From positions 96,001 to 160,000 of IMG/VR virus record IMGVR_UViG_3300001528_000425: 64,000 bases of DNA, one strand, 5' to 3'. Shown here piece after piece: positions 1 to 64,000 of this stretch (position 1 is the first letter of the stretch; each line of letters opens with the position of its first letter). The notes under the pieces were generated by a model. That model ran no database searches. It saw nothing but the letters and a program-made list of their open reading frames with translations, and had not been told where the DNA came from. The position numbers and the translations under genes were made by a program. The DNA comes from a virus (taxonomy: Duplodnaviria > Caudoviricetes).

Positions 1-460
1 CTTCACTGGATACCATAATGAGCTCCTGCGGACGATATCGTTCCGGCATCTGAATGCGATCATACGCGCTCACGATGATACTTTTGATCTTCGACTGTAG
101 ATCACTTGAGACCGAAAGTGGCTTGATATCGACAGACCACACATGAGGAACTTTGATCGGAAGAGTGCAGGTCTGACACTTGTAAACCACAGACGCGTCC
201 TGTCGTATCTGTACGTAATCAGTGTTACCCCAGGATATATGGGCATCCTGAACTTTCGGTTCGATAACCACCACACAATCTGATACAAATCTGGCATCCG
301 GGTGAAGTTTGCAGTACAGAGTTTGTGACATCCATCCTTCATGTGGAACACCGATCAGGTGATACGGCTGCAACTTAGCCGTCTTCTGATAATCGATAGC
401 GTAACCTTCAGGGACTTTCAACTCCCATCCTTCTCTTTCATTGGCGATAAAAACTCCCAT
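1..460 (-). CDS. Hypothetical protein, runs off the left edge
   Basis: AGGAGG SD then ATG at 460 (MGVFIANEREGWELKVPEG...), open to the window edge; not in the ORF track. Confidence 0.7.
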   Translation of the reverse strand, partial: MGVFIANEREGWELKVPEGYAIDYQKTAKLQPYHLIGVPHEGWMSQTLYCKLHPDARFVSDCVVVIEPKVQDAHISWGNTDYVQIRQDASVVYKCQTCTLPIKVPHVWSVDIKPLSVSSDLQSKIKSIIVSAYDRIQMPERYRPQELIMVSSE

Positions 461-518
461 ATTCGACCTCCTAAGCTTATATGGTTAAATGGTTTAAAAT
501 CCGGCAGGATACGCCGGA

Positions 519-914
519 TCATCTCTGAAGAATTGAATCGTCCCAGGGGGGGACGTTCCACAACAATGCCGGACCGTCGTCCAATTTGATATGAGAACCA
601 AGATCCAACGTTCGTTTGAACTTATTCCCTCTGATAATGAATGTAAGATCAAGGAACAAGGTCTTTCCATCCTCTTCAATGCGATACGTCCAGGCGATAC
701 CACATCCGAATTGAATATGTCGTTCTCCATTGTCTAACGTAACGTTGAAGATCCGATAATCATATCGATCCCAGTTAGCATACTTACATTCCAGAGCACT
801 TTCGAGCTCGATCATCGACTTCGTTTTGATAACGTTCATGACATGGTCGACGACCATCTGCATGACTCGATAATCTAAAGACATTCTCATATCAGGTACA
901 GTAATCGTAAGCAT
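519..914 (-). CDS. Hypothetical early protein
   Basis: AAGGAGG SD before ATG at 914; early promoter motif at 941-957. Confidence 0.75.
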   Translation of the reverse strand: MLTITVPDMRMSLDYRVMQMVVDHVMNVIKTKSMIELESALECKYANWDRYDYRIFNVTLDNGERHIQFGCGIAWTYRIEEDGKTLFLDLTFIIRGNKFKRTLDLGSHIKLDDGPALLWNVPPWDDSILQR

Positions 915-940
915 AATAAATCCCTCCTTTAATTGTCTGA

Positions 941-957
941 TCATAAATGTAATATAT
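941..957 (-). promoter_or_regulatory. phiKZ-type early (virion RNAP) promoter ATATATTAC-N5-TGA
   Basis: Matches a consensus seen 8 times upstream of minus-strand genes. Confidence 0.7.
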
Positions 958-1016
958 GTTCCATAGGGACATGGTAATACTGACGATCATATAGAACATA
1001 CAAGGAGATAAACTAT

Positions 1017-1628
1017 ATGAGAATCTATGTACCCAATTCGATCGTCCCTGCCACCGAAGGTTTTGGTACTAAGGATAGCGTTGAACGCACGGTATCCAAA
1101 CTCGAACGTATATCCAAGACGTTCGGTGAGTTCACGGAAACAGTAAATATCATCAAGATCACCGATAAGAACAAGCCCAAGTATAAAGAAGGCGATGTTG
1201 GAGTCAAGGGACCTTCTTCGGTGGTCATTGCAGAACGCAACTGGCAATTCTACAGAGCATTCAAGAAGGTTGTTGAATCCAAAGGAAAGATCGATACCAC
1301 ACAAGAACTCAACAAGGTGTATTCGGAACTTGTTGATGTTAAATATCTCGGCAAGTCCTCTGGATACAAACTGGCAACACTCCCGGAACATCAAATTGAA
1401 TTCCCGAAGAGTGGATGGTTTGCATTCCCGATCATCAACATCGAACGAGCTATCGTCAACTTTCCCAAGCTTTGCAAAACTGCCATCGATACTCTGAAAT
1501 CCATGGACGATGCAAGTGGGTTTCAGGAAGTCGTGGAAAAGCTTTTCCTTGATCTCCAGAATGTTGTGGAAAAGGAAACTCTCGGTACAGCTAACAAACT
1601 CAAAGCGAAAGCTAAAAAAGAAAAGTAA
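1017..1628 (+). CDS. Putative head protein with short propeptide
   Basis: AAGGAG SD; N-terminal PATE/G fits the A-x-E prohead protease site of phiKZ-like phages. Confidence 0.6.
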   Translation: MRIYVPNSIVPATEGFGTKDSVERTVSKLERISKTFGEFTETVNIIKITDKNKPKYKEGDVGVKGPSSVVIAERNWQFYRAFKKVVESKGKIDTTQELNKVYSELVDVKYLGKSSGYKLATLPEHQIEFPKSGWFAFPIINIERAIVNFPKLCKTAIDTLKSMDDASGFQEVVEKLFLDLQNVVEKETLGTANKLKAKAKKEK

Positions 1629-1632
1629 GATC

Positions 1633-1669
1633 AGCTAGGGTAGGTGGATGATTTCCACCTACCCTAGCT
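1633..1669. terminator. Bidirectional hairpin terminator
   Basis: Perfect 16-bp inverted repeat between convergent genes. Confidence 0.8.
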
Positions 1670-1672
1670 CTA

Positions 1673-1981
1673 CTATTTGTTCCACCATGGTTCTTCTTCC
1701 AGAAGTGCTTCTGCTCTCTCGTACTGAGATTTCAGTTGCACATCATGTTCTTTGTAAAGATCAGAAAGTTTCTCTCTGGAAATAAACGTCCATCCAGATG
1801 GAACTCTCCTCTTCACGAACTGCACAAATGAAGATGCATGTACATCCATCAGTGCAATTCGATGCTCTTTGTAATCGCCTTCTCCGTATTCTTCCAGAAC
1901 AGTACGGAAAAGAACCATCGCATTGAAGTATCCCCTCAGGTCTTCATCGGTCAATCTCACATTCTTCGAAGGCTGGTGCAT
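1673..1981 (-). CDS. Hypothetical protein
   Basis: GGGAG SD, 102-aa ORF. Confidence 0.7.
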   Translation of the reverse strand: MHQPSKNVRLTDEDLRGYFNAMVLFRTVLEEYGEGDYKEHRIALMDVHASSFVQFVKRRVPSGWTFISREKLSDLYKEHDVQLKSQYERAEALLEEEPWWNK

Positions 1982-2031
1982 ATGTATTCTCCCAGCTAGT
2001 TAGAAGGTTCAAAAATATAAACGAAAGTACA

Positions 2032-2068
2032 TAGGATGGGAAGGGATCTAATTCCACCTCCCATCCTA
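2032..2068 (-). terminator. Hairpin terminator
   Basis: TAGGATGGGA/TCCCATCCTA stem right after the 29-aa ORF. Confidence 0.6.
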
Positions 2069-2072
2069 GCAC

Positions 2073-2162
2073 CTAGGTTTTACTTGGTATTCCAGATACG
2101 CACTTCAGCTTCACGGCGGCGATCGCAATCATAGCGATCAGGATCAGGTTGATCTTTTTCAT
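2073..2162 (-). CDS. 29-aa hydrophobic micropeptide MKKINLILIAMIAIAAVKLKCVSGIPSKT
   Basis: AAGGAG SD, ATG at 2162, followed by a terminator. Confidence 0.65.
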   Translation of the reverse strand: MKKINLILIAMIAIAAVKLKCVSGIPSKT

Positions 2163-2193
2163 TTTATTTCTCCTTATTGGGTTTAATGTGGTG

Positions 2194-2607
2194 TGAATGA
2201 CTTAACTCGAACCTAGACTAACGGAAGGTCCAATACTGATCCAGATGGATCAACTCTCATATTCTATCGACCTACGTAATCGAATATAGAGGTAGCTTCG
2301 TACGTGTCTCCGTAAGCAAATAATCTCCCAACCAATTATATAGGTTGGATGAGGATTATTTACCTACTCGGACACGTACGAGTTTGGTGCTACCAAAATT
2401 ACTGCGACAGCTTAATAACTGTCGCGCCACTGCCGGTGCGTTAACACCGTATATTGGTTGTAACTTGGTAACAAGATGATCGAAAGTTGAATTTGTGTAC
2501 ATAACACTCCTCCAGCTCAGTACCCTCTATGGCGTGCTACCGCCATAGAGGGTATGATCTTCTTTTACAATGGTAATTGCTTTCAGGACGAACAGTTAAG
2601 TCATTCA
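2194..2607 (-). ncRNA. ~414-nt structured RNA element, copy 1, with embedded ORF
   Basis: 14-bp terminal inverted repeat (2194-2207/2594-2607), nested hairpins with G-U pairs on the minus strand, promoter at 2619-2635, homologous copy at 54833-55227. Confidence 0.75.
2356..2502 (-). CDS. 48-aa peptide MYTNSTFDHLVTKLQPIYGVNAPAVARQLLSCRSNFGSTKLVRVRVGK inside the structured RNA
   Basis: GGAGGAG SD; 26 of 47 residues identical to the ORF at 54987-55130. Confidence 0.8.
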   Translation of the reverse strand: MYTNSTFDHLVTKLQPIYGVNAPAVARQLLSCRSNFGSTKLVRVRVGK

Positions 2608-2618
2608 TTAACTTATGT

Positions 2619-2635
2619 TCATCCTAGTAATGTAT
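2619..2635 (-). promoter_or_regulatory. Early promoter ATACATTAC-N5-TGA
   Basis: Consensus match about 12 nt upstream of the RNA terminal stem. Confidence 0.7.
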
Positions 2636-2672
2636 ACATGAACGAATTCGATCGACATCTTTCGGATATCAA

Positions 2673-2891
2673 TTAAACCCCAAATTCATAAGGTGTAGCC
2701 TTGGAATTGTTGAACAACAAGATGGTATCTTGCTCTCCCTGGGAGAATGCATTGAGGATGTTATCGTCTCCTCCAACTGGATGCAAACTCAGCTGGATCG
2801 TAGCTTTGTTGTACAATTCAGGATGGACTACTGCTGCTTGTTCGTTGTACACGAAAGCCGCTACACCATACCAATCCAATTTATCCTTCAT
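2673..2891 (-). CDS. Hypothetical 72-aa protein (MKDKLDWYG...)
   Basis: AAAGGAGG SD before ATG at 2891; the longer track ORF would run through a terminator. Confidence 0.7.
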   Translation of the reverse strand: MKDKLDWYGVAAFVYNEQAAVVHPELYNKATIQLSLHPVGGDDNILNAFSQGEQDTILLFNNSKATPYEFGV

Positions 2892-2939
2892 CTGATACCT
2901 CCTTTCGTGAGTATATCTATTGTTGGCGATATAAAGAAC

Positions 2940-2981
2940 GGATACTACGTACGGGGGACTGAAACCCCGTACGTAGTATCC
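2940..2981 (-). terminator. Hairpin terminator
   Basis: 17-bp perfect inverted repeat followed by TTCTTT on the minus strand. Confidence 0.75.
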
Positions 2982-3004
2982 TCTAACAGGAGCGTGCGAA
3001 AAGA

Positions 3005-3226
3005 GCTCATGTACATCCCATCGATCAGGTGTATCAAGAAAGGATGTGTCAAGTTCTATGACTCGCAGCCAGCAGCGTCTCAGTGACCGGAATGAAGCCC
3101 GCTCCCTCCCATGATAGAGTTGAGCCACGGCATGCCAAAAGGATTGAAACACACATGCGTAGCCTATCTCCGGCCACACATTGCGAGAAGGTTCGTTCCT
3201 TCATAGAACAGGTGATGTACATGAGC
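3005..3226 (-). ncRNA. ~220-nt rod-like structured RNA of unknown family
   Basis: Nested inverted repeats: GCTCATGTACATC (13 bp), GTTCTATGA, CTCGCA, GTGGCCGGA/TCCGGTCAC with a G-U pair on the minus strand. Confidence 0.6.
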
Positions 3227-3238
3227 AAAAATAAAAGG

Positions 3239-3528
3239 ATAAGTCTTTCCAGAGAGGATCAGGTCGCATGTTGATTCAACGCATCTATCGTGATTCGGTT
3301 TGGCATGTCGAATTCCATCACAACTGACCCATATCCAGATTAGATGAATGGTTGTCAATAACCCCAACCTGTACCTACTCGAGATATAATATCAGTTGAT
3401 CAATTCAACACGAACCACGGATGCGCAAGGAATATCAATAGATATCCAGGGATCTGAAACTCCCATTTATGTAACCCGAACGTTTGTCTATTGGGCGTTG
3501 ATTAAGACAAAATTCGGGAAAGACTCAT
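3239..3528 (-). ncRNA. ~290-nt structured RNA of unknown family
   Basis: 12-bp terminal stem ATGAGTCTTTCC/GGAAAGACTTAT, internal stems, starts at a TATG late-promoter-like motif, followed by a U-tract. Confidence 0.55.
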
Positions 3529-3588
3529 AATATAGATAAATCTGTGAAAAATCACACGAATGATATAACCATACAAGGAGATCCAACT

Positions 3589-4101
3589 ATGGATACAGCA
3601 TCCATGAGTTCTGTTGACAACGCGATGGCGATGTTCGAGCAGACTGCAGAACAGACCAGAGCAATCAGATGGCAATCCATCGAAGATGTTCGTAGTCTGT
3701 GGAATACTCTCAAAACTGTCGGCAATGATGCCCCGCGTATGATCGAAGTCAAGTGTACTCTCATGAACACACTGAATGGTCTTCTGAAAGACCAAGAGAG
3801 TGTCGCCATGCAGAACGTCAAACTTCAACTCGGTCGAACCGACGCACAGAACAACGGAGCTATGGCCGCCCAAATCACGGAATTGCTTCGGCAAGTATCC
3901 GTAATCAGTCCAACTCCTGGACACAATTCTCTCAGCATGCCGGATCAATCGGAGATCCACAACAAATTGAATGAACGATTTGTGGAGGGTAACCTGGACA
4001 TCAGTGAAGATGAACTCAAGGAATGTTCGGGGCATCCAAAAGCCGAGATCGATCTCAATGACATCGGCGGTGATACGAAATCTGACGATGATGACGATTA
4101 A
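3589..4101 (+). CDS. Hypothetical protein with acidic C-terminus
   Basis: AAGGAG SD before ATG at 3589. Confidence 0.75.
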   Translation: MDTASMSSVDNAMAMFEQTAEQTRAIRWQSIEDVRSLWNTLKTVGNDAPRMIEVKCTLMNTLNGLLKDQESVAMQNVKLQLGRTDAQNNGAMAAQITELLRQVSVISPTPGHNSLSMPDQSEIHNKLNERFVEGNLDISEDELKECSGHPKAEIDLNDIGGDTKSDDDDD

Positions 4102-4126
4102 GTCATATGATCGTAGATGATCTGTA

Positions 4127-4184
4127 AAAGAAAGCAAGTGGACTACCTGGGGCGTCAACCCCAGGTAGTCCACTTGCTTTCTTT
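4127..4184. terminator. Bidirectional terminator
   Basis: 26-bp perfect inverted repeat between convergent genes. Confidence 0.85.
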
Positions 4185-4198
4185 CTTTTTGGCGGATA

Positions 4199-4975
4199 TT
4201 AGTCTTCCAGCCGTTTCCGGATGGCATCGAACTGCTGGATCAGTTCATCTTTCCGCAGAGCGACGCGAACCGCTTCCGTGCGGTAGGTGATCCGAAGTCC
4301 TTTGAGCTTCTTGTCAGCGAGCTGAGTGAGCACGTTCCAGAAAGCACCGTACTGATGCTGTTCGACTTGCGGCAGGTGGTTGGTCATGACCATCATGTTC
4401 TCAGCCGAGAAGATGGTCACACGCTTTTCCGTGACGGTCGAGTAAAGAAGTTCGACGACTTCCTTAAACGGATAGCGCATGACATGTCTGGCGATGGCAT
4501 TGGCCTGGTACATGCGCTTCTTCAGCTTCTCGCGGTTGATGGTGTGAACCGAACAGGTCTGAACGTAATCATCGAGCATGCTCTTCAGTTCGTAGTACTG
4601 ACGGGAATGCTTCTCGACCGGAGCCGCGGCTTTCTCGATTTTCTGCGAAGCCTCGGTTTCCTTGAAACCTTCGGACGGAGTATTGTCGAGTTTGGTCGTT
4701 TCTTCGGCTTTCGGAGCCTTGGGCGCTTCCTGGACAGGCGCTTGTTCTTCCGACTTCTGTTCAGTTGCAGGAGCGGCCGGTTCTTCAGGAACTTCGACCT
4801 TCTCTTCTTCCTGCTTTACTTCGACCTTTTCCGGATCAGCGGTCGGTTCCGTCACCGGAGTTTCGGCGTGTTCGGGCGGTACCTGGGTCTGTTCGGCAGC
4901 GGTTTCTTCCACTTTGGTCTCATCCTGAACTTCCGGAGTTTCCGGGGCTTCAGTAGCGCGATTCTTCTTAGCCAT
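4199..4975 (-). CDS. Putative virion protein with low-complexity E/P/A/T N-terminus
   Basis: AAGGAG SD; directly downstream of the RNAP subunit gene. Confidence 0.6.
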   Translation of the reverse strand: MAKKNRATEAPETPEVQDETKVEETAAEQTQVPPEHAETPVTEPTADPEKVEVKQEEEKVEVPEEPAAPATEQKSEEQAPVQEAPKAPKAEETTKLDNTPSEGFKETEASQKIEKAAAPVEKHSRQYYELKSMLDDYVQTCSVHTINREKLKKRMYQANAIARHVMRYPFKEVVELLYSTVTEKRVTIFSAENMMVMTNHLPQVEQHQYGAFWNVLTQLADKKLKGLRITYRTEAVRVALRKDELIQQFDAIRKRLED

Positions 4976-5007
4976 GTTGATTGTCTCCTTGAGATGATTT
5001 TGGTGAG

Positions 5008-6381
5008 TTACAATAAGATATCTTCCAGCTTTAAATTAATAGTCTGGATTTTGGTACCATGCATGTTCTTCATCGAGATCAGCATGTAGGTTGAGGTGAT
5101 CGAGATCGACTCGATACCGATGGCCCTGGCGTTCAGTTTACGATACCGATCTCCACAGCAAGCAAAGCACAATCCATCGACTGTTTCACAGGTCTGGGGA
5201 GAACGCACTCGAACTTTCTTGCCACGGAATTGATCCGCGTTATGTTTGGTGATCTTGGCTTCACCTTCCCCTGTCAACGCAATGCGATCGATAAAGAGAT
5301 TGATGTCACAGATCTTAAAATCGATCCACAACGCACGTTTGGTTCCACAATCCGCTTCCGTGATCGCCAGGTCCTGGAAGATACGCATGAGGAACTTGGT
5401 TTCAGCGCCGCCTTTGGCGGTTTCCGTACCACGGCTGTAAGAACCCTTACGGATCTCGTTGCAGATCGTTGGGAACGCCTCTTTGGTCCATCCCTCCATC
5501 AGGGAGTTCGGGACAAACTCATACTTACCAGCACTGACATCGAATGCATCGATACAACCGACAGTGAGGAAGAGTTTCTTGCGGTGAACATCGTAGGATT
5601 TTGAGCCAAGTGCATTGAAGAAACGAACCGACGGGTCGTCTCCAAGGAACTCTTTGTCAAGGCGTTGAAGCTCGTTCTCCAACTGAACAGTGACCAGAGG
5701 ATCGTTCATCTCTCCCTGATGTTCGGCGATAAACTTTGCTTTCAGCTTCGGAACTTCCGGGTTAGTCAACAAACTCTTCTCAGTGAGAGTTGGAGTGCAA
5801 AGTTCCGTCATGTGGTTGAGGAAGAACACATTGTCCATGAAGTGTTGAAGTTCATCGACCGAGATTAGCTCCTCGCCAGCTGCATCTGCGATGATACTGC
5901 CGATCGCACCAGGTGACCAACGATTGTTCTGGTAAGGGATCTTTCCATCGAATGGAAATCCGAGGCAAATCATGTTCTCGATATACCGTCCAACTGTAGT
6001 CACAACAGGAGGACTATTCTTCCAGATGGTATCCTCGTTGAAGACCAGTTTGAATACATCCTTCCGACCGAGTAATGGGCGTCCATACTCGTTGAGGTAG
6101 ATGAATTCATAGGTCTCTTCATCCGGGTACTTAGCTTCGATCCAACCCATATATTTCTTGTTGAGTCGGACGATAGCACAACTGCTCGGTGAGTTCACCG
6201 ATACTGCCGGGATAATGATCTTGGTTCCAGGGCTTAGATCATTCGGTATCTCAGACGGATCGATCTCAACTTCGTTGGTGTAAGATTCCATCACGGTGAG
6301 AGCTTCCAGTAACCAATCTCTGGTAGAGATACAATTCTTGGCTCTCAGGAGGAAGATGTGCTGAAATGGATTCAGTTTCAT
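5008..6381 (-). CDS. Phage multisubunit RNA polymerase, beta'-like C-terminal subunit (phiKZ gp80-like, probably virion RNAP)
   Basis: Bridge-helix-like GSYSRGTETAKGG, DCGT, Zn motif RSPQTC...CFACCG, trigger-loop-like MKNMH. Confidence 0.85.
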   Translation of the reverse strand: MKLNPFQHIFLLRAKNCISTRDWLLEALTVMESYTNEVEIDPSEIPNDLSPGTKIIIPAVSVNSPSSCAIVRLNKKYMGWIEAKYPDEETYEFIYLNEYGRPLLGRKDVFKLVFNEDTIWKNSPPVVTTVGRYIENMICLGFPFDGKIPYQNNRWSPGAIGSIIADAAGEELISVDELQHFMDNVFFLNHMTELCTPTLTEKSLLTNPEVPKLKAKFIAEHQGEMNDPLVTVQLENELQRLDKEFLGDDPSVRFFNALGSKSYDVHRKKLFLTVGCIDAFDVSAGKYEFVPNSLMEGWTKEAFPTICNEIRKGSYSRGTETAKGGAETKFLMRIFQDLAITEADCGTKRALWIDFKICDINLFIDRIALTGEGEAKITKHNADQFRGKKVRVRSPQTCETVDGLCFACCGDRYRKLNARAIGIESISITSTYMLISMKNMHGTKIQTINLKLEDILL

Positions 6382-7346
6382 CGGTTATCTCCTTCCGTAT
6401 AAAGCTCTTGGATCAGATCGTAGAATTGCTTCCGAACGTCTGCTCCCCAGGTAGCGGTTTTGTTCGAGATGCGAACCATCAAGGATTCTTTGGTATCCTT
6501 CAACCCGTGTTCCATCACGACAAGACAAAGTCGTTCCGAGGCAGAAGGATTCTTGACTGGTTGTTTTTCCCAGTACTCGAAGAATACAGGAGATGACTCC
6601 TTGAACCCCTTGGGGATCATAAGTGTATCCGAACCATCATCCGCAGAAGCAACTTCCTCCAGCAACGGAGAACGAGTCAGCTTCTTGAGAACAGGAGCAA
6701 ATAGAGTTGGAGCATTCAGAGTGACCTGACGGAGCTTCGAGCTTCGTTCGATCATATCTTCCTTCCCAGTCAAAAGCTGAAGGATATGATCTACTTTGGC
6801 GATATCAACTGTCTCAGCAACAGAAGGATCTCCAAGTTGTTCGATGTCCGTCAAGATAGCAGCGATATGCTCGATGAACGCAGGAGTATTCTCCAAGATA
6901 TTCACCTGTCGATTGATGTAGTCCCAGCTATCATCCAGTGGCATCTTCGCAGCGATATTCGCCACGATAGAGATCAGAGCATCTACAGGTTCTTCCACAT
7001 ACTCCTGTACGATCTCGATGAGATCCTGTCGATCCTTGATCAATTCAGTGAAGTTATCACGATCGAACTTAGTTCGAAGCGCGATAGCAAGTTGTATCAT
7101 CGTTACGTCGTTGCAGATATCGAATTCATCCTGATTGATGATGATTCCGAGTTCGACCAACTCACCAAGCAACAAAGACATGGCTTGTTGTCTCAGGTAT
7201 CTGGGAGTGACCTCTTCAACCGTAACTTCCAGAAGATACTCCTGTCTCGCCAGATAATCCGCGATATAAGGGCTAATACCCATACATTTCTGGATCACCT
7301 CACGATCATAATCAGCAGTCTCCGGTAACGTGTTAACGATTGCCAT
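6378..7346 (-). CDS. Hypothetical protein
   Basis: 322-aa ORF, translationally coupled to the RNAP subunit gene. Confidence 0.75.
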   Translation of the reverse strand: MAIVNTLPETADYDREVIQKCMGISPYIADYLARQEYLLEVTVEEVTPRYLRQQAMSLLLGELVELGIIINQDEFDICNDVTMIQLAIALRTKFDRDNFTELIKDRQDLIEIVQEYVEEPVDALISIVANIAAKMPLDDSWDYINRQVNILENTPAFIEHIAAILTDIEQLGDPSVAETVDIAKVDHILQLLTGKEDMIERSSKLRQVTLNAPTLFAPVLKKLTRSPLLEEVASADDGSDTLMIPKGFKESSPVFFEYWEKQPVKNPSASERLCLVVMEHGLKDTKESLMVRISNKTATWGADVRKQFYDLIQELYTEGDNR

Positions 7347-7379
7347 ATATGTCGTTTCCTTGAAAAGGTTGAAACTTAG

Positions 7380-7730
7380 TGTTCTAAAGGATGGTTCTCT
7401 TCCTGAAGAAGATATTTCTATCTCCTGGAGGTAGATACAAATGATATTCTAGATCTTGTATTCTTTTACATGAACTGGAGTGAGCCTCAAGCGAACGAAA
7501 GTTCTTTTCTTTCTTTATATTTTCTTTCTTTTCTTTAAGAAATAGATATTTATTATTAGGATATATCAAGGATATTTAGATAAGAGAGTACTTAAGTACT
7601 CTCTTAGATGAATATACTTAGATATATCTTAGTAATAAATATATCTAAACGTGCGCGCGCGTGTAACACGCGGTCTAAGGAATAGAGAAATTTATCTTCT
7701 TGTTATTTTTTACAGAAACTCATAATGTTA
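7380..7730. other. AT-rich, palindrome-rich intergenic region (candidate origin or regulatory region)
   Basis: Pyrimidine tracts, TAAGAGAGTACTTAAGTACTCTCTTA palindrome, GATATATC boxes, GCGCGCGC. Confidence 0.4.
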
Positions 7731-7752
7731 TGTAATCTTGGAAAATGATTCG

Positions 7753-8058
7753 ATCAGTGATGAGCATTGAACCGATTGGATGCATGAACAACTGATCGTG
7801 AGCCGTGAGATGCAAATATTTGCTTTAAGCCATGGTCATCCGAGACACGGAGTTCTAACTACACACAACGCACGTTCGTAAAGTACAGTCAATCATTGGT
7901 TGTTCTATATGTTGTGTTGATGAGTGTGTGCTGTTGACGTTGTCCCGTCGTGTCCCCGATGATTTGAATGAACGATCTGTTCACACAACAGATCAGGTCG
8001 ATCGATCGTGGCTTCCGATCATGTTGATCGTTTAGTCGGTTCACTTCTCATCACAGAT
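7753..8058 (+). ncRNA. ~300-nt structured RNA or leader upstream of RNase H
   Basis: Terminal helices GTGATGAG/CTCATCAC and TGAACCGATTGGA/TTTAGTCGGTTCA (G-U pairs on + strand) plus internal arms. Confidence 0.6.
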
Positions 8059-8089
8059 AACAACAAACTCAACATGGGAGGAGATATCC

Positions 8090-8542
8090 ATGAGTATGCT
8101 ACCCCGAGTGATCCTCTACTCGGACGGTTCTCACAGAAGAACCTTCCATCGTGGAGGTTATGCTGGATTGTTAACAACCAGCGATAAGAACTTCCAGTTG
8201 GTCTTTGGTAATGAAGATCATGCTGGCAATGGACGTATGGAGCTGAGTGCTGTTGTCAGTTCACTTCGCTACCTCACAGAACCATGTCATGTGGAAGTGA
8301 TCAGCGATGCTACTTATGTTGTCAACGGCATCAACCTTTGGGTAAAAGGTTGGGCTCTGAACAACTGGAGAACCGCACAGAATAAACCTATCGCCAACAT
8401 CGATCTCTGGGTGGAATTATGGAACATGATGCAAGTGCATCACATCCGAGCTACCTGGGTGAAAGGTCATGCTGGGCATCCTGAGAACGAACTTGTGGAC
8501 TACGTTGCCAACTGGTCTGCTGGCGTACCTATCGAGTGGTAA
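8090..8542 (+). CDS. rnhA: Ribonuclease HI
   Basis: YSDGS, RMEL, SDATYV, WVKGHAGHPENELVD motifs. Confidence 0.95.
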   Translation: MSMLPRVILYSDGSHRRTFHRGGYAGLLTTSDKNFQLVFGNEDHAGNGRMELSAVVSSLRYLTEPCHVEVISDATYVVNGINLWVKGWALNNWRTAQNKPIANIDLWVELWNMMQVHHIRATWVKGHAGHPENELVDYVANWSAGVPIEW

Positions 8543-8586
8543 CTTATCAAACGACAACCCAATCAAGACAAAAGGATACAAATACT

Positions 8587-8904
8587 ATGAGCGAACAGAA
8601 CAATCAGAAGCCGGTTATCGAAGTGAAACAGGAAATCTTCGCTGATGGACTCGGCCAGATCCATTTCAATGGCAATGTCATGCGCATGGATTTCGTTGCC
8701 ATCAAACCGGAAACCGCTGTTCCGGCAGAAGGACAGGACGGTGTTCAGAACATGGGCATCTTCGTCCCTGTCCGGATCGTCATGACTCCGAAGGATTTCC
8801 TTGCGGCGTTTTCCAACATGCAGAAGATGATCACTCAGCTCGTCGAGCAGGGAGTACTCGAGGTTACTCAGCCGAAGAAGGAAGAACCGACTCAAGCGGA
8901 GTGA
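8587..8904 (+). CDS. Hypothetical protein, possibly DUF3467-like
   Basis: FADG...MRMDF...RIVMTP pattern; SD before ATG at 8587. Confidence 0.6.
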   Translation: MSEQNNQKPVIEVKQEIFADGLGQIHFNGNVMRMDFVAIKPETAVPAEGQDGVQNMGIFVPVRIVMTPKDFLAAFSNMQKMITQLVEQGVLEVTQPKKEEPTQAE

Positions 8905-8908
8905 AATC

Positions 8909-9226
8909 ATGATTCCTCCAGATCAATTGACAAATCGGGTTCTCCGTGAGCTGATTCCTGGATTTATGGAAACGGCTGTCAAGCTCATCATGTGTGATGC
9001 ATGGAATGAGACAATCGGATTGTCCGAACCTACCGAACAACTCCTGGAAGACTTGACAAACGCTATCTCTTGTTCCTTGGAAGCATTTGCACCGGACCTC
9101 TGGTGGGACGTTATGTGCGAACCGACCGAGGAACAGCGTGTCCAGGTGATCGTCAATCAATTGGAAGACTGTGTAATCGTACGGCAGATTAGTTTGGTCT
9201 TCCGCAACGATCCTGTTAATGCTTAG
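8909..9226 (+). CDS. Hypothetical protein
   Basis: GGAG SD, follows the previous gene in an operon. Confidence 0.7.
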   Translation: MIPPDQLTNRVLRELIPGFMETAVKLIMCDAWNETIGLSEPTEQLLEDLTNAISCSLEAFAPDLWWDVMCEPTEEQRVQVIVNQLEDCVIVRQISLVFRNDPVNA

Positions 9227-9230
9227 GTAC

Positions 9231-9305
9231 AACCTCGTGGTGTAATGGTGTGCACAACTGGTTTTGATCCAGTTAGTCTAAGTTCGAATCTTAGCGAGGT
9301 TGCCA
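9231..9305 (+). tRNA. tRNA-Gln (anticodon TTG)
   Basis: Acceptor stem AACCTCG/CGAGGTT, anticodon arm AACTGG-TTTTGAT-CCAGTT, GTTCGAATC T-loop, encoded CCA. Confidence 0.93.
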
Positions 9306-9330
9306 TATCTTACAAAAAATAAAGTCAAAG

Positions 9331-9368
9331 CTAGAAGGGAGAGGAGCATGTGCTCCTCTCCCTTCTAG
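9331..9368. terminator. Bidirectional terminator
   Basis: Long perfect inverted repeat between convergent units. Confidence 0.8.
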
Positions 9369-9394
9369 TAGTTATTACAATTGCTCTCTATAAA

Positions 9395-9982
9395 TCAAAT
9401 GGTTTCTCCTTTGTTGAATTCAGTGGGCAGACAATAGTAGATCTTGTTGGGATCTACTTCTCCAGAGATTTCCCAGGTGAGTCGATGAACACCGAGCAGA
9501 CTTTCGATGGAGATTGTGGAATCTTTCGACCCAGCTTTGGGAGGATGATATTCGATAAATACCGACGGGTCTCCGTACAAGGTGGTGGAATACGGTTCAT
9601 CGTACTTTTCCATACCAGTCAGCTGAACGAACCAGTTGAGATGTTGCACGAATGACCGCCGAATATTGCAAGGAACTCCGGTAACCACGTATCTCATTCC
9701 TTCCGTGTAATAGGTCGCTAAGGACTCATTGGAAGGAATCTTATCCGTGAAAGTTACGATATCCATCGCTTCGATCGCTTCGCGATCCGGAAATCTCGAA
9801 ATAAGAGATGCAATGAAGTGAATACGGTCTTCTTCGAAACTGATCGAAAGAATGAGATCGAAGAATTCATCGAGCTCGATCAACCAGTTGGTATCGCGTT
9901 TCCGTTCACATACTTCGAAGAGGTTGAACCTGTTGATGAAAAGAATGTATCCGAAGAGTGCGTCTCGTTTTTTGTACGGCAT
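9395..9982 (-). CDS. Hypothetical protein
   Basis: 195-aa ORF. Confidence 0.65.
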   Translation of the reverse strand: MPYKKRDALFGYILFINRFNLFEVCERKRDTNWLIELDEFFDLILSISFEEDRIHFIASLISRFPDREAIEAMDIVTFTDKIPSNESLATYYTEGMRYVVTGVPCNIRRSFVQHLNWFVQLTGMEKYDEPYSTTLYGDPSVFIEYHPPKAGSKDSTISIESLLGVHRLTWEISGEVDPNKIYYCLPTEFNKGETI

Positions 9983-10379
9983 TCACATCATCCGCAAAAT
10001 CTGGATTCACTTCTTTGAATTCTTTACAATACTTCTCGAAATTGTGAATCTCATTGCAGAATCGCAAAGACTTGTACCGAAGTACCATCTTCTCCTGGTA
10101 GAACTCCCAGATCATCAAGTGATCGGAATACTTCTTGCCGTCGTACTTCGCCACATAATCAACCCGGTAGTGACTTTCATCCGTACGGATAAGAACCGTC
10201 TTGAGATCCAACGGAGCGAATGTAGGGAAGTCTTTCACGTATCGTTTGACCCAGTCCAGAACCTGGTCACGAGTCACTTCTTCACAGGGATCGAAATGAC
10301 TCACTCTGAATTCCGGAGAACACATGTTGATTTGAGTCTTAAAGACCGATTCCGGATTTATGACTGATTTAATAAGCAT
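9906..10379 (-). CDS. Hypothetical protein
   Basis: AGGAG SD, 157-aa ORF. Confidence 0.65.
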   Translation of the reverse strand: MLIKSVINPESVFKTQINMCSPEFRVSHFDPCEEVTRDQVLDWVKRYVKDFPTFAPLDLKTVLIRTDESHYRVDYVAKYDGKKYSDHLMIWEFYQEKMVLRYKSLRFCNEIHNFEKYCKEFKEVNPDFADDVNAVQKTRRTLRIHSFHQQVQPLRSM

Positions 10380-10396
10380 CTCATTTATCTCCTATT

Positions 10397-11086
10397 TTAC
10401 CAAGCTATAGCTTGATGTTTGAATGGTTTCAGGGGTGATTTTGATACTTCCTGTACCTCTACCCAGATGGGTAGATAATTGGGTATTTGGAAGGATCTGT
10501 AGAATGTGAATTTCTCTTCTCTTCCATCGAATACAATAGCGTATTCTGCACGGTCGATCAGGATGTCGGTTTTGATCAGATCGATACCACAAGAACGTTG
10601 TTGTGCGAAGTTCATGTACTTGAGTGACATGAATTGTCCGAGTTCCATGTAAGACAGAGGAACTTGAGTCTTACCGATTATTTGAGCCGCTTCTTTATGA
10701 AGGAAAGGTATCGTGATTGTGCTTTGTCCTCCGAGAGAACTCATGTCATCGTTACGATACCACGTCCGAACATTCAGTATGATATCGGAGGGTGTCAGTA
10801 TCGTTGACATGAAATTACTTGTAGTGCAAGTACCGACCAGTGTAAGTTGAGAGATCGTGATCTGCGGACGAATACCTTCATTCTTGGTTCTCGACTCCAA
10901 GGTTAAAGCAGCTCCAGGAACATACTCACACCGGAGTGTAAGGATATTCTTAAGACCTCTCTTCAACAATCTCTTGATTACAGGGTCATTCGGTCCTGCA
11001 ACAACAACACGATTGGGTGTTTTCTTGGGTTTCTTGACTCGTTTCTTCTTGACAACGTTGTCCTGAATAAAGAAGTTGGTTTTCAT
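10397..11086 (-). CDS. Hypothetical protein with basic N-terminus
   Basis: AGGAGG SD, 229 aa. Confidence 0.75.
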   Translation of the reverse strand: MKTNFFIQDNVVKKKRVKKPKKTPNRVVVAGPNDPVIKRLLKRGLKNILTLRCEYVPGAALTLESRTKNEGIRPQITISQLTLVGTCTTSNFMSTILTPSDIILNVRTWYRNDDMSSLGGQSTITIPFLHKEAAQIIGKTQVPLSYMELGQFMSLKYMNFAQQRSCGIDLIKTDILIDRAEYAIVFDGREEKFTFYRSFQIPNYLPIWVEVQEVSKSPLKPFKHQAIAW

Positions 11087-11113
11087 TTCGACCTCCTAAG
11101 CAATGATGAAACA

Positions 11114-11146
11114 ACCTACTAGGAGACATCAAGTCTCCTAGTAGGT
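11114..11146 (-). terminator. Hairpin terminator after the DNA polymerase gene
   Basis: 14-bp perfect inverted repeat. Confidence 0.7.
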
Positions 11147-11154
11147 GTAAGTGA

Positions 11155-13251
11155 TTAGATTACCATAACTCCATCTTCTGTGTACAAGTCACTCAATAAG
11201 AGTTTCTTGTCATCTGAACCAACCGATATTCCAAGTTGGGTCAGAGTCAGATATAACGCTTTCACGTTGTGGTAGATGATCGAACGAATGTCGATCAGCG
11301 GAATCAGTTCTTTTGGCACTCGATCCAACTGCGGATTGATACAGATGCTGGCAGGATGTCTCTTGTACTTGAGATAGAACTCTCTTGCAGACTTAGCCAG
11401 TCTCTTGTCCATGTCCTCCAGCATCGTGTAATACTGTTCCGTTGGTGGATACAGGAATGCGATCGCTGTCTTGGTCGGTGGCTGGATATCTCCGTACTTC
11501 TGTGCGAAGATCTCTTGCCACGCCATCAAGTAGAAATAATTACTCGACGTTGGAGTCGCGTAGTCTCTCTCCATCTTGATCGACAACATCTTGAAGAACT
11601 CCGTTTCACCATCAAGTACTGACTTCCGGATCTGTTGTTCGAACTTGACCACTGTTCCGATCAGCTCTGCAGCAGAAAGTCTGCCATTGGCTTTCTCCAG
11701 AACGTGTTTGACAAGGAAGTCTTCCACGAACTTGGTTGCTGTTGCACACACGTCAGAACCACGAAGCTGAACTCCTTTGATGTCGGTAGCCAATTTGTTC
11801 AAGATGACACCTTCCTGGATCTTGATCTGTCCAGCGTAGGTTTTCTTGATTGAGTACACGATCATCGTTGGGTAGAGGAATTCATTCTTCATCTCCATGA
11901 TCTTGATAAACTCACCAGTTGCTCCATGTGCGACACTGTATTTAGCCAAACAATGCGAGATCGCTTTGGTCAGCCAGTAGATTGCACAACTTGAGATTTG
12001 GTAAGTCTTCGTCGTCAGTTTGAAGTAGTCTCCGGTGTACCATTCCACCCAATCCTTCGCAGTGAAGATCACTGAGTCGGTATCAGATAAGATCACAGTG
12101 TTTCGGAACATGTGCTTCTTCAGATTGATCCGCGGTGTGTTCAATCTAGTGTAGATGAACATATCGAACAGATCTCTGATCCCATCGAGTTGCTCTTGCA
12201 CATAATGCGCAATGGAAACGAACTTCTTCGCTAAGTCAGGTCGCTTAGACGGGAAGTCGTACACCTGCATGGTATCATCATCGGTTGAGAACAACTCGTT
12301 GAATGATACAGCGATCACGGCGATGAGATCTTTGTCGATCTTGAATAGATCGTCAGGAACAACATCAGATCGCATCTCTATCTTCGTAAGATCGAAGAGA
12401 TCGTTCAACCATGGACGGAAGATATTCTCGTTACCCCAGATCAGATGTCTGAGATTCTGAAAATACCAGAAGAACGCCACTTCTTCCGCTGTCATCGTGT
12501 TGATCAGTTCTTTAACCCGAGGGATCTGATCGGACGGATGATACTGCTGGATCGTCTTACGATAGAACTCATAAAGTTCGACACGTGTTGGCCATCTCAG
12601 ATGATGTCGATTCATCATGTCTCTGAGTTTATCACGGTCGATCCCATCGGTGATATGGATCATGATGTGATTGATCAGTTCTTCCTCGGAGAACCATGCG
12701 AAATTTCCACCCAATACAGTCTCAGCTGTAGTGTATGCCTGAGCGATGAGAGCACGTGCTGATGAGGTGATAGAGTTGTAGTTTCCTTTGTCATAGAACA
12801 CGTTGTACATAGAACCCATGCCACCAGGTAACGAGTTCACGTTGATCTTGATCGTCGTCTGAGCGAAGTAGTGTTGCATCTCCGTAGTAGTGTCACCAAC
12901 TGCTTTTGCTTGTAGCATCGCTTTCTTGTGCTGACTACGACGTTTCAGCTGGTCAGTTACAAGCTGGGTTACGATACCGATCTTTTGATCTGTTGGTAGA
13001 TAAACACTACCGCTAGGAGACATGATCATGTCTCGTTTTCGTTCGTAGTAGATCGCCAGATCTTCTGCTACGATCCTAGTTTCTCCATACCGAACTGTTT
13101 CAACATGGATGATCGTTTTCGGTTGGTATTTCGATTTGGCCACATCTCGTACATATTGATTCGCCTCTTCCCTGCTCAACATAGGGAATTTTCGACTGAT
13201 GTAAGTTGTCATCAGGTCGACGTACGATTTAGGCAATGAAGGTCGTGACAT
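11155..13251 (-). CDS. Family B DNA polymerase, catalytic subunit of the split phiKZ-type enzyme (gp82-like)
   Basis: KINVNSLPG (region III-like), SDTDS (region I), KKTYAG, KGV; no exonuclease domain evident. Confidence 0.85.
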   Translation of the reverse strand: MSRPSLPKSYVDLMTTYISRKFPMLSREEANQYVRDVAKSKYQPKTIIHVETVRYGETRIVAEDLAIYYERKRDMIMSPSGSVYLPTDQKIGIVTQLVTDQLKRRSQHKKAMLQAKAVGDTTTEMQHYFAQTTIKINVNSLPGGMGSMYNVFYDKGNYNSITSSARALIAQAYTTAETVLGGNFAWFSEEELINHIMIHITDGIDRDKLRDMMNRHHLRWPTRVELYEFYRKTIQQYHPSDQIPRVKELINTMTAEEVAFFWYFQNLRHLIWGNENIFRPWLNDLFDLTKIEMRSDVVPDDLFKIDKDLIAVIAVSFNELFSTDDDTMQVYDFPSKRPDLAKKFVSIAHYVQEQLDGIRDLFDMFIYTRLNTPRINLKKHMFRNTVILSDTDSVIFTAKDWVEWYTGDYFKLTTKTYQISSCAIYWLTKAISHCLAKYSVAHGATGEFIKIMEMKNEFLYPTMIVYSIKKTYAGQIKIQEGVILNKLATDIKGVQLRGSDVCATATKFVEDFLVKHVLEKANGRLSAAELIGTVVKFEQQIRKSVLDGETEFFKMLSIKMERDYATPTSSNYFYLMAWQEIFAQKYGDIQPPTKTAIAFLYPPTEQYYTMLEDMDKRLAKSAREFYLKYKRHPASICINPQLDRVPKELIPLIDIRSIIYHNVKALYLTLTQLGISVGSDDKKLLLSDLYTEDGVMVI

Positions 13252-13322
13252 ATCGTGCGTCCTCCTTGGTTAAGATTGTTCATACAGTATCTCATGATGA
13301 ACAAATTTATTATTTAATCTCT

Positions 13323-13339
13323 TCATATCTGTAATATAT
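13323..13339 (-). promoter_or_regulatory. Early promoter ATATATTAC-N5-TGA
   Basis: Consensus match upstream of the DNA polymerase gene. Confidence 0.7.
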
Positions 13340-13436
13340 ACCGCTATTTCCCTTCATCTTGTTCAGACCATGATATAGCTTGTCTTCACGTCCAAGCGTC
13401 AATTGCATAACACTAACAACACACGGAGATACCAAT

Positions 13437-14045
13437 ATGTTCAAGCTTTTAAATCGGTTCCTCGGAATGCATTCCGAAGCGGCACCGTTACCGGAATTGG
13501 GAGATACTATCATCGACGACACGAAACCGCTGGGTAAACCAGAGTCGAGTGCAGCGATGACAAGTATGGTCAGTCGTCGGGCATTCGCTGAACTGGCCAT
13601 CCTGTATGCCCAGTACCTGATGGAAACCGGTAAGGCGGATAGTCGGGAGGCTTGCGCCGAACAAGTCGGCAAGTTCATGAGTTCCGGTATGGATCGTGGT
13701 GAAATCACGGTCAATGAACTGGAATACGTCATGGGCTATATCAAGAGTGAACGACTCCGGATCAAGACTCCTTGGGATGTGAGATATGAGTTCATCAATG
13801 AAATCACTCAGCAGACCATGGGAGATCTGCAGTGGATCGGCTCAGTTGAGAACGTCGGCTTTTCTCCCGAAGAATCTCAGCTGATCACGGATTATCAGAA
13901 GGCCTTTGAGGTGTACGACAAACTGCGATGGGAACTTCGCGACAACCTCATTCGGACCATCGAATCCACCATCGATGTGATCTTGATCGAATACAAGAGC
14001 GTCCTCGATCAGGACTTCGTCAGCCGTTATTCCACTAAAAAATAA
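13437..14045 (+). CDS. Hypothetical protein
   Basis: GGAG SD before ATG at 13437. Confidence 0.75.
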   Translation: MFKLLNRFLGMHSEAAPLPELGDTIIDDTKPLGKPESSAAMTSMVSRRAFAELAILYAQYLMETGKADSREACAEQVGKFMSSGMDRGEITVNELEYVMGYIKSERLRIKTPWDVRYEFINEITQQTMGDLQWIGSVENVGFSPEESQLITDYQKAFEVYDKLRWELRDNLIRTIESTIDVILIEYKSVLDQDFVSRYSTKK

Positions 14046-14103
14046 TTCTCTTCCCCCGTTATATAGAACGGAATGGAGTAGATGATAACCGAGGCATTTG
14101 ATT

Positions 14104-14235
14104 ATGGATGATTCGTCCGATCATATGCAGATATTCGATCAAAATGTATCCGAAATAAGAGCTGCAACGGATCTCATCGAGAGAATCATTGCAAACATCG
14201 GAACACCGATCGAATCTTTGCCGATTTCTCAGTAA
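14104..14235 (+). CDS. 43-aa hypothetical protein (MDDSSDHMQIF...)
   Basis: Fills the intergenic gap; GAGG upstream. Confidence 0.4.
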   Translation: MDDSSDHMQIFDQNVSEIRAATDLIERIIANIGTPIESLPISQ

Positions 14236-14300
14236 GAGAATCGCATTGGATTAAATTCTACGCCACCGCACTACTGTATAACTGCTGGGAGAAATTAAAC

Positions 14301-15122
14301 ATGGCTGACGATAAGAAACTTTTGAAAACGACGATTCAGAGATACTTTTCTTCTCTGTTCGCCAGACGTATGCCGTACGCACTGTTCGGTTACGGTGACA
14401 ACAGAGTTTGGTATTTTACCAATATAACACCAGAAGCGATGCTGACTTACATTCCGAGTATGGAACACGCCATCCACGAAGTGACGTTCCGTAATACGGA
14501 GATTCGCGATATGTTGATCAACCGATTTCCGATTCTCAATCGGATGGGAGTGATCGATACTGCGAAACTGAATTCAGCGTTGAACAAAGAAAAGGACCCC
14601 GATGTCTTACAACTTCGATTAAAAGGAGACTCGCCGATCATCGAGCTTTATTGCACGGAGAAGCGAGAGGAGGTTCCATATGAACCGATCGAAGTAGGAA
14701 CTCTCTTGGAACAAGATGTAGTTGAACGCTACAGGAACCTAGTGGAGTCATATCTGAATCGTAAACAGTGGGATGAAGAGCACCCCATGGTGACGCATCC
14801 CGTCGAGTTATCAAAAGTGGATAGATCCGGAGTCACGCTTGTCCCGGTGACGAACAAACCCATCGATTCGTTGCAGTCTGTGTACTTGGTGCACGTACCG
14901 ATTCGCGATGGGTTGTCAACAGTATCGGTAGCAGAATATGCTCGCAAATTACCACAACCAGGAACGTTGGAACTGATCGTCTGTTATGACAACAGACATT
15001 CGTTGAAAACAGTCAATCGATATCGAGATGCTTTGATCAAAGTGATCTCGGTTCAACCGTCCGCGTTGTGGTTCCCACTTCCAACAGAGCAGCGTAAAGC
15101 GATTCTCTGTAATGACAAGTAG
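14301..15122 (+). CDS. Hypothetical protein
   Basis: GGGAG SD, 273 aa. Confidence 0.75.
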   Translation: MADDKKLLKTTIQRYFSSLFARRMPYALFGYGDNRVWYFTNITPEAMLTYIPSMEHAIHEVTFRNTEIRDMLINRFPILNRMGVIDTAKLNSALNKEKDPDVLQLRLKGDSPIIELYCTEKREEVPYEPIEVGTLLEQDVVERYRNLVESYLNRKQWDEEHPMVTHPVELSKVDRSGVTLVPVTNKPIDSLQSVYLVHVPIRDGLSTVSVAEYARKLPQPGTLELIVCYDNRHSLKTVNRYRDALIKVISVQPSALWFPLPTEQRKAILCNDK

Positions 15123-15197
15123 TAACGATAAGAGGTGGTGAGTGTTCCTCGTGGGTAAATAGAAGATTGCGACCCACCTCCTTATCTGTTCCTATCC

Positions 15198-15235
15198 TAG
15201 GTACCAGGGAGGGGAATTCCCCTCCCTGGTACCTA
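15198..15235 (+). terminator. Palindromic terminator
   Basis: 38-nt perfect palindrome followed by a T-rich tract. Confidence 0.75.
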
Positions 15236-15317
15236 ACCTTTATTTACTTTATTACCGAACCTACCTATTTATATAGAATCTCATTAGAGACAACATTTCC
15301 AAAGAAGAGGGAGTTGC

Positions 15318-15680
15318 ATGTCAAGTCACATCGAACTCGGAGCAACATGTACCGGTTCAGTGAGGATTTGCTCCAATATGTTCGGAGATATCTTTCTCAC
15401 TGTTCACAACTACGCAGTCAACTTCAATACTCCCAAGTCTCATCGATTGACGAAAGAGTTCGTTCAGAACTTTATGTCTACTCTCGATAAGGTGGAAGAG
15501 TTGAAAGTCGGCATGGGATATAGTGTGAAACTGAACACTATCACGCTATCGGTGTTCCGAGAACCAGATGATCAGTATGTCTTGTTCCTTGAGATCTACG
15601 ATACCGTGCATAGTCAGATATCCAAAGGCGGTATCGAAGCCGTCATGAAATGGAAACAAGCGTTGAGCAATTTTAACTAG
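15318..15680 (+). CDS. Hypothetical protein
   Basis: GAGGGAG SD. Confidence 0.7.
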   Translation: MSSHIELGATCTGSVRICSNMFGDIFLTVHNYAVNFNTPKSHRLTKEFVQNFMSTLDKVEELKVGMGYSVKLNTITLSVFREPDDQYVLFLEIYDTVHSQISKGGIEAVMKWKQALSNFN

Positions 15681-15701
15681 CGACACTAAAAGGAGACTAT
15701 T

Positions 15702-17591
15702 ATGTCTGAAGAATTTGCCCATCTTGGTGGCGGTGATCTGCATACGGGAGAAACACCTGCAGTGCCGAACGAAGTGATCGTTCCGAAAGTTACCGCGAAT
15801 GATGCTCCTGCTTCCGAAGAGGAGTGGGGAAAGGTCATCGCTGCTGCCAAACAAGAACCGGCTGCCGATCCCATCCCATCAGCCATGACCGCTCCGGAGC
15901 CTGGCCTGGAAGAATCTCTCGGAGCGATCCTCGATAAGAAAGAAGAGGTCGTGGTGCCTCCTCCGCCGGTCGAACACAAAGAGACACCCATCATTCAAGA
16001 AAAGCCGAAACCTGAAGTGGCGCAGGAAGCTGCACCGATGCAGACTGAACAACACGATGAAACTGACTCGATCATGTCTGGTGCTGAAGCAGGCAAACGA
16101 CCGGAAACATCTATTCGCGAACAAGTGCGCAAGGAAGTGGATGATGCTGCACTCGACGATGCGTTCGGCGATATTCTCGGAGATCCCGATGAAGATGATG
16201 AAAAGCCAGCCAAGACGGAACGCGATCCGGCAGAGATGGATATCATCGACTTCCTGATGTCTGTTCCCACCGGAACCAGAGAAGATGTGCAGAAGATCCG
16301 CGGTCAGTACGCATCCATGGAAGCGTTCCAGAGGGATCTGATGGACGATACGAAGTTCGTCACCAAACTCTTCGGAGCAGCGTCTCAAGGACTTCGCAAT
16401 GGCCATGCTCAGACGTTCCGTACCATCGTCACGGAAGCCTCCAAGGACCATGACGTTTCCCCCATTCAGTTGATCGAGAAACGATTCGCTGATGCTTATA
16501 CTCGTGGTCGTGACTACAAGTCCACTCCGGGTAAAGTGAAGACCCTGGTCGGACGTCAGGCTCAGCTTGCCACTATCGCTCGTATCCGTGGTATCATTAA
16601 GGTGACCCTGATGAACTCTGGGTTCTGGGTTGTGCTTCGTCCATTGACGGTAGCTGAGATCGCTGAATTCCAGAGCACAGTGCAACTGGAAGCAACTGAA
16701 CTCGGTCATTCCCTCGGCAACCACATTTCCATCTGCAGTGACATCTTCATCAAAGACAAGTTCATGGAACTGCTCGACACTTATGGTGTGGTTCAGGACA
16801 GTAACCTGGAAGGCTGGGATAAACCTGGCACGTTGGCGAAACACATCTCTATCCATGACTACGATGTTCTGATGTGGGCCATGGTGGCTCTGATGTATCG
16901 GAAAGGTGTTCGTATTCGGACCGTTTGTCCGTCTTGCGAACACGCGGAAGACAACGTCGTTGTGGATGTTCTGGAAACGAAATTCAACAATAACGATCTT
17001 CTTACGGAAGAGGTGTTGGATTGGTGGGATGCTCACGAACATCAGAAGAACCCGGACGGTACCAACAAGAAGACGGTTTCCAAACAAGATATCGTCAAGT
17101 ATCAGAAGGAGATTCTTCCGTATTCGGGTGTTTCGGAACAGAACCTGGACCTCGGGAAGATCTCTCTCGGGTTGAGAGTACCCACTATCTATGAATATCT
17201 CACGACCGGCAAGGAACTGATCAATCGTCTGAATCGGTACATCCACGGCAATGATGCGGAACGCATCCAGCAGACCAGCGATCGAGTGATCCTTCATCTT
17301 TACCAGATGATGAAACCCTGGATCAAGGATGTTACATTCTACAATGAAGATGGGTCGATCAACTTCAAGACGGAAGATGGATATGCCATCGAACAGGTAC
17401 TGGAATCCAGCCGTCAGGAGAACGCACAGTTCAGCTCTGATATGGCGAAGTTTATGGCATCTACTAAGATTACCTATATCGGCACGATGGCTTTGGAATG
17501 TCCGAATTGTCATGCTCGTCCGTTCACTGGCCCGGATGCTTTCTTCCCGCTGGACAGTGAATCGATTTTTTTCGCACTCTCCTTCCGGTAA
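15702..17591 (+). CDS. Putative tail/baseplate hub assembly chaperone (T4 gp26-like, two CPxC motifs)
   Basis: LRPLTV, CPSCEH, CPNCH and FF near the C-terminus; acidic disordered N-terminus. Confidence 0.55.
   Translation: MSEEFAHLGGGDLHTGETPAVPNEVIVPKVTANDAPASEEEWGKVIAAAKQEPAADPIPSAMTAPEPGLEESLGAILDKKEEVVVPPPPVEHKETPIIQEKPKPEVAQEAAPMQTEQHDETDSIMSGAEAGKRPETSIREQVRKEVDDAALDDAFGDILGDPDEDDEKPAKTERDPAEMDIIDFLMSVPTGTREDVQKIRGQYASMEAFQRDLMDDTKFVTKLFGAASQGLRNGHAQTFRTIVTEASKDHDVSPIQLIEKRFADAYTRGRDYKSTPGKVKTLVGRQAQLATIARIRGIIKVTLMNSGFWVVLRPLTVAEIAEFQSTVQLEATELGHSLGNHISICSDIFIKDKFMELLDTYGVVQDSNLEGWDKPGTLAKHISIHDYDVLMWAMVALMYRKGVRIRTVCPSCEHAEDNVVVDVLETKFNNNDLLTEEVLDWWDAHEHQKNPDGTNKKTVSKQDIVKYQKEILPYSGVSEQNLDLGKISLGLRVPTIYEYLTTGKELINRLNRYIHGNDAERIQQTSDRVILHLYQMMKPWIKDVTFYNEDGSINFKTEDGYAIEQVLESSRQENAQFSSDMAKFMASTKITYIGTMALECPNCHARPFTGPDAFFPLDSESIFFALSFR
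17567..17573 (+). promoter_or_regulatory. Candidate -1 ribosomal frameshift site T TTT TTC
   Basis: X XXY YYZ heptamer in the correct phase; the -1 frame is open into ORF 17594-18022. Confidence 0.6.
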
Positions 17592-17593
17592 TC

Positions 17594-18022
17594 ATGGGCG
17601 GAAGGTGTCTGGTCGACGACAAGTTCAACGATTATCTACGCGATCACATGATTTTGGGATTCTGGGAAAAGTTTCCTGAATTAGTGAAATGTCAAGGGAT
17701 CGTCCGGGACCTCGGTTTGCGTATCTTAACCAAGAAGCATGAACCTTGGTGGCCGGACGATCAGTCCCCTTGGAAACATCAACTCTATCGTCAGCCCATG
17801 AGGATCGATCTCTCACCTGACGGTTTAATGGATCGTGTATATTCCTTGTTGGAATGTGACATTACCCACACCTATTTTGGTATGTCTTTCGAGACACTGT
17901 TGCAGATGGACTTTAGTTCTTTCTGCGAACTTGAAGCCAGAGTTAGTTCAGTAGCTGCTCGTGTGAATGCAGCGGCGTCCGGTCTTACTGCCGGAGGAAA
18001 TAATGGAACTCAATCTACTTAA
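17594..18022 (+). CDS. Probable frameshift extension of the upstream chaperone
   Basis: No SD at its ATG; lies in the -1 frame relative to the upstream gene. Confidence 0.55.
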   Translation: MGGRCLVDDKFNDYLRDHMILGFWEKFPELVKCQGIVRDLGLRILTKKHEPWWPDDQSPWKHQLYRQPMRIDLSPDGLMDRVYSLLECDITHTYFGMSFETLLQMDFSSFCELEARVSSVAARVNAAASGLTAGGNNGTQST

Positions 18023-18037
18023 AGGACTCTTAACGAT

Positions 18038-19921
18038 ATGAGCGAAGATGCACCCAAAGCTTTGACGGTCGCCAATGAATTCTGTGGCGTGACCAACATT
18101 GTGGAAAAGGAGGTCATGAAGAATACCCTCTCGAAGACATTCGACGGGATCTTCAGTGTCCTCAAGAAACATTACGGACCATATGGCAAGTATGCCATGC
18201 TGGTTGATCCTTACGATCCTCTCAGTGAACCCAACCACACCAAGGACGGAATCAATATCGTCCGCAGTATCATGATGCCGAGTCCGATGGAACGTGTCAT
18301 CAAGAATGCCGTTGCACATGTGGGGGAGAATCTCGAGAAAACGGCCGGAGATGGTACTACATCTGCTATGATGCTGATGTGTGCCACTATCAGTCGCATG
18401 CTGGAACTCATGAACTCCAAGAAGAAGTATCAATACTTCCACGGGAATCTCCTGAGAACTGGTTTCGACAAGATGCTTCGTTATCTGGAACAAGAGTACA
18501 AGGATTCTTGTATCACCTTGGACAAGATGACGGAACTGTATCAGGGAGATCGCACCAGAGCGATCCACGATATCGCCTACTGGCAGGCTTACTCCTCTTC
18601 GCATGGAGATGAAGAACTCTCTTCGGCTTTGGCGGAAATGTTTTCCATCATGCCCCAGGAAAGCTGGAAATACATGCGCTATCGCCACAATCATTTCGAA
18701 TCCGACAAGCGATTTGAGGTGATCAAGGGAAGGGGACAGTTCGAGTTCGAAGGTCGTTGTCTCAATGCAGATTGTTTCAACCAGGAGTTCAATACCTGGT
18801 TCAAATCCGAGGAAGATGCTGAAGTTTACATCATCAACAGTGGTCTGATGTGTGAAGCCGAAAAGCAACTTCAGTTCTGGGACAAACTGAAGGATGAGAA
18901 TGGACCGAAGATGGTCATCATCTTCTATGCGCACTTCACGGATGGAGTGTCGTACGACAAGATGATGGAATTGTCCAGGAAGTATCCCAAGAGATTGGCG
19001 TTCTTCACGGCCATGCCTCAAGCGGATACCGAATTCAACGATCTTCTGGCGATCACTGCTTGCAGTGGATTCAACGGAAGAGAACTCGGTGATATGCCAC
19101 TGAAGCTCAAACATGGCGCATCCATTGAGTTCCAGAACAACCAACTCTATGTCAATGGAGTTTTCGAACTCAATGATCGACACATGAACGTCGATGTGCA
19201 CAACAAGGCACATCGTGTCTATGATTACCTGAGTTTCCTGGCGAATCGCAAGCAGTATCTCGAGAATCAGCCGGCGAAGACTATCGAACTGAGTGAACGC
19301 ATCTCCAACATGCAGCGTATCGCCAATCATATCCTGATCGGCAAACAGCCCGTATTGCTGATCGGAGGATTGGCTTATGACAACGTGGCAGCAGAAGACG
19401 TGGTGCACGACTGCATCACGGCAGTGTCAACTGTCATGGAAGAAGGTTTCGTTCCCGGAGGCAACAAGTGGTTGTATCGTTCGATCAACAACTGGCTGTA
19501 TCCTCCGTCGGATGACCCATGTGAGCTGGATAAAGTCGGAGAAGCGATGGAACTCGTTATGCTCGCGTTCCGTGCCGCATTGGAGGACATCTTCGCTGCA
19601 GCGATCGAAACCCTTCCACCGGAAGCAGGATACGAATTGTCTCTTGATGCCGCCAGTGGATTCAACTCCGTTGTGGAGGAGTATGGAAGAGAGCTCTTCG
19701 ACTTCATGCATCCGTCCAACAAGATCGATCTGACTCGGTTCTCTGAAGAGATCGCCGCTTCTTACAATCGTAAGAAAGCAAGTTCGGCTTTCATTATTCA
19801 GCCTATGTCCGTTGACCTTGAGGTCGTAAAACGGTTCGGTGAAGTCGCGTTGAAATATGTTATGACGGAACGTATTATCACCAAAGACGCGGTCTTTATC
19901 GACAAGGAAAAGAAACAATGA
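18038..19921 (+). CDS. groEL: Phage GroEL-like chaperonin
   Basis: YGPYG, TKDG, AGDGTTSA, GFVPGG motifs. Confidence 0.9.
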   Translation: MSEDAPKALTVANEFCGVTNIVEKEVMKNTLSKTFDGIFSVLKKHYGPYGKYAMLVDPYDPLSEPNHTKDGINIVRSIMMPSPMERVIKNAVAHVGENLEKTAGDGTTSAMMLMCATISRMLELMNSKKKYQYFHGNLLRTGFDKMLRYLEQEYKDSCITLDKMTELYQGDRTRAIHDIAYWQAYSSSHGDEELSSALAEMFSIMPQESWKYMRYRHNHFESDKRFEVIKGRGQFEFEGRCLNADCFNQEFNTWFKSEEDAEVYIINSGLMCEAEKQLQFWDKLKDENGPKMVIIFYAHFTDGVSYDKMMELSRKYPKRLAFFTAMPQADTEFNDLLAITACSGFNGRELGDMPLKLKHGASIEFQNNQLYVNGVFELNDRHMNVDVHNKAHRVYDYLSFLANRKQYLENQPAKTIELSERISNMQRIANHILIGKQPVLLIGGLAYDNVAAEDVVHDCITAVSTVMEEGFVPGGNKWLYRSINNWLYPPSDDPCELDKVGEAMELVMLAFRAALEDIFAAAIETLPPEAGYELSLDAASGFNSVVEEYGRELFDFMHPSNKIDLTRFSEEIAASYNRKKASSAFIIQPMSVDLEVVKRFGEVALKYVMTERIITKDAVFIDKEKKQ

Positions 19922-20319
19922 AAGTCTACGATCAGGAAATTGACATCGGAGCGAAAGTGAGTTTCAGAATTCACAGTCAAACCGATGGTCAGACTTATCG
20001 CGGCGTTGTTCGCGGTTTCACCCAGTATCCAGGAGCCAGAATCTATGACGATCTGGCTGCTATCCACAACTCCATGACAGCTGAAGTGGCACAGACTACC
20101 TTGTCTGCGCAAACCTTCATGCTACTGGAAACTTCTGATGGAGTGATCCGTCCCTTCGCATTCGTGTGGATCGATGGGAATACTCTGGAATTGGAAGATA
20201 CTGCGGCTGACCGCCTGATCATCGTGCGCGGTGTTCAGTCTGGCAATGTGGATGCTGTTCTGAATACGATCCGAACTCTCGGCTACGAGTGTTCGATCTA
20301 TCGAGCATCGTCTAACTGA
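19918..20319 (+). CDS. Hypothetical protein, possibly SH3-like virion protein
   Basis: ATGA overlap with the chaperonin gene. Confidence 0.65.
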   Translation: MKVYDQEIDIGAKVSFRIHSQTDGQTYRGVVRGFTQYPGARIYDDLAAIHNSMTAEVAQTTLSAQTFMLLETSDGVIRPFAFVWIDGNTLELEDTAADRLIIVRGVQSGNVDAVLNTIRTLGYECSIYRASSN

Positions 20320-20334
20320 CAAAAATAAGTAAGG

Positions 20335-20372
20335 TAGAGTAGGTAGGGAGCGTCTGCTCCCTACCTACTCTA
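20335..20372. terminator. Bidirectional terminator
   Basis: 17-bp inverted repeat between convergent genes. Confidence 0.8.
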
Positions 20373-20397
20373 TTGCTTTATTCAAGCACAACGCGAG

Positions 20398-21438
20398 TTA
20401 GTTTTCTTTGTAGAGATCAGCGGCCTTGTTCAGTTCCGTCATCACTCGAGTGAGATAAGTACGGAGACCGATGATGTTGGTAACCAGTTTGCCGGCACAA
20501 TCCAGCAGGAAACTGATCACCGCTTGGTCTTCTTCAAGACTCACTCGAGTGGCATTGTCTTTGGCAGACATGGCAACTTTCAGAGCAGCGTTCGTTTTCG
20601 TCTGGATCGATCGCAGACTGTTTTGGATGGTACGAATGTCGTCGTTGGTGTTGGCGACATTCTTCGCCAGCATTTGCAAGTTCTTCAGATCGGTATATCC
20701 AACACTCGGATCAGCAACATCGGATTCGCCTTTGATGATCCGCAACGGTTCGATGATCATACCGCCGGTATGGATCTTCACTCCGTTGTCCAACGAAGAA
20801 TGTTTCAGGGTGATATCTTCCAGTCTGGAAGCGATTTCTCCCAGAGGAGGATGCTTGTCTCCGCTGATACCACGAACAATAGAGCCGAGTGTGTTGATCA
20901 GCTCTTGGAGCAGATCGTAACGTTGACGGAGATGAACTCCATTCGGAATGTCTTCCAGTTTGTATCTCCCAAGCGGGAATTCCATGATCTTGCCGGTCTT
21001 CTTGGACTGGGCAATACCTTCGCCGAGACGGACTGCCCAGTTGAAGATATCGTCGTTCTCTTTGGGAAGCGCGTATTTGCCGAGCCAATCGAAGATCATC
21101 TTGATGCGATTCATCAACCAGACGAATCCCTTAACCAGGAAGTCTCCGATGGAGATGAGCATGTTCTCCATGACAACATCCATCTTGGCGGCAGGAGATT
21201 TGCCAGCCAGATCAATATCGGAGATACCGATCACGTTGAAAAGAAGGTTGTCCTGGTTGTAGATGTTCAACCAGTTATCCGAGAACCCCATCGATTCGAG
21301 TGCGGCGTAGGCGATCTTCAGATCATCGGCAGCACCGAAGCATTTATCGGCATTCTGCTGAGCAGTTACAATTTCATCCAGAACAACAGAATCGACATTG
21401 AGCCATTCCAGATGTTCCATCATCTGAACAGTTTCCAT
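20398..21438 (-). CDS. Putative internal head protein with propeptide
   Basis: ALE/S and VME/N sites followed by an amphipathic helix. Confidence 0.6.
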   Translation of the reverse strand: METVQMMEHLEWLNVDSVVLDEIVTAQQNADKCFGAADDLKIAYAALESMGFSDNWLNIYNQDNLLFNVIGISDIDLAGKSPAAKMDVVMENMLISIGDFLVKGFVWLMNRIKMIFDWLGKYALPKENDDIFNWAVRLGEGIAQSKKTGKIMEFPLGRYKLEDIPNGVHLRQRYDLLQELINTLGSIVRGISGDKHPPLGEIASRLEDITLKHSSLDNGVKIHTGGMIIEPLRIIKGESDVADPSVGYTDLKNLQMLAKNVANTNDDIRTIQNSLRSIQTKTNAALKVAMSAKDNATRVSLEEDQAVISFLLDCAGKLVTNIIGLRTYLTRVMTELNKAADLYKEN

Positions 21439-21449
21439 CTTGGTAATCC

Positions 21450-22991
21450 TTATTTTGATGCAAGTTGCTTGAGTTTGATTCCGTAGTAGTACAGAGGATT
21501 GGAGTTGAGAGCATCCAGTTGCGTGAGCAGTGTTTGCAGTTCCTTCGTCACCCGACCGTCGATGATCATACTGGCGATGCCAGGAAGAGACACGTAGTAG
21601 GAGATCGTTGTATACAACTTTCTACCGTACTCACCCCATTTGTTGACCAGAGAGCGTTTCACGATGATCTTCTGTATCTTCTCGTATTCCCTTACGTAAT
21701 ACGCGACAGTTTGTGGGTTTGCCGCGCCGGATTTCATGGCAGCAATGCAATCCTGTTGAATCTTCTGGAATCGAAGCCAGCCAATCGGATAGACGTTGTT
21801 GTCGTACTGAGCCATGATCGGAGCAGCCATGAACTCCGAGAAAGCCGCCAGCATCTGTGCAACTTTGTCGATGGAGGAAGCATGTTTGGATGCCACAATA
21901 GCGGCTTCCCCGTAACCGAACAGCAGATCGATGCGATCCATCTTGTCCAGCGCAGATACGATATCCGCTCCATAGCCATGACGATTGGCATACTGATCAG
22001 CTTGTACTTCGGAACGATTGACATCTCGGAGGGAGGTAGGAAGATCCCCATATTTGAACATTTGAGCACTTCCTTTTCCTCTGGATTTCGGAATGTTGGT
22101 TCCAGCGATGACCATAGGAAGTACGGAGAACATATTGAGAGGAGCGAACACTGCTCTCAATACAGGACCGAGAATCTTTGTCAGCGCATTCATGTCACTA
22201 AGAGCGATGTCCGTCGCGTCCTGAGTGACAGTTTGGATAGCATCCATTACTTCTTTATCGACAGTCATTTCGCCCTTCTTGACTTTGTCGGTAATCTGTT
22301 CGAGCAGGATGATCTTCTCGGCAACAGGTGCTGATTGTTCAAAGGAAGCGCAGGCCATCTTCATGGCATTGAGTCGGGCATAACCATCCGCGGCGTGTTC
22401 AACCAAACGCATGATGTGTCCGATTTCATGCAGGATGATGGCAGTGATCTCTCTGGCAGTGAGTTCAAATTCCATCACTCCTGTCAGTTCATGGGCAAAG
22501 AAAGCCATATTGAAATCAAAGTACAAAGCAACACGAATGTACTTCTTAACTTGTTCTCTGGCTTCTGGGAATAGGTTGCCCTCTGCACGATTGAAGCTGT
22601 TCGCGATAGAGATGAGAGTATCGGCTTTCGTTACTTTCTTAGATGGGAAGTACGAAGTACCAGCATCGATGAATTGACCAGGACTTGCAGCCTTTTCATC
22701 ACCGATGATATGTGCGGTGGCAAAGCTGTATTGACCGTTAGTATCAGTGGCGAACTCTTCCAGATCGTATCCGCAGAAATCCTCGATCATTTTGCACATA
22801 GGGTCCATAATGTCAGATGCGAAGTAATTGAATGCAGTCTCTCTGCGCTTGGCAAATGCATCCGGAGGAAGGTTGTTCCGATAATCAATCATCTTCTGCA
22901 TCAGAGCTGTAAAGTTCTGTGCGAATTTGGTATTGATTTTGAAATCCATGGCCTCCATAGCTGGTGCTATAGCTTCAGTTACAAATCTCAT
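21450..22991 (-). CDS. Virion protein with zincin (M48-like) metallopeptidase motif
   Basis: HEIGH and EVQAD motifs; N-terminal AME/AMDF propeptide site. Confidence 0.7.
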   Translation of the reverse strand: MRFVTEAIAPAMEAMDFKINTKFAQNFTALMQKMIDYRNNLPPDAFAKRRETAFNYFASDIMDPMCKMIEDFCGYDLEEFATDTNGQYSFATAHIIGDEKAASPGQFIDAGTSYFPSKKVTKADTLISIANSFNRAEGNLFPEAREQVKKYIRVALYFDFNMAFFAHELTGVMEFELTAREITAIILHEIGHIMRLVEHAADGYARLNAMKMACASFEQSAPVAEKIILLEQITDKVKKGEMTVDKEVMDAIQTVTQDATDIALSDMNALTKILGPVLRAVFAPLNMFSVLPMVIAGTNIPKSRGKGSAQMFKYGDLPTSLRDVNRSEVQADQYANRHGYGADIVSALDKMDRIDLLFGYGEAAIVASKHASSIDKVAQMLAAFSEFMAAPIMAQYDNNVYPIGWLRFQKIQQDCIAAMKSGAANPQTVAYYVREYEKIQKIIVKRSLVNKWGEYGRKLYTTISYYVSLPGIASMIIDGRVTKELQTLLTQLDALNSNPLYYYGIKLKQLASK

Positions 22992-23086
22992 TATAGTCTC
23001 CTTTTAGGTATTAAATCGACTTTGTATAATATGGCTGAATCTCCCAGCTATAGGCTTATATTTTGCCTTAAAATAAACAAAAAATA

Positions 23087-23116
23087 AAGGTAGGAGTCCA
23101 ACGGGACTCCTACCTT
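23087..23116 (-). terminator. Hairpin terminator
   Basis: 13-bp inverted repeat with U-tract on the minus strand. Confidence 0.75.
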
Positions 23117-23196
23117 ATCGATGCACTGGTATCTATACGGATTAGTTTGTCTTTGTAGACTTGATCGATGAAGAATTTACACCTACTAGGTTCTTC

Positions 23197-23253
23197 TTAC
23201 TTTCCGGTTCCGATACCACCGAGCGCGATCGAAATGAGTATGGATGTAAACAT
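23197..23253 (-). CDS. 18-aa hydrophobic micropeptide MFTSILISIALGGIGTGK
   Basis: AAGGAGG SD, own early promoter (23311-23327) and downstream terminator. Confidence 0.6.
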   Translation of the reverse strand: MFTSILISIALGGIGTGK

Positions 23254-23310
23254 TTTAATCCTCCTTGGTTAGGGTTAATGTTACATCGAGATACTGTTTC
23301 GACAGCCTCG

Positions 23311-23327
23311 TCACTTATGTAATATAT
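23311..23327 (-). promoter_or_regulatory. Early promoter ATATATTAC-N5-TGA
   Basis: Consensus match. Confidence 0.7.
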
Positions 23328-23336
23328 ATGCAAAGA

Positions 23337-23372
23337 TGGATGACAGACATGCACGTGCATGTCTGTCATCCA
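23337..23372 (-). terminator. Palindromic terminator
   Basis: 36-nt perfect palindrome after the structural operon. Confidence 0.7.
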
Positions 23373-23381
23373 CTATTGATA

Positions 23382-24344
23382 TTATCGAGTTTTCAGAACT
23401 CCAGTCATAGCAGCGCTCACCTGGTTATCAAGCCAAGTGAATCTTACTGTTGTGACACGAAGACTGGATGTGATGAAGTCTTGAACTTTCTTTCGGTCAG
23501 CAACTCGCTGCTGTACTCTGGTGACGATGACAGGGTCTGTGTTGGCACGAACCAACGCGTTCACTTCACGCTCCAGAGATTTGACAGCGGAGATCACATT
23601 CTTCTCAGCTTGCTTCGAAGAAGTGTTCTCAGATGCTGCAAGAAGCATACCTTCAACGATCCTGGCGATCGTATCGTAAGTCCAGCCCTGATCCTTGAGT
23701 GTAGTCAGCTTGGAGGATTTGGTGAACCCAGATACATCAACCAACTTACCGTCGATCAACTTGCAACCGAACTCCTCAGTGGCAGTTACCACGAAACGAT
23801 CAAGATGCTCAGAAATAGAAACTCCACTCGCGCTTTGGATTTCCTTATTCATCGCAATGATCTGCTGGAGTAAATCAACAGCTTCACCATAAGAAGTAAT
23901 CGTAGTCTTGTAACCCTTGATACGTTCCTTTCGACCTTCTTCCGTGATGGACATCAGGTACTGTTGGAACTTCAAGAATTTACGCTGAGAACGATAGTAC
24001 TGATCGAAGATCATCTTGAAAAGATCAATAGCGGTCGTGTACATCCACTCGATCATTTTCTTGAGACCTTCGATGATAGTAGCGATCGTTTTCCCAGCAC
24101 CAAGACTAACCGTAAACAAACCTTCATTCGCCGGAGACACTTCTTCCAGATACTGGATAACCGACTCCGGGATGGATTGATCTGCTTCCAACCTTGACAC
24201 AATGGCAAGTTGTTCTATGCCACGGTAGAGGTTGTGTTCGATATCTTGGATCGCTTGGATTTTGTCATGGATGAGAGTCATCCCGACGAATTCAGACGAA
24301 GCCAGAAATCTGGAGGGAATTTCGAGTTCCGTTAATTGACTCAT
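23382..24344 (-). CDS. Putative internal head protein
   Basis: ANE/G propeptide site; structural operon context. Confidence 0.6.
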   Translation of the reverse strand: MSQLTELEIPSRFLASSEFVGMTLIHDKIQAIQDIEHNLYRGIEQLAIVSRLEADQSIPESVIQYLEEVSPANEGLFTVSLGAGKTIATIIEGLKKMIEWMYTTAIDLFKMIFDQYYRSQRKFLKFQQYLMSITEEGRKERIKGYKTTITSYGEAVDLLQQIIAMNKEIQSASGVSISEHLDRFVVTATEEFGCKLIDGKLVDVSGFTKSSKLTTLKDQGWTYDTIARIVEGMLLAASENTSSKQAEKNVISAVKSLEREVNALVRANTDPVIVTRVQQRVADRKKVQDFITSSLRVTTVRFTWLDNQVSAAMTGVLKTR

Positions 24345-24356
24345 TGTTTCCTCCTA

Positions 24357-25361
24357 TTAACAGCATGCTTCGCAGGGAACGTCTTCTCCGTAGAGTCCGG
24401 TCTGACGATCTTTGCCGTGAAGCATCCAATCCAGGATCAAATACTCCATCACATCTTGCTGACCGGAGCGAGTTGGACGAAATACTTCTCCCTTAGAGAG
24501 CCAGTATTCCCGATTGGCCAGGTCGATGCAGATGGCTGCTTGACCGGTAGCATGTTCATACTGATGGACAGCAGCTCTGGCTTCATCGTAGAGACCCCAA
24601 CGGAGATGATCATCTGACAACCGACGCTGCAGTCGACTAACATCTTTCTGCAAGATATCGATGTCGACGTGCCCGTTCTTCAGCCAGATAGCGGCAGTAA
24701 AGAAATCACACAACAGAGAACGACCGATGGGTTCTTCAATGAATCGTGCGAACTCAGCCGAGAACGCGTCTCGATTCCAGATCTGTTCTTCTAATCCGGA
24801 CTTGTAGAACACAGTATCGAAGAACCGGTAGATAAGTTCCCCGTAAACGGTTTTGGTATTGGGAGAGTGCTTCTGGTGATAGATCTCTCTCATGTGAAGT
24901 CCAGAATTGTTGGACTCCATGTGATTGAGACCCAGACAGACTCTCGAAAGGATGGAACTCGGTTCGGCCATGAAAGAGTTGTTACACACTTCCATGATCA
25001 ATTGAGCAACACCTTCTGATACTCTGATCATCTTGGGGAATCTCAACTGCCAGCTGATCTCACGAAGTTGTTTGCGGATGCATTCGTAGAAATGCATCTT
25101 CACTCTCGGCATGAGTTCAGCTTTGGCGATTTCATAAGCCTCCCCGTAAGAAGGCGCATAGATGCCAACGTTCTCGCAATACACTTGCAGCAACGTTTCC
25201 TCGAAGACGAATGGACATTGTCGGATGAGCTCAACCAACTTGAGATTACGGAGGATCTCCGTTTCAGTCAGAGGTCTCTGTTCATCGACCTTTCCACGTT
25301 GCATCTTGAGGATGTCTTTCCCAGTATCGCAACCGGGGATGGAGATGTCAGGTCTCAACAT
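24357..25361 (-). CDS. Hypothetical protein in the structural operon
   Basis: GGAGG SD, 334 aa. Confidence 0.7.
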   Translation of the reverse strand: MLRPDISIPGCDTGKDILKMQRGKVDEQRPLTETEILRNLKLVELIRQCPFVFEETLLQVYCENVGIYAPSYGEAYEIAKAELMPRVKMHFYECIRKQLREISWQLRFPKMIRVSEGVAQLIMEVCNNSFMAEPSSILSRVCLGLNHMESNNSGLHMREIYHQKHSPNTKTVYGELIYRFFDTVFYKSGLEEQIWNRDAFSAEFARFIEEPIGRSLLCDFFTAAIWLKNGHVDIDILQKDVSRLQRRLSDDHLRWGLYDEARAAVHQYEHATGQAAICIDLANREYWLSKGEVFRPTRSGQQDVMEYLILDWMLHGKDRQTGLYGEDVPCEACC

Positions 25362-25372
25362 GAGTCACCTCC

Positions 25373-26356
25373 TTAGTTGCTGTAGTATTCGTCGAGTTCT
25401 CGATCCATCTTGGCGATCATGCCCTGATAATTGGCGATGATCTTGGCCATACGCTGGTATTCGGGAGTATTCGGATCGACGTTGTCGAGATCAAGCTTCA
25501 TGAGATCCACTTGAGCCTTGAGAAGCTTCCGTTCCGCATCGAGTTTCCGCATCTTGCGATCCTTGCGATCGAAGAACCAGTTACCGATACCACGGAAGAT
25601 GCCGATGCCTTCCGCACTGGATGCCAGAAGATCCGGCGGCAGTTTGCCGAGAGAGACTTTGGCGAACTTGACATTGCTGACGTTCTCGTTTCCGACCAGA
25701 AGAATATCCGTACCGTTTTTGACGTAGTCACGCAGAGCGTTGACGAAGTTCTTCTCGGCACCACTGTTGATGATACGGTTGGTCAGATCAGCGAACCGTT
25801 TGAAGTTGGTGTTCATGAACTCGACGAGGTACGGCGCCGGTGCAGGAACATCGGTGCAGATCGACGTCACAATAGCGGATTCGAGCGACACGAGATATTT
25901 GCCGTAGAAATCCGCTTCCTCAGCCAGACCGAGGATGACCGCATGGGACATCTTGGTGGAGAAGATCGTCAGGGTCTTTCCGGCAACGAAATCATCGATA
26001 CCACGAATGATCTGATCCGTGATCGAGTTGTAGGTCTGTGCTGCCATCATGAATGAGGCAAACAGGGAATTGGACTCCATCTTGCTGGCAGTGCCGATCA
26101 ACGACTTGGCGATCTGTTGGTAGAGATGAACTCCGAACTGAGTTTTGAGATCGGGATTGCGTACCAGCATGATTTCTTGTTTCATCTTCGGAAGAAACGG
26201 CTCAAGATTGGAGATGAACGTCATGCCGCTCAGCAGGCTTTGCCGGTTGGTGTCCAGATGATCAAGGATCTGTTCCTTGGTGATCGTTGCGAACTTGGTT
26301 TTCGCAGCGAGACCTGCAGTCACTGCAGAGTCGAGTTTGTCGATGGGAAGAGCCAT
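25373..26356 (-). CDS. Putative virion head or inner-body protein
   Basis: Strongly biased codon usage, SAE/G site, size and position resemble phiKZ gp90 (from recall). Confidence 0.55.
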   Translation of the reverse strand: MALPIDKLDSAVTAGLAAKTKFATITKEQILDHLDTNRQSLLSGMTFISNLEPFLPKMKQEIMLVRNPDLKTQFGVHLYQQIAKSLIGTASKMESNSLFASFMMAAQTYNSITDQIIRGIDDFVAGKTLTIFSTKMSHAVILGLAEEADFYGKYLVSLESAIVTSICTDVPAPAPYLVEFMNTNFKRFADLTNRIINSGAEKNFVNALRDYVKNGTDILLVGNENVSNVKFAKVSLGKLPPDLLASSAEGIGIFRGIGNWFFDRKDRKMRKLDAERKLLKAQVDLMKLDLDNVDPNTPEYQRMAKIIANYQGMIAKMDRELDEYYSN

Positions 26357-26390
26357 AGCTTCTTATATCCTTAATTGAATTTGGTTGCGG

Positions 26391-27434
26391 TTAGAAGCGC
26401 GGGGCCATACCTTGCGCCATGAGTGTGACGAGATCTTTAAGCGCGGCATCGGAGCTTGCGGATTTCCCAGCGTTCTTGATCATGTTGTAAGTGTAAGAAC
26501 CAGCCGTTTCGATGCCGTTCATGTAGAGATCAACCGTCAGGTATGACGGGTCAACAATGACCAGCATTGTGGACATAGAAGCTTTGAAGAAGGCTTGCCG
26601 ATCTTTGAAATTCCTGATGTTCACACCGGCTTCCGTCGCCGCTTTGGAGAAAGAAGTTTTCTCAGCGATGATGATAACGTTGGAAGCGTTCCGCCTCGGT
26701 TCGGAGATACCGATGGTGCTCTTGATCTTCTTGGCGAGAGACGCTGATTTGTGGTCTTCCAGTTCGCGAAGGATGCCGTCCTTGTCGGCTTTGAGGATCT
26801 TGCCACGTTCGGCGATTTCATCCATACTGAGGATCAGATCACGCCAGAAACGGATTTCACCGGCTTGCCATGCTTGCAGACGACGTTTCCAAGTCGGATG
26901 GAAATTCATCTTGATGAAACCGGTCACAACTTCAGTCGGCAGAATGTACGGAATGAGCTGGACGTAGATGTAAACCGAGAAGTTGTTCTCTTTGGTACCG
27001 AGATTCACTTCAAAGACTCGACCGTTATAGAAACGCCCGTCCTTGTTGACGATGTCAACTTCCTGCGCTTCCGTTGCCGAGACGATCTCGTCATCGAGAC
27101 CGAATTCATTGCCGATGACTTCAACGGCATCGACGAATGATTCGGTCGCAACGATCTTGAGAAGTTGACGGACCGTACGACCGGACCGAACGAGTTCCTG
27201 CAGACGCAGCGCCGTGAGAATATAACCCACTGTGATTTGATTGAGCATCGACAGCAGAGGCTGCATGATCTCTTCTTCAGTAAGTCCTTGATCGATGTAC
27301 AACCGCATCAGAACGTTGGTGTCTTTGGTGAATTCCGTAAGACTCGAAATGCTTCGATCTTTCGCATCTTTGGCGAAATCGAAAAGGTCTTTCGCAGTCT
27401 GCGCGGCGTTTCCAACTTGCGCGAGGGTTACCAT
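26391..27434 (-). CDS. Putative virion head or inner-body protein
   Basis: ATE/S and ATE/A sites; size and position resemble phiKZ gp89 (from recall). Confidence 0.55.
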   Translation of the reverse strand: MVTLAQVGNAAQTAKDLFDFAKDAKDRSISSLTEFTKDTNVLMRLYIDQGLTEEEIMQPLLSMLNQITVGYILTALRLQELVRSGRTVRQLLKIVATESFVDAVEVIGNEFGLDDEIVSATEAQEVDIVNKDGRFYNGRVFEVNLGTKENNFSVYIYVQLIPYILPTEVVTGFIKMNFHPTWKRRLQAWQAGEIRFWRDLILSMDEIAERGKILKADKDGILRELEDHKSASLAKKIKSTIGISEPRRNASNVIIIAEKTSFSKAATEAGVNIRNFKDRQAFFKASMSTMLVIVDPSYLTVDLYMNGIETAGSYTYNMIKNAGKSASSDAALKDLVTLMAQGMAPRF

Positions 27435-27605
27435 AACTTGATACTCCTAGTTAACAGGGGTTGTTTGAAATGCAAAGTTTTAAAATGGACTAGAATAAGC
27501 CAAATTTACCATAGTATGTTAAGCCGTACTCCATGTATTGAAAGCCACTATACGTTTCTTTAATACAGGTGTGGTAAATGATATAACTTGGAGGAAATAA
27601 ACCAT

Positions 27606-28844
27606 ATGAGTTCAAAAGTACCTGAATATAAACAACCAATGAATACCGAAGGAACCGACGGATTCTGGTTGGATGAAAAGGTTGCAGGAACGAAGGCCAA
27701 GACAGATGTCTCCGCTAAGCATTTGGCCGCGGCACGACAAGACTTAGATCTTGTTCAATGGGAACAACAGTTCAGCGATGCTCCTCGTAAATACACGGTC
27801 AATCGTAATGCGATTCCATATTTGAACGAGCGACTGGAATCCTACATCACTCGAGCAGCTTATGTTGCAGGTGGTGCCGGAGGTTATTACGATCAGTTCG
27901 CGACGTTCTTTCGAGGACTGGACCGGTTCAAACGTAACATGCTTCCGTCCAACTCGGAACACCATGGATTCACGTTTATCACCAGACCGCGTTTGAATCT
28001 TACAGATGTCCAGTTGGCACAAGATCGTTGCTTCGCTCCGTTGAACAACGAAGACCCACAATCTGTCCCTTTCATGATCAGAGCATTGTTGGATACCCAA
28101 TGGGCGAGAGATCATTACAAGGAGGCGACGATCAGTCCTCTGTTGAACTACTATTCTCCGTGGCTAACTCCTGTCGTCAATGCTTTGACTTCTATGACAG
28201 GATGGCCCGATCCGACTCTCTACACGGAAACCACAGAAGGTGGATTCTTTCAGGAAGACATGACCGTGGCGATCGGTGGTGATCGTATGTCCAAGACCTA
28301 CGAAGTGAACGTCACCTTCAAAGACATCCAGGGTGGTCCCATCATGGCGATCTTCGATTACTGGACGAAATGGATGGCGAATGCCTGTGATGGTGTGATG
28401 ATGCCTTACGCCGATGCCATCGATAAGAATCGACTTGATTACACAGTATCGATCTATCGGTTCGCTACCGATCCCACCAGACGGTTCATCACGAAGTTCG
28501 CCAAGGGAACCGGATGTTTTCCAAAATCCGTACCTCTCGGAGCGGTATTCAATGTCAACCAAGGTGAGATCTTCTCGGAAGGTTCGGCTACTGTGACAGT
28601 TCCGTTCGTGATCAACCACATCTCTTACAACGATCCGATCATCATCACGGAGTTCAATCAGTTGGCGGATCGTTACGCCAAAGGGATGTGGGCGAATGAT
28701 AAACTCCCAGTGGACGAGGAACGTCCATACGCTCCGCAGCCGATTAATAACTTCTGCGGATTGCCTTACATCATCACCGGAAAGAACAGAACAGAACTGA
28801 TCTTCAGGAGACTGAAAGAAGAAGCTGGTTTGTTCCTGAACTAA
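27606..28844 (+). CDS. Virion structural protein, tail-tube/baseplate-like
   Basis: GFTFITRP and GCFPKSVP patterns typical of tube-fold proteins; GGAGG SD. Confidence 0.6.
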   Translation: MSSKVPEYKQPMNTEGTDGFWLDEKVAGTKAKTDVSAKHLAAARQDLDLVQWEQQFSDAPRKYTVNRNAIPYLNERLESYITRAAYVAGGAGGYYDQFATFFRGLDRFKRNMLPSNSEHHGFTFITRPRLNLTDVQLAQDRCFAPLNNEDPQSVPFMIRALLDTQWARDHYKEATISPLLNYYSPWLTPVVNALTSMTGWPDPTLYTETTEGGFFQEDMTVAIGGDRMSKTYEVNVTFKDIQGGPIMAIFDYWTKWMANACDGVMMPYADAIDKNRLDYTVSIYRFATDPTRRFITKFAKGTGCFPKSVPLGAVFNVNQGEIFSEGSATVTVPFVINHISYNDPIIITEFNQLADRYAKGMWANDKLPVDEERPYAPQPINNFCGLPYIITGKNRTELIFRRLKEEAGLFLN

Positions 28845-28859
28845 TAAAAGGACTCTACA

Positions 28860-31800
28860 ATGAGTATTTCAGAGAAACTAGCATCGAATATCTTGCAGAA
28901 TCCTCTTCTTCTGCAACGAGCTATGCTGCAACAGTATGAAGATGATATCGGCGGTCTCATCGTCGATCCGAACCACACTGTTGGTTACATACTCGAGATG
29001 GCAAGTGAAGTAACTGCCAGTGCGATCAACGAGATCAACAATACCACGGAGGGATTGTATCCAGTTCGTGCGCAAGTCTCCACTGATCTGTACAAACACA
29101 TGAGCGATTATGATTATGTCGGCATGTTCGGTTCTCCAGCATCCTGTCAGATGTCGATCATCTTGGACAAGTATTACATCCTGGAGAAGGCTGTTAAATA
29201 CAATGACAACTACAGTAAGGTTGTCATCCCGAGGAATACTGTGTTTACGATTGGTGACTACGTATTCGGATTGTATTATCCGATCGAGATCCGAGTCAAT
29301 CGCGCTTCACGTACTTTCTCAGTGATCCAAGATACCACGGTGGATAATCCGATCCACACATTGACACAAAACATCCTGGAACATCGATTCATGCGAGATG
29401 ATACGATGGAGTTCCTCGCCATCTCTGTCCCGGTGTATCAGTTCAAGAGAGATCTCTACACGAACACCATCACGGCAAGTGCTGGATTCAATCAGAAGTT
29501 CTCTTATACTGACCGTTTCTACGCGGTACGAATCTTTACCAATATTCAGGACAAGAAAGATCCTACTGTCTACAATTGGGGAGAACTGTCGCAGACTCTG
29601 TCCAATCAGATCTACGATCCGGAGACTCCGACAGCGATCGTTCAGGTTCTGACTGAAACCAGTCAGGTACAGATCCAGATTCCTCAGGTATACCTGTCGA
29701 GTTACATGATCCGAGGGGAGATCAAGATCGAAGTCTACTCTACCAAGGGAGCCATCGAGTACACGATCCCTGTCATCGAGGGAAGTACACCAGCGATGAT
29801 GAAGTTCTCAACGGCAGAACTTTCGGACGATGAAGCCAAGTATTCAGAACCACTTCGGTTGAGTTCTGTACTCTTGATTCAGCCGATCGATACCGTGATC
29901 ACGGGTGGCTCGAACGGATACAACTTCGAAGAGCTTCGGGAGAATGTCATCCAGGATACCTTCTCGGTAAATGCTCCCATTACTCCTGGAGACGTACAGA
30001 ACTACTTCAAGAAGCAAGGATTTATTGTCACGAAATATCGTGACGGTATTACCGATCGTATTTTCCTCTGTCATCAGAAAGTCACTGATGGTGTGTCTGG
30101 AGCCACGATCGCAGCTGCTTCACTGAATACGCAGTTCAGTACGGACATCAAGAAGAACGTATCTGGGATCATTCAGCACAGTTCTTCGTTGTTCACCTTC
30201 CTACCTTCGATCGTTTACGAGTATCAGCAAGCCAAGAATTCTTGTATTCCACTGTCCGATGGAGAGATGCAACGCATTGCTGCATTGCCGGCAGCTCAGC
30301 GCATTGCGGAATTTAACAACCGCATGTTGACGATCTCTCTGTTCCATATCCAGTTGGATATCAGTGATCGGTACCCTCTGGCAACGGCTTATGATCTCAG
30401 AGCACCTAAAGTTCTCTCCAACGAGTTCATCGGTGAAAATCCTGAAGTCATCACGCAGTTGTCGCTTTACTCTTATTCACTCACTTCCGTCAAGAACGGA
30501 ACGGGTGGATTTGATTTAATCCTTCTGATATCCAGAACGGACGATATCAAGAATCTTCTTGCTGTCGGTGACAACAACATCGCGAATATTCGGGTTCTGA
30601 TTGCAACCACCAACATCTATCAGAAACAGGTGTGGGCTGAAGCGACATATCAGAATCGAGTCGATGACAGAGATGTATTTAAACTTCACATCAATACGGA
30701 TTATCAACTGTCACAAACGGATGGAAATCATGCCCTCTGGACAACTGATACTTTCACTGACAATGTTCAGGATGGAACTCATCCGATCTTCTTAACAAAC
30801 GAATTTCACATCGTTTTGACCTTGAGAGAATCGGTACTGGGGGACATCGGAAGCGTCACCAAATCGATTGAGACTTCTTTACCTTACGGTTGGGGCGACT
30901 ACGTTGCCGTATCCGAACAGAGAATGTCCATTCAATTGGGAGAACCGATCGGTGAACTGTTCAACAAGATCAGTCTTGCGTTCAAAGGCGAGGAATATCT
31001 CAAGTACACTACAACGAAGTTCTCCGTCCTGCAACAGACGGAGTATGAACGTGATGTGAACACGGGTATGCTCGTCTATGAAATCGTCGATGGACAGGTT
31101 GTATTGAAAGAGGCCTTCCCGAAAGGTACGCTGGCACTTGTCGCGGCTGGTATTAAACCAGAATTCACGATCAAGGATGCTTATACTTCCGTGGTTGGGC
31201 AAGAGTCTGTGATCAACGGCACGTATTATGCTGTCGACGAGAAGAGCATGAATGCACTGTCTTCTGACCACGATGAGTGGCAGATGGACTTGCACAACAT
31301 GGGTGTAAATGGAGACGAGATCTGGAACTACAAATTCGTGGCGATGGATGCTCTCAGACTGGCACTTGAGTGCTGTGCTCCTGTTCCGAATAAGGAACAA
31401 CTCCCGTCACGTGGTTATGCGAACATGTTCGTATGGGTCAATGATGCTCGAGTGTTCGATGTCGACGGCGTTGCTTCCATCGATCCTCCGATCTATGGCA
31501 TCGTCAAGACAGATGGATCTGGTGACGATACGATCGGTCGGTTGTATCTGTGGACTGCTGATAAATGGACAGCTATGGTTGGAGGAGTCTCTCTCGATGA
31601 CACCAAGACCAAGGTTCGCGAAGACAATGCAACTACCGTCGCGGATTCAGAAGGGCAGCCTGTCTCCAAAGATCCGATCTATCACGGCTATGCGTATGCC
31701 ATGTACCTGAATACTGACAGCTCGTCTACTCTCCAGTATCTGTCGTATCTCGGGATGCAAGCTGCTGTTGTAGCAGGTGATGTGAAGACAGGAACAGAAC

Positions 31801-32672
31801 CACTGTATCCGTCGTTCGCTCATCTGATCGGAGAAGCTCAAGATCCGTTGAAATGGGAAGATCATATCAATCAGTGGCCGTGGGATGTAACTGAGTGGTA
31901 TCGAGTAGCTAATGCTACGTTCACGTTCAAGTTGGGAGGAGTTGAGTACACCAGAGAATACAAACGTTGTTATCTGGATGAAACGATCAATCTCCAATTG
32001 GTTACGGCTGGTATCGATTCCTACACGGAATATGTATCCGGTCAGATCATTCTGGATGGCAACGGTAATCCGATCATCGATCCCAATGCGTATCCGTCTA
32101 CGATCTATCTGATCGAGATGTTGCACCTGGATGCCAAGTTACTGGCAAGTACCACTACCTCTTACCGAAACTATCCGGAAGAGACTTGTGGTGTTCTCCG
32201 GTCTTACTTCCAGACAACTCGTACGGTCAAGGATCAGTTGATGGAGAACACCAGACTGTTCTTCGAACCATTGCGATCGATCGGGAACGGATCGTATAAG
32301 AACGCTGCCGGACAGACTGTTGAGATGTCGCTCGACATCACCATGAAACTGCGAGTCTACGTCAGTCAAGCGGCTGCCAGCGATTCCCAATTGATGGATC
32401 TGTTGAAAGTCAAGATCGTCTCGATCATCGACAAACAGATCTTCAGTGGTACCGTGAACTGTGCGGACATCGCACAGATCCTGCAAGAGGAAGTTCCGGA
32501 TACAGTTCAGTACGTTGATATCCTTGGTATCAATGATGATCCTGATCTGCAGACGTTGATCTTCGCTGACGAACATGTTCGTCCTCACTTGAAACACGAA
32601 CTTGTGCTTCTTGAGGATGGAACAGTTGACGTCAATCGGGGATTGCATCTGGAAATCGTCGTTCAAGAATAA
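28860..32672 (+). CDS. Large virion protein, probable baseplate wedge subunit
   Basis: YSTKG...GGSNG..FEELR pattern like baseplate wedge proteins; 1270 aa. Confidence 0.6.
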   Translation: MSISEKLASNILQNPLLLQRAMLQQYEDDIGGLIVDPNHTVGYILEMASEVTASAINEINNTTEGLYPVRAQVSTDLYKHMSDYDYVGMFGSPASCQMSIILDKYYILEKAVKYNDNYSKVVIPRNTVFTIGDYVFGLYYPIEIRVNRASRTFSVIQDTTVDNPIHTLTQNILEHRFMRDDTMEFLAISVPVYQFKRDLYTNTITASAGFNQKFSYTDRFYAVRIFTNIQDKKDPTVYNWGELSQTLSNQIYDPETPTAIVQVLTETSQVQIQIPQVYLSSYMIRGEIKIEVYSTKGAIEYTIPVIEGSTPAMMKFSTAELSDDEAKYSEPLRLSSVLLIQPIDTVITGGSNGYNFEELRENVIQDTFSVNAPITPGDVQNYFKKQGFIVTKYRDGITDRIFLCHQKVTDGVSGATIAAASLNTQFSTDIKKNVSGIIQHSSSLFTFLPSIVYEYQQAKNSCIPLSDGEMQRIAALPAAQRIAEFNNRMLTISLFHIQLDISDRYPLATAYDLRAPKVLSNEFIGENPEVITQLSLYSYSLTSVKNGTGGFDLILLISRTDDIKNLLAVGDNNIANIRVLIATTNIYQKQVWAEATYQNRVDDRDVFKLHINTDYQLSQTDGNHALWTTDTFTDNVQDGTHPIFLTNEFHIVLTLRESVLGDIGSVTKSIETSLPYGWGDYVAVSEQRMSIQLGEPIGELFNKISLAFKGEEYLKYTTTKFSVLQQTEYERDVNTGMLVYEIVDGQVVLKEAFPKGTLALVAAGIKPEFTIKDAYTSVVGQESVINGTYYAVDEKSMNALSSDHDEWQMDLHNMGVNGDEIWNYKFVAMDALRLALECCAPVPNKEQLPSRGYANMFVWVNDARVFDVDGVASIDPPIYGIVKTDGSGDDTIGRLYLWTADKWTAMVGGVSLDDTKTKVREDNATTVADSEGQPVSKDPIYHGYAYAMYLNTDSSSTLQYLSYLGMQAAVVAGDVKTGTEPLYPSFAHLIGEAQDPLKWEDHINQWPWDVTEWYRVANATFTFKLGGVEYTREYKRCYLDETINLQLVTAGIDSYTEYVSGQIILDGNGNPIIDPNAYPSTIYLIEMLHLDAKLLASTTTSYRNYPEETCGVLRSYFQTTRTVKDQLMENTRLFFEPLRSIGNGSYKNAAGQTVEMSLDITMKLRVYVSQAAASDSQLMDLLKVKIVSIIDKQIFSGTVNCADIAQILQEEVPDTVQYVDILGINDDPDLQTLIFADEHVRPHLKHELVLLEDGTVDVNRGLHLEIVVQE

Positions 32673-32677
32673 CTCAA

Positions 32678-32713
32678 CAACTAGGATGAGGGATCATTCC
32701 CTCATCCTAGTTG
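32678..32713 (+). terminator. Hairpin terminator
   Basis: 16-bp inverted repeat plus T-tract. Confidence 0.8.
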
Positions 32714-32784
32714 CCTTTATTTTTTATGAATCTTGTATATATTGTAACAAGAAGAATATACCAATTAACAGAGGAGATTTCTAA

Positions 32785-33102
32785 ATGGGTAAATTCATGA
32801 ACGGATTGAATTGGGTACTCCAAGTATGCGAAGAGATCCGAAACAGTGATCGTGCACGTGAGGAAGAGGAACTTGATCGACAGAACCGACGCGATATCCT
32901 CAAAGACGAGGTAACGGATATTGAATACGAAGCCATGACACGGGAACAATTGATCAGAGGGCTGAAAGACGCTCGTGCTATCAGCAAAACTATCGCTCTC
33001 GAAAATGCTGATCTCAGAACTAAGGTCGAAGAACTTACGCATAAAGGCCGTGAGCTCGAGAAAGAGATCAGAGAACTCGATCCAAATAGAGAAGAATACT
33101 GA
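32785..33102 (+). CDS. Coiled-coil hypothetical protein
   Basis: GAGGAG SD. Confidence 0.7.
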   Translation: MGKFMNGLNWVLQVCEEIRNSDRAREEEELDRQNRRDILKDEVTDIEYEAMTREQLIRGLKDARAISKTIALENADLRTKVEELTHKGRELEKEIRELDPNREEY

Positions 33103-33141
33103 TGCAATAATGAATTAACTTTTAGAAAGAGAATACGTGAC

Positions 33142-33471
33142 ATGGACTCATTTAAGCCGATGGAAACATCATCCGCTATCACAGAACACAAGAACCGGAG
33201 GCATCGTGTTCTGAAGTTCAGAAATATGCTTCGCAATAAGATCGATCTTCCCTTACAAGAACAATGCAAGTTCTTGATCAACACCGGAGAGATCTCGATC
33301 GCTTCCCTTGCTTCTATGGTGGACCTTACCGAGAACGATATCCGATATCTGCTCGAAGGTAAGGAATACCCTTACATACGATCCAACTGGTTCAGATATC
33401 TCCACGAACCAGAGGATCATGCCGTTCCAGCCGATACACGAAAGTACAAATACAAACGAAAGAATCGCTAA
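33142..33471 (+). CDS. Hypothetical protein, possible HTH
   Basis: SIASLASMVDLTENDIRYLLEG helix-turn-helix-like segment. Confidence 0.55.
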   Translation: MDSFKPMETSSAITEHKNRRHRVLKFRNMLRNKIDLPLQEQCKFLINTGEISIASLASMVDLTENDIRYLLEGKEYPYIRSNWFRYLHEPEDHAVPADTRKYKYKRKNR

Positions 33472-33483
33472 GGAGGACTCACC

Positions 33484-34647
33484 ATGCCTGTTAAGGAAAT
33501 ACGTCTCAACTTCCAGAAACACAACGACACCTTCAATGCAAAAGCAGTTCTGAATAATGAAGAGATCAAGAATCTTCAGTTCGGAAAAGGTCGTATCACA
33601 CAAGTCGGAATTCGGGTGGATGATCAAGTGTACCCGATGTCATTACCGAATCCTACAATGGAAGAATTCATACCGACGGTTTATGCGGTATATCGTACAG
33701 ATGAATTACCGGCTCTTACTCTATATACCAGGAGCCTCATGCTCAATCTGTGCCTGAACGCGGATTCACGTTCCATCATGGATGATAAGATCCCAGCAAT
33801 GGAACCGATTCCGTCTAAGTTGGATCTCCTCGCGTCCAATCAAGTTCTCAATATTGATTTGTGCGGATCTCTAACTCTACAGCATACCGTTCCAACACAG
33901 GGTGCTGCGGAACTTGAAGTCCGCAGCAGTTGTAAGTTGGTCTCAACGATCGATGACATCGAATGGATTGCTACCGCTCAGGAAGACGAAAAGCGTAAGC
34001 TAAGAGATCTTAAGTTGTCAGTTTCTCTGGAGTGGATGATTATCGAACTTCCTATGTATCACGAAGTGCTACGCGACTCACCCAAATGTGACGTCATTAT
34101 TCACGAGATCGATCCGGCCGAAGGACGAGTGTCGGCTATCCGAGAAGGAAGACTCTACGCACAAGGACATCAGATCAAGTTCTTCATGGAGAAAGGCTGC
34201 GAAGATCTGGCTCCTACCAGAGCTCATGATGATGACAGTGGTTTCGATGTGCGTGCATCTCTCGATATGACAGTTGATCCACATTCGGTAAGAGGAGTTC
34301 CCACTGGCGTTCATATGGAGATGGGAAGATCGCGACATTTCATGATGGAAATCCAAGTGAGACCGAGATCGGGATTGGCGATCAAACACATGATCACAGT
34401 TCTGAACACTCCGGGTACCATCGACAACGGCTATCGAGGAGAAGTCGTCATTATCCTTGCCAATCTGAGTGACAAGCCCTTCGAAGTCAAACGAGGAGAT
34501 CGTATCGCTCAATTGGTTCCGATCATGGTACCGATCGTCAAAGCGGACGTTCTCAATCTTTCTGACGAAGTAACTGCGCAGTACTGGGATCATATCTGTG
34601 ATACTCCTCGTGCTACCGGTGGATTCGGTTCTACGGGGTTGTCATGA
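33484..34647 (+). CDS. dut: Trimeric dUTPase with ~230-aa N-terminal extension
   Basis: SGFDV, RSGLA, GTIDNGYRGE, RIAQL, RATGGFGSTG motifs. Confidence 0.92.
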   Translation: MPVKEIRLNFQKHNDTFNAKAVLNNEEIKNLQFGKGRITQVGIRVDDQVYPMSLPNPTMEEFIPTVYAVYRTDELPALTLYTRSLMLNLCLNADSRSIMDDKIPAMEPIPSKLDLLASNQVLNIDLCGSLTLQHTVPTQGAAELEVRSSCKLVSTIDDIEWIATAQEDEKRKLRDLKLSVSLEWMIIELPMYHEVLRDSPKCDVIIHEIDPAEGRVSAIREGRLYAQGHQIKFFMEKGCEDLAPTRAHDDDSGFDVRASLDMTVDPHSVRGVPTGVHMEMGRSRHFMMEIQVRPRSGLAIKHMITVLNTPGTIDNGYRGEVVIILANLSDKPFEVKRGDRIAQLVPIMVPIVKADVLNLSDEVTAQYWDHICDTPRATGGFGSTGLS

Positions 34648-35378
34648 AACAGAGACTCGCTATGACATTGGAAGATCCTCTGGATCATGCCACAAGAGTC
34701 GTTGGACTCGTTGGAAGGATGAAATCAGGGAAGGATACTTTAGCCGAATTTATCAAGGAAAACGCCACAGGTTCTGTCAAAATTATCCACATGGCAGATA
34801 CCCTCAAGGAGATTGGCTTGCTCTTCGGTTTTACCAAAGAACAGCTCAACGATCAATCCTTGAAAGAAGTGGTTGATCCTTACTGGGGCGTTACTCCTCG
34901 GTACTTCCTACAACTGGTTGGAACTGAGATGTTCCGTAACTTGTTCAGGCAAGATGTGTGGACGAAGTTACTAGAACGTCGTATTCGTGCCAACGAAGAC
35001 AACGTGGATCTCTACATCATCGCTGACATTCGATTCCCGAATGAGGCTCGTATGGTACAGGATCTTGGGGGAACAGTGATTCGGGTGTTTCGAGATACAG
35101 TGGAAAAGAAATTCCACCACGATCTTAAGCAAGCTCGATTCACTACGTTCTGTTCTAAGATCCCCCTTCTGAACAAACCTATCCTCTGGATACTGAAGAA
35201 GTGTGGAATGTATCACGCTCCTATCCATGCGTCTGAAGCATTGATGGATGAAATCGAATTCGATCTGGATGTACAGAACAATCGATCTTTATCTGATCTC
35301 AAACGTATTGCTCAAGCACTGATCAGTGATATCGAATGTGGTGTATTCGATCTTCCCAGATTTGATGACAAAAAATAA
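34644..35378 (+). CDS. Deoxynucleoside monophosphate kinase
   Basis: GRMKSGKDT P-loop, LQLVGTE, DIRFPNE, HASE. Confidence 0.9.
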   Translation: MKQRLAMTLEDPLDHATRVVGLVGRMKSGKDTLAEFIKENATGSVKIIHMADTLKEIGLLFGFTKEQLNDQSLKEVVDPYWGVTPRYFLQLVGTEMFRNLFRQDVWTKLLERRIRANEDNVDLYIIADIRFPNEARMVQDLGGTVIRVFRDTVEKKFHHDLKQARFTTFCSKIPLLNKPILWILKKCGMYHAPIHASEALMDEIEFDLDVQNNRSLSDLKRIAQALISDIECGVFDLPRFDDKK

Positions 35379-35387
35379 AGACAAGTA

Positions 35388-35427
35388 CTAGGTAGGTGGA
35401 GCGGGATGCCCCGCTCCACCTACCTAG
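35388..35427. terminator. Bidirectional terminator
   Basis: 18-bp inverted repeat between convergent genes. Confidence 0.8.
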
Positions 35428-35429
35428 GT

Positions 35430-35690
35430 TTATGAAGTCGCTAATTGATAAACGGTCTGGTGTTTACCGAATCGATCTTTCACCGTAAGTGTCAGCCGAT
35501 AGTAAATCAAACGTCCGTTCTCAATCAATTCCAGATTCATCTGGTGAGTACTGAAACTCTTGCTGAACTTCTTGATCTCCTTATTCAAGAAGAACGTGAC
35601 AGAGTCTCTATCCTTCTGAGATTTCGCGGGAGTCTTGGCTTTCTCCCGCATATTCAGAAGGAACTTTTCGAACTCTACTTCAACCTTCAT
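35430..35690 (-). CDS. Hypothetical early protein
   Basis: ATGA coupling with the upstream ORF. Confidence 0.65.
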   Translation of the reverse strand: MKVEVEFEKFLLNMREKAKTPAKSQKDRDSVTFFLNKEIKKFSKSFSTHQMNLELIENGRLIYYRLTLTVKDRFGKHQTVYQLATS

Positions 35691-35902
35691 GCAGTAGCTC
35701 CTTCCTCCTGTTTGTTGCTGATGGTTTCTTCATTCTCTTCAGCGTGATTGCCGTTGGCATATGCACGCAGTGCCTCGGTCGCGATGAGGTCCACCTTCTT
35801 GGCGAACCGATAACCTTCGATGATGTTCACGATTTTGGCAGCCAGGTAAACGGTACCCAGAACTCCACAGACGATTCCGACTCCTTTGGCGAAGTTGTTC
35901 AT
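35687..35902 (-). CDS. Small membrane protein
   Basis: AAGGAG SD; N-terminal hydrophobic helix. Confidence 0.7.
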   Translation of the reverse strand: MNNFAKGVGIVCGVLGTVYLAAKIVNIIEGYRFAKKVDLIATEALRAYANGNHAEENEETISNKQEEGATA

Positions 35903-35914
35903 GATAATGACTCC

Positions 35915-36073
35915 TTATTGATTGTTGGATTTGCAAAGGTCGATTGCTGCTTTCGCAGCGGAAGCGAGGAGGATAACTCCTCCGATCAGTACGGCCGATT
36001 CTGCCGTTTTAACGGCGATCGTTCTCACGTATGCACTACGACATGCAGTGATTTCTTTGATTTCTTGTTCCAT
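35915..36073 (-). CDS. Small membrane protein (MEQEIKE..., 52 aa)
   Basis: AAAGGA SD before ATG at 36073. Confidence 0.65.
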   Translation of the reverse strand: MEQEIKEITACRSAYVRTIAVKTAESAVLIGGVILLASAAKAAIDLCKSNNQ

Positions 36074-36089
36074 GATATCAGTTCCTTTA

Positions 36090-36281
36090 CTAGTTATTCC
36101 CTTTGAGTTTGTTGTAAGTAATGTAACTTCCCGCCGCGATAGCGGCGACACCGATAGCGGAAAGGGTTCCATAAATGAAACCACGTTTCGCTCCTTCCTG
36201 CTGGCCTTTGACGAATCCGTTGACGTATCCGCTGGCCCGAGTGGAATCCAGAATGCAATGAATGATGAACTCACGATCCAT
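36090..36281 (-). CDS. Small membrane protein
   Basis: AAGGAG SD; C-terminal hydrophobic helix. Confidence 0.7.
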   Translation of the reverse strand: MDREFIIHCILDSTRASGYVNGFVKGQQEGAKRGFIYGTLSAIGVAAIAAGSYITYNKLKGNN

Positions 36282-36329
36282 AATAAAATCTCCTTGTTTA
36301 GGTTGGTTAGGTTTATCTTTGTATCATCT

Positions 36330-36346
36330 TCACCTAAGTAATCTAT
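36330..36346 (-). promoter_or_regulatory. Early promoter ATAGATTAC-N5-TGA
   Basis: Consensus match. Confidence 0.7.
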
Positions 36347-36437
36347 GCGTGAAACAAGATGAATAACACGATAACCATCGTATAGATTCACAATGGTATT
36401 TACCGATACTTAATCGTTTCAATTTAGGAGACTCCAA

Positions 36438-36611
36438 ATGGACGAAAAACCTCAAGTTGTCTGCAAGGACACTGTCTCGGCGTACGCGGTGGCGTTCGCT
36501 GTGGCCCGTGATGTCATCACGCTGGTGAAGAAAGATTCCCCGCAGGATGCTGTCAAAGTCGACGCCAAAATTTTCAACACCGTTGTTGCTGCCGGCAACG
36601 GACTCAACTAA
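36438..36611 (+). CDS. 57-aa hypothetical protein (MDEKPQVVCK...)
   Basis: AGGAG SD; precedes a virion gene. Confidence 0.7.
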   Translation: MDEKPQVVCKDTVSAYAVAFAVARDVITLVKKDSPQDAVKVDAKIFNTVVAAGNGLN

Positions 36612-36623
36612 GGGAACCCAATC

Positions 36624-38189
36624 ATGAGTCAAATGGATAACTTCAAGGCTCTTCTCTCCGAGCGGTTCGCGATGGTGGAGGGTGGCGGTCTCGCTTATGT
36701 CGAACTGAAGGATAACACGGAACTCGGGCTTCTGCTCAACGACGTGATCGCCAATATCGAAGTCGAACCCGGTGAAACTCCTGGCGCCACTGCCGGTCGT
36801 ATCGTCGACGCGTTATTCGCCGAAATCGAGAACCCGGATCGTCCGGATCTCAAAGAAGCGTACATGGCAGTTGTCAAAGCATTCGCCGACAAAATCTCCA
36901 ATGCACTGTCTGATCTCAGTGCTTCCCAGAATGAAGCCAATCTCCTGGCTCAGAAGGTCACTGACCAGTACAACGTTTCCGTTGCCAACGATCCGTTCAC
37001 TCGGGAACATCTCGGCAAAGATCGTTCTGCAGCTGAAGTCAACTTCAAACCGTTCCCGTGGGATACCGTGACAGCTTGCCTCGGACCGGAGAAGTTCATC
37101 GTTCATAACGTGAACGATGTCGTGCTCACTCCCGACAGCGAACGGAAAGCCGTGGTGGATGCTTCTTACATGCATCTGGCTGCCAACAAAGTCGATCCTG
37201 CACAGTTCAGCGATATTACGCTGGAGCAGTTCAGCGAAGAAGGGCGCGCTCTGGTGGTCAAACAGATCGCTGGCACTCTGGAACGGTGTGAAGAGGAAGT
37301 GGCCAAAGGCCTGTCCGCTCTCACCTCGAAACAGTTCTTCACCAACATGCTCAGCCTGGTTCGGCAGTATCGTCAGAAACCGGAGATGGCGTTGGAGGAT
37401 CTTTTCAATTCCATCGAATACATCCGAGTGGTGTCTCCGGTGATCGATTGTCTGGAAACTTCCAGTGTCGAAATGAGCGGAGATATCAAGGCGATGCTTC
37501 TCGCCAACGCTCCTGCCGTTCGGCGCATCATGCAGATCATGGGATACTATTCCACCTTCATCCGTCACACCATGCTCAACGAAGCTTATCTGATCCGCGG
37601 AGGTTACACCAACCCGGATCTTCAGAAGGCATTTGAAGAAGCCAAGGGCGATGCGGCTATGCTGGCCACGTACGTGCTGGGTATGTTCCAGGGTAATGTC
37701 GACAGCATTCCGCTTACCGGTGTGACGGTCAATACGATCGTTTCCACTGCTTCCAGGATGGAAGAGATCGTCAAACAGGATACCCGGAACATCGAACAGC
37801 GGCTTACCATCGCGGTTAATACCTACCGCAAGGAAGCATTCAAACACCAGGGCGATATCTGGTTGAAGCAGCTCGCGGCAACGAAGACCGACGCCGAAGA
37901 ACGGGAGGACATCCTGGATGACGGCGATGACGCCATGGATATCCTGGCGACGAATATCGCCACGTTCAACATGCCGACGGTTGACGCTTGCATGGCTCTG
38001 GTCATGGAAGTTGCGAACAGCAACAAATTCTCCAAGATCCTCTGGAAGAAGTTCGGTGCCGCCTACACGAAACGGCTGGTCGAAGGCGGTGACGTCGATC
38101 AGGCTACGATCGATCTTCTGGAATCTGGTGTGATCTGTGATTTGGTTATCCAGTTCATCTTTAAGAAGATGGTAGCGAAACAAGACTAA
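36624..38189 (+). CDS. Putative virion structural protein
   Basis: 521 aa with strongly biased codon usage. Confidence 0.6.
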   Translation: MSQMDNFKALLSERFAMVEGGGLAYVELKDNTELGLLLNDVIANIEVEPGETPGATAGRIVDALFAEIENPDRPDLKEAYMAVVKAFADKISNALSDLSASQNEANLLAQKVTDQYNVSVANDPFTREHLGKDRSAAEVNFKPFPWDTVTACLGPEKFIVHNVNDVVLTPDSERKAVVDASYMHLAANKVDPAQFSDITLEQFSEEGRALVVKQIAGTLERCEEEVAKGLSALTSKQFFTNMLSLVRQYRQKPEMALEDLFNSIEYIRVVSPVIDCLETSSVEMSGDIKAMLLANAPAVRRIMQIMGYYSTFIRHTMLNEAYLIRGGYTNPDLQKAFEEAKGDAAMLATYVLGMFQGNVDSIPLTGVTVNTIVSTASRMEEIVKQDTRNIEQRLTIAVNTYRKEAFKHQGDIWLKQLAATKTDAEEREDILDDGDDAMDILATNIATFNMPTVDACMALVMEVANSNKFSKILWKKFGAAYTKRLVEGGDVDQATIDLLESGVICDLVIQFIFKKMVAKQD

Positions 38190-38210
38190 GAGAAACAAAA
38201 AAATAAAAGG

Positions 38211-38244
38211 ACAGCCGGTGGAGGTCTACCCTCCACCGGACTGT
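38211..38244. terminator. Bidirectional terminator
   Basis: Inverted repeat between convergent genes with flanking A/T tracts. Confidence 0.7.
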
Positions 38245-38265
38245 TCTTGTTTTGATGATGATTCT

Positions 38266-39585
38266 TTAGAACAACTGACGTTGTTTTTGAACAACCGGGC
38301 ATTCATCGGTATAATACCAGAAGTACCCGTCGATCTCTTCCCCATCAGGGAAGACTTGCTTGAGCTGATCGATGGTGACAGTGCTGTCAAGGGGTTTCAC
38401 ACAAACGCGATAGACTCCTTGCTTGATCAGTACATACCCGACCGCAACCTTCGCGAACTTTCCATTGATCGCAACAATATCGATTGTATATCGAATTGCG
38501 TCGTAGATACCCGGAAGATAAGGATGATTCATTGCCAAGGCGTGGATACCAGTGGGACCGAACTCAGTGAGATAACTCAACGATCTGAGCGCGATGGTAT
38601 CGTTCTTCGCCGCACATTGCCGAATGATAGCGTTCGTTGATTTGAACGCTTCGAGTTCCTGATAAGGAATCAGCACGTCCTTCAATGCAGGAGGATCTGT
38701 CTTCTTCGGCATAGTGAAAACTTGCGTGTCTGCTGTCCACCCGGCAGCGCCAGCATGCCCACCCCCGTTATACGCTAATGCGATATCGATCACAGGCTTC
38801 TCTTCCGTTGTGGCATATACCGAATACCGATATTTCCCAACATCAGAAGTCCAGGCATACATCATCAATCCGTCGTAGATGGACCGATCTTCAACACTGT
38901 CGAAGAACCAACTCACGGATTGTCTGGTGTTGGCTGCAAGGATCTGCTTCCCATTGACTTCAGTCGAGAAGGCCAGATCATGAGCCCATACCTTATCTCG
39001 TCTTACCTGATATTCTTCGATCGGTCTTCCGAGTTGAAGGATGGAACTGAGACGACGACTGCTCGTCGATAACAGGTCCTCCCATATGGCAGCGCCTTGT
39101 TTGGTGTTCGGTCGAGTGTCGAACAGGTCGATGCCGAAGAAGAACGCACGCGTATCCGTTTCGGTGAATTGCCACCGATCGTAATCGTCCACGAGCTTGA
39201 GAGCTCTCGGTACTTCTTTGCCTGGGAAGAAGAAATCCCAGCAAAGCAAAGCGCCACATCTGGAATCATCCCTGATACCCTTGATCTTGTCGAGGATTCC
39301 CATGGTCTTAAGCTCTTCTTCTATCGATTGATAGTTCTGCTTGTGATGATCAAGCCAAGCGATATTGCAGCCACGATCCAGCAACATCTTGAAGTCAGTT
39401 GCTGGAATGCTGAAGTCTGCAATAACAACATTACACCCAGCTTCGATGCGCTCGTACGGAATAGACCTTCCATAATTGGTCAGGATGATGACGACTTTGG
39501 AGTTATCTCCGAATCGCTTCAGGATTACTCCACCAGCCGCCGCTGCATCCATGTCGTTGTGTAAGATTGCGAAGATTGTTTTCAT
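38266..39585 (-). CDS. DHH/DHHA1 family phosphoesterase
   Basis: HNDMD, ADFS, DHH, GGGHAGAAG; AAGGAG SD before ATG at 39585. Confidence 0.88.
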   Translation of the reverse strand: MKTIFAILHNDMDAAAAGGVILKRFGDNSKVVIILTNYGRSIPYERIEAGCNVVIADFSIPATDFKMLLDRGCNIAWLDHHKQNYQSIEEELKTMGILDKIKGIRDDSRCGALLCWDFFFPGKEVPRALKLVDDYDRWQFTETDTRAFFFGIDLFDTRPNTKQGAAIWEDLLSTSSRRLSSILQLGRPIEEYQVRRDKVWAHDLAFSTEVNGKQILAANTRQSVSWFFDSVEDRSIYDGLMMYAWTSDVGKYRYSVYATTEEKPVIDIALAYNGGGHAGAAGWTADTQVFTMPKKTDPPALKDVLIPYQELEAFKSTNAIIRQCAAKNDTIALRSLSYLTEFGPTGIHALAMNHPYLPGIYDAIRYTIDIVAINGKFAKVAVGYVLIKQGVYRVCVKPLDSTVTIDQLKQVFPDGEEIDGYFWYYTDECPVVQKQRQLF

Positions 39586-39665
39586 GATTCGTGTCTCCTT
39601 TATGGGTAAATTGTTGTGAACTAAAATCGTGCACATGGTAGTGCTGTCGTAAGGTAAGTAGATCT

Positions 39666-39682
39666 TCACATAAGTAATATAT
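39666..39682 (-). promoter_or_regulatory. Early promoter ATATATTAC-N5-TGA
   Basis: Consensus match upstream of the DHH gene. Confidence 0.7.
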
Positions 39683-39765
39683 GTGCAAGGACTGATCGAA
39701 TATGCCTTCCGTAGCATGGTCAAATTTCGTACTTAAATATTAACCAGATACAAAGGAAATGCTCG

Positions 39766-41655
39766 ATGGGTCAAGTTGTATATAACAACATTACCTCTCA
39801 GTATCAGTACGTGTATGGATCTGGTTCGAACCAGAAATCCTTACCACTGGTGAGAGTTTCCGATATCCCAGCCAGAGATCGCATCAAAGATCCAACTACT
39901 CCGGTTTACGTGGTAGATGCTTCCAGAGATCCCTCGGTCGGGAAAGGATGGGCTATCTATTACTGGGACGTAGAACTCGAACATTGGGTCAAGATGGCAG
40001 AAGAAGAGTCTATGGACTTGAATCTCCCACCCGAAGCCGAGTTATTCGATGCCGTCACAAAACGACATGTCCACATGAATTTAGACGTTCTCAATCAGTT
40101 CTCTATTTCCATCAACGGAAAGATCGCATGGAAAGATACCGAACTGGTCACTGAGACTGCACCTGACAATATCATCTACGGTTCGCTTGCAGATGTTCAA
40201 GGACGGTACAACGTAGCCAGTGGTTATGCTGTCAACATTACCGCTTATGATGCAGCAACCAACACGATCAAGATCGCTCTTCTCGGCGATCACAGTGAGA
40301 AGTTCGTTCCTGATACGTTCACTGCAGGAACTCCGATCCAGCTCAGACTTGGTAAGTCTGATCAGGAGACGAGTCGTCCTAATGTCGTCAAAGCTGTAAC
40401 CAGTGTGGACCAGGAAGGCGACGGCGAATACGCCTACGTCAAATCGATGACACTGGAACTGCAAGAACCTCTTGGGTATGAAGGAAATAAAACCTTCGAT
40501 CCAACAGAAGAAGGGGAATGTGCAGTTGCGGTTGTTCCTGACAACGATCGAGATGTTGCCTGTTTTATTTCAGGTGAGCACAACTGGGGCGTTGGCTGGA
40601 ACTCATCTACAACCGGACTCGGAAATATCAATGTCGGTGATTACAGTTCTGTGACAGGCGTTGACAACATCTGTACCGGTGAGAACTGTTGCGTTGGAGG
40701 ATGTTCCAATACAGTTACCGGAAGTGAATCTGCTGTCTATGGGGTGAACAACCTCACAGAAGGCCGAAATAACTTCGTGATCGGTGGAAACAATCGCTGT
40801 ACTTACTCGTTCATCGGCAAGGAAGCTGTTACACCCACATATGCTGACGATTGCATGATCGCCGGTATGGGTAACGAATCCACCGTGATCGGAGCCAGGA
40901 TCTTCGGGTTCCAGAACCGTGTCTACGGCTATATGGGAGCCACTTTCGGTTACAATAATGAAATTACTGTTACCGGTAAGTATGCTCTTGCACTGGGTTC
41001 GTTTCTGACGATCGCAGCTCCTGGCGCCATTGCATTTGGTCGTGGTGGAGATATTCCGGAATTCGAAGGAACCTTAGATTATTCTTCCTATGCTGCTGGT
41101 GATAAATCTGGCATCCACTACAAAGAGGCAGTTGTCTTCTGTGGCGGATTAGGCGGTAAAACACAAGCTGAGAGCAAGCAAATCGTTGCCGCTTACACGA
41201 AATATCGGTGGGTCAAGAACCCTGCCTACCCCTGGGGAACTGGAGCAGCGATAGAGGCCCTTCGTAAAGATACGAAGGAAGATCCGTATCTCATGGAACC
41301 CCATGATCTGTTCCGTGTATTCGGTTCACTCCGAATCGAAGGCACTGTCCAGGCTAAGGTTAAATACACTGAAGTTGCGCAGGATGCTCCGGAACTGGAT
41401 TATGAAACGAACAATCGATTCAAACTCCATATCGTGGATAATACCGGCAACACTTCGGTTTATCTGACCAACTGGGAAGACGGATGTGAAGGGGAACTCA
41501 TCGTGTATAACGGCGGTACGATCTTCTCTATTCCGGACAATTGGAATGTGATCGGCGAAATCCCTGCATTGCAAGGGAATGGCTACGATGTGTTCGAGAT
41601 CAGACAGATCGATACTGATGTCTTCATCCGTCACAAATTCGCAAAATCAAATTAA
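39766..41655 (+). CDS. Tail fibre/spike protein with YadA-like (GxxN) beta-helix repeats
   Basis: Repeated GxxN motifs; N-terminal module shared with 43204. Confidence 0.7.
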   Translation: MGQVVYNNITSQYQYVYGSGSNQKSLPLVRVSDIPARDRIKDPTTPVYVVDASRDPSVGKGWAIYYWDVELEHWVKMAEEESMDLNLPPEAELFDAVTKRHVHMNLDVLNQFSISINGKIAWKDTELVTETAPDNIIYGSLADVQGRYNVASGYAVNITAYDAATNTIKIALLGDHSEKFVPDTFTAGTPIQLRLGKSDQETSRPNVVKAVTSVDQEGDGEYAYVKSMTLELQEPLGYEGNKTFDPTEEGECAVAVVPDNDRDVACFISGEHNWGVGWNSSTTGLGNINVGDYSSVTGVDNICTGENCCVGGCSNTVTGSESAVYGVNNLTEGRNNFVIGGNNRCTYSFIGKEAVTPTYADDCMIAGMGNESTVIGARIFGFQNRVYGYMGATFGYNNEITVTGKYALALGSFLTIAAPGAIAFGRGGDIPEFEGTLDYSSYAAGDKSGIHYKEAVVFCGGLGGKTQAESKQIVAAYTKYRWVKNPAYPWGTGAAIEALRKDTKEDPYLMEPHDLFRVFGSLRIEGTVQAKVKYTEVAQDAPELDYETNNRFKLHIVDNTGNTSVYLTNWEDGCEGELIVYNGGTIFSIPDNWNVIGEIPALQGNGYDVFEIRQIDTDVFIRHKFAKSN

Positions 41656-41667
41656 AGGAGACTTGCA

Positions 41668-42228
41668 ATGTCAAGATTTGTATTTCGCAAGATTGAGACA
41701 GGAGAAGAACTTCCTTACAGTACTGTCTCGATCACACGCACCATCATGGTACCACAGAAAGTCAAAAGTCCTCTCTGGGATAGTGAAGGAAATCGGTTAT
41801 CCAAAGCTCAGCTTGCTGAGTTGGGTCTGGTGGCTGTGGAGTATCCGGATCAATCCCAAGAGTGGAAAGAATGGAAGAGCTTCACCAGTATGTATGAGGC
41901 ATTCCCTGAAGCGATCGGACGTGTTGAGAAGTATCGTGATCTGATGAATCAGCTCGATATTCCTTACAGCGCTACAACCGATCAGATCGAAGCAGCTGTC
42001 CGCGAGAAGATCTCCGATCGTACAGCACAAGAAGAGATGATCGCTCGCATCAATGCTGCAATGCTTGACGTCAAAGTCAATTATCAGGCGTGGGCTATCG
42101 CTTCTGGTTTGGAGGCTTATGTCGGGAATGATTTCACGACTTGGCTCCACATGCCGATTCTGATCAAATATCTTCCATCCAGTAAACCTGTTGAACCGGA
42201 GTATCGCCAACCGATCGAACTGGATTAA
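41668..42228 (+). CDS. Tail-fibre-associated protein or chaperone
   Basis: Follows the fibre gene; LAELGLVAV motif. Confidence 0.5.
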   Translation: MSRFVFRKIETGEELPYSTVSITRTIMVPQKVKSPLWDSEGNRLSKAQLAELGLVAVEYPDQSQEWKEWKSFTSMYEAFPEAIGRVEKYRDLMNQLDIPYSATTDQIEAAVREKISDRTAQEEMIARINAAMLDVKVNYQAWAIASGLEAYVGNDFTTWLHMPILIKYLPSSKPVEPEYRQPIELD

Positions 42229-42241
42229 CCAGGAGGTTAGT

Positions 42242-43030
42242 ATGCTGATATTTTCCACGAAGAACTCAATTCCTTTTACACCATCAGAAGTTGTTCTAAC
42301 CAGGAAACTGATTGAATGTTATGTCAATTACGATCCCAAAGGTGGAGCTTTTCTGAGAGCATTGAATCTGAATGATTACATGCTCAAATGGAGTACTTGG
42401 ATGCGAGATGAATCGGATGGTGTTATGGGCTCCTGGAGTCCAGCCAAACCATTCGAGTTAAACCTTGTGGCTCCAATAGAGTCGCTCGGTATAACCTACA
42501 AACCTCCGATGATAGATACCAGAGTACTGGATCATCTGGTCACCGTATTTCCTACCTTACTTCATGAGTTTAATCATGCGTTTCAATTCATGCCGCACAA
42601 GTCATTTGAACAGATGATGGAAGAGGCTGGAGGAACGGTATTGGAAGGACAACGGATGACGAAGACAGATAAAGTTCTCGTCTGTACTTTGTCGATCTTC
42701 CGTATGGTTCAAGGGGTATTCAACCGATTCTTCACGTTATTCTTGGATCACAACAAGTATACGGAGAAATTCACGATCGAGTTCGATAGTCGAATCAATA
42801 CCGATCAGAGGGAACCGGTGAATACCTTCTCCGAAAAACTTGGTGGAGCTATCGCAGGAAGGAGTTTCCTTCATCGACTGGCACTGGGTTCTCAATCCAC
42901 TCCTCCGTGTTCGGAAGAAGAGTATAAATCGCAGGAACAAGAACAGATCAGAATGTATGGTGACAAGATTTGGAACTATGCTGGAATACTGTTTGGAACT
43001 GTGATTGAGTTGAACAAAATGGCAGAATAA
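42242..43030 (+). CDS. Putative zincin metallopeptidase
   Basis: HEFNH and downstream E; AGGAGG SD. Confidence 0.55.
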   Translation: MLIFSTKNSIPFTPSEVVLTRKLIECYVNYDPKGGAFLRALNLNDYMLKWSTWMRDESDGVMGSWSPAKPFELNLVAPIESLGITYKPPMIDTRVLDHLVTVFPTLLHEFNHAFQFMPHKSFEQMMEEAGGTVLEGQRMTKTDKVLVCTLSIFRMVQGVFNRFFTLFLDHNKYTEKFTIEFDSRINTDQREPVNTFSEKLGGAIAGRSFLHRLALGSQSTPPCSEEEYKSQEQEQIRMYGDKIWNYAGILFGTVIELNKMAE

Positions 43031-43034
43031 CATC

Positions 43035-43072
43035 AGCATCAGGTAGATAGGATATCCTATCTACCTGATGCT
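43035..43072 (+). terminator. Palindromic terminator
   Basis: 38-nt perfect palindrome. Confidence 0.75.
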
Positions 43073-43203
43073 TCCTTTACACTCATTGCTACCCGAAAAT
43101 CGACCATATTATGCGTTGAAATAGCTCATCGTACATATTTTCACTAAGAGGTTGTACGCCATTTCAATCAGCATTATTCACCGGAACAAACAAGGAACCA
43201 ATT

Positions 43204-44331
43204 ATGGCAGCAAGACTTGTTTACAACGGTACGACATCGAACTTCCAATATATCATCGACAATGGCTCTGGTGGTAGTTCGGGAGGGAATGTCAAAATCG
43301 TTGCAACGATCGCAGACCGCGATGCGATCGTACGCCCAAGCGGTCTCGTTTGGGTTATCGACGCCACGGCTGATCCAACGGTCGATCGTGGCGGTGCCAT
43401 TTACGGATGGGAAACTACCAGCAGTAAATGGATCAAATTGGCTGAGGAAGAGTCACTGGATATCGCGCTGAATCTTAACTGGAGCGATATCACTGGAAGA
43501 CCGAGTGCCTCCCCGGCCAACATCGACGATGCTGTGATCAAGAAACATGAACACGCTAACAAGGCTGCACTTGACAGCATCACTACGGCGAGTGTTCACA
43601 CTCACCCCAATAAGACGTTGCTCGATTCGATCACCGCTGACAATGGATACTACCACAAACACAGTAATCTGGCTGCGCTCGAAACTTTCACCGCGGAAGA
43701 GATCGCCAGACTTCGTGGTATCACTGCTAATCAGATCCTGAATTTCCACAAGCATGTGAACATGTCAGCGCTCAACCGTCTCGGAATTTCTGCCAACAGT
43801 GAACTTACGATCGATGGAATTCCGATTCAAGCAGGCGGAGCATCGGCAGGCATCCGTTACGCCTCTTATGAATTCACGAAAACAGCAGAGCTCGATGAAT
43901 ACAAGTTCAACCTCGAAGCGCTCAAGCTTAAGAAGGGGATGGAAGTAAGCATCTGGGAACGTACTGCAGACGGCACTGAATATACAGAACCGGACCACTT
44001 GTACAGCGATACCGAACTCATCGTCGATATGACAGGTTTCACCGCTGGTACCTACGTGCTCACCTACATGGTGATCGATGAGGACAACACAAGTGCTCAA
44101 CTTGGAGAGAAGCCGTTCACGCTGAGTTCAGGACAGTCTTCCGTCACATTCACTCAGGAGCAACTCGGAGTAACTGGAAAGATCGATCCTTCTGTTTGGC
44201 AAGTTCTGAACGGGGAGGAACATGCAGTCAAGGCGGATGTCAGTTATGACAATTCGTCGGTTCTGACTCTCGGACTTTCGAAGTTCCCTACCGGTAATTA
44301 CATCTTGCGTTACATCAAGATCGTAAGCTGA
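43204..44331 (+). CDS. Tail fibre protein with HxHxN repeats
   Basis: HEHAN/HTHPN/HKHSN/HKHVN repeats; DATADPTV...WIKLAEEES module. Confidence 0.7.
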   Translation: MAARLVYNGTTSNFQYIIDNGSGGSSGGNVKIVATIADRDAIVRPSGLVWVIDATADPTVDRGGAIYGWETTSSKWIKLAEEESLDIALNLNWSDITGRPSASPANIDDAVIKKHEHANKAALDSITTASVHTHPNKTLLDSITADNGYYHKHSNLAALETFTAEEIARLRGITANQILNFHKHVNMSALNRLGISANSELTIDGIPIQAGGASAGIRYASYEFTKTAELDEYKFNLEALKLKKGMEVSIWERTADGTEYTEPDHLYSDTELIVDMTGFTAGTYVLTYMVIDEDNTSAQLGEKPFTLSSGQSSVTFTQEQLGVTGKIDPSVWQVLNGEEHAVKADVSYDNSSVLTLGLSKFPTGNYILRYIKIVS

Positions 44332-44353
44332 CAACTGAAGGAGGTCCGTCAGA

Positions 44354-45289
44354 ATGAAACATACAGGTTATCAGCTGGGAGATGGTACCGACATAGTTGA
44401 AAAGATCAAAGGCAAAGCAAGTAAGGAAGAGCTCAATGGAGCTATTTCAAGAACGACGGTCTTTACGAACCCGGAGGGAGTTGATCCTTCTGCCGGTATC
44501 GTGAATGGATTTGGAGGGTTGACTGCAGGTACTGTTGTGAACAACATGCCGTTGGTTGATCTTTTGTCCATGGCCATGTTCCCTTATCAACCGCCTCGGA
44601 TCACTTCGTTTGCGTCGGCCCAAGTTCCAGCCTCCCTGGAATGTGGAGCCACTCTCAATCCGACGAGTGGTGATCTCACATTCACCTGGAGTTATGCCAA
44701 CATAGGCAACATCGAAGATGATACCCCAGTGATCCTCAAAGACAAAACGGCCAATACCGAACTCTGGCGTGGCACGAAAGCCAACACCACATGTACGGTG
44801 CCGTTCGGAGCAATCACCAAGAACGCTGTGGGTAATCAACAGTTCGAACTCAGCACAGTTGACAAGAAGGGTTCCACCATCAGTGCACTTATCTCCACGC
44901 TGTGGCAATGGAGATATTACTGGACTGTGGACGAAAACGATGGAGCTGTTCCGACCCCGGAACAAATCGCTGATGGTTCGTATATCGATTCTGATACGTT
45001 GAAGACGTTCTCGTCGAAACTCAACGCCCAGAATGGTACGCAGATCGTCATGCAGATCCCGGTCGGCTCTCGTCGTATTCTGATCGCCTATCCTTCCAAT
45101 CTGCGCGATGTGACTTCGATTGCATCGAAGGCTCAGAATGGAGCGGATATGAAACAGGTTTTCGTTAAAGGTGTGACCGGATCGGTCATCGAAGGTGCAA
45201 CTCCAGACGCCAAGAACGCCTACAAGGTGTACGTTTACCAGACTTTGGCTCCTTATCCGTCAGCGGATACTTACACAGTAACGATTTAA
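44354..45289 (+). CDS. Virion or tail-associated beta-rich protein
   Basis: Fibre operon context; FPYQPP, IAYP, YKVY patterns. Confidence 0.6.
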   Translation: MKHTGYQLGDGTDIVEKIKGKASKEELNGAISRTTVFTNPEGVDPSAGIVNGFGGLTAGTVVNNMPLVDLLSMAMFPYQPPRITSFASAQVPASLECGATLNPTSGDLTFTWSYANIGNIEDDTPVILKDKTANTELWRGTKANTTCTVPFGAITKNAVGNQQFELSTVDKKGSTISALISTLWQWRYYWTVDENDGAVPTPEQIADGSYIDSDTLKTFSSKLNAQNGTQIVMQIPVGSRRILIAYPSNLRDVTSIASKAQNGADMKQVFVKGVTGSVIEGATPDAKNAYKVYVYQTLAPYPSADTYTVTI

Positions 45290-45305
45290 GGTAAGGAGAT
45301 AAAGA

Positions 45306-45752
45306 ATGAGTAAATATGCATCGCAACCACTTGGGTTCGCACGGTTGGACAACCAACCTTTGGAATCCAATGTCAACTTTCCCGTTACAGATGGGAAATC
45401 GGGTTACCAGGCAGCTTCTGAGTACGTGGGATCAGATCCCACGTCCTACCCCGGCCAGATACTGGCGGCGGAACATGCCGACCACACATGGGCTCTGTAC
45501 ATGGTTACCGGAGCCAAACTCCTCCAACGAGTACTTACCGTAGCAGTTGCTTCGTTCACGAACGAAAGCTTGACGGCAGGTATTCTGTACGTTTCCGGAG
45601 AGCGTCCTCCTATCGGAGTGCAATCTCAGGAGACTGGAAAGTACTTCGCGGTGTCTCCATTGGAACTGGTTAAATCCGGTGACAATGCGGGTCTTTATAA
45701 ACTGGACTTTGGAAATTACAGTTTTGAAGGTAAATGGGACATCATCTGGTAA
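45306..45752 (+). CDS. Tail-fibre-associated protein
   Basis: C-terminal domain paralogous to that of 45801 (LDFGNYSFEGKW vs LNFGNFEFTGEW). Confidence 0.6.
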   Translation: MSKYASQPLGFARLDNQPLESNVNFPVTDGKSGYQAASEYVGSDPTSYPGQILAAEHADHTWALYMVTGAKLLQRVLTVAVASFTNESLTAGILYVSGERPPIGVQSQETGKYFAVSPLELVKSGDNAGLYKLDFGNYSFEGKWDIIW

Positions 45753-45800
45753 TGAACCAGACCCAGTAGTCACTTCATCATACAGAAGGAAAGAAGACAA

Positions 45801-47390
45801 ATGAATTGTTTCTTGCTTCGTGCAGAAATGCTCCAATCGGATGCTACCATCCAAATCACTCAATCGACCGCTGGTCTTGTCAACTTCGCTGTCGGTGCCA
45901 TCGGCATCGAGAAGGTGACCAATCTGCAAAGCTCGCTGACCACGATCACCAACCGTATCGACGGTCTGGAACAGGGTTCGATTGACCTTGGCGATTACCA
46001 GGCTACTGCCGGTATCAAGATGACGGCCCAAGAGAAGGTTGAACTCTTCGGTACCGCGTTCGAATACAACGGCAAGACTGTTGTCGTCAGCGATGATATC
46101 ACTGACGTTCTCCGTACCACGGATAAGGACGTTGCCAACGGCGTTGCCGGTCTGACCGCCCAGCTCAAGCTGAAACCGGAACAGATCCCGTTCGACACCA
46201 ACACCATGGAACTCAAGAACGGTGTGATCACGGTCAAGACCGTTCCGATCGTCAACAACCACGTGGCTTCTGAAGTCACTGATGGTGTTCCGGTTCTCGG
46301 TGAAGGCGATGCTGTGGAAGTTGGCGACCTGCTTGCGATCGCTCCGGAAGCGACCAGCAACGCCGGTTCGGTCTACTACCGTTACCAGGAAACCGACGGC
46401 ACTCTGGCCGCCGACTATATCAATCTGAGTTACACGTTCAACCCGAACATGGACTCCATGACTCAGGGTACCAACAACAAGTTCCTGAGTGCCGCCGAAT
46501 ACAACGTTGTGTCGAAATTCTCTCTCGATGAGAACGCTGACGGCGTTAAGTTCGATGGTCAGCTCCTGCTCAGCGGTTCGCTGCTGGATTCCACGGTCTT
46601 CGCCAAGAATGGCAGCGTCTGGGGTCTCGCCGATGGTGGTGTTGCGTTCGCGAAACTGGTTCAGACTGGTGCTGTGCCGGCCGGCTGGACGATCGCTGCT
46701 TCGCAGGTCACCGGTCTCGATGTTGGCGTGAAATCGGTTGCGTTCCAGCTTAACGGATCGGCTGCTCCGAGCGATCTGGCTGAAGTTACCACCGAAGCCG
46801 GTGCTGTAACGATCAACCTGAAGCTGAGCAATGACTTCGATATCACCACGAATACCGAATTCGGCGTCGCGATCAATGCCGGTACCGGAGTTGGTCAGTT
46901 CCTGAAGTTCGCGACTGCAGCTACGCTGCCGGCGTTGAATGGTGCGGCTCTGACTGGTCTGAATGCCAGCAACCTGGCTTCCGGAACCGTTCCGGCTGGC
47001 CGACTGCCTGCGGCTGGTGCCACTGCGGCCACCAAGGGTGCCGTCTACACTGAAGCTGGCAGCGGTGTCGCTATCGCGGCTGACGGTAAGGTTACCGCCG
47101 ATACCAATGTGGTGGCGACCAAGGCTTCTGTTGACGAGCTGGCGACTAAGGTCACCGATCTGACCCAGGCTCCGATCCCGTTCAACGCGAGCTCCGAGAA
47201 CCTGGCCGAAGGCGTGCTGACGATCTCCGCTAAGCGGTTCCCGACCGGTATCAGCAAAACCGATTACACCAACTATCAGCCGGTGGCTCCGTCCGTTGTG
47301 GGCGCCCCGAATGAAGATGGCGTGATGGAGTTCAAGCTGAACTTCGGCAACTTCGAATTCACCGGCGAGTGGCAAGTCCTGTTCTTCTAA
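45801..47390 (+). CDS. Tail fibre protein
   Basis: ANGVAGL, LTGLNASNLASGTV, ATAATKG fibre motifs; strongly biased codon usage. Confidence 0.7.
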   Translation: MNCFLLRAEMLQSDATIQITQSTAGLVNFAVGAIGIEKVTNLQSSLTTITNRIDGLEQGSIDLGDYQATAGIKMTAQEKVELFGTAFEYNGKTVVVSDDITDVLRTTDKDVANGVAGLTAQLKLKPEQIPFDTNTMELKNGVITVKTVPIVNNHVASEVTDGVPVLGEGDAVEVGDLLAIAPEATSNAGSVYYRYQETDGTLAADYINLSYTFNPNMDSMTQGTNNKFLSAAEYNVVSKFSLDENADGVKFDGQLLLSGSLLDSTVFAKNGSVWGLADGGVAFAKLVQTGAVPAGWTIAASQVTGLDVGVKSVAFQLNGSAAPSDLAEVTTEAGAVTINLKLSNDFDITTNTEFGVAINAGTGVGQFLKFATAATLPALNGAALTGLNASNLASGTVPAGRLPAAGATAATKGAVYTEAGSGVAIAADGKVTADTNVVATKASVDELATKVTDLTQAPIPFNASSENLAEGVLTISAKRFPTGISKTDYTNYQPVAPSVVGAPNEDGVMEFKLNFGNFEFTGEWQVLFF

Positions 47391-47479
47391 CGAACAGCTT
47401 ATCACTCGGTGAGGTAGGGGGGGGGGGCGGTTGCCCCCTCCTCATCTATCCTTTTGTACTCTTACAAAGAAGGACTAGT

Positions 47480-48231
47480 ATGCAGAGTATGATCTTAACA
47501 GGCAGCATGCTGGCCTCGACTCCTCTTTCTCTCGTACAAGACGGAGATAGAGTGAAATTGGCATGGACTGGTGGAAAGATCGCATCTTTTACTCTCCAGC
47601 ATCAACAGGAGATACGGTTCATACCGTTCCTGTCAACTTCGATACAGATGCGATCATCGTAGATGTATCTCTTTGGAAACGAATACAAGACAGCGAATCA
47701 TCCGCTGTTCAATATATCAAAACAAGTCCAGATATCACCATCGGCGACACGGCTGTAACGATCGATATGACTGGATTTCCTGTAGGTGAATATCTGGTAC
47801 GTGTTGTCGTTGACAATTTGTCACTGGAAGATGCCACGAAACATATCGTTCCGATCGTAGATCCCATCGTGGATCAGCAAGTCGTTGATCCAGATTACGG
47901 ATATTGTCGCTACCTCGATGATCTATATCCAATTATGAATTTCGCTCAACGATTTAAAAACGTTGAGAAGATCGTGTTGGATGTGGTGAGCGGGACCTCA
48001 ACGGTATCCGGAAACATATGTATCATCCCTATCGTAAATGGAGTGGACAGAGAGCCAGTTATTGTACCTGTAACAGGTACCTTGACCAGCATACAGCTTT
48101 CTATTTCATTCGATTTTGGGACTTTGTCGTTAAAACGAGATACTGAGAACTCTTTGGACACATTGAAAGGTGATACCACGATAACCGCGATCGTTCTTGG
48201 TGTCACATTGGAGACGAGCTATCATGCGTGA
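47480..48231 (+). pseudogene. Fibre adaptor protein, cassette A, with a 1-nt frameshift near 47603
   Basis: The two frames together align with the intact paralogue 50414-51136 (FTLQH-x-TGDTVH vs FDLHHTASDTVH). Confidence 0.7.
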
Positions 48232-49927
48232 TTCACTACTTCTAGCCGCACAGGATGAGTCTTGCGTCCTTTGTGTGACGCCATATCTGGGCGGCTCGTG
48301 GTGGAGTCGCTTACGTCCACCGATGCCGCGAAACTTCAGCGAAGGATATCAATGGAATGCTCTACAGACAGCCATGTATTCGTCGCTACCCTGGAAGAAC
48401 GACCATCACTTTACGTTTAACTTCACGGTTGCCGAAGATTTCGAAAACGGCAGCTACTGGATCATGTACCAGAGCAACGGTAGGATTGTGTTCTCTCTAG
48501 ACAAAGACGCTCGCGGCAGTCGGTTCGTATTTGGAAGTTACGCATTCAGCAACGGAGTGTTTGTTTATACTCCGTTCGCAGCTTCGCTAGCCGGGAGACA
48601 TGAAGTGATTTTGGCGGTCGTTGGAGATACGTTGAGAATCACGGTGGATGGTGTGTCGTACGAGCAGAGCGGCGAACGTGTGGAGTCATCGAGCTACAAC
48701 CGGGTGGTGACAACCTCAGCCCCGGTGACGCTTCACGCGGTTTCCCTGACCGACGATTCGACGGAAACGGATATCTGGCAAGCGACCTACTCCGATCTAT
48801 ACGACACGTCGAATCCGTGGCCATCTGCCGTTCCGCGCAACTTCGCGGAGGAACCTGAAACATGGAGAGATGTACCGTTAATCACTTCTGCGGTTGGATA
48901 TGATGACTGCGAATTTTCCATCCATTATCGGCTAGACGGTTATCTGGATGGTTCTACCATCACTCAGTTATTTTATCACATCTCTCACAATGGCAGTGTC
49001 AACATTGCATTTGCAGGAGATGGTACTGGTGGTAACTACAGTTATATCCAGTTGACTGACACGGACAGTCTTGTGATTCCTTTAGACCGGATTCGACAAC
49101 TTGGAGAGCATACGATCCGCGTTCGCCGCATTGGATCAACTGTTACCATCGAGTTCGATGATGAGGTTGCTACAACCTCATCTGGAATGGATAAAGTAGC
49201 AATCTATTCAATGAATGCTCCGACTTCCAATTTCAACGGTGTTATTTTCGAGATGTACTGGAAAAATCTGACCACAGGACGAATAGTCTGGAGCTATCCG
49301 ACTGAAGCAGAGCGTGTACGTCTTATTACGAAGTCGAATGTTCGTACCGATAGGAGTGCTTTCGAACCGGTCGATGACAACTACGTTTACTACGTAGATA
49401 CCAAATTGGATCTGCGAGGTTATATCGGTGATCTGTCTATGGTTGCCAATGTGCACATCGATCAGGAAAGCGCCACTCGTGCTGCAAATCCAGTGGTGCA
49501 ATATCACCTCATCACTCAAGGAGGCCCGACCACATCCAATACCCTGACCGTGTTCGCTATGTATCTGACTCGTTACCCAGATCGCAGCATAGGTTACAAA
49601 CTCTTGATCAGCGATGGATCGAAGTGGTTCGAAATTGAGAAGATTTACTCTGATGTACCTCTCGATCAGATACGAACTGTCGGAGTGGTGCTGATCAAAG
49701 CTACAAGAGAACAACGTTGGTTCGTGAATGGTAGTTATATCGGCTCTGTATTCGTACCGGCAGATTGGAATGCGTTCAATGGTTCAGATAATGCAGTACA
49801 GAATGTGCGCATTGGTCCTCATATCTTGAGCACGAGTTATTGGCCTACAAAGTTACCATCGGTCTTAAGCGCTTGTGTATTTACACGTGCGCTGAGTGAT
49901 GCTGAGATGATAGCGATCCACGGTTAG
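48224..49927 (+). CDS. Receptor-binding protein with LamG/ConA-like modules, cassette A
   Basis: Beta-rich; duplicated PRNF module; C-terminal FTRALSDAEM. Confidence 0.65.
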   Translation: MRDSLLLAAQDESCVLCVTPYLGGSWWSRLRPPMPRNFSEGYQWNALQTAMYSSLPWKNDHHFTFNFTVAEDFENGSYWIMYQSNGRIVFSLDKDARGSRFVFGSYAFSNGVFVYTPFAASLAGRHEVILAVVGDTLRITVDGVSYEQSGERVESSSYNRVVTTSAPVTLHAVSLTDDSTETDIWQATYSDLYDTSNPWPSAVPRNFAEEPETWRDVPLITSAVGYDDCEFSIHYRLDGYLDGSTITQLFYHISHNGSVNIAFAGDGTGGNYSYIQLTDTDSLVIPLDRIRQLGEHTIRVRRIGSTVTIEFDDEVATTSSGMDKVAIYSMNAPTSNFNGVIFEMYWKNLTTGRIVWSYPTEAERVRLITKSNVRTDRSAFEPVDDNYVYYVDTKLDLRGYIGDLSMVANVHIDQESATRAANPVVQYHLITQGGPTTSNTLTVFAMYLTRYPDRSIGYKLLISDGSKWFEIEKIYSDVPLDQIRTVGVVLIKATREQRWFVNGSYIGSVFVPADWNAFNGSDNAVQNVRIGPHILSTSYWPTKLPSVLSACVFTRALSDAEMIAIHG

Positions 49928-49943
49928 CAAAACGAGGAAAGAC

Positions 49944-50384
49944 ATGACCAGATATTTCAAAGATATCAATGGAGAAACCATCCGTTATGTCGGTATCCAG
50001 AAAGGATCTATCTGGTATGCTGAGAATGGATGGATTCCGTATGATGGAACCGAATCCGAGGATCGTATCAAGATCGTAGACGGTCAGATCACGATCCTTC
50101 CGATGCAGGTACCGGATACCACCGCATTTGATGAAGCTTGTGCATCTTTTCGTGCCATCTGTAAAGAAATTGGGGAACTGATCTCTGAACCTGATTTCAA
50201 AGGTGGTTTTGATGAGATTGCCAAATACCAAGCTTCTGAGCAGGCTACAACGACCGAAGGTATCATTCTGGGTCTCAAATGGAATACAGCTGATAAGCTG
50301 TGCACCTATGAAGCCAGCAAGCTCGGTATCGGACAGCCTGATTGGTGGTATCGTTGTTGGGAAACGACCACGACTGAGTCGTGA
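49944..50384 (+). CDS. Fibre chaperone-like protein, cassette A
   Basis: Position after the RBP; N-terminus resembles 52437 (WYAENGWIPYDG vs FYTKHGYHAYPG). Confidence 0.55.
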   Translation: MTRYFKDINGETIRYVGIQKGSIWYAENGWIPYDGTESEDRIKIVDGQITILPMQVPDTTAFDEACASFRAICKEIGELISEPDFKGGFDEIAKYQASEQATTTEGIILGLKWNTADKLCTYEASKLGIGQPDWWYRCWETTTTES

Positions 50385-50413
50385 TAACCCTAATAAACCA
50401 AAGGCAAGGAAAC

Positions 50414-51136
50414 ATGAATTGCTTTGTGTTGACAGCAGCCATGTTAGAGGGAACTCCTCTTTCTGTGGTGCAAAGCGGTAATGCCGTTAAGCTGGTGTGG
50501 GACGGAGGAGGGATCATCCCCTTCGACCTTCACCACACCGCTTCGGATACCGTTCACTCGATCTCTACGGTTACAATCGCCGATGCGATCATCGCGGATG
50601 TGACAGTATGGAAGAAAGCTCAAGGAGAGGGTGGTGAATTTGAATACACCAGAACTTCTCCTGATATCGTCGTTGGTTCGGATGAAGTGACGATCGATAT
50701 GACTGGATTTGAAGAAGGGGACTACGAGGTCAGATGTCTGACTCGTGCTGGTCATGGTTATTCGAAGACCGTCATCGCCGATCCTGCCTATGAAATGCCT
50801 GACCAGATGGAAGGGTACGGTATAGGCAAACAACTTACGGACACTGACAACACGATTTCCTTCCCAGTAAGGGCTTGGAAGATCAAAGGTTGTCGGATTG
50901 TATCACTCTCTGCCGATTCGAACGTTACGGGAAATGTTGTCATTGTCCCGTCGGTCGATGGAACGGATCTTGATCCGGTTGTTATCCCCGTGAAAGCGGA
51001 ACCCACTGAGTTCTTCTTTCCGTTGGACGCAACAGGCATGCTGTCTCTGAGACGGGATACCGCCTCTGAACATGACACCCTGAAAGACGGAAGCGTCGTT
51101 GGGATGTTCATCACTAACATTGAATTCGAAAAATAA
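50414..51136 (+). CDS. Fibre adaptor protein, cassette B
   Basis: Paralogue of 47480-48231 (TSPDI, VTIDMTGF, LxRDT...DTLK). Confidence 0.75.
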   Translation: MNCFVLTAAMLEGTPLSVVQSGNAVKLVWDGGGIIPFDLHHTASDTVHSISTVTIADAIIADVTVWKKAQGEGGEFEYTRTSPDIVVGSDEVTIDMTGFEEGDYEVRCLTRAGHGYSKTVIADPAYEMPDQMEGYGIGKQLTDTDNTISFPVRAWKIKGCRIVSLSADSNVTGNVVIVPSVDGTDLDPVVIPVKAEPTEFFFPLDATGMLSLRRDTASEHDTLKDGSVVGMFITNIEFEK

Positions 51137-51169
51137 CAAGCGAGTTATGCGCTTGGATAGGATGCAAAT

Positions 51170-52360
51170 ATGAACCACCCACTTCTTCACAAATTGGCGA
51201 AGTCGCCGTCATGCCTGATGGCACTATTTCCAGAGAATGGAGGCGGATGGTACGGTCCCAAACAGCCTACGTTGTTGACGGATCGTAATTTCAACACCCT
51301 TCCAATGTACTTTCTCGATGAACATTTCGCAACGGACAAACTTGGCACAGCACAGTGTACACTTGAAGTTGAATTCGTTTTGAAATCTTCTGTATCAGGT
51401 ACAACGTACTTTGTCTTTGGTCCGATGCAATTGACATTTACAGCAACACGAGTCACTCCGGTAGTCTCCATTACACGTGGTTCGACGCAAACGACTATAA
51501 CTCCGTTAGGTTCAGCGGCTTTTACATTGACGATCGGTACCAAAGTGAGAATCGTATTCAAACGTATTCTCAGCAACGGACTTTCGATCATGACTGGAGC
51601 CATCTATTACGACGATGTGCTATTTCGGCAGAACCAAGTTTCTCTCGGATCAACTACTACAACGATGCGCGGTCAATATACACAATCGACAGCTCCTATC
51701 GTTGTGTCCAAAGCCTTCATCAGAAATGATGAGACTGGAGAGATCGTTGGATCGTATCCCAATCCTGGAGAAGCCGCCAACCAGTACGCGAAGTTCAATA
51801 TCCGAACAGATCACGGATCGTTCGAAACTGCTTTATGGAACGGAACCCACATTCCTGGCCGTATCGATACCTGTCTGAATCTTCAAGGGAGGACCAAGGA
51901 CTTCACGTTGGCATTTGATTTCGGTATCAATGCCCAGGGAGGTGGTTTGACTCAAGTACAGAATATCGCAATACAGGGAGCAACGACTCGCACTGCTGTT
52001 AGTACGGCTGCTGTTTTCGTACTGCGATACACGAGAAGTCAGAATACGTTGTTTTGTTCGGTATTGATTTCTAGAGACGGTGCTACTGATATCGGTGTTC
52101 AACAGACCATGAGCTTACCTATTGCTATGGCCAACGGATCTCCGATACGATTTGTTGTGACAGTTTCTTTCACTCAGAGGTTAGTTGCTTACTTTATGAA
52201 TGGAAGACTTATTAACAAATCAACGTTGCCAACGAATGCTACCGGGATAGGGACACTCGGAACGACAGTAGCTCACAATACGTTCTGTTTGAAAGCATTT
52301 TACAACAATACATCGACCTCGACTGCAACGGATGGTGACAATTTGGTTACCATCAACTAG
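51170..52360 (+). CDS. Receptor-binding protein, cassette B, with probable premature TAG
   Basis: Paralogue of 48224; the frame continues ALALDYAMTDTAASAISRV to TAA at 52420. Confidence 0.65.
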   Translation: MNHPLLHKLAKSPSCLMALFPENGGGWYGPKQPTLLTDRNFNTLPMYFLDEHFATDKLGTAQCTLEVEFVLKSSVSGTTYFVFGPMQLTFTATRVTPVVSITRGSTQTTITPLGSAAFTLTIGTKVRIVFKRILSNGLSIMTGAIYYDDVLFRQNQVSLGSTTTTMRGQYTQSTAPIVVSKAFIRNDETGEIVGSYPNPGEAANQYAKFNIRTDHGSFETALWNGTHIPGRIDTCLNLQGRTKDFTLAFDFGINAQGGGLTQVQNIAIQGATTRTAVSTAAVFVLRYTRSQNTLFCSVLISRDGATDIGVQQTMSLPIAMANGSPIRFVVTVSFTQRLVAYFMNGRLINKSTLPTNATGIGTLGTTVAHNTFCLKAFYNNTSTSTATDGDNLVTIN

Positions 52361-52436
52361 GCTTTAGCCTTAGACTACGCGATGACGGATACGGCAGCAA
52401 GTGCTATATCACGCGTTTAATACCACGGAGTCATTT

Positions 52437-52883
52437 ATGAGACATGTTCGAAAGATCGCTGTGTTGTCGCCAGACGATGCTTCGACAGTAGCATATCAGA
52501 TGGAAGAATATTTCGGTCTGAATATGGGAAATACCTTCTACACCAAACATGGATATCATGCTTATCCTGGATCACTTCCGCTTGTCCGGTTGGACATACA
52601 AGGAGGTGAAGATGTGGATGGTGTGATCATGGGTGGTGAACTTGTGGAGTTGGAAGCTCCTGAAGAGACACCGCTTCCCAAGCGATACAGTCAACGTGCT
52701 ATCATCCGAGAACTGGGTGAAGGATGGGAATATGTCCGCGCACAGTTGGAAGAAGCAAAGGTTCTGGATATCTTCTTCGCGGCAGAATATCTGCAGGATG
52801 ACGATGAAGATTTCGTTCCTTGGTTGGCGAAACTTACGGATGAACAAAAGCAAATACTTGCTCGATGTGAAATTCCGTACTGA
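52437..52883 (+). CDS. Fibre chaperone-like protein, cassette B
   Basis: GGAG SD before ATG at 52437. Confidence 0.6.
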   Translation: MRHVRKIAVLSPDDASTVAYQMEEYFGLNMGNTFYTKHGYHAYPGSLPLVRLDIQGGEDVDGVIMGGELVELEAPEETPLPKRYSQRAIIRELGEGWEYVRAQLEEAKVLDIFFAAEYLQDDDEDFVPWLAKLTDEQKQILARCEIPY

Positions 52884-52933
52884 AGTAAATGTTCAACTAC
52901 AAAGAAAGTGTGGTTGTTAAGGAGAACCAATAG

Positions 52934-53287
52934 ATGCAACATACAAAAGTTCAAATTGGCGACAAATCCTTACTTCCTGAAATCGAGAAACGGGTAATGC
53001 TACCCGCCATCGATGGTCAGGTAGGACAGGTTCTCGCCAAGGGTCCTGATGGCACTACGGTCTGGACCGAAGGTGGTGGTCTCCCGAGCGGAGCAAAGGA
53101 TGGGGACCTCCTGATAAAGAGTGCAGAGATCGTCGGTAATGATTACAACGACGATCACACTGTGCTCTTTATTCAAGGAAGTGCCTCCAATGCTGCTGCA
53201 GCGGATTCCCCGCTCCCGGTTACTTGGAACAACCAGCCGGCTGTTCAGGAGGACAATACTCTGCTGCTTACGGGCTTGCTTACCTGA
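52934..53287 (+). pseudogene. Truncated tail fibre gene, 5' part
   Basis: GQVGQVLAKG...W fibre motif, then joins a different gene near 53257. Confidence 0.55.
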
Positions 53288-53856
53288 AAACTACCGATAA
53301 GCCGTCTTTCGCGGCTTATGAGAAAGTCGTTATGGATAAGGCACAGGAGCTTGGTGTCAAAGAAGCCATGTACAAGAATCCCGTGGTTCTGGTCATGCTT
53401 CGCAAATGGTGGATCGGGAACAAGCTCACTCCGGTCATGATCCAAGATGCTATCGCCTATCAAGAAGCACATCCGCTGAAAGCGAATATGTTCGGTATCG
53501 CCAATATGTATTACGACCTCGGCGATTACGTCAATGCAACATCGTGGTTCGAAAAAGATGATCGCGGGTCCACCAATCTGATCCGCTGTTACATCAATCT
53601 CGGACAGAAGCAGAAAGCCATTGAGTACTATTACGACAAATTGAATAACAAGAAATTCTCTCCCGCAGCAGCACAAGAGATGTTCCCTGTTATTTGGAGT
53701 CTTATCTTGGATGATACAACTATCGATCTCCAAGCGGCGAAAGACCGGAATGCTCGTATGGCAAGTAAATACACCAGCTATCTTTACGAATCAGCAAAAC
53801 CAGCTGAATCCCCGTGGAGAGCATTGGTTACACTCCTGACGGCTCAGTCAAAGTAA
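53257..53856 (+). pseudogene. 5'-truncated paralogue of the exported TPR-like protein 53954-54739
   Basis: Aligns from YSAA onward; lacks start, SD and signal peptide. Confidence 0.6.
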
Positions 53857-53953
53857 GCATCAATTTCATACCGTCCTTGAATGGAAGGTGTTCAAGGATG
53901 ATACCGGTAGCAGTATGCCGGATAACCCATCTCTAAATGAAAAGCAAAACCAA

Positions 53954-54739
53954 ATGAAGCTCACCAAACTGTTCCTCGCACTCACCCTGACACTCATCAC
54001 CGGCGTTACCTTCGCCACCACTCTTCGTGATGTCCGTGACGCCAAAGTTTCCGACATGGCCGCGGTCGTATCGACCTGGACCAATGAACTCGGTACGGCT
54101 ACCGTCATGGACAAGATCGAGTACTCTGCTGCGCAGGGTCTGGTCTATCTTCGTTCCAACGAGAACGCCACCTTCGCCGAAGCCCGCTCCAAAGTGATGG
54201 CGAAAGCCAAAGAACTTGGCATCGAAAAGGAAATGGCCGCCAGCAGCTACATGTACGGTATCGTCCATCCTTGGTGGGTCGGCGAAACCCGCCCTGCTCT
54301 GCTGCAGGAAACTCTTGCTTACGCTGAAGCCAATCCTCCGGCCGATGGCGCCGGTGCTTATGCCGAAATCGGCCGTATCTATGCATTTGTGTTGAAGGAT
54401 TATGTGAAGGGTCTGGCGGCGTTCCAGAAGGGCAATTTCCAGAGTGATACTCTCCGTTGTTACATGGAAATAGGAGATACCGCCAATGCCGTCAAGTACT
54501 ACTATGAACTTGCCGAATCTGGCAAAATCAGCGCCGGTGCTGCTGCTGAATACTTTCCCACTGTGTGGGCGGCTCAGGCGAAGGGATTCAAGACTGCCGA
54601 AGAGCGTGATGCCGCGAAGTTCCGTCTCAGCAAGTTGGTTGATCAGTATACCAGTAAGCTCTACTCCGATGCCAATGTGAAGCCGGAGAATTCGCCGTGG
54701 CGCAAAGTGATCACGCTGTGGACGGCCAGCTCGAAGTAA
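53954..54739 (+). CDS. Exported helical (TPR-like) protein
   Basis: Signal peptide MKLTKLFLALTLTLITGVTFA; TPR-like helices. Confidence 0.7.
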   Translation: MKLTKLFLALTLTLITGVTFATTLRDVRDAKVSDMAAVVSTWTNELGTATVMDKIEYSAAQGLVYLRSNENATFAEARSKVMAKAKELGIEKEMAASSYMYGIVHPWWVGETRPALLQETLAYAEANPPADGAGAYAEIGRIYAFVLKDYVKGLAAFQKGNFQSDTLRCYMEIGDTANAVKYYYELAESGKISAGAAAEYFPTVWAAQAKGFKTAEERDAAKFRLSKLVDQYTSKLYSDANVKPENSPWRKVITLWTASSK

Positions 54740-54777
54740 CCTAAGGTTATCTTCAACAAAAAATAAAAGTGAATCAG

Positions 54778-54813
54778 GTAAGGTAACTAGGCATCAACGC
54801 CTAGTTACCTTAC
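54778..54813. terminator. Bidirectional terminator
   Basis: 15-bp inverted repeat with A/T flanks. Confidence 0.8.
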
Positions 54814-54832
54814 TGCTCTTTTGTAAGTGTTA

Positions 54833-55227
54833 TCATGATCCGATCCCATTACGATGCAGAACAGGTAATCTAATAAAATCAACTACAATATCACACCCTG
54901 TTCTATCGTTGTGCGATATCGTTCGACTTGAACAGTCTGTAAAGATCTACACCCTCATACCTTTCTATAGGTAGAGAGCGTGATCTTTAAACTGTTACAC
55001 GTCTAATCGTTGTAGTGCCGAAGTTCCTACGTGCAAGAACAAGTTGTCTTGCGATCGCAGGAGCCTGAGCACCATAACGAGGCCGAAGCAAGTCGACCAA
55101 CTCTTGGAACGAAAGATTTGTATAGTCCATGGACCACCTCTTCTACTTAGGGATAGGGAAGGAGTGTCAGCTCCTTCCCTATCCCGCATTCCTGGTAATT
55201 GCTTTCAAACGACCGATCGGATCATGA
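54833..55227 (-). ncRNA. ~395-nt structured RNA element, copy 2, with embedded ORF
   Basis: 13-bp terminal inverted repeat (54833-54845/55215-55227), TGAAAGCAATTACCA, same layout as 2194-2607. Confidence 0.75.
54987..55130 (-). CDS. 47-aa peptide MDYTNLSFQELVDLLRPRYGAQAPAIARQLVLARRNFGTTTIRRVTV
   Basis: GAGGT SD; paralogue of 2356-2502. Confidence 0.8.
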   Translation of the reverse strand: MDYTNLSFQELVDLLRPRYGAQAPAIARQLVLARRNFGTTTIRRVTV

Positions 55228-55235
55228 ATAAAATT

Positions 55236-55490
55236 TCATTCAAGAACCAATTGGCCGGACTGATAAGCATCGCGGATCTCAGCCATCTGTTTGGCGCGAT
55301 CCTGCCAGAGTTTGGATTCCTTATCAGCTTCTTCCGGCGACACTCCCTTAACCGGAACCAAAGCGACGGACAGACTGTGTAAATTACACATCTCGATCGC
55401 TTTCTGGAGAAGCAGACCGACGTCGTACCCCTTGTCCTGGAATTGTTTCAGGATACGTTTCACTCTGGCACTCGAAGACAGTTTGCTCAT
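55236..55490 (-). CDS. Hypothetical early protein
   Basis: AAGGAGG SD; promoter at 55561-55577. Confidence 0.75.
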   Translation of the reverse strand: MSKLSSSARVKRILKQFQDKGYDVGLLLQKAIEMCNLHSLSVALVPVKGVSPEEADKESKLWQDRAKQMAEIRDAYQSGQLVLE

Positions 55491-55560
55491 GATTAGACCT
55501 CCTTAGTTTATCATGATGATGAGTTTATGTGTGCACCGAATTATGCACACAGTTGGCATT

Positions 55561-55577
55561 ACACCAATGTAATGTAT
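55561..55577 (-). promoter_or_regulatory. Early promoter ATACATTAC-N5-TGT
   Basis: Consensus match. Confidence 0.65.
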
Positions 55578-55771
55578 GCGTGAAGAATGTTGATCGACAC
55601 CCTTCGATTTAGTGACATCAAGGTAACCATACAGGGAATAATTAAAATGATCTGAATGATATCAAAACATAAGGAAATACTCGTATCATTTTGGAGATAT
55701 TTCGCTTCATGTTGAAACGTTATGGATCTTTAAATTACTTCAATTAAATCAAAAAGAATAAGAGAATGATC

Positions 55772-55803
55772 TGGGAGGTAGTGGTATGATCCACTACCTC
55801 CCA
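55772..55803 (-). terminator. Hairpin terminator
   Basis: 13-bp inverted repeat after the 55809 ORF. Confidence 0.7.
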
Positions 55804-55808
55804 TGATG

Positions 55809-56057
55809 TTAGCCGAGCAGAGCTTCGACGACATCCTGTGCCGTGTCGGTGGTCTCGTTGAGATCCACTTCTTCAACAGGATTCGAACCGCCTTTCACGA
55901 TCGCAACAACCGCTGCAACGATGCTGACCACACCGATGGCGGCTACCGCATACGTGAAGTATTTGGTACGCTTGGAGGCAGCTTCGGAACGAGCGATGGA
56001 TTTGTTGATGGCCTGATCAGCGAGTCCCGTGTTGGTGATGTCGATGTTCTTTTCCAT
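55809..56057 (-). CDS. Small single-pass membrane protein
   Basis: AAGGAG SD; TM segment YAVAAIGVVSIVAAVVAIV. Confidence 0.75.
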   Translation of the reverse strand: MEKNIDITNTGLADQAINKSIARSEAASKRTKYFTYAVAAIGVVSIVAAVVAIVKGGSNPVEEVDLNETTDTAQDVVEALLG

Positions 56058-56121
56058 GATGAGATTCTCCTTATTTAAATTAGGTTAAGTTAAATGAATC
56101 AAGTGTCTCTCTTACACTGAT

Positions 56122-56138
56122 TCACCAACGTAATTTAT
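56122..56138 (-). promoter_or_regulatory. Early promoter ATAAATTAC-N5-TGA
   Basis: Consensus match. Confidence 0.7.
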
Positions 56139-56349
56139 AGATGAAATAAATTGAATTACATCATGTGTATTATTTAACAGAGCGATGCAGTAATATAATG
56201 AAATCAAAATAAGTTTACCTCGTAGGTAGTTGGAATACTGGTGATGCTGTCATACACATTCATGATTCTACTCAAGACTCATAAATCACGACTCCAGCTA
56301 CCTACTTGGTTCTTTTACATTTACACCTTACATAAACAAGGAGAAACAT

Positions 56350-57603
56350 ATGATCCAGATCGTCGAACCATCGGTGCAACTGTATAAGGAGCACAACCCT
56401 CTCAAGAAGATCGAGTTCATGGCTCGTATCTGTACTGGCACGGAGAGTTCCGTGAAACAGGAACCGAATCTCAAGTTGATCCAAGCTCTGATCAACAGAG
56501 GACATGAATCGGTACTCGAGCATTACTACATCAAAGTGAAGTTCCCGTTTCGGTCCGTCACTATTCCTGCGGAATATCTCAACCCTGCGATGCTGAAGGC
56601 GTTCGCACTTGCGGATAAGTCGGAGCGCACGGAAGAAGAGCAAGTGGAACTCGATCGATACAAAGAAGAGTTCCAGCGTCTGACCATCGACAACAAGAAG
56701 AGTGATGTCAAGGAGTATACGGAACAGGAAACTGCTCTGAACGATCAGCTCTTCTTCCAGCTCTACACGATCTTCAATCCCAAGTTCACCAAACCGTCGG
56801 TGTCCTCTGCGGATGAGCTGCATACCGTCAACCAGCATCTCTCCATCCAGCATCTGGAGCTGATCGGCAACATCCGCGCCATGCGTGATGGCATCCGTAT
56901 CCTTTCCGAAGGCAATACGTTCGGTATGCTGAGAAGTGGAGATCCCGGGTTCTTCTCCTACTGCATCAGTCTGATCAAATCCCTCTACACCTGGCAACCA
57001 ATCCTCTTCGAAGATCTCGTGCAGGATTTCAAAACATACTGGGAAGCAGAAGATGCAGTTACCCTGCAGTCGTTCGGTATCGAAGAATGGGAGAATTACG
57101 CATCCTTCATCATCGAAACCGATCGCAATGTCTCGCATCAGTTCGTTCGTCATCGGAACGAGATCTCCTACAGCCAGCAGTCGCAGCGTTACTGCAAGTA
57201 CAAAGATGGAGTTCGCTATACTCGTCCAGTTGGATTCTCCTGGGCAGTGGATGGCAATCCCATCTACGAAGAGTGGAAGACCGACATGGAAGCGAATTCA
57301 GCGAAATATCTGAAGAAGCTCGATGACAGTCTTCCTCCGGAAGAAGCCAGACTCTGGCTGAACAGTTCCTGTTACACCAAACTCGGTGTGACGATGACTC
57401 CGGATGCACTTCAGCATTTCATGAAACTTCGCGATGCTGATGATGCATATGCTCCGATTCGGCATATCGCCAAAGAGATCCGCAAAGCTCTCACACCTGC
57501 TCCGATCGAGAACGATCATCCGTTCATCAATTTGAACGGTGAAGAGATCATGAAAGATTTCGGTGAAGAGATCGCCAAGATCGTCTCCGGAGAAAGTAAC
57601 TAA
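56350..57603 (+). CDS. thyX: FAD-dependent thymidylate synthase
   Basis: GHESVLEH, HQFVRHR...SQQSQRY, PEEAR. Confidence 0.92.
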   Translation: MIQIVEPSVQLYKEHNPLKKIEFMARICTGTESSVKQEPNLKLIQALINRGHESVLEHYYIKVKFPFRSVTIPAEYLNPAMLKAFALADKSERTEEEQVELDRYKEEFQRLTIDNKKSDVKEYTEQETALNDQLFFQLYTIFNPKFTKPSVSSADELHTVNQHLSIQHLELIGNIRAMRDGIRILSEGNTFGMLRSGDPGFFSYCISLIKSLYTWQPILFEDLVQDFKTYWEAEDAVTLQSFGIEEWENYASFIIETDRNVSHQFVRHRNEISYSQQSQRYCKYKDGVRYTRPVGFSWAVDGNPIYEEWKTDMEANSAKYLKKLDDSLPPEEARLWLNSSCYTKLGVTMTPDALQHFMKLRDADDAYAPIRHIAKEIRKALTPAPIENDHPFINLNGEEIMKDFGEEIAKIVSGESN

Positions 57604-57627
57604 GAGTTACATAAGACAAGAATGATA

Positions 57628-57665
57628 ACCTACCTACGTACTGGATCACCAGTACGTAGGTAGGT
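57628..57665. terminator. Bidirectional terminator
   Basis: 17-bp inverted repeat between convergent genes. Confidence 0.8.
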
Positions 57666-57677
57666 CTTTGTAAATTA

Positions 57678-58637
57678 TTAAGCGTACTGCCTCATAACAG
57701 CCTTGATGCCAGCCAACAGAACAGCATGCGCGGCGTTAAGAACCTTCGCGACAGCATTCAGCAGCTTTGCATTGAACATTGCTTTCTCCTTTTCCTCAGG
57801 AGTGAGCTCCTCATTGCCGATCTTCTTACCAGTCATGTCAAGGATGCCGTTCACTTGCTCATGCAATGCAAGCAGTTTCTTGGCAGCTGGTTCGAAGTCA
57901 GATTCCTTCCATCCTTCGTCGAACAGATCGGTATTCGCTCGTGCTCTGCCAGTCACTTGAACACCAGCTGCGAACAATGCCACCGGCAACAAAATACCAG
58001 TGACAGTAGTGGCCCCCAAAGTTATCGTAGTTGCGGTAGCGGAAGATACACCAACTCCCGCCACCCACAGAATATCGTCAATAGATAGACTTTTGTACTG
58101 ATAGGGAGTCCCTTCTACCTTGGTCCCTTTCACCTTGATACCCATCTTGTCGAGTACACTGATCAATCCGGAGGGATCGTATTTGGTCATATCCTGTTTC
58201 ACCGCCTTGCCGAGCTCGGAGCAGATCGCTTCCAGGTTCTTCACGCTGGTATCGAACTTGGACTTGGGAGGAAGTGCGTCGGAATACACAGCATCCTTGC
58301 CAGAGAACGTAGGCTTCTTGTTCAAGATGTCCTGAATTTGTGCAGCAGCTTTGTCGGAATTTCTGGAGAAGGTGAGTCCCTTCCACCAAGTGCCGTTAAA
58401 GATATCTGTTATCAGACCCTCTTGCGCAGCGACGATGGCACCTTCCAAGTTGTTCTGCCAACTGGCAGGATCATCTCCAAGAATCGGATGGATGAATTCA
58501 TCCCTCACCACGAACGGTACGCAGCCTTCAATGGCTTCGGATTCTGCCAGCATATTCCACCAACCTTCAAGTGCAACCAGCTGATCCAGATGGTTCATTT
58601 GGGGTTCCACAACTTGAGAAACAACGTTGAATCTCAT
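57678..58637 (-). CDS. Putative internal head protein, paralogue of 58794
   Basis: ALE/G and VAAQE/G propeptide sites. Confidence 0.6.
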   Translation of the reverse strand: MRFNVVSQVVEPQMNHLDQLVALEGWWNMLAESEAIEGCVPFVVRDEFIHPILGDDPASWQNNLEGAIVAAQEGLITDIFNGTWWKGLTFSRNSDKAAAQIQDILNKKPTFSGKDAVYSDALPPKSKFDTSVKNLEAICSELGKAVKQDMTKYDPSGLISVLDKMGIKVKGTKVEGTPYQYKSLSIDDILWVAGVGVSSATATTITLGATTVTGILLPVALFAAGVQVTGRARANTDLFDEGWKESDFEPAAKKLLALHEQVNGILDMTGKKIGNEELTPEEKEKAMFNAKLLNAVAKVLNAAHAVLLAGIKAVMRQYA

Positions 58638-58793
58638 TTATAACTCCTTGCAAATACGTTAACTTTTTGAGGTCACACACAACCCTTCATGTCTAACATG
58701 TTATGTAACATGTTAGACTAGTTACAGATAATTATATGTATGTGTGTGTGTCGTCTATCAACCAGAACCTCTTAAGACAAGGATTTCTCACAA

Positions 58794-59783
58794 ATGAAAT
58801 TCAATGCTTCGCAAGAACCCAAGAAACTCTCCGATGCGGAGTTCCTCGCCCTGTGCTTCGATCTTGAAGATCACATGGACTCCGCCGAAGATGCCCAGTT
58901 CGACAGCGCGGACCTCGCTCTGAACCTGACCGCTGCCCAGGAATCTTTCCAGGAAGGCGGTGTGATCGGCATGCTCGCCCAGTTCGATGGCAATCCGGAA
59001 CTTATGGCCGTGCTTGGCGATGATCCGACCCAGTACGAAGCCCGTCTCGGTGAACATGTTGTCGCCGCTCAGGAAGCGTTCCTGCAGGATGTGTTCCGCA
59101 ACAGTCTGCTCGGTGCCCTGCTGGCCCGCAAACGCAAGACTGCCGAATACCTCAAGGACGTCATTCCGACGGTCAAAGAGAAGATGGCGGCCGACAAAGA
59201 TCTCACCCAGAATCGCATCAGTGCCACTGGCGACCTCAGCTCCAAGCTGAACCCGGTTCGCTCGGCTTATCTGCCGAACTACAAAGATTTCGTTTCCATG
59301 GCGGCTGCGCTGAAGAAGCTTTTCGCCACTCTGAGCTCCAAAGCCGGCACGGTCGAAAATCTGACCACGGATGACTTCGCTGCGGCGCTGAACGGCTCTC
59401 CGTTCATGACTTACGGCAAACAGAAGAAAGCCGCTTCCGGCAACGACTGGGTGCTCACGGTCTTCGGCAGCACCTGGGGCCCGCTGTCCCGTCTGCTGTT
59501 CGACAAGAACAAGACCATCGCGCAGCGTGGTTGGGATGCCGACAAGCTGATCGCCGCTTGCGACACTGTTCTGGAACTGACCAAACTGATGGATCAGGCG
59601 GATGCCGTTGTCGCCAAGGTCAAGGGCGATGAGAAGTCCAAGGAACAGCTGAAGCTCTATGCCCGCGGCATGAAGTTCTTCTGCGAAGAGGCCGGCTACC
59701 TCGGCCGCGGTGTTGTCACCGCCGGACGTCAGGCCACCTCTGGTTTCATCAAGCGCGGTCTGGAAAAGATCGTCGACAAATAA
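58794..59783 (+). CDS. Putative abundant internal head protein
   Basis: ASQE, AAQE/S, VAAQE/A sites; very strong codon bias. Confidence 0.65.
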   Translation: MKFNASQEPKKLSDAEFLALCFDLEDHMDSAEDAQFDSADLALNLTAAQESFQEGGVIGMLAQFDGNPELMAVLGDDPTQYEARLGEHVVAAQEAFLQDVFRNSLLGALLARKRKTAEYLKDVIPTVKEKMAADKDLTQNRISATGDLSSKLNPVRSAYLPNYKDFVSMAAALKKLFATLSSKAGTVENLTTDDFAAALNGSPFMTYGKQKKAASGNDWVLTVFGSTWGPLSRLLFDKNKTIAQRGWDADKLIAACDTVLELTKLMDQADAVVAKVKGDEKSKEQLKLYARGMKFFCEEAGYLGRGVVTAGRQATSGFIKRGLEKIVDK

Positions 59784-59804
59784 GCCACAGCTTATCATCG
59801 AATA

Positions 59805-59842
59805 AGAAGAGAGTACTCCGGTGATCCGGAGTACTCTCTTCT
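59805..59842. terminator. Bidirectional terminator
   Basis: 17-bp inverted repeat. Confidence 0.8.
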
Positions 59843-59857
59843 CTTATATTGTTATAT

Positions 59858-60358
59858 TCATCGGACAGTTTTACTGAACTCTTCTATTCGTTGACCGTAT
59901 AACACACCGATCGTGATGATGGTGAGACATCCTTCTTGTACGGAGGTTGTGCTATAGTAACTTCCTGTCTTACCGTAGGGAATGGCGAGTTTGCTCCACC
60001 TGGATCGTTTGAACACTTCTGCGAAGGATGTAATCATATTGGACGACAGATGTGTTAAAAGTTTGTCCAGGAGGTTGATATCATTCCATACTTCGTCTGG
60101 TGGAGGTTCTCCTCCGATCACTCTCTTGAAGGAATGTATTCCTTGTACTACATCGGATTTTATTCCAAGTTGAATGACGAATTCAATCCCTATGGTTTCA
60201 TTAGGTTGGACGTATTCGTAGAGACCGTTACCCAGATCGTTCCAGGTCGCTTCTTCCAGATCATTTACGAAAGCATCTCTACCCACTATCTCCGCTAATG
60301 GCGAGTACCATATCTTCGGACAAGTGAGAACTCGTCTTGGTATTTTAACTGATTTCAT
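59858..60358 (-). CDS. Hypothetical protein
   Basis: GGGAG SD. Confidence 0.65.
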   Translation of the reverse strand: MKSVKIPRRVLTCPKIWYSPLAEIVGRDAFVNDLEEATWNDLGNGLYEYVQPNETIGIEFVIQLGIKSDVVQGIHSFKRVIGGEPPPDEVWNDINLLDKLLTHLSSNMITSFAEVFKRSRWSKLAIPYGKTGSYYSTTSVQEGCLTIITIGVLYGQRIEEFSKTVR

Positions 60359-60524
60359 TGTGAACTCCCAATTGTTTTGTTAGTATGAAATGATCAAATT
60401 ATGTGAAAAATAACTAGCTGTAGGCTATAAAGACTATGCTATACAGATATTATTTATATTGATCTGATGGACTATACACAGGTCGATAATCAGTCCATCT
60501 ACACCCATATAAGGAGAACAAAAA

Positions 60525-60938
60525 ATGGAAGCGTACAAGAATCTGACAGTCAAGTTGGGTGAAGTCATTCCGGTCACGAATCAGGAGCGGAAACCATCCG
60601 AAGCGGAAGTTTATCTGGCGATGCATGTGGAAGACGCGGACGCCAAAGGCGATCGTTGTGTTCTTTTCACGCAGAAGGAGTTCGATGCTCTGTCGATCAT
60701 CGACAGCAAGGACTTCGCTGATCTGCTGGCTCCTGGTCGTCTGTACAAGATGACTCGTCACGACGGACAGATCACCTACATCGTTCGTACTCGGGTGTAC
60801 TACCCGAACACCAAAGAGTGGTACATCGTGATCAAACGAATCTCTGAACACGCGCTGCGGAAAGCGGAAGCTCGTGCTGCCGCGAATCAGGAAGACCAGA
60901 CCAAGCGTAACTGGTTCAATCGATTGCTCGACCGGTAA
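60525..60938 (+). CDS. Hypothetical protein
   Basis: AAGGAG SD. Confidence 0.75.
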   Translation: MEAYKNLTVKLGEVIPVTNQERKPSEAEVYLAMHVEDADAKGDRCVLFTQKEFDALSIIDSKDFADLLAPGRLYKMTRHDGQITYIVRTRVYYPNTKEWYIVIKRISEHALRKAEARAAANQEDQTKRNWFNRLLDR

Positions 60939-60949
60939 AGGAGGTCTCC

Positions 60950-61804
60950 ATGAGTACTTCTGATAAACCGAATCGTGGGATCTATGTAGGGTTGTGCGGA
61001 GGAGGGTTCGCAGGTGTCGAATCTGCCATCGGTGCTTTGAAGGCCATGGATGAACTCGGTATCAAAGCCGACAAGATGGCAGGCGGATCGGCAGGCGCTC
61101 TGGTTGCCAGTCTATATGCCAGTTTCGATCTGAATGCCGAACGATTGGAACATCTGATCAAGACAGTGGATTCGGATACTTGGTTCAAGTTCAAACCTTG
61201 GCAACTGATCAAGTCGATCTTCGGAACCAGCAACTACTGTTACGATACTACTGGGTTATACCAGTTCTTGCAAGAGAACATGACTCCCAAGGCAACCGAG
61301 ATGGTTACAGTATCTGTGACTACTCTGCCCTGTTACGACAAAGAATTGCTTCCAGCTACTCCAGCACACACCTTGGCTTCCATGTCCATCCCGAAGGCTT
61401 GTCCTCCGGTACGATGGGATGGCAAACTCCATGCCGATGGCGGAGTTAAGGATCTTCTTCCAACACCAGACGGACATGAGATCGAAGAGTACGAACACAT
61501 CTATCTCGTTCTCTGCCCTGACACCAGTACCGGAGAAGTGAAAACGACTTGGAAGCTTCTCGGAGAACTGATCACTCTCCTGAATGCTGTGATGCAGCGT
61601 GAAGTAGACGAAATTCGTTCTACCTTCAAAACCTTTCCCAATGTGACAGTCATCGATCCTCCTGGAACGAGACTGTTCATCGATGGAGACAAGGATACCT
61701 TCTTATCAGGTGGATTACTCCAATGGTCGGATAACTTCGAACTGTTGGAGAGCACCTATCGTTACACCAAACACAAACTAACCACAGGAAAAGATGAACC
61801 GTGA
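60950..61804 (+). CDS. Patatin-like phospholipase
   Basis: GGGFAG, GGSAG nucleophile elbow, ASMSIP, DGG. Confidence 0.88.
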   Translation: MSTSDKPNRGIYVGLCGGGFAGVESAIGALKAMDELGIKADKMAGGSAGALVASLYASFDLNAERLEHLIKTVDSDTWFKFKPWQLIKSIFGTSNYCYDTTGLYQFLQENMTPKATEMVTVSVTTLPCYDKELLPATPAHTLASMSIPKACPPVRWDGKLHADGGVKDLLPTPDGHEIEEYEHIYLVLCPDTSTGEVKTTWKLLGELITLLNAVMQREVDEIRSTFKTFPNVTVIDPPGTRLFIDGDKDTFLSGGLLQWSDNFELLESTYRYTKHKLTTGKDEP

Positions 61805-61992
61805 AACGTCACATATTGATCATGATGACTTCTTTCGTGTTGGCGACTGGTGGAACTGGTTGTGTGGATAGTTCCATCATCCACGAAAGCAAGGATGATG
61901 AGTGGTTCGAACGACATGTTGATTATCAGCCTGCTCGTTCTGAAATACAACCGGATTTCACAGCTGAAGAGTCGGCACTGGAAGGTGAATGA
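61801..61992 (+). CDS. Small lipoprotein
   Basis: Signal peptide ending GTGC; GTGA coupling to the patatin gene. Confidence 0.6.
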   Translation: MKRHILIMMTSFVLATGGTGCVDSSIIHESKDDEWFERHVDYQPARSEIQPDFTAEESALEGE

Positions 61993-62222
61993 TGAAGTAT
62001 ATCATCTTCCTGTTGCTTTGTTTCACTATACTCGTATTGATGACAGGATGTCAAACGTACGAATACACCGAATACTACGACCCTCAAGTCAACGGTCAGA
62101 CGTTTGTCACTAAAGCCGGAGAGCTTGAGATATTCGGACCAGTGAAATCAAAGACAACTCAGAGTGGATACCGAGAATCCGATCTTGGCAACAATGCCAC
62201 GATCAAGGTTTCTGCTTTCTAA
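61989..62222 (+). CDS. Small lipoprotein
   Basis: Lipobox LMTGC; ATGA coupling; C-terminal Phe. Confidence 0.7.
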   Translation: MMKYIIFLLLCFTILVLMTGCQTYEYTEYYDPQVNGQTFVTKAGELEIFGPVKSKTTQSGYRESDLGNNATIKVSAF

Positions 62223-62240
62223 CAAAAAAAACAAAGGACC

Positions 62241-62277
62241 TAAGTAACAGGGACGCGTTTGGCGTCCCTGTTACTTA
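62241..62277. terminator. Bidirectional terminator
   Basis: 16-bp inverted repeat. Confidence 0.75.
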
Positions 62278-62433
62278 GTCTTCATCATCTTCGTCATCAC
62301 AATCCTCAAAAGGACCCTGTGATAACAGCTTCTTCAACCAATCGTACAACTCGAACATTGCGTAAATTCCGCCAAACAAGACAAGTACGATCATTATGGC
62401 CAATGTGAAAGATGCTCCATCAGGTTCATTCAT
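62275..62433 (-). CDS. 52-aa membrane peptide with acidic tail
   Basis: MNEPDGASFTLAIMIVLVLFGGIYAMF...DDEDDED. Confidence 0.55.
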   Translation of the reverse strand: MNEPDGASFTLAIMIVLVLFGGIYAMFELYDWLKKLLSQGPFEDCDDEDDED

Positions 62434-62474
62434 GATTGTTCTGTTAAATTCAAGTTATAATTCCATTTGAAAGA

Positions 62475-62506
62475 TCTAGGGTAGGAGGAAATCCTCCTAC
62501 CCTAGA
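62475..62506 (-). terminator. Hairpin terminator
   Basis: 14-bp inverted repeat. Confidence 0.7.
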
Positions 62507-62523
62507 TGGGTAAGTCATAGGAC

Positions 62524-63282
62524 TTACTTCACGATCGGGTTCCCGTTGTTCCAGTCGAGACCAGCGAACGGGTTATTCCCTTCCATCGGAGGACGAAAAT
62601 GATGTTCCTTACGTTCACGCGGAGTGCTGGACTTCTTCGGCGGTACAGTTGATTTGGATTTATCGAACTGTGCCCGCTTAGAAGGTTCGCGTTTACCGGA
62701 ACCCTCGGTGGGATGATCGTCGTCATGATGCGACTCATGACGAACATCTCGATGGTACCGGGCCAGACGTTCCTCCCTTGCTTCGGGAGATTCTTCGTGA
62801 TACTTGAATTCCAGGCAATTCGGGTTCTTGGTGAGCAATTCCAGGATCGCTTCACACATGTACCTGGTTTGTTTCTGATCCCGACAGAGTTGTCCCATCA
62901 GAGAGAGCACATAAGTCATCCCGTTCCGCCGTTCGAAGATATCGGTGAACGAAGGATCTTCGGTAGCATTGGTGTACCGGTCGCAGATGACTTTGAGCGC
63001 TTCCGTCAGTTCAGTGACAGTTTCCTGATTGAAGTCCCTGGCCCTGGCAGCGAATACAGGAAGTTTGGTCATCCAAAAGACCATCGCATCGCCTTCGTGA
63101 CGTTTGCTGTATCCTCGATGAGACATCGAGTAATTCACGATGGTGGCGATAGCCGCTGGATCGTAACCGGCGTCAGTGAGCCTGGCGGTACGTTCTGCAA
63201 CTTTTGCGGCGATGAACTCTTTGCGCTGTTTGACTTCTTCCGGGGTGAGTTGTTTCTTAGACTGAGATTTTGTCACTTCCAT
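62524..63282 (-). CDS. Hypothetical protein with disordered C-terminus
   Basis: AAAGGA SD before ATG at 63282. Confidence 0.7.
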   Translation of the reverse strand: MEVTKSQSKKQLTPEEVKQRKEFIAAKVAERTARLTDAGYDPAAIATIVNYSMSHRGYSKRHEGDAMVFWMTKLPVFAARARDFNQETVTELTEALKVICDRYTNATEDPSFTDIFERRNGMTYVLSLMGQLCRDQKQTRYMCEAILELLTKNPNCLEFKYHEESPEAREERLARYHRDVRHESHHDDDHPTEGSGKREPSKRAQFDKSKSTVPPKKSSTPRERKEHHFRPPMEGNNPFAGLDWNNGNPIVK

Positions 63283-63820
63283 TTTGGCCTGGTCCTTTTG
63301 ACTGTGGTGAGGGTCTACTCTTGATGAGATCCCTACGTTGTGTTCTGATTTGATCGTAGAATAATTCGCAAGCAGCTTGAAGATTCCGACACTGCATTTC
63401 GATCGTAGTGTCGCGAACCAATTCAAGCTCCTTAAGAATATCCGGTATTACCTCTGTAACTATGCGGAGGTGCGAATGATTGACGAGCTCCATCGGAAGT
63501 CTGCTACCCATGAATGGTGCAATCGTATCTAACGCTGCACTCGCGGTATGACAGAGCCGATCGGTTCGAATCATGAATATGGCGGACCGAACAACAGAAC
63601 CTTCCGGTAGTTGTACCACCTGTTGAAGAGTCATCCGTTCTGCAAGCATGAACAGAAGTGTGTTCTGAATCTGAACATCCGAAACATGTTTCTGCAACAG
63701 ATCAGATAAGATAACACCTTCTTCTCCTCGGAATGGTATCCCGATCATGCGATTGGGAGCTTCTCCTGGATCAGGAGAAGCTTTCGAGGGTTGTGGCTGT
63801 TCCTTCTTAAAAGGCCACAC
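63257..63820 (-). CDS. Hypothetical protein
   Basis: AAGGAGG SD, GTG start. Confidence 0.7.
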   Translation of the reverse strand: MWPFKKEQPQPSKASPDPGEAPNRMIGIPFRGEEGVILSDLLQKHVSDVQIQNTLLFMLAERMTLQQVVQLPEGSVVRSAIFMIRTDRLCHTASAALDTIAPFMGSRLPMELVNHSHLRIVTEVIPDILKELELVRDTTIEMQCRNLQAACELFYDQIRTQRRDLIKSRPSPQSKGPGQNGSDKISV

Positions 63821-63844
63821 TTAAACACCTCCTTGTTAGTAGTA

Positions 63845-64000
63845 TCAGTTGATGATGCCGGATTTATCGATGTCTCCTTTGACTCCGGCGAATTTGGTTG
63901 CAATGTCGACAGCTTCTGCTTCGGCGGTATGACCGAACCGATCCGCCTTGGTGTTGAGGACATCGATCAGAGATTCACTGATCGGTGAACCGCAGATGGC
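63845..64000 (-). CDS. 3' end of a gene entering from the right edge
   Basis: Open frame AICGSPISESL...KSGIIN-stop. Confidence 0.6.
   Translation of the reverse strand, partial: AICGSPISESLIDVLNTKADRFGHTAEAEAVDIATKFAGVKGDIDKSGIIN

Follow-up and report, generated by a model that had tools for sequence, protein, structure and literature searches.

In phage lambda, the gene for the small basic protein N lies directly 3' of the RNA site to which N itself binds. To our knowledge, the early genes of nucleus-forming jumbo phages are mostly uncharacterised and the RNA biology of these phages has barely been explored. The hok mRNA is ~400 nt long, and a long-range stem between its 5' and 3' ends encloses an ORF of ~50 codons (PMC9841398). 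The PeSL cassettes of T4-type phages and morons are small accessory genes that accompany repeats of early promoters and stem-loops and whose presence varies from one related phage to another (PMC2839356, PMC4122927). RNA-polymerase-encoding jumbo phages carry an early-promoter motif of ~10 nt that is AT-rich and centred near -10 (PMC7598289), and early transcription in such phages takes place within a vesicle (bioRxiv 10.1101/2023.09.20.558163). The locus analysed here can be set beside these systems on two counts. In every copy of the element a covarying stem of 10-16 bp folds back to enclose the ORF, which is one of the defining traits of the hok/sok arrangement, and the two traits of PeSL cassettes and morons, an early promoter of their own and variation in presence or absence, are also found, with a candidate promoter at 4 of 8 copies and the second copy of the window lacking one of its own. 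We found no described equivalent of the cassette as a whole in the literature.

Copies of the element and their genomic setting

The DNA analysed (the window, 64,000 nucleotides at its full length) is the segment 96001-160000 of a virus record that is complete at 235,559 bp and has direct terminal repeats. The product of one ORF of the window (457 aa) shows ~30% identity to split RNA-polymerase beta' subunits from phiKZ-like jumbo phages that infect Pseudomonas, Erwinia, Ralstonia and Vibrio; a phiKZ-type capsid protein (PhiKZ_MCP) was found in a close relative; and a tubulin-family (PhuZ-like) ORF of 374 aa, whose score is above the Pfam cut-off, lies just past the window end (L079, G000:160367-160936) and, as a predicted product, supports a nucleus-forming life style. 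On the basis of these three features the source phage is a distant, uncultured member of the RNA-polymerase-encoding, phiKZ-like jumbo phages and probably of the nucleus-forming (Chimalliviridae) type. Elsewhere in the window, a 417-aa ORF on the plus strand (56350-57603) has an RHR...S...SQR-type motif that, judged from the translation only, suggests a flavin-dependent thymidylate synthase (ThyX).

A sequence-only reading of the window had proposed a duplicated, structured RNA of about 400 nt with an embedded micro-protein. Every part that it had listed for the two copies was found in its place on the minus strand (Table 1), and copy 2 repeats the order of parts in copy 1 with different stems that still pair, an identical 15-mer and a peptide ~55% identical. 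The duplication is real and larger than had been noted, since the source genome holds four copies, two of them inside the window and two further ones at genome coordinates 38931-39274 and 48617-49037 (found with the peptide and the 14-nt core of the 15-mer, hereafter the 14-mer), and four more are present in a relative (G001; IMG/VR, 238 kb) that is syntenic with the source genome at 65-73% DNA identity. The family thus comprises eight genomic loci in two phages, and near-identical variants of the relative's four copies occur on five assembled contigs. A genome search with a covariance model of the 5' domain retrieved exactly four copies in each of the two genomes and none elsewhere.

Table 1. 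Positions in the window of the two element copies, their parts, a neighbouring ORF and the sites of the promoter-like motif.
Feature	Positions	Strand	Basis or remark
Copy 1, early-promoter-like motif GTATA[TC]ATTAC	2626-2636	minus	strand-specific motif upstream of copy 1; genome coordinate 98636
Copy 1, P1 5' strand (terminal stem, 14 bp, perfect)	2594-2607	minus	pairs with 2194-2207
Copy 1, RGUCGY-type motif (GUUCGU), directly 3' of P1	2588-2593	minus	alignments
Copy 1, conserved 15-mer	2571-2585	minus	14-nt core identical in 3/4 genome copies
Copy 1, P3 (perfect 14-bp hairpin, 6-nt loop)	2521-2554	minus	folding
Copy 1, Shine-Dalgarno site GGAGGAG, 4 nt ahead of AUG	2507-2513	minus	sequence
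Copy 1, 48-aa basic micro-protein ORF, including stop codon	2356-2502	minus	coding signature
Copy 1, P6 (long G-U-containing hairpin)	2298-2381	minus	folding; includes last codons and stop codon (2356-2358)
Copy 1, variable 3' domain (two to three hairpins)	2208-2297	minus	folding
Copy 1, P1 3' closing strand	2194-2207	minus	folding
Hydrophobic ORF of 29 aa immediately 3' of copy 1, with a Shine-Dalgarno site of its own	2073-2162	minus	sequence reading
Copy 2, P1 5' strand (13 bp)	55215-55227	minus	starts 8 nt past stop codon of upstream 84-aa gene
Copy 2, 15-mer, identical to copy 1	55193-55207	minus	exact match
Copy 2, P3 (perfect 15-bp hairpin, 6-nt loop)	55150-55185	minus	folding
Copy 2, 47-aa micro-protein ORF, including stop codon	54987-55130	minus	sequence
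Copy 2, P6 (stop-codon hairpin with CC-UAUA loop)	54925-55003	minus	folding
Copy 2, P1 3' closing strand	54833-54845	minus	folding
Motif GTATA[TC]ATTAC, second site	13330-13340	minus	genome coordinate 109340
Motif GTATA[TC]ATTAC, third site	23318-23328	minus	genome coordinate 119328

The element belongs to no described RNA or protein family and is narrowly distributed. Rfam (4,227 models) gave no match to the element in the window at gathering thresholds, in line with the earlier statement that it resembles no recognised RNA family, and a permissive Rfam search of seven element loci returned only sub-threshold chance matches outside or unrelated to the elements. One tRNA was the only Rfam match in the window at gathering thresholds, and the sole ARAGORN call there was a tRNA-Gln at 9231-9305, with no tmRNA-like call. 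A DNA search of the phage GenBank collection with both copies gave no match, and a scan of JGI metagenomes for the element found none. The peptide yielded nothing usable against Pfam, PHROGs, PDB sequence profiles and the ESM atlas; a word-indexed search of 5.8 billion proteins (protein clusters) and an exhaustive HMM profile search of 1.84 billion representatives each returned members of this phage clade only, and a peptide-pattern scan of IMG/VR found one relative. Two nucleotide patterns gave candidates that were rejected: a DNA pattern for the 5' motif had a single match in IMG/VR, L034, which was judged to be a chance match, and a pattern for the 3' hairpin had 27 loci, none of them upheld by the covariance model or by reading. 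Within the source genome, the 14-mer has three exact matches, all on the minus strand, and its complement does not occur elsewhere in the genome at up to two mismatches.

An 11-nt motif, GTATA[TC]ATTAC, followed by TGAA-like bases, occurs at 16 minus-strand sites in the source genome and at 13 in the relative; it lies strictly on the minus strand, ahead of genes, and often has TTCATG before it. The motif agrees with the early-promoter rule described for RNA-polymerase-encoding jumbo phages (PMC7598289), and we regard these sites as a candidate virion-RNAP early promoter set of the source phage. The motif stands directly upstream of copy 1 and of two of the relative's copies, with a variant before a third, and predicted starts fall 3-15 nt ahead of P1 (for copy 1, ~12-14 nt ahead of the terminal stem, as estimated from the promoter motif). 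The sequence-only reading had called the element early, and this strand-specific motif speaks for that label and suggests that the copies are transcribed early. Copy 2 and the genome's two other copies begin ~7-12 nt past the stop codon of an upstream gene without the promoter motif, no promoter motif of its own having been found upstream of copy 2, and a sigma-70 scan detected no plus-strand sigma-70-like promoter in the element.

The surroundings of the two window copies differ on the 3' side as well. Downstream of copy 2, with no further gene in between, lies a strong terminator hairpin that is separate from the element. Copy 1 is followed by the 29-aa ORF, which is probably carried on the same early transcript and has a hairpin and then a T-rich tract on its 3' side. 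At the orthologous place after the element, the relative has a 244-aa lysozyme-domain gene with a hydrophobic N-terminus similar to the 29-aa ORF, and for this reason the ORF may be a remnant or else a separate small membrane peptide.

A covarying RNA fold around a micro-protein ORF

Every intact copy has its parts in one order, namely P1, RGUCGY, the 14-mer, P3, the Shine-Dalgarno site, the ORF, P6 and the closing strand. P1 is a terminal stem of 10-16 bp that is present in every copy and has a different sequence in each paralog; its inner end tends to GATC, its inner 4-7 bp are similar between copies and its outer bases differ. RGUCGY follows P1 and is itself followed by the 14-mer or a variant of it, GTCG being nearly invariant in alignments of 10 elements. 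The stretch holding the 14-mer, which is only partly conserved in two of the relative's copies, is predicted to be mostly unpaired (mean 0.57, against 0.31 over the element as a whole). Immediately 5' of the P3 hairpin, the leader pairs with codons ~5-12 to form P2, in sequences that differ among copies, and P3 is a perfect hairpin of 14-16 bp with a freely varying loop of 5-7 nt. P3 is followed by a UGA or UAA triplet and then by the Shine-Dalgarno site, which together with the start region is covered by a small hairpin. The 5' arm of P6 holds the last codons and the stop codon within a conserved A/U-rich helix, and its apical loop starts with UAUA after a C-G closing pair, the stem beneath being variable (the CC-UAUA loop of copy 1 lies at about 2339-2343 and is predicted unpaired at 0.95). 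Between P6 and the P1 closing strand are one to three variable hairpins; in the 3' domain of copy 1, an orthologous hairpin is found in the relative, with covarying outer pairs. A further feature listed by the sequence-only reading, CGAUAGAA, is present in both window copies and absent from the other paralogs, and because it is confined to those two copies it is not a feature of the family.

The fold is supported as being under selection at the RNA level. RNAalifold run on a plain MAFFT alignment of ten elements recovered P1 and P3, with compensatory double changes at 25 of 31 pairs. For P3, 93.6% of cells were paired, double changes were found in 11 of 14 pairs, and the covariation score was 0.85, compared with 0.23 in shuffles (0/500 as high) and with only 0.09-0.25 when the partners were slid. 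The start-region, ORF and 3'-hairpin helices have per-copy support, their registers shifting between copies so that RNAalifold gives no consensus for them. Relative to dinucleotide shuffles, the RNA folding z-scores were -11.0 for copy 1 and -10.8 for copy 2, well outside what chance would give. When the whole minus strand was scanned in 1,568 windows of 400 nt, with MFE corrected for GC content, copies of the element ranked 1, 2 and 5 for predicted structure. The sense strand folded better than the antisense strand in all of the elements compared (9/9). Of the pairs in P6 and the remaining helices ~10% are G-U, and in P1 the share is 7 of 107; there, changes between close relatives go via G-U pairs. 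It is these pairs, together with the consistent folding advantage of the sense strand, that point to selection on RNA.

P3 behaves differently. It is almost purely Watson-Crick (2 G-U in 121 pairs), and its loop is exactly inverted between two near-identical relatives; a palindrome nearly without G-U pairs and with an inverted loop therefore points to DNA-level processes acting on at least this hairpin. The inversion, with the stem of this perfect hairpin (hairpin 1 of the element) unchanged, is seen on comparing L016:1339-1749 with L036:3893-4303. A second loop inversion occurs between the near-identical relatives L009 and L010 at about 7000-7060, in a terminator upstream of another copy. Such loop inversions are a flip-flop signature of DNA palindromes.

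Occlusion of the start region is not unusual, its percentiles being 13-43 among 70 conserved genes of the phage, and strong occlusion of the ribosome-binding site was rejected on this comparison. Because the start region is ordinary in accessibility, a simple translational-gate reading is unsupported.

One other place in the window has a similar style, a small gene between long perfect hairpins, and stands outside the element family. Among the 400-nt windows of the genome it ranks fourth for structure (62210-62609, minus strand, z = -8.8), and it has a 52-aa ORF (62275-62433) between two perfect hairpins of 15-17 bp, the upstream hairpin being followed by sequence that resembles a degenerate early promoter.

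By its pattern of substitutions, the ORF of 47-48 codons, which has a strong Shine-Dalgarno site in every copy, is protein-coding. Mean pairwise differences at codon positions 1, 2 and 3 were 0.39, 0.28 and 0.67, respectively, and pN/pS between close relatives was 0.17 and 0.21 for intact copies and 0.47 for a decayed copy. Taken with the compensated pairs and the P3 covariation, these values uphold the earlier claim that selection acts on both fold and peptide. The peptide is basic and hydrophilic, has no hydrophobic stretch or membrane segment, and keeps invariant Phe, Leu, Val, Tyr and Ala positions as well as a mostly conserved NFG motif. AlphaFold2 (9-sequence alignment) predicted a single long helix over residues 4-36 at a pLDDT of 80, a model that we judged uninformative. 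No conserved upstream ORF was found, although UGA or UAA always follows hairpin 1.

The copies come and go between the two genomes. Two sites are shared by the syntenic genomes and four are unshared, so that 4 of the 8 copies lie at unshared sites. The 39-kb site is represented in the relative by a 113-nt spacer in place of 444 nt, with homology resuming right after the P1 3' strand, and at this site, the sole comparable one, no direct target duplication was seen between the filled and the empty state. The relative's 141-kb copy and one extra gene are bracketed by two promoter repeats. The relative's ortholog of copy 2 has lost 126 nt internally, the ORF end and P6 being gone (L015:1460-1732 vs L035:317-715), and its frame runs on for >100 codons; an intact version exists on another contig, and this decay of one copy has occurred without loss of the phage lineage. 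Near-identical relatives all keep their copies at the same sites.

Sequence divergence among the copies is uneven. In 4 of 6 pairs the relative's paralogs have 28-32 of 47 residues in common, against 23-27 of 47 for positional orthologs, and the higher identity of the paralogs points to concerted evolution. Between the relative and contigs otherwise 97-99% identical to it, the ORF windows differ at 13-14 positions per 144 nt, have a synonymous divergence of 0.20-0.25 and fall in the top 1%, 4% and 9% of divergence, the element's non-coding parts being nearly unchanged. Gene conversion between paralogs or an exchange of old alleles is the likely cause. Divergence of L009, L035 and L036 from G001 is strongly patchy in genomes otherwise 97-99% identical, and several short windows with ~10% differences occur besides those of the micro-protein ORFs, for example in L009 at about 9150-9330 and 12220-12400.

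Explanations for the cassette

We infer the time of transcription, a role for the fold and a role for the peptide as follows. The reading that we place first, tentatively and at somewhat less than an even chance, is that the element is an early micro-protein gene cassette whose mRNA fold is a selected, cis-acting part. The cassettes would form a clade-restricted, multi-copy family of small early-gene units in a phiKZ-like jumbo phage of the nucleus-forming type, each transcribed on the minus strand either from its own virion-RNAP-type early promoter or within an early operon. Translation would give a basic protein of 47-48 aa that evolves fast between strains and is most plausibly an early protein of the host-takeover or anti-defence type, which is a guess, the peptide having neither detected relatives nor a confident fold. 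The surrounding RNA would fold as one closed, compact domain consisting of the P1 terminal clamp, P2, P3, the start-region hairpin and P6, and this fold may insulate the message from varying flanks and set its lifetime and translation. Early RNA would be made in a compartment away from ribosomes and would be fully folded before it is translated; since early transcription is uncoupled from translation in this phage group (bioRxiv 10.1101/2023.09.20.558163), a message folded in advance is plausible and its fold could well be of consequence. The exposed 14-mer and UAUA loop would bind a trans factor, possibly the cassette's own peptide, and are probable binding sites of such a factor. Some observations count against this cis-acting reading. 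The start region is no more occluded than usual, the P3 palindrome and its loop inversion point to DNA-level processes, and message stability alone leaves the conserved single-stranded 14-mer and the UAUA loop unexplained, for which reason we keep a role as an RNP or RNA effector under consideration.

That role, which we consider unlikely and yet well worth weighing, is one of a dual-function RNA or self-contained RNP in which the folded RNA is the effector (a decoy, sponge, scaffold, or lambda N/nut-like RNAP modifier) and the peptide binds the 14-mer or UAUA loop of its own RNA. It would account for conserved primary-sequence motifs at positions predicted to be unpaired, for a UAUA loop that caps a variable stem as in protein-binding hairpins of the boxB type, for non-coding parts that hardly change between close relatives whose ORFs diverge, and for a basic peptide; the leading place of the elements in the genome for RNA structure and the position of 4 of 8 copies directly behind early promoters also agree with it. 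The partial conservation of the 14-mer in two of the relative's copies and the persistence of a phage lineage in which one copy has decayed are harder to accommodate, and because copy 2 is the last gene before a terminator, it has nothing downstream to antiterminate. A specific form, an early RNP with the peptide on its own clamped RNA, in which the particle and not the peptide alone is a decoy or scaffold against host RNA-directed defence or an N/nut-like RNAP modifier, seems to us unlikely too, and slightly more so. Among possible functions, the sequence-only reading had named a decoy or scaffold, a circular or processed RNA and a fold-back-regulated effector; searches found RtcB, RNase III, an Rnl2-type ligase and a reverse transcriptase all absent from the phage genome, and these absences, together with the ordinary occlusion of the start region, argue against parts of that list.

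A mobile or recombination-shuffled DNA cassette is distinctly unlikely as the main explanation. The inverted repeats and palindromes would then stem from DNA or ssDNA events, such as hairpin insertion or promoter-mediated shuffling as in the T4 PeSLs, and the peptide would be cargo or a small helper. Clean presence or absence at syntenic sites, the resumption of homology right after the 3' stem at 39 kb, the two promoter repeats around the relative's 141-kb copy, the perfect P3 palindrome with a loop inverted between relatives and the concerted evolution of paralogs within a genome are all as it would predict. P1 bears on it in two ways: the inner 4-7 bp around GATC are alike between copies and the outer bases unlike, yet with outer stems that vary in sequence a transposase would find no shared end to recognise, and the element, whose only ORF has 47 codons, encodes none. 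No direct target duplication was seen at the one comparable site, copies stay at the same sites in all near-identical relatives, and the G-U pairs and sense-strand folding advantage reflect selection at the RNA level. DNA-level mobility or shuffling explains the patchy distribution and the behaviour of P3, not the RNA-specific pairing.

We consider it improbable that the element is a hok-like (type I toxin-antitoxin-like) module, in which a fold-back mRNA silences a harmful small protein until processing opens the mRNA. The length of the mRNA and its long-range stem around an ORF of ~50 codons are as in hok, several copies occur per genome with one of them decayed, and the P1 5' strand of one copy can alternatively form a local hairpin with adjacent sequence, reminiscent of the metastable hairpin of hok. 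The toxin reading nevertheless fails on the nature of the peptide, which is hydrophilic and basic and has no membrane segment; moreover, no antisense promoter was found in the sigma-70 scan, neither an overlapping mok-like frame nor a conserved upstream ORF is present, and the start region is not unusually closed.

A retron-like or other reverse-transcribed template, in which the terminal stem would be the a1/a2 repeat and the G in the conserved motif directly after it the branching residue, is largely refuted and keeps hardly any probability, given that the complete 235-kb genome has no reverse transcriptase domain (PF00078; control genomes were detected), that a translated, conserved ORF lies inside the element and that differences between close relatives are not adenine-specific. 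A tmRNA or tRNA-like RNA was likewise rejected, ARAGORN having found no tRNA-like domain from the paired ends.

Significance and comparison with known systems

The locus is a clear case of one short stretch selected at once for its protein product and for an intricate RNA fold; it is repeated four times with fully different stems, and its copies evolve in concert. If the fold controls the life or translation of the message, it would show how such phages can program gene expression when transcription and translation are uncoupled; were the RNA itself or a complex of RNA and peptide the effector, the element would represent a new class of phage-encoded RNP with four diverging copies per genome. 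Its many natural compensatory stem variants offer a ready-made test system for RNA structure and function.

Among mobile DNAs, IS and MITE elements differ from the cassette in that its outer stems are different in every copy, no direct repeat accompanies the 39-kb site and no transposase is present. Retron msr-msd RNA shares with it terminal inverted repeats and a conserved G adjoining the stem, whereas a reverse transcriptase is missing from the source genome and a conserved, translated ORF lies within the element. Dual-function sRNAs (SgrS/SgrT, RNAIII/delta-haemolysin and SR1/SR1P) are likewise structured RNAs with a short translated ORF, but the element is much larger and more fully paired, and its 14-mer has no complementary match in the genome at up to two mismatches. 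Like PeSL cassettes and morons, the cassettes vary in presence, and one gain or loss is bracketed by promoter repeats; unlike them, the stem is a long-range clamp round the whole gene that covaries at the RNA level, and there are conserved internal RNA motifs and a conserved protein.

The lambda pL-nutL-N leader is similar in that behind an early promoter stand a conserved linear RNA motif, hairpins and then the gene for a small basic protein, and in that one hairpin combines a variable stem with a conserved loop. The cassette, however, has no sequence similarity to it, occurs as four self-contained copies per genome, belongs to a phage with a multisubunit polymerase and in one copy has no downstream genes, so the likeness is one of layout alone. 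With hok/sok the element has in common an mRNA of ~400 nt, paired 5' and 3' ends round an ORF of ~50 codons, a compact fold and multi-copy loci that include decayed copies. It departs from hok/sok in its product, which is basic and hydrophilic and not a membrane toxin, in the jumbo-phage early promoter in front of it, and in having no sign of an antisense RNA in the sigma-70 scan, no mok-like frame and no unusual occlusion of the ribosome-binding site. What the element shares with its closest analogues, the hok mRNA, the lambda N leader, PeSL cassettes and dual-function sRNAs, is layout and not membership.

Follow-up and report, generated by a model that had tools for sequence, protein, structure and literature searches.

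A narrowly distributed family of structured RNAs, each enclosing a conserved micro-gene, in phiKZ-like jumbo phages

We describe a narrowly distributed new family of phage RNAs that are structured on the sense strand, each built around a conserved micro-gene and matching no catalogued fold or protein. We are close to certain that the unit represents a genuine family of conserved, structured RNAs that also code for protein. The reading of its role that we favor, to which we give a rough probability of 0.45 from sequence comparison, is a cis-acting fold, one that makes the unit an armoured, closed-loop early mRNA module. The DNA analysed here is a stretch of 64,000 nucleotides (the window, whose positions we use throughout unless another sequence is named) from a complete genome of 235,559 bp with direct terminal repeats. 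This genome is phiKZ-like, its virion proteins being 25-29% identical to those of phiKZ-like jumbo phages. Two members of the family, copy 1 and copy 2, lie in the window.

Copy 2 occupies positions 54833-55227 on the minus strand (395 nt, from the 5' strand of its closing stem through the 3' strand); all of the features that follow are on this strand. The closing stem, P1, is a perfect 13-bp helix in which the 13 nt at 55215-55227 pair with their exact complement, the 13 nt at 54833-54845. Inside it, the junction J1/2 (55186-55214) holds GGUCGU, then the motif UGAAAGCAAUUACC at 55207-55194 and then an A-rich spacer, and leads into P2 (55150-55185), a perfect 15-bp hairpin with a 6-nt loop. 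The ribosome-binding site, identified from sequence as GAGGUGG at 55134-55140, lies downstream of a conserved CURAGYU that trails P2, and is followed by the ORF of a 47-aa micro-protein (54987-55130, stop codon included), which is supported by its reading frame, its third-position changes and its dN/dS. Across the last codons and the stop runs P3 (54923-55003), a long imperfect hairpin whose loop opens with a conserved CCUAUA. Beyond P3 lies P4 (54885-54922), a 12-bp hairpin with a 14-nt loop. Within that loop, UAGAACAGG (54897-54905) is the predicted 5' strand of a pseudoknot with CCUGUUCUG (54857-54865), a pairing that is as good in 42 of 5000 shuffles. The elements listed in an initial annotation of this DNA (terminal stem, GGUCGU, motif, 15-bp hairpin, Shine-Dalgarno sequence and 47-aa ORF) are all present, on the minus strand. 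The whole 395 nt fold at -173 kcal/mol, compared with -108.5 +/- 6.0 kcal/mol for dinucleotide shuffles (z = -10.8). Copy 1 (2194-2607, minus strand, 414 nt) has its P1 at 2607-2594 with 2207-2194, a single-stranded 13-mer at 2584-2572, the P2 hairpin at 2554-2521, an ORF of 48 aa at 2502-2356 and the P3 hairpin at 2381-2297, and its fold reaches z = -9.8 against shuffles.

Searching the complete genome by tblastn with the two micro-proteins as queries gives four copies, all on the minus strand, at genome positions 39.1 kb (copy A), 48.9 kb (copy B), 98.4 kb (copy 1) and 151.1 kb (copy 2). The initial annotation had called the unit at 54833-55227 a second copy; the paralogy stands, but the number two does not, since each genome carries four members. 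A profile of the four proteins retrieves one 238-kb IMG/VR contig (G001, the sister phage below), likewise with four copies (L121-L124). Among 1.84 billion representative proteins, HMMER finds only four clusters of the family, all of 47 aa; one is the protein of copy A and the other three trace to four assembled metagenomic contigs (L126-L129). The one other match at E <= 0.001 in this search, a repeat protein of 294 aa, is unrelated. With a covariance model of the 5' domain, each of the two genomes shows exactly four strong matches (E from 1e-13 to 4e-26), with the remainder at E of 4e-4 or worse, and hence no ORF-less copies. Across the family the unit is 346-421 nt long. Two more distant relatives (G002 and G003, 46% and 41% identical in a marker protein) have neither the protein nor the RNA, and the GenBank phage collection yields no match to two family members by blastn or tblastn. 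The query itself was the sole match in a word-indexed protein search, a scan of metagenome contigs found no relative, and a 14-mer scan of IMG/VR returned chance matches only. One contig with a double 14-mer match (L038) was rejected as a family member, being a repeated coding segment in an unrelated contig.

The paralogs are only about 50-60% identical, and therefore old. Within the sister phage, L121 and its genome-mate L122 are 69% identical, while the P2 of L121 is almost exactly that of copy B in the other phage. These similarities suggest old duplications with some exchange among copies.

Support for the fold comes from the way its outer helices have changed. P1 is present in 12 of 12 copies as a stem of 11-17 bp whose sequence differs by lineage, and P2 is throughout the family a perfect hairpin of 14-17 bp directly ahead of the ribosome-binding site. 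In an alignment of 11 sequences, P1 and P2 together are 93% paired and 22 of their 25 pairs have changed on both sides, values matched in none of 500 shuffles; sliding the partner strand by 1-3 columns lowers the pairing to 30-48%. All of the 11 P1 pairs covary across the family, and double compensatory changes are found in 11 of the 14 aligned pairs of P2. The compensatory stems proposed from two copies are thereby borne out by covariation statistics and extended to 11-12 copies. The two whole-unit folds and the aligned stems all beat their shuffled controls, and the similarity between copies extends beyond the ORF.

We can also ask which molecule these helices belong to. The P1 alignment holds 12 G-U cells and one A-C cell. 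Between the close pair L122 and L126, P1 has changed five times and each time pairing was kept through G-U, and the sense strand folds better than the antisense strand by 2-33 kcal/mol in 12 of 12 copies. From the G-U bias, the G-U-keeping changes and the better sense fold, it follows that the helices belong to RNA of the ORF strand; the G-U pairs and the sense-strand advantage rule out a DNA cruciform or transposon ends as the meaning of the stems. Part of P1 is nevertheless conserved in sequence, because its innermost four pairs, which in copy 2 (55215-55218 with 54842-54845) form the palindrome GATC on both strands, recur in copy B, L122 and L127, making four lineages in all, where they are flanked by conserved GUCG and YCG junction bases.

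Two smaller observations concern the same region. Between the near-identical copies L124 (1612-1744, minus strand) and L128 (1408-1530), the P2 stem is unaltered and its loop is exactly inverted (CAGTAA against TTACTG). This looks like a small hairpin-mediated inversion, and it implies that the loop sequence of P2 is free to vary. In the flanks (which include window positions 2608-2640 and 55228-55260 and those of L121 and L122), the 5' strand of P1 has an alternative hairpin partner in the 20-30 nt upstream of the unit in 6 of 8 lineages. Its z values run from about -0.5 to -4.0, it reaches 14 bp in L121, and it is missing in L124 and L127; it might assist co-transcriptional folding or act as a switch.

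P3 is a helix of 30-45 bp to which the final 8-11 codons, the stop codon and 3' UTR sequence contribute. Pairing of the codons just after NFG with downstream sequence, which had been noticed in copies 1 and 2, is this helix, and it proves to be real and universal in the family. Because its bulges lie at different places in different copies, P3 escapes methods that work on alignment columns, and RNAalifold on MAFFT alignments does not recover it. We therefore paired the coding 5' strand of each of eight lineages with its own and with foreign 3' UTR strands. The cognate pairings average -37.3 kcal/mol and the non-cognate ones -20.6 +/- 5.0 kcal/mol, and the cognate partner is the best in all eight rows. 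The loop of P3 always starts with CCUAUA or a near variant.

The possible pseudoknot of the initial annotation, AGAACAGG in the loop with CCUGUUCU downstream, also holds up: the P4 loop of copy 2 pairs with a stretch 32 nt further on, and four other lineages pair at the same place with different sequences. These counterparts lie 24-31 nt from the 3' end and comprise 10 bp in copy B, 8 bp in L122 and L126, 8 bp in L124, L128 and L129, and 8 bp, one of them G-U, in L127. With 8-10 pairs, sequences that are unrelated in four lineages and a shuffle frequency of 0.001-0.008 per copy, comparison of the sequences shows a predicted H-type pseudoknot at the 3' hairpin loop in most lineages. Copy A and L121 have no 3' pseudoknot domain, and copy 1 has two plain hairpins at this place with no significant loop pairing. 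Because it is missing from two lineages and weak in copy 1, the pseudoknot domain is accessory.

The ORF enclosed by these helices behaves, by comparison of its copies, as a true gene under purifying selection. Nucleotide differences pile up at third codon positions (for example, 19/12/34 for the three positions between copy 1 and copy 2), and dN/dS is 0.14 and 0.15 in two close intact pairs. For L123 the ratio is 0.46. This copy (around 2522-2650 of the sister contig, G001:C1) is about 126 nt shorter than its intact counterpart L127, having lost P3, the stop codon and part of P4, and its frame continues through P1; its ratio fits either a decaying copy or an assembly variant. The proteins of the paralogs are 47-60% identical, share ten invariant positions that are mainly hydrophobic, and are small, basic and soluble-looking with no hydrophobic span. 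Within the first 38 or so codons, RNAalifold finds no helix conserved across the family. A hairpin over the ARQL codons, proposed earlier as common to both copies, is indeed present in copies 1 and 2 but in no other copy, and is not a family feature. The micro-protein has nothing below E = 0.025 in Pfam, with nothing near the curated cut-offs, nothing below E = 0.05 in PHROGs, and no usable match in the ESM Atlas. AlphaFold2 models it as a single long helix with a pLDDT of 74, which holds too little information for a fold search.

Several unpaired elements of the RNA have been conserved. The 13-mer GAAAGCAAUUACC at 55206-55194 has its only other exact copy in the window at 2584-2572 (as GAAAGCAATTACC it occurs exactly twice, once per copy), and three of the four copies in the genome have it without a mismatch, even though the surrounding helices have fully diverged. 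Right after P1 the family has G/A-GUCG-Y, and the other persistent unpaired elements are an A-rich run resembling UUCAAAUG, the CURAGYU after P2, the CCUAUA loop of P3 and a YUCG or UUGG immediately ahead of the closing strand. Across the copies we find no conserved pairing among the junctions, nor any that would link the 3' tail to the 5' junction or to the ribosome-binding site; pairing of the ribosome-binding site with a pseudoknot strand is confined to copy 2.

The surroundings of the units bear on when they would be expressed. Upstream of copy 2, in the same operon, is a gene for 84 aa (55236-55490, minus strand) whose stop codon is 8 nt ahead of P1; an ortholog of this gene lies in front of the L127 copy as well. 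Like copy 2, copies A and B begin a short distance (7-11 nt for the three) past the stop codon of a small upstream gene. Ahead of the 84-aa gene, the sequence CATACATTAC (55569-55578, minus strand) resembles a phiKZ-type early promoter, for which the consensus is TATATTAC (PMC7058600). Copy 1 and all copies of the sister phage have a phiKZ-type promoter-like TATACATTAC, TATATATTAC or near variant 13-25 nt before P1, which makes these units the opening cistron of a transcript that is presumably early. It is only from the promoter-like motif that we infer an early timing for the unit. Just past copy 2 is a two-way terminator hairpin (54777-54814, 16 bp with T-runs on both sides), which is shared, ending both the operon of the unit and a convergent gene for 283 aa at 53888-54739. 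Downstream of copy 1, the window encodes a 29-aa hydrophobic peptide (2073-2162, minus strand) whose start, MKK and a hydrophobic run, resembles those of a 67-aa membrane protein after L121 and of a longer ORF after L122; the peptide may have arisen by shortening of a gene of this kind. The single phage-encoded tRNA found is a tRNA-Gln with anticodon TTG (9231-9305, plus strand).

How could such a fold serve the gene that it encloses? If it acts in cis, P1 would free the folding of the unit from the surrounding early transcript, and may flag the unit for double-strand-specific processing. Host RNases would be held off on the 5' side by P1 and P2 and on the 3' side by P3 and the pseudoknot, while the open junction would offer a landing or enhancer site for ribosomes. 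P3 would have to melt for termination, which would couple translation to the state of the 3' domain. Early in infection, the gene would thus yield a small basic protein. Stems processed by RNase III bracket units in long transcripts elsewhere, as in rRNA operons, T7 early mRNA and lambda sib, and the covarying P1 in 12 of 12 copies is a long-range bracketing helix of this kind. Here too a terminal helix would delimit a unit in a polycistronic early transcript, with stable 3' hairpins then protecting the product. Unlike in those cases, what is bracketed is a micro-gene that comes with further conserved helices and a pseudoknot; P1, a putative cleavage site, has only 11-17 bp, fewer than classical RNase III sites, and the complete genome contains no RNase III gene. 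Other features also count against action in cis. The pseudoknot domain is accessory, the predicted accessibility of the ribosome-binding site differs between copies with no conserved sequestering partner, and the 13-nt motif and the invariant CCUAUA loop, kept amid diverged helices, suggest a specific binding partner.

Protection alone does not explain the conserved single-stranded motifs, and so a reading in which RNA and protein work together, or in trans, stays alive. The fold would then be the scaffold of an RNA-protein particle or a dual-function RNA: the micro-protein would bind its own RNA during synthesis, and the complex or the motif would act in trans on a host or phage target, in takeover or in counter-defence. 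We consider this possible, though doubtful. It would account for the conservation of GGUCGY, the 13-mer, CURAGYU and the CCUAUA loop while all helices diverged, and it agrees with the small, basic protein, with the presence of RNA and ORF together in every copy and with four co-diverging RNA/protein pairs per genome. But the 13-nt motif, which as a conserved single-stranded stretch would be the candidate seed of a dual-function small RNA, has no complementary target in either phage genome, neither Pfam nor PHROGs recognises an RNA-binding domain in the protein, and its modelled structure, just one helix, has moderate confidence. S. aureus RNAIII/hld and E. coli SgrS/SgrT are dual-function coding regulatory RNAs, and in RNAIII a long-range pairing joins the 5' and 3' parts. 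Like them, the unit is a multi-helix RNA of several hundred nucleotides with a small-protein gene. It differs from them in that the ORF is the best conserved part and central in the fold, in having four paralogs per genome, and in showing no sequence or Rfam relationship to them. A more far-reaching version, which we hold to be rather unlikely, is that the unit is a previously unknown phage module, an ornate RNA encoding its own binding protein. Both would form an early particle that acts in trans, via the single-stranded motifs, on host RNA metabolism, translation or RNA-sensing defence, and the module would spread as a discrete cassette.

The initial annotation had also taken the unit to be self-contained and possibly mobile. 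Self-contained it is: P1 closes every copy, and at the site of copy A the 11 nt, 346-nt unit and 8 nt of the present genome correspond to a 45-nt spacer in the sister phage, so that the difference between presence and absence matches the unit to within about 10 nt. Mobility fares less well, and we regard as improbable a selfish cassette that copies itself to new early intergenic sites, with the RNA fold or closing stem serving its movement. In its favor, besides the fit at copy A and the duplication and exchange that L121 suggests, each phage has two occupied sites, out of four, that stand empty in the other: the sister phage has no counterpart of copies A and B at its orthologous sites, and the present genome has none of L121 and L124. 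The other two sites are stably syntenic, however (copy 1 with L122, copy 2 with L123 and L127), and the two or three remaining non-shared sites fall in larger presence/absence blocks with neighbouring small genes. The terminal stems have another sequence in every copy and include G-U pairs, which marks them as RNA helices rather than the conserved recognition ends of a transposon, and a protein of 47 aa is too small for a transposase. The flanks hold no target-site duplication, the complete genome has no match to the reverse transcriptase family PF00078 (control genomes do match), and no transposase, reverse transcriptase or target duplication is linked to the unit. A DNA transposon or MITE is rejected on the same grounds, its terminal repeats differing by lineage and tolerating G-U, with no duplication in the flanks.

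The early region around copy B (47867-49305 of the complete genome against 138224-138588 of the sister contig) is highly variable in its own right. Genes for 45 aa and 103 aa near copy B are also absent from the sister phage, and both phages retain a gene for a small transmembrane protein just upstream. Morons and the T4-type promoter-early stem-loop (PeSL) modules are small early-gene cassettes of the hyperplastic regions of phage genomes. The present units resemble them as tiny early ORFs that have their own promoter or hairpins and that come and go at intergenic sites. They differ in that the flanking repeats pair as RNA and are not conserved in sequence, and in keeping an elaborate internal fold and a conserved protein.

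Membership of a known class of structured RNA (group I or II intron, tmRNA, retron ncRNA, ROOL or GOLLD) is very improbable, for although a size of about 350-420 nt, a closing stem, a pseudoknot and an internal ORF recall such RNAs, no Rfam family matches at its gathering score, nothing meaningful appears at E <= 10, and the ORF, which is conserved at the protein level, comes with a ribosome-binding site and an AUG of its own. The Rfam search of the window at gathering score, with the intron, tmRNA and large-RNA families included, gave no relevant match. For a group I intron in particular, no Rfam covariance match is found (in the window at gathering score, in both copies at E <= 10), the upstream genes stop 7-11 nt before P1 and leave no exons to join, and in the sister phage, where the unit is absent, the gene orthologous to the one before copy A has the same end point. 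Jumbo-phage group I introns, found for instance in the RNA and DNA polymerase genes of phiKZ-like phages, are similar in length, in their ornate pseudoknotted fold and in the type of genome, but the unit is intergenic and carries a ribosome-binding site and a conserved 47-aa gene. As for a tmRNA, ARAGORN finds none, reporting one tRNA-Gln alone in the window, and the ORF starts from a ribosome-binding site and AUG. The closing stem followed by G/A-GUCG is retron-like, a resemblance only, and a retron ncRNA is rejected by the absence of a reverse transcriptase from the complete genome. A type I toxin-antitoxin system is rejected since the protein is basic with no hydrophobic span and the antisense strand folds worse than the sense strand. 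Two small RNAs are known from phiKZ-like phages, sRNA005 of 201phi2-1 and the phiKZ sRNA upstream of gp182, which are 5'UTR-derived, non-coding and shorter than 250 nt; such jumbo-phage sRNAs are made by premature termination upstream of a tail gene (PMC11512511). The present family shares with them a conserved RNA structure tied to phage promoters in phiKZ-like phages, and differs in its length of about 400 nt, in its coding capacity, in the terminal stem that closes it and in having four copies.

To our knowledge, folds proven by covariation are rare among large natural RNAs, and hardly any such RNA has a conserved protein-coding gene inside it. In the present case, helices and codons are both under selection within the same 400 nt, one hairpin being built out of the last part of the coding sequence. 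The family therefore offers a tractable case for asking how phage mRNA is insulated, stabilised or closed end to end inside polycistronic early transcripts, whether small phage proteins cooperate with the RNA that encodes them, and how such modules are gained and lost in the genomes of giant phages. If the fold does stabilise expression, it would also provide a compact natural scaffold for the design of synthetic mRNA in bacteria.
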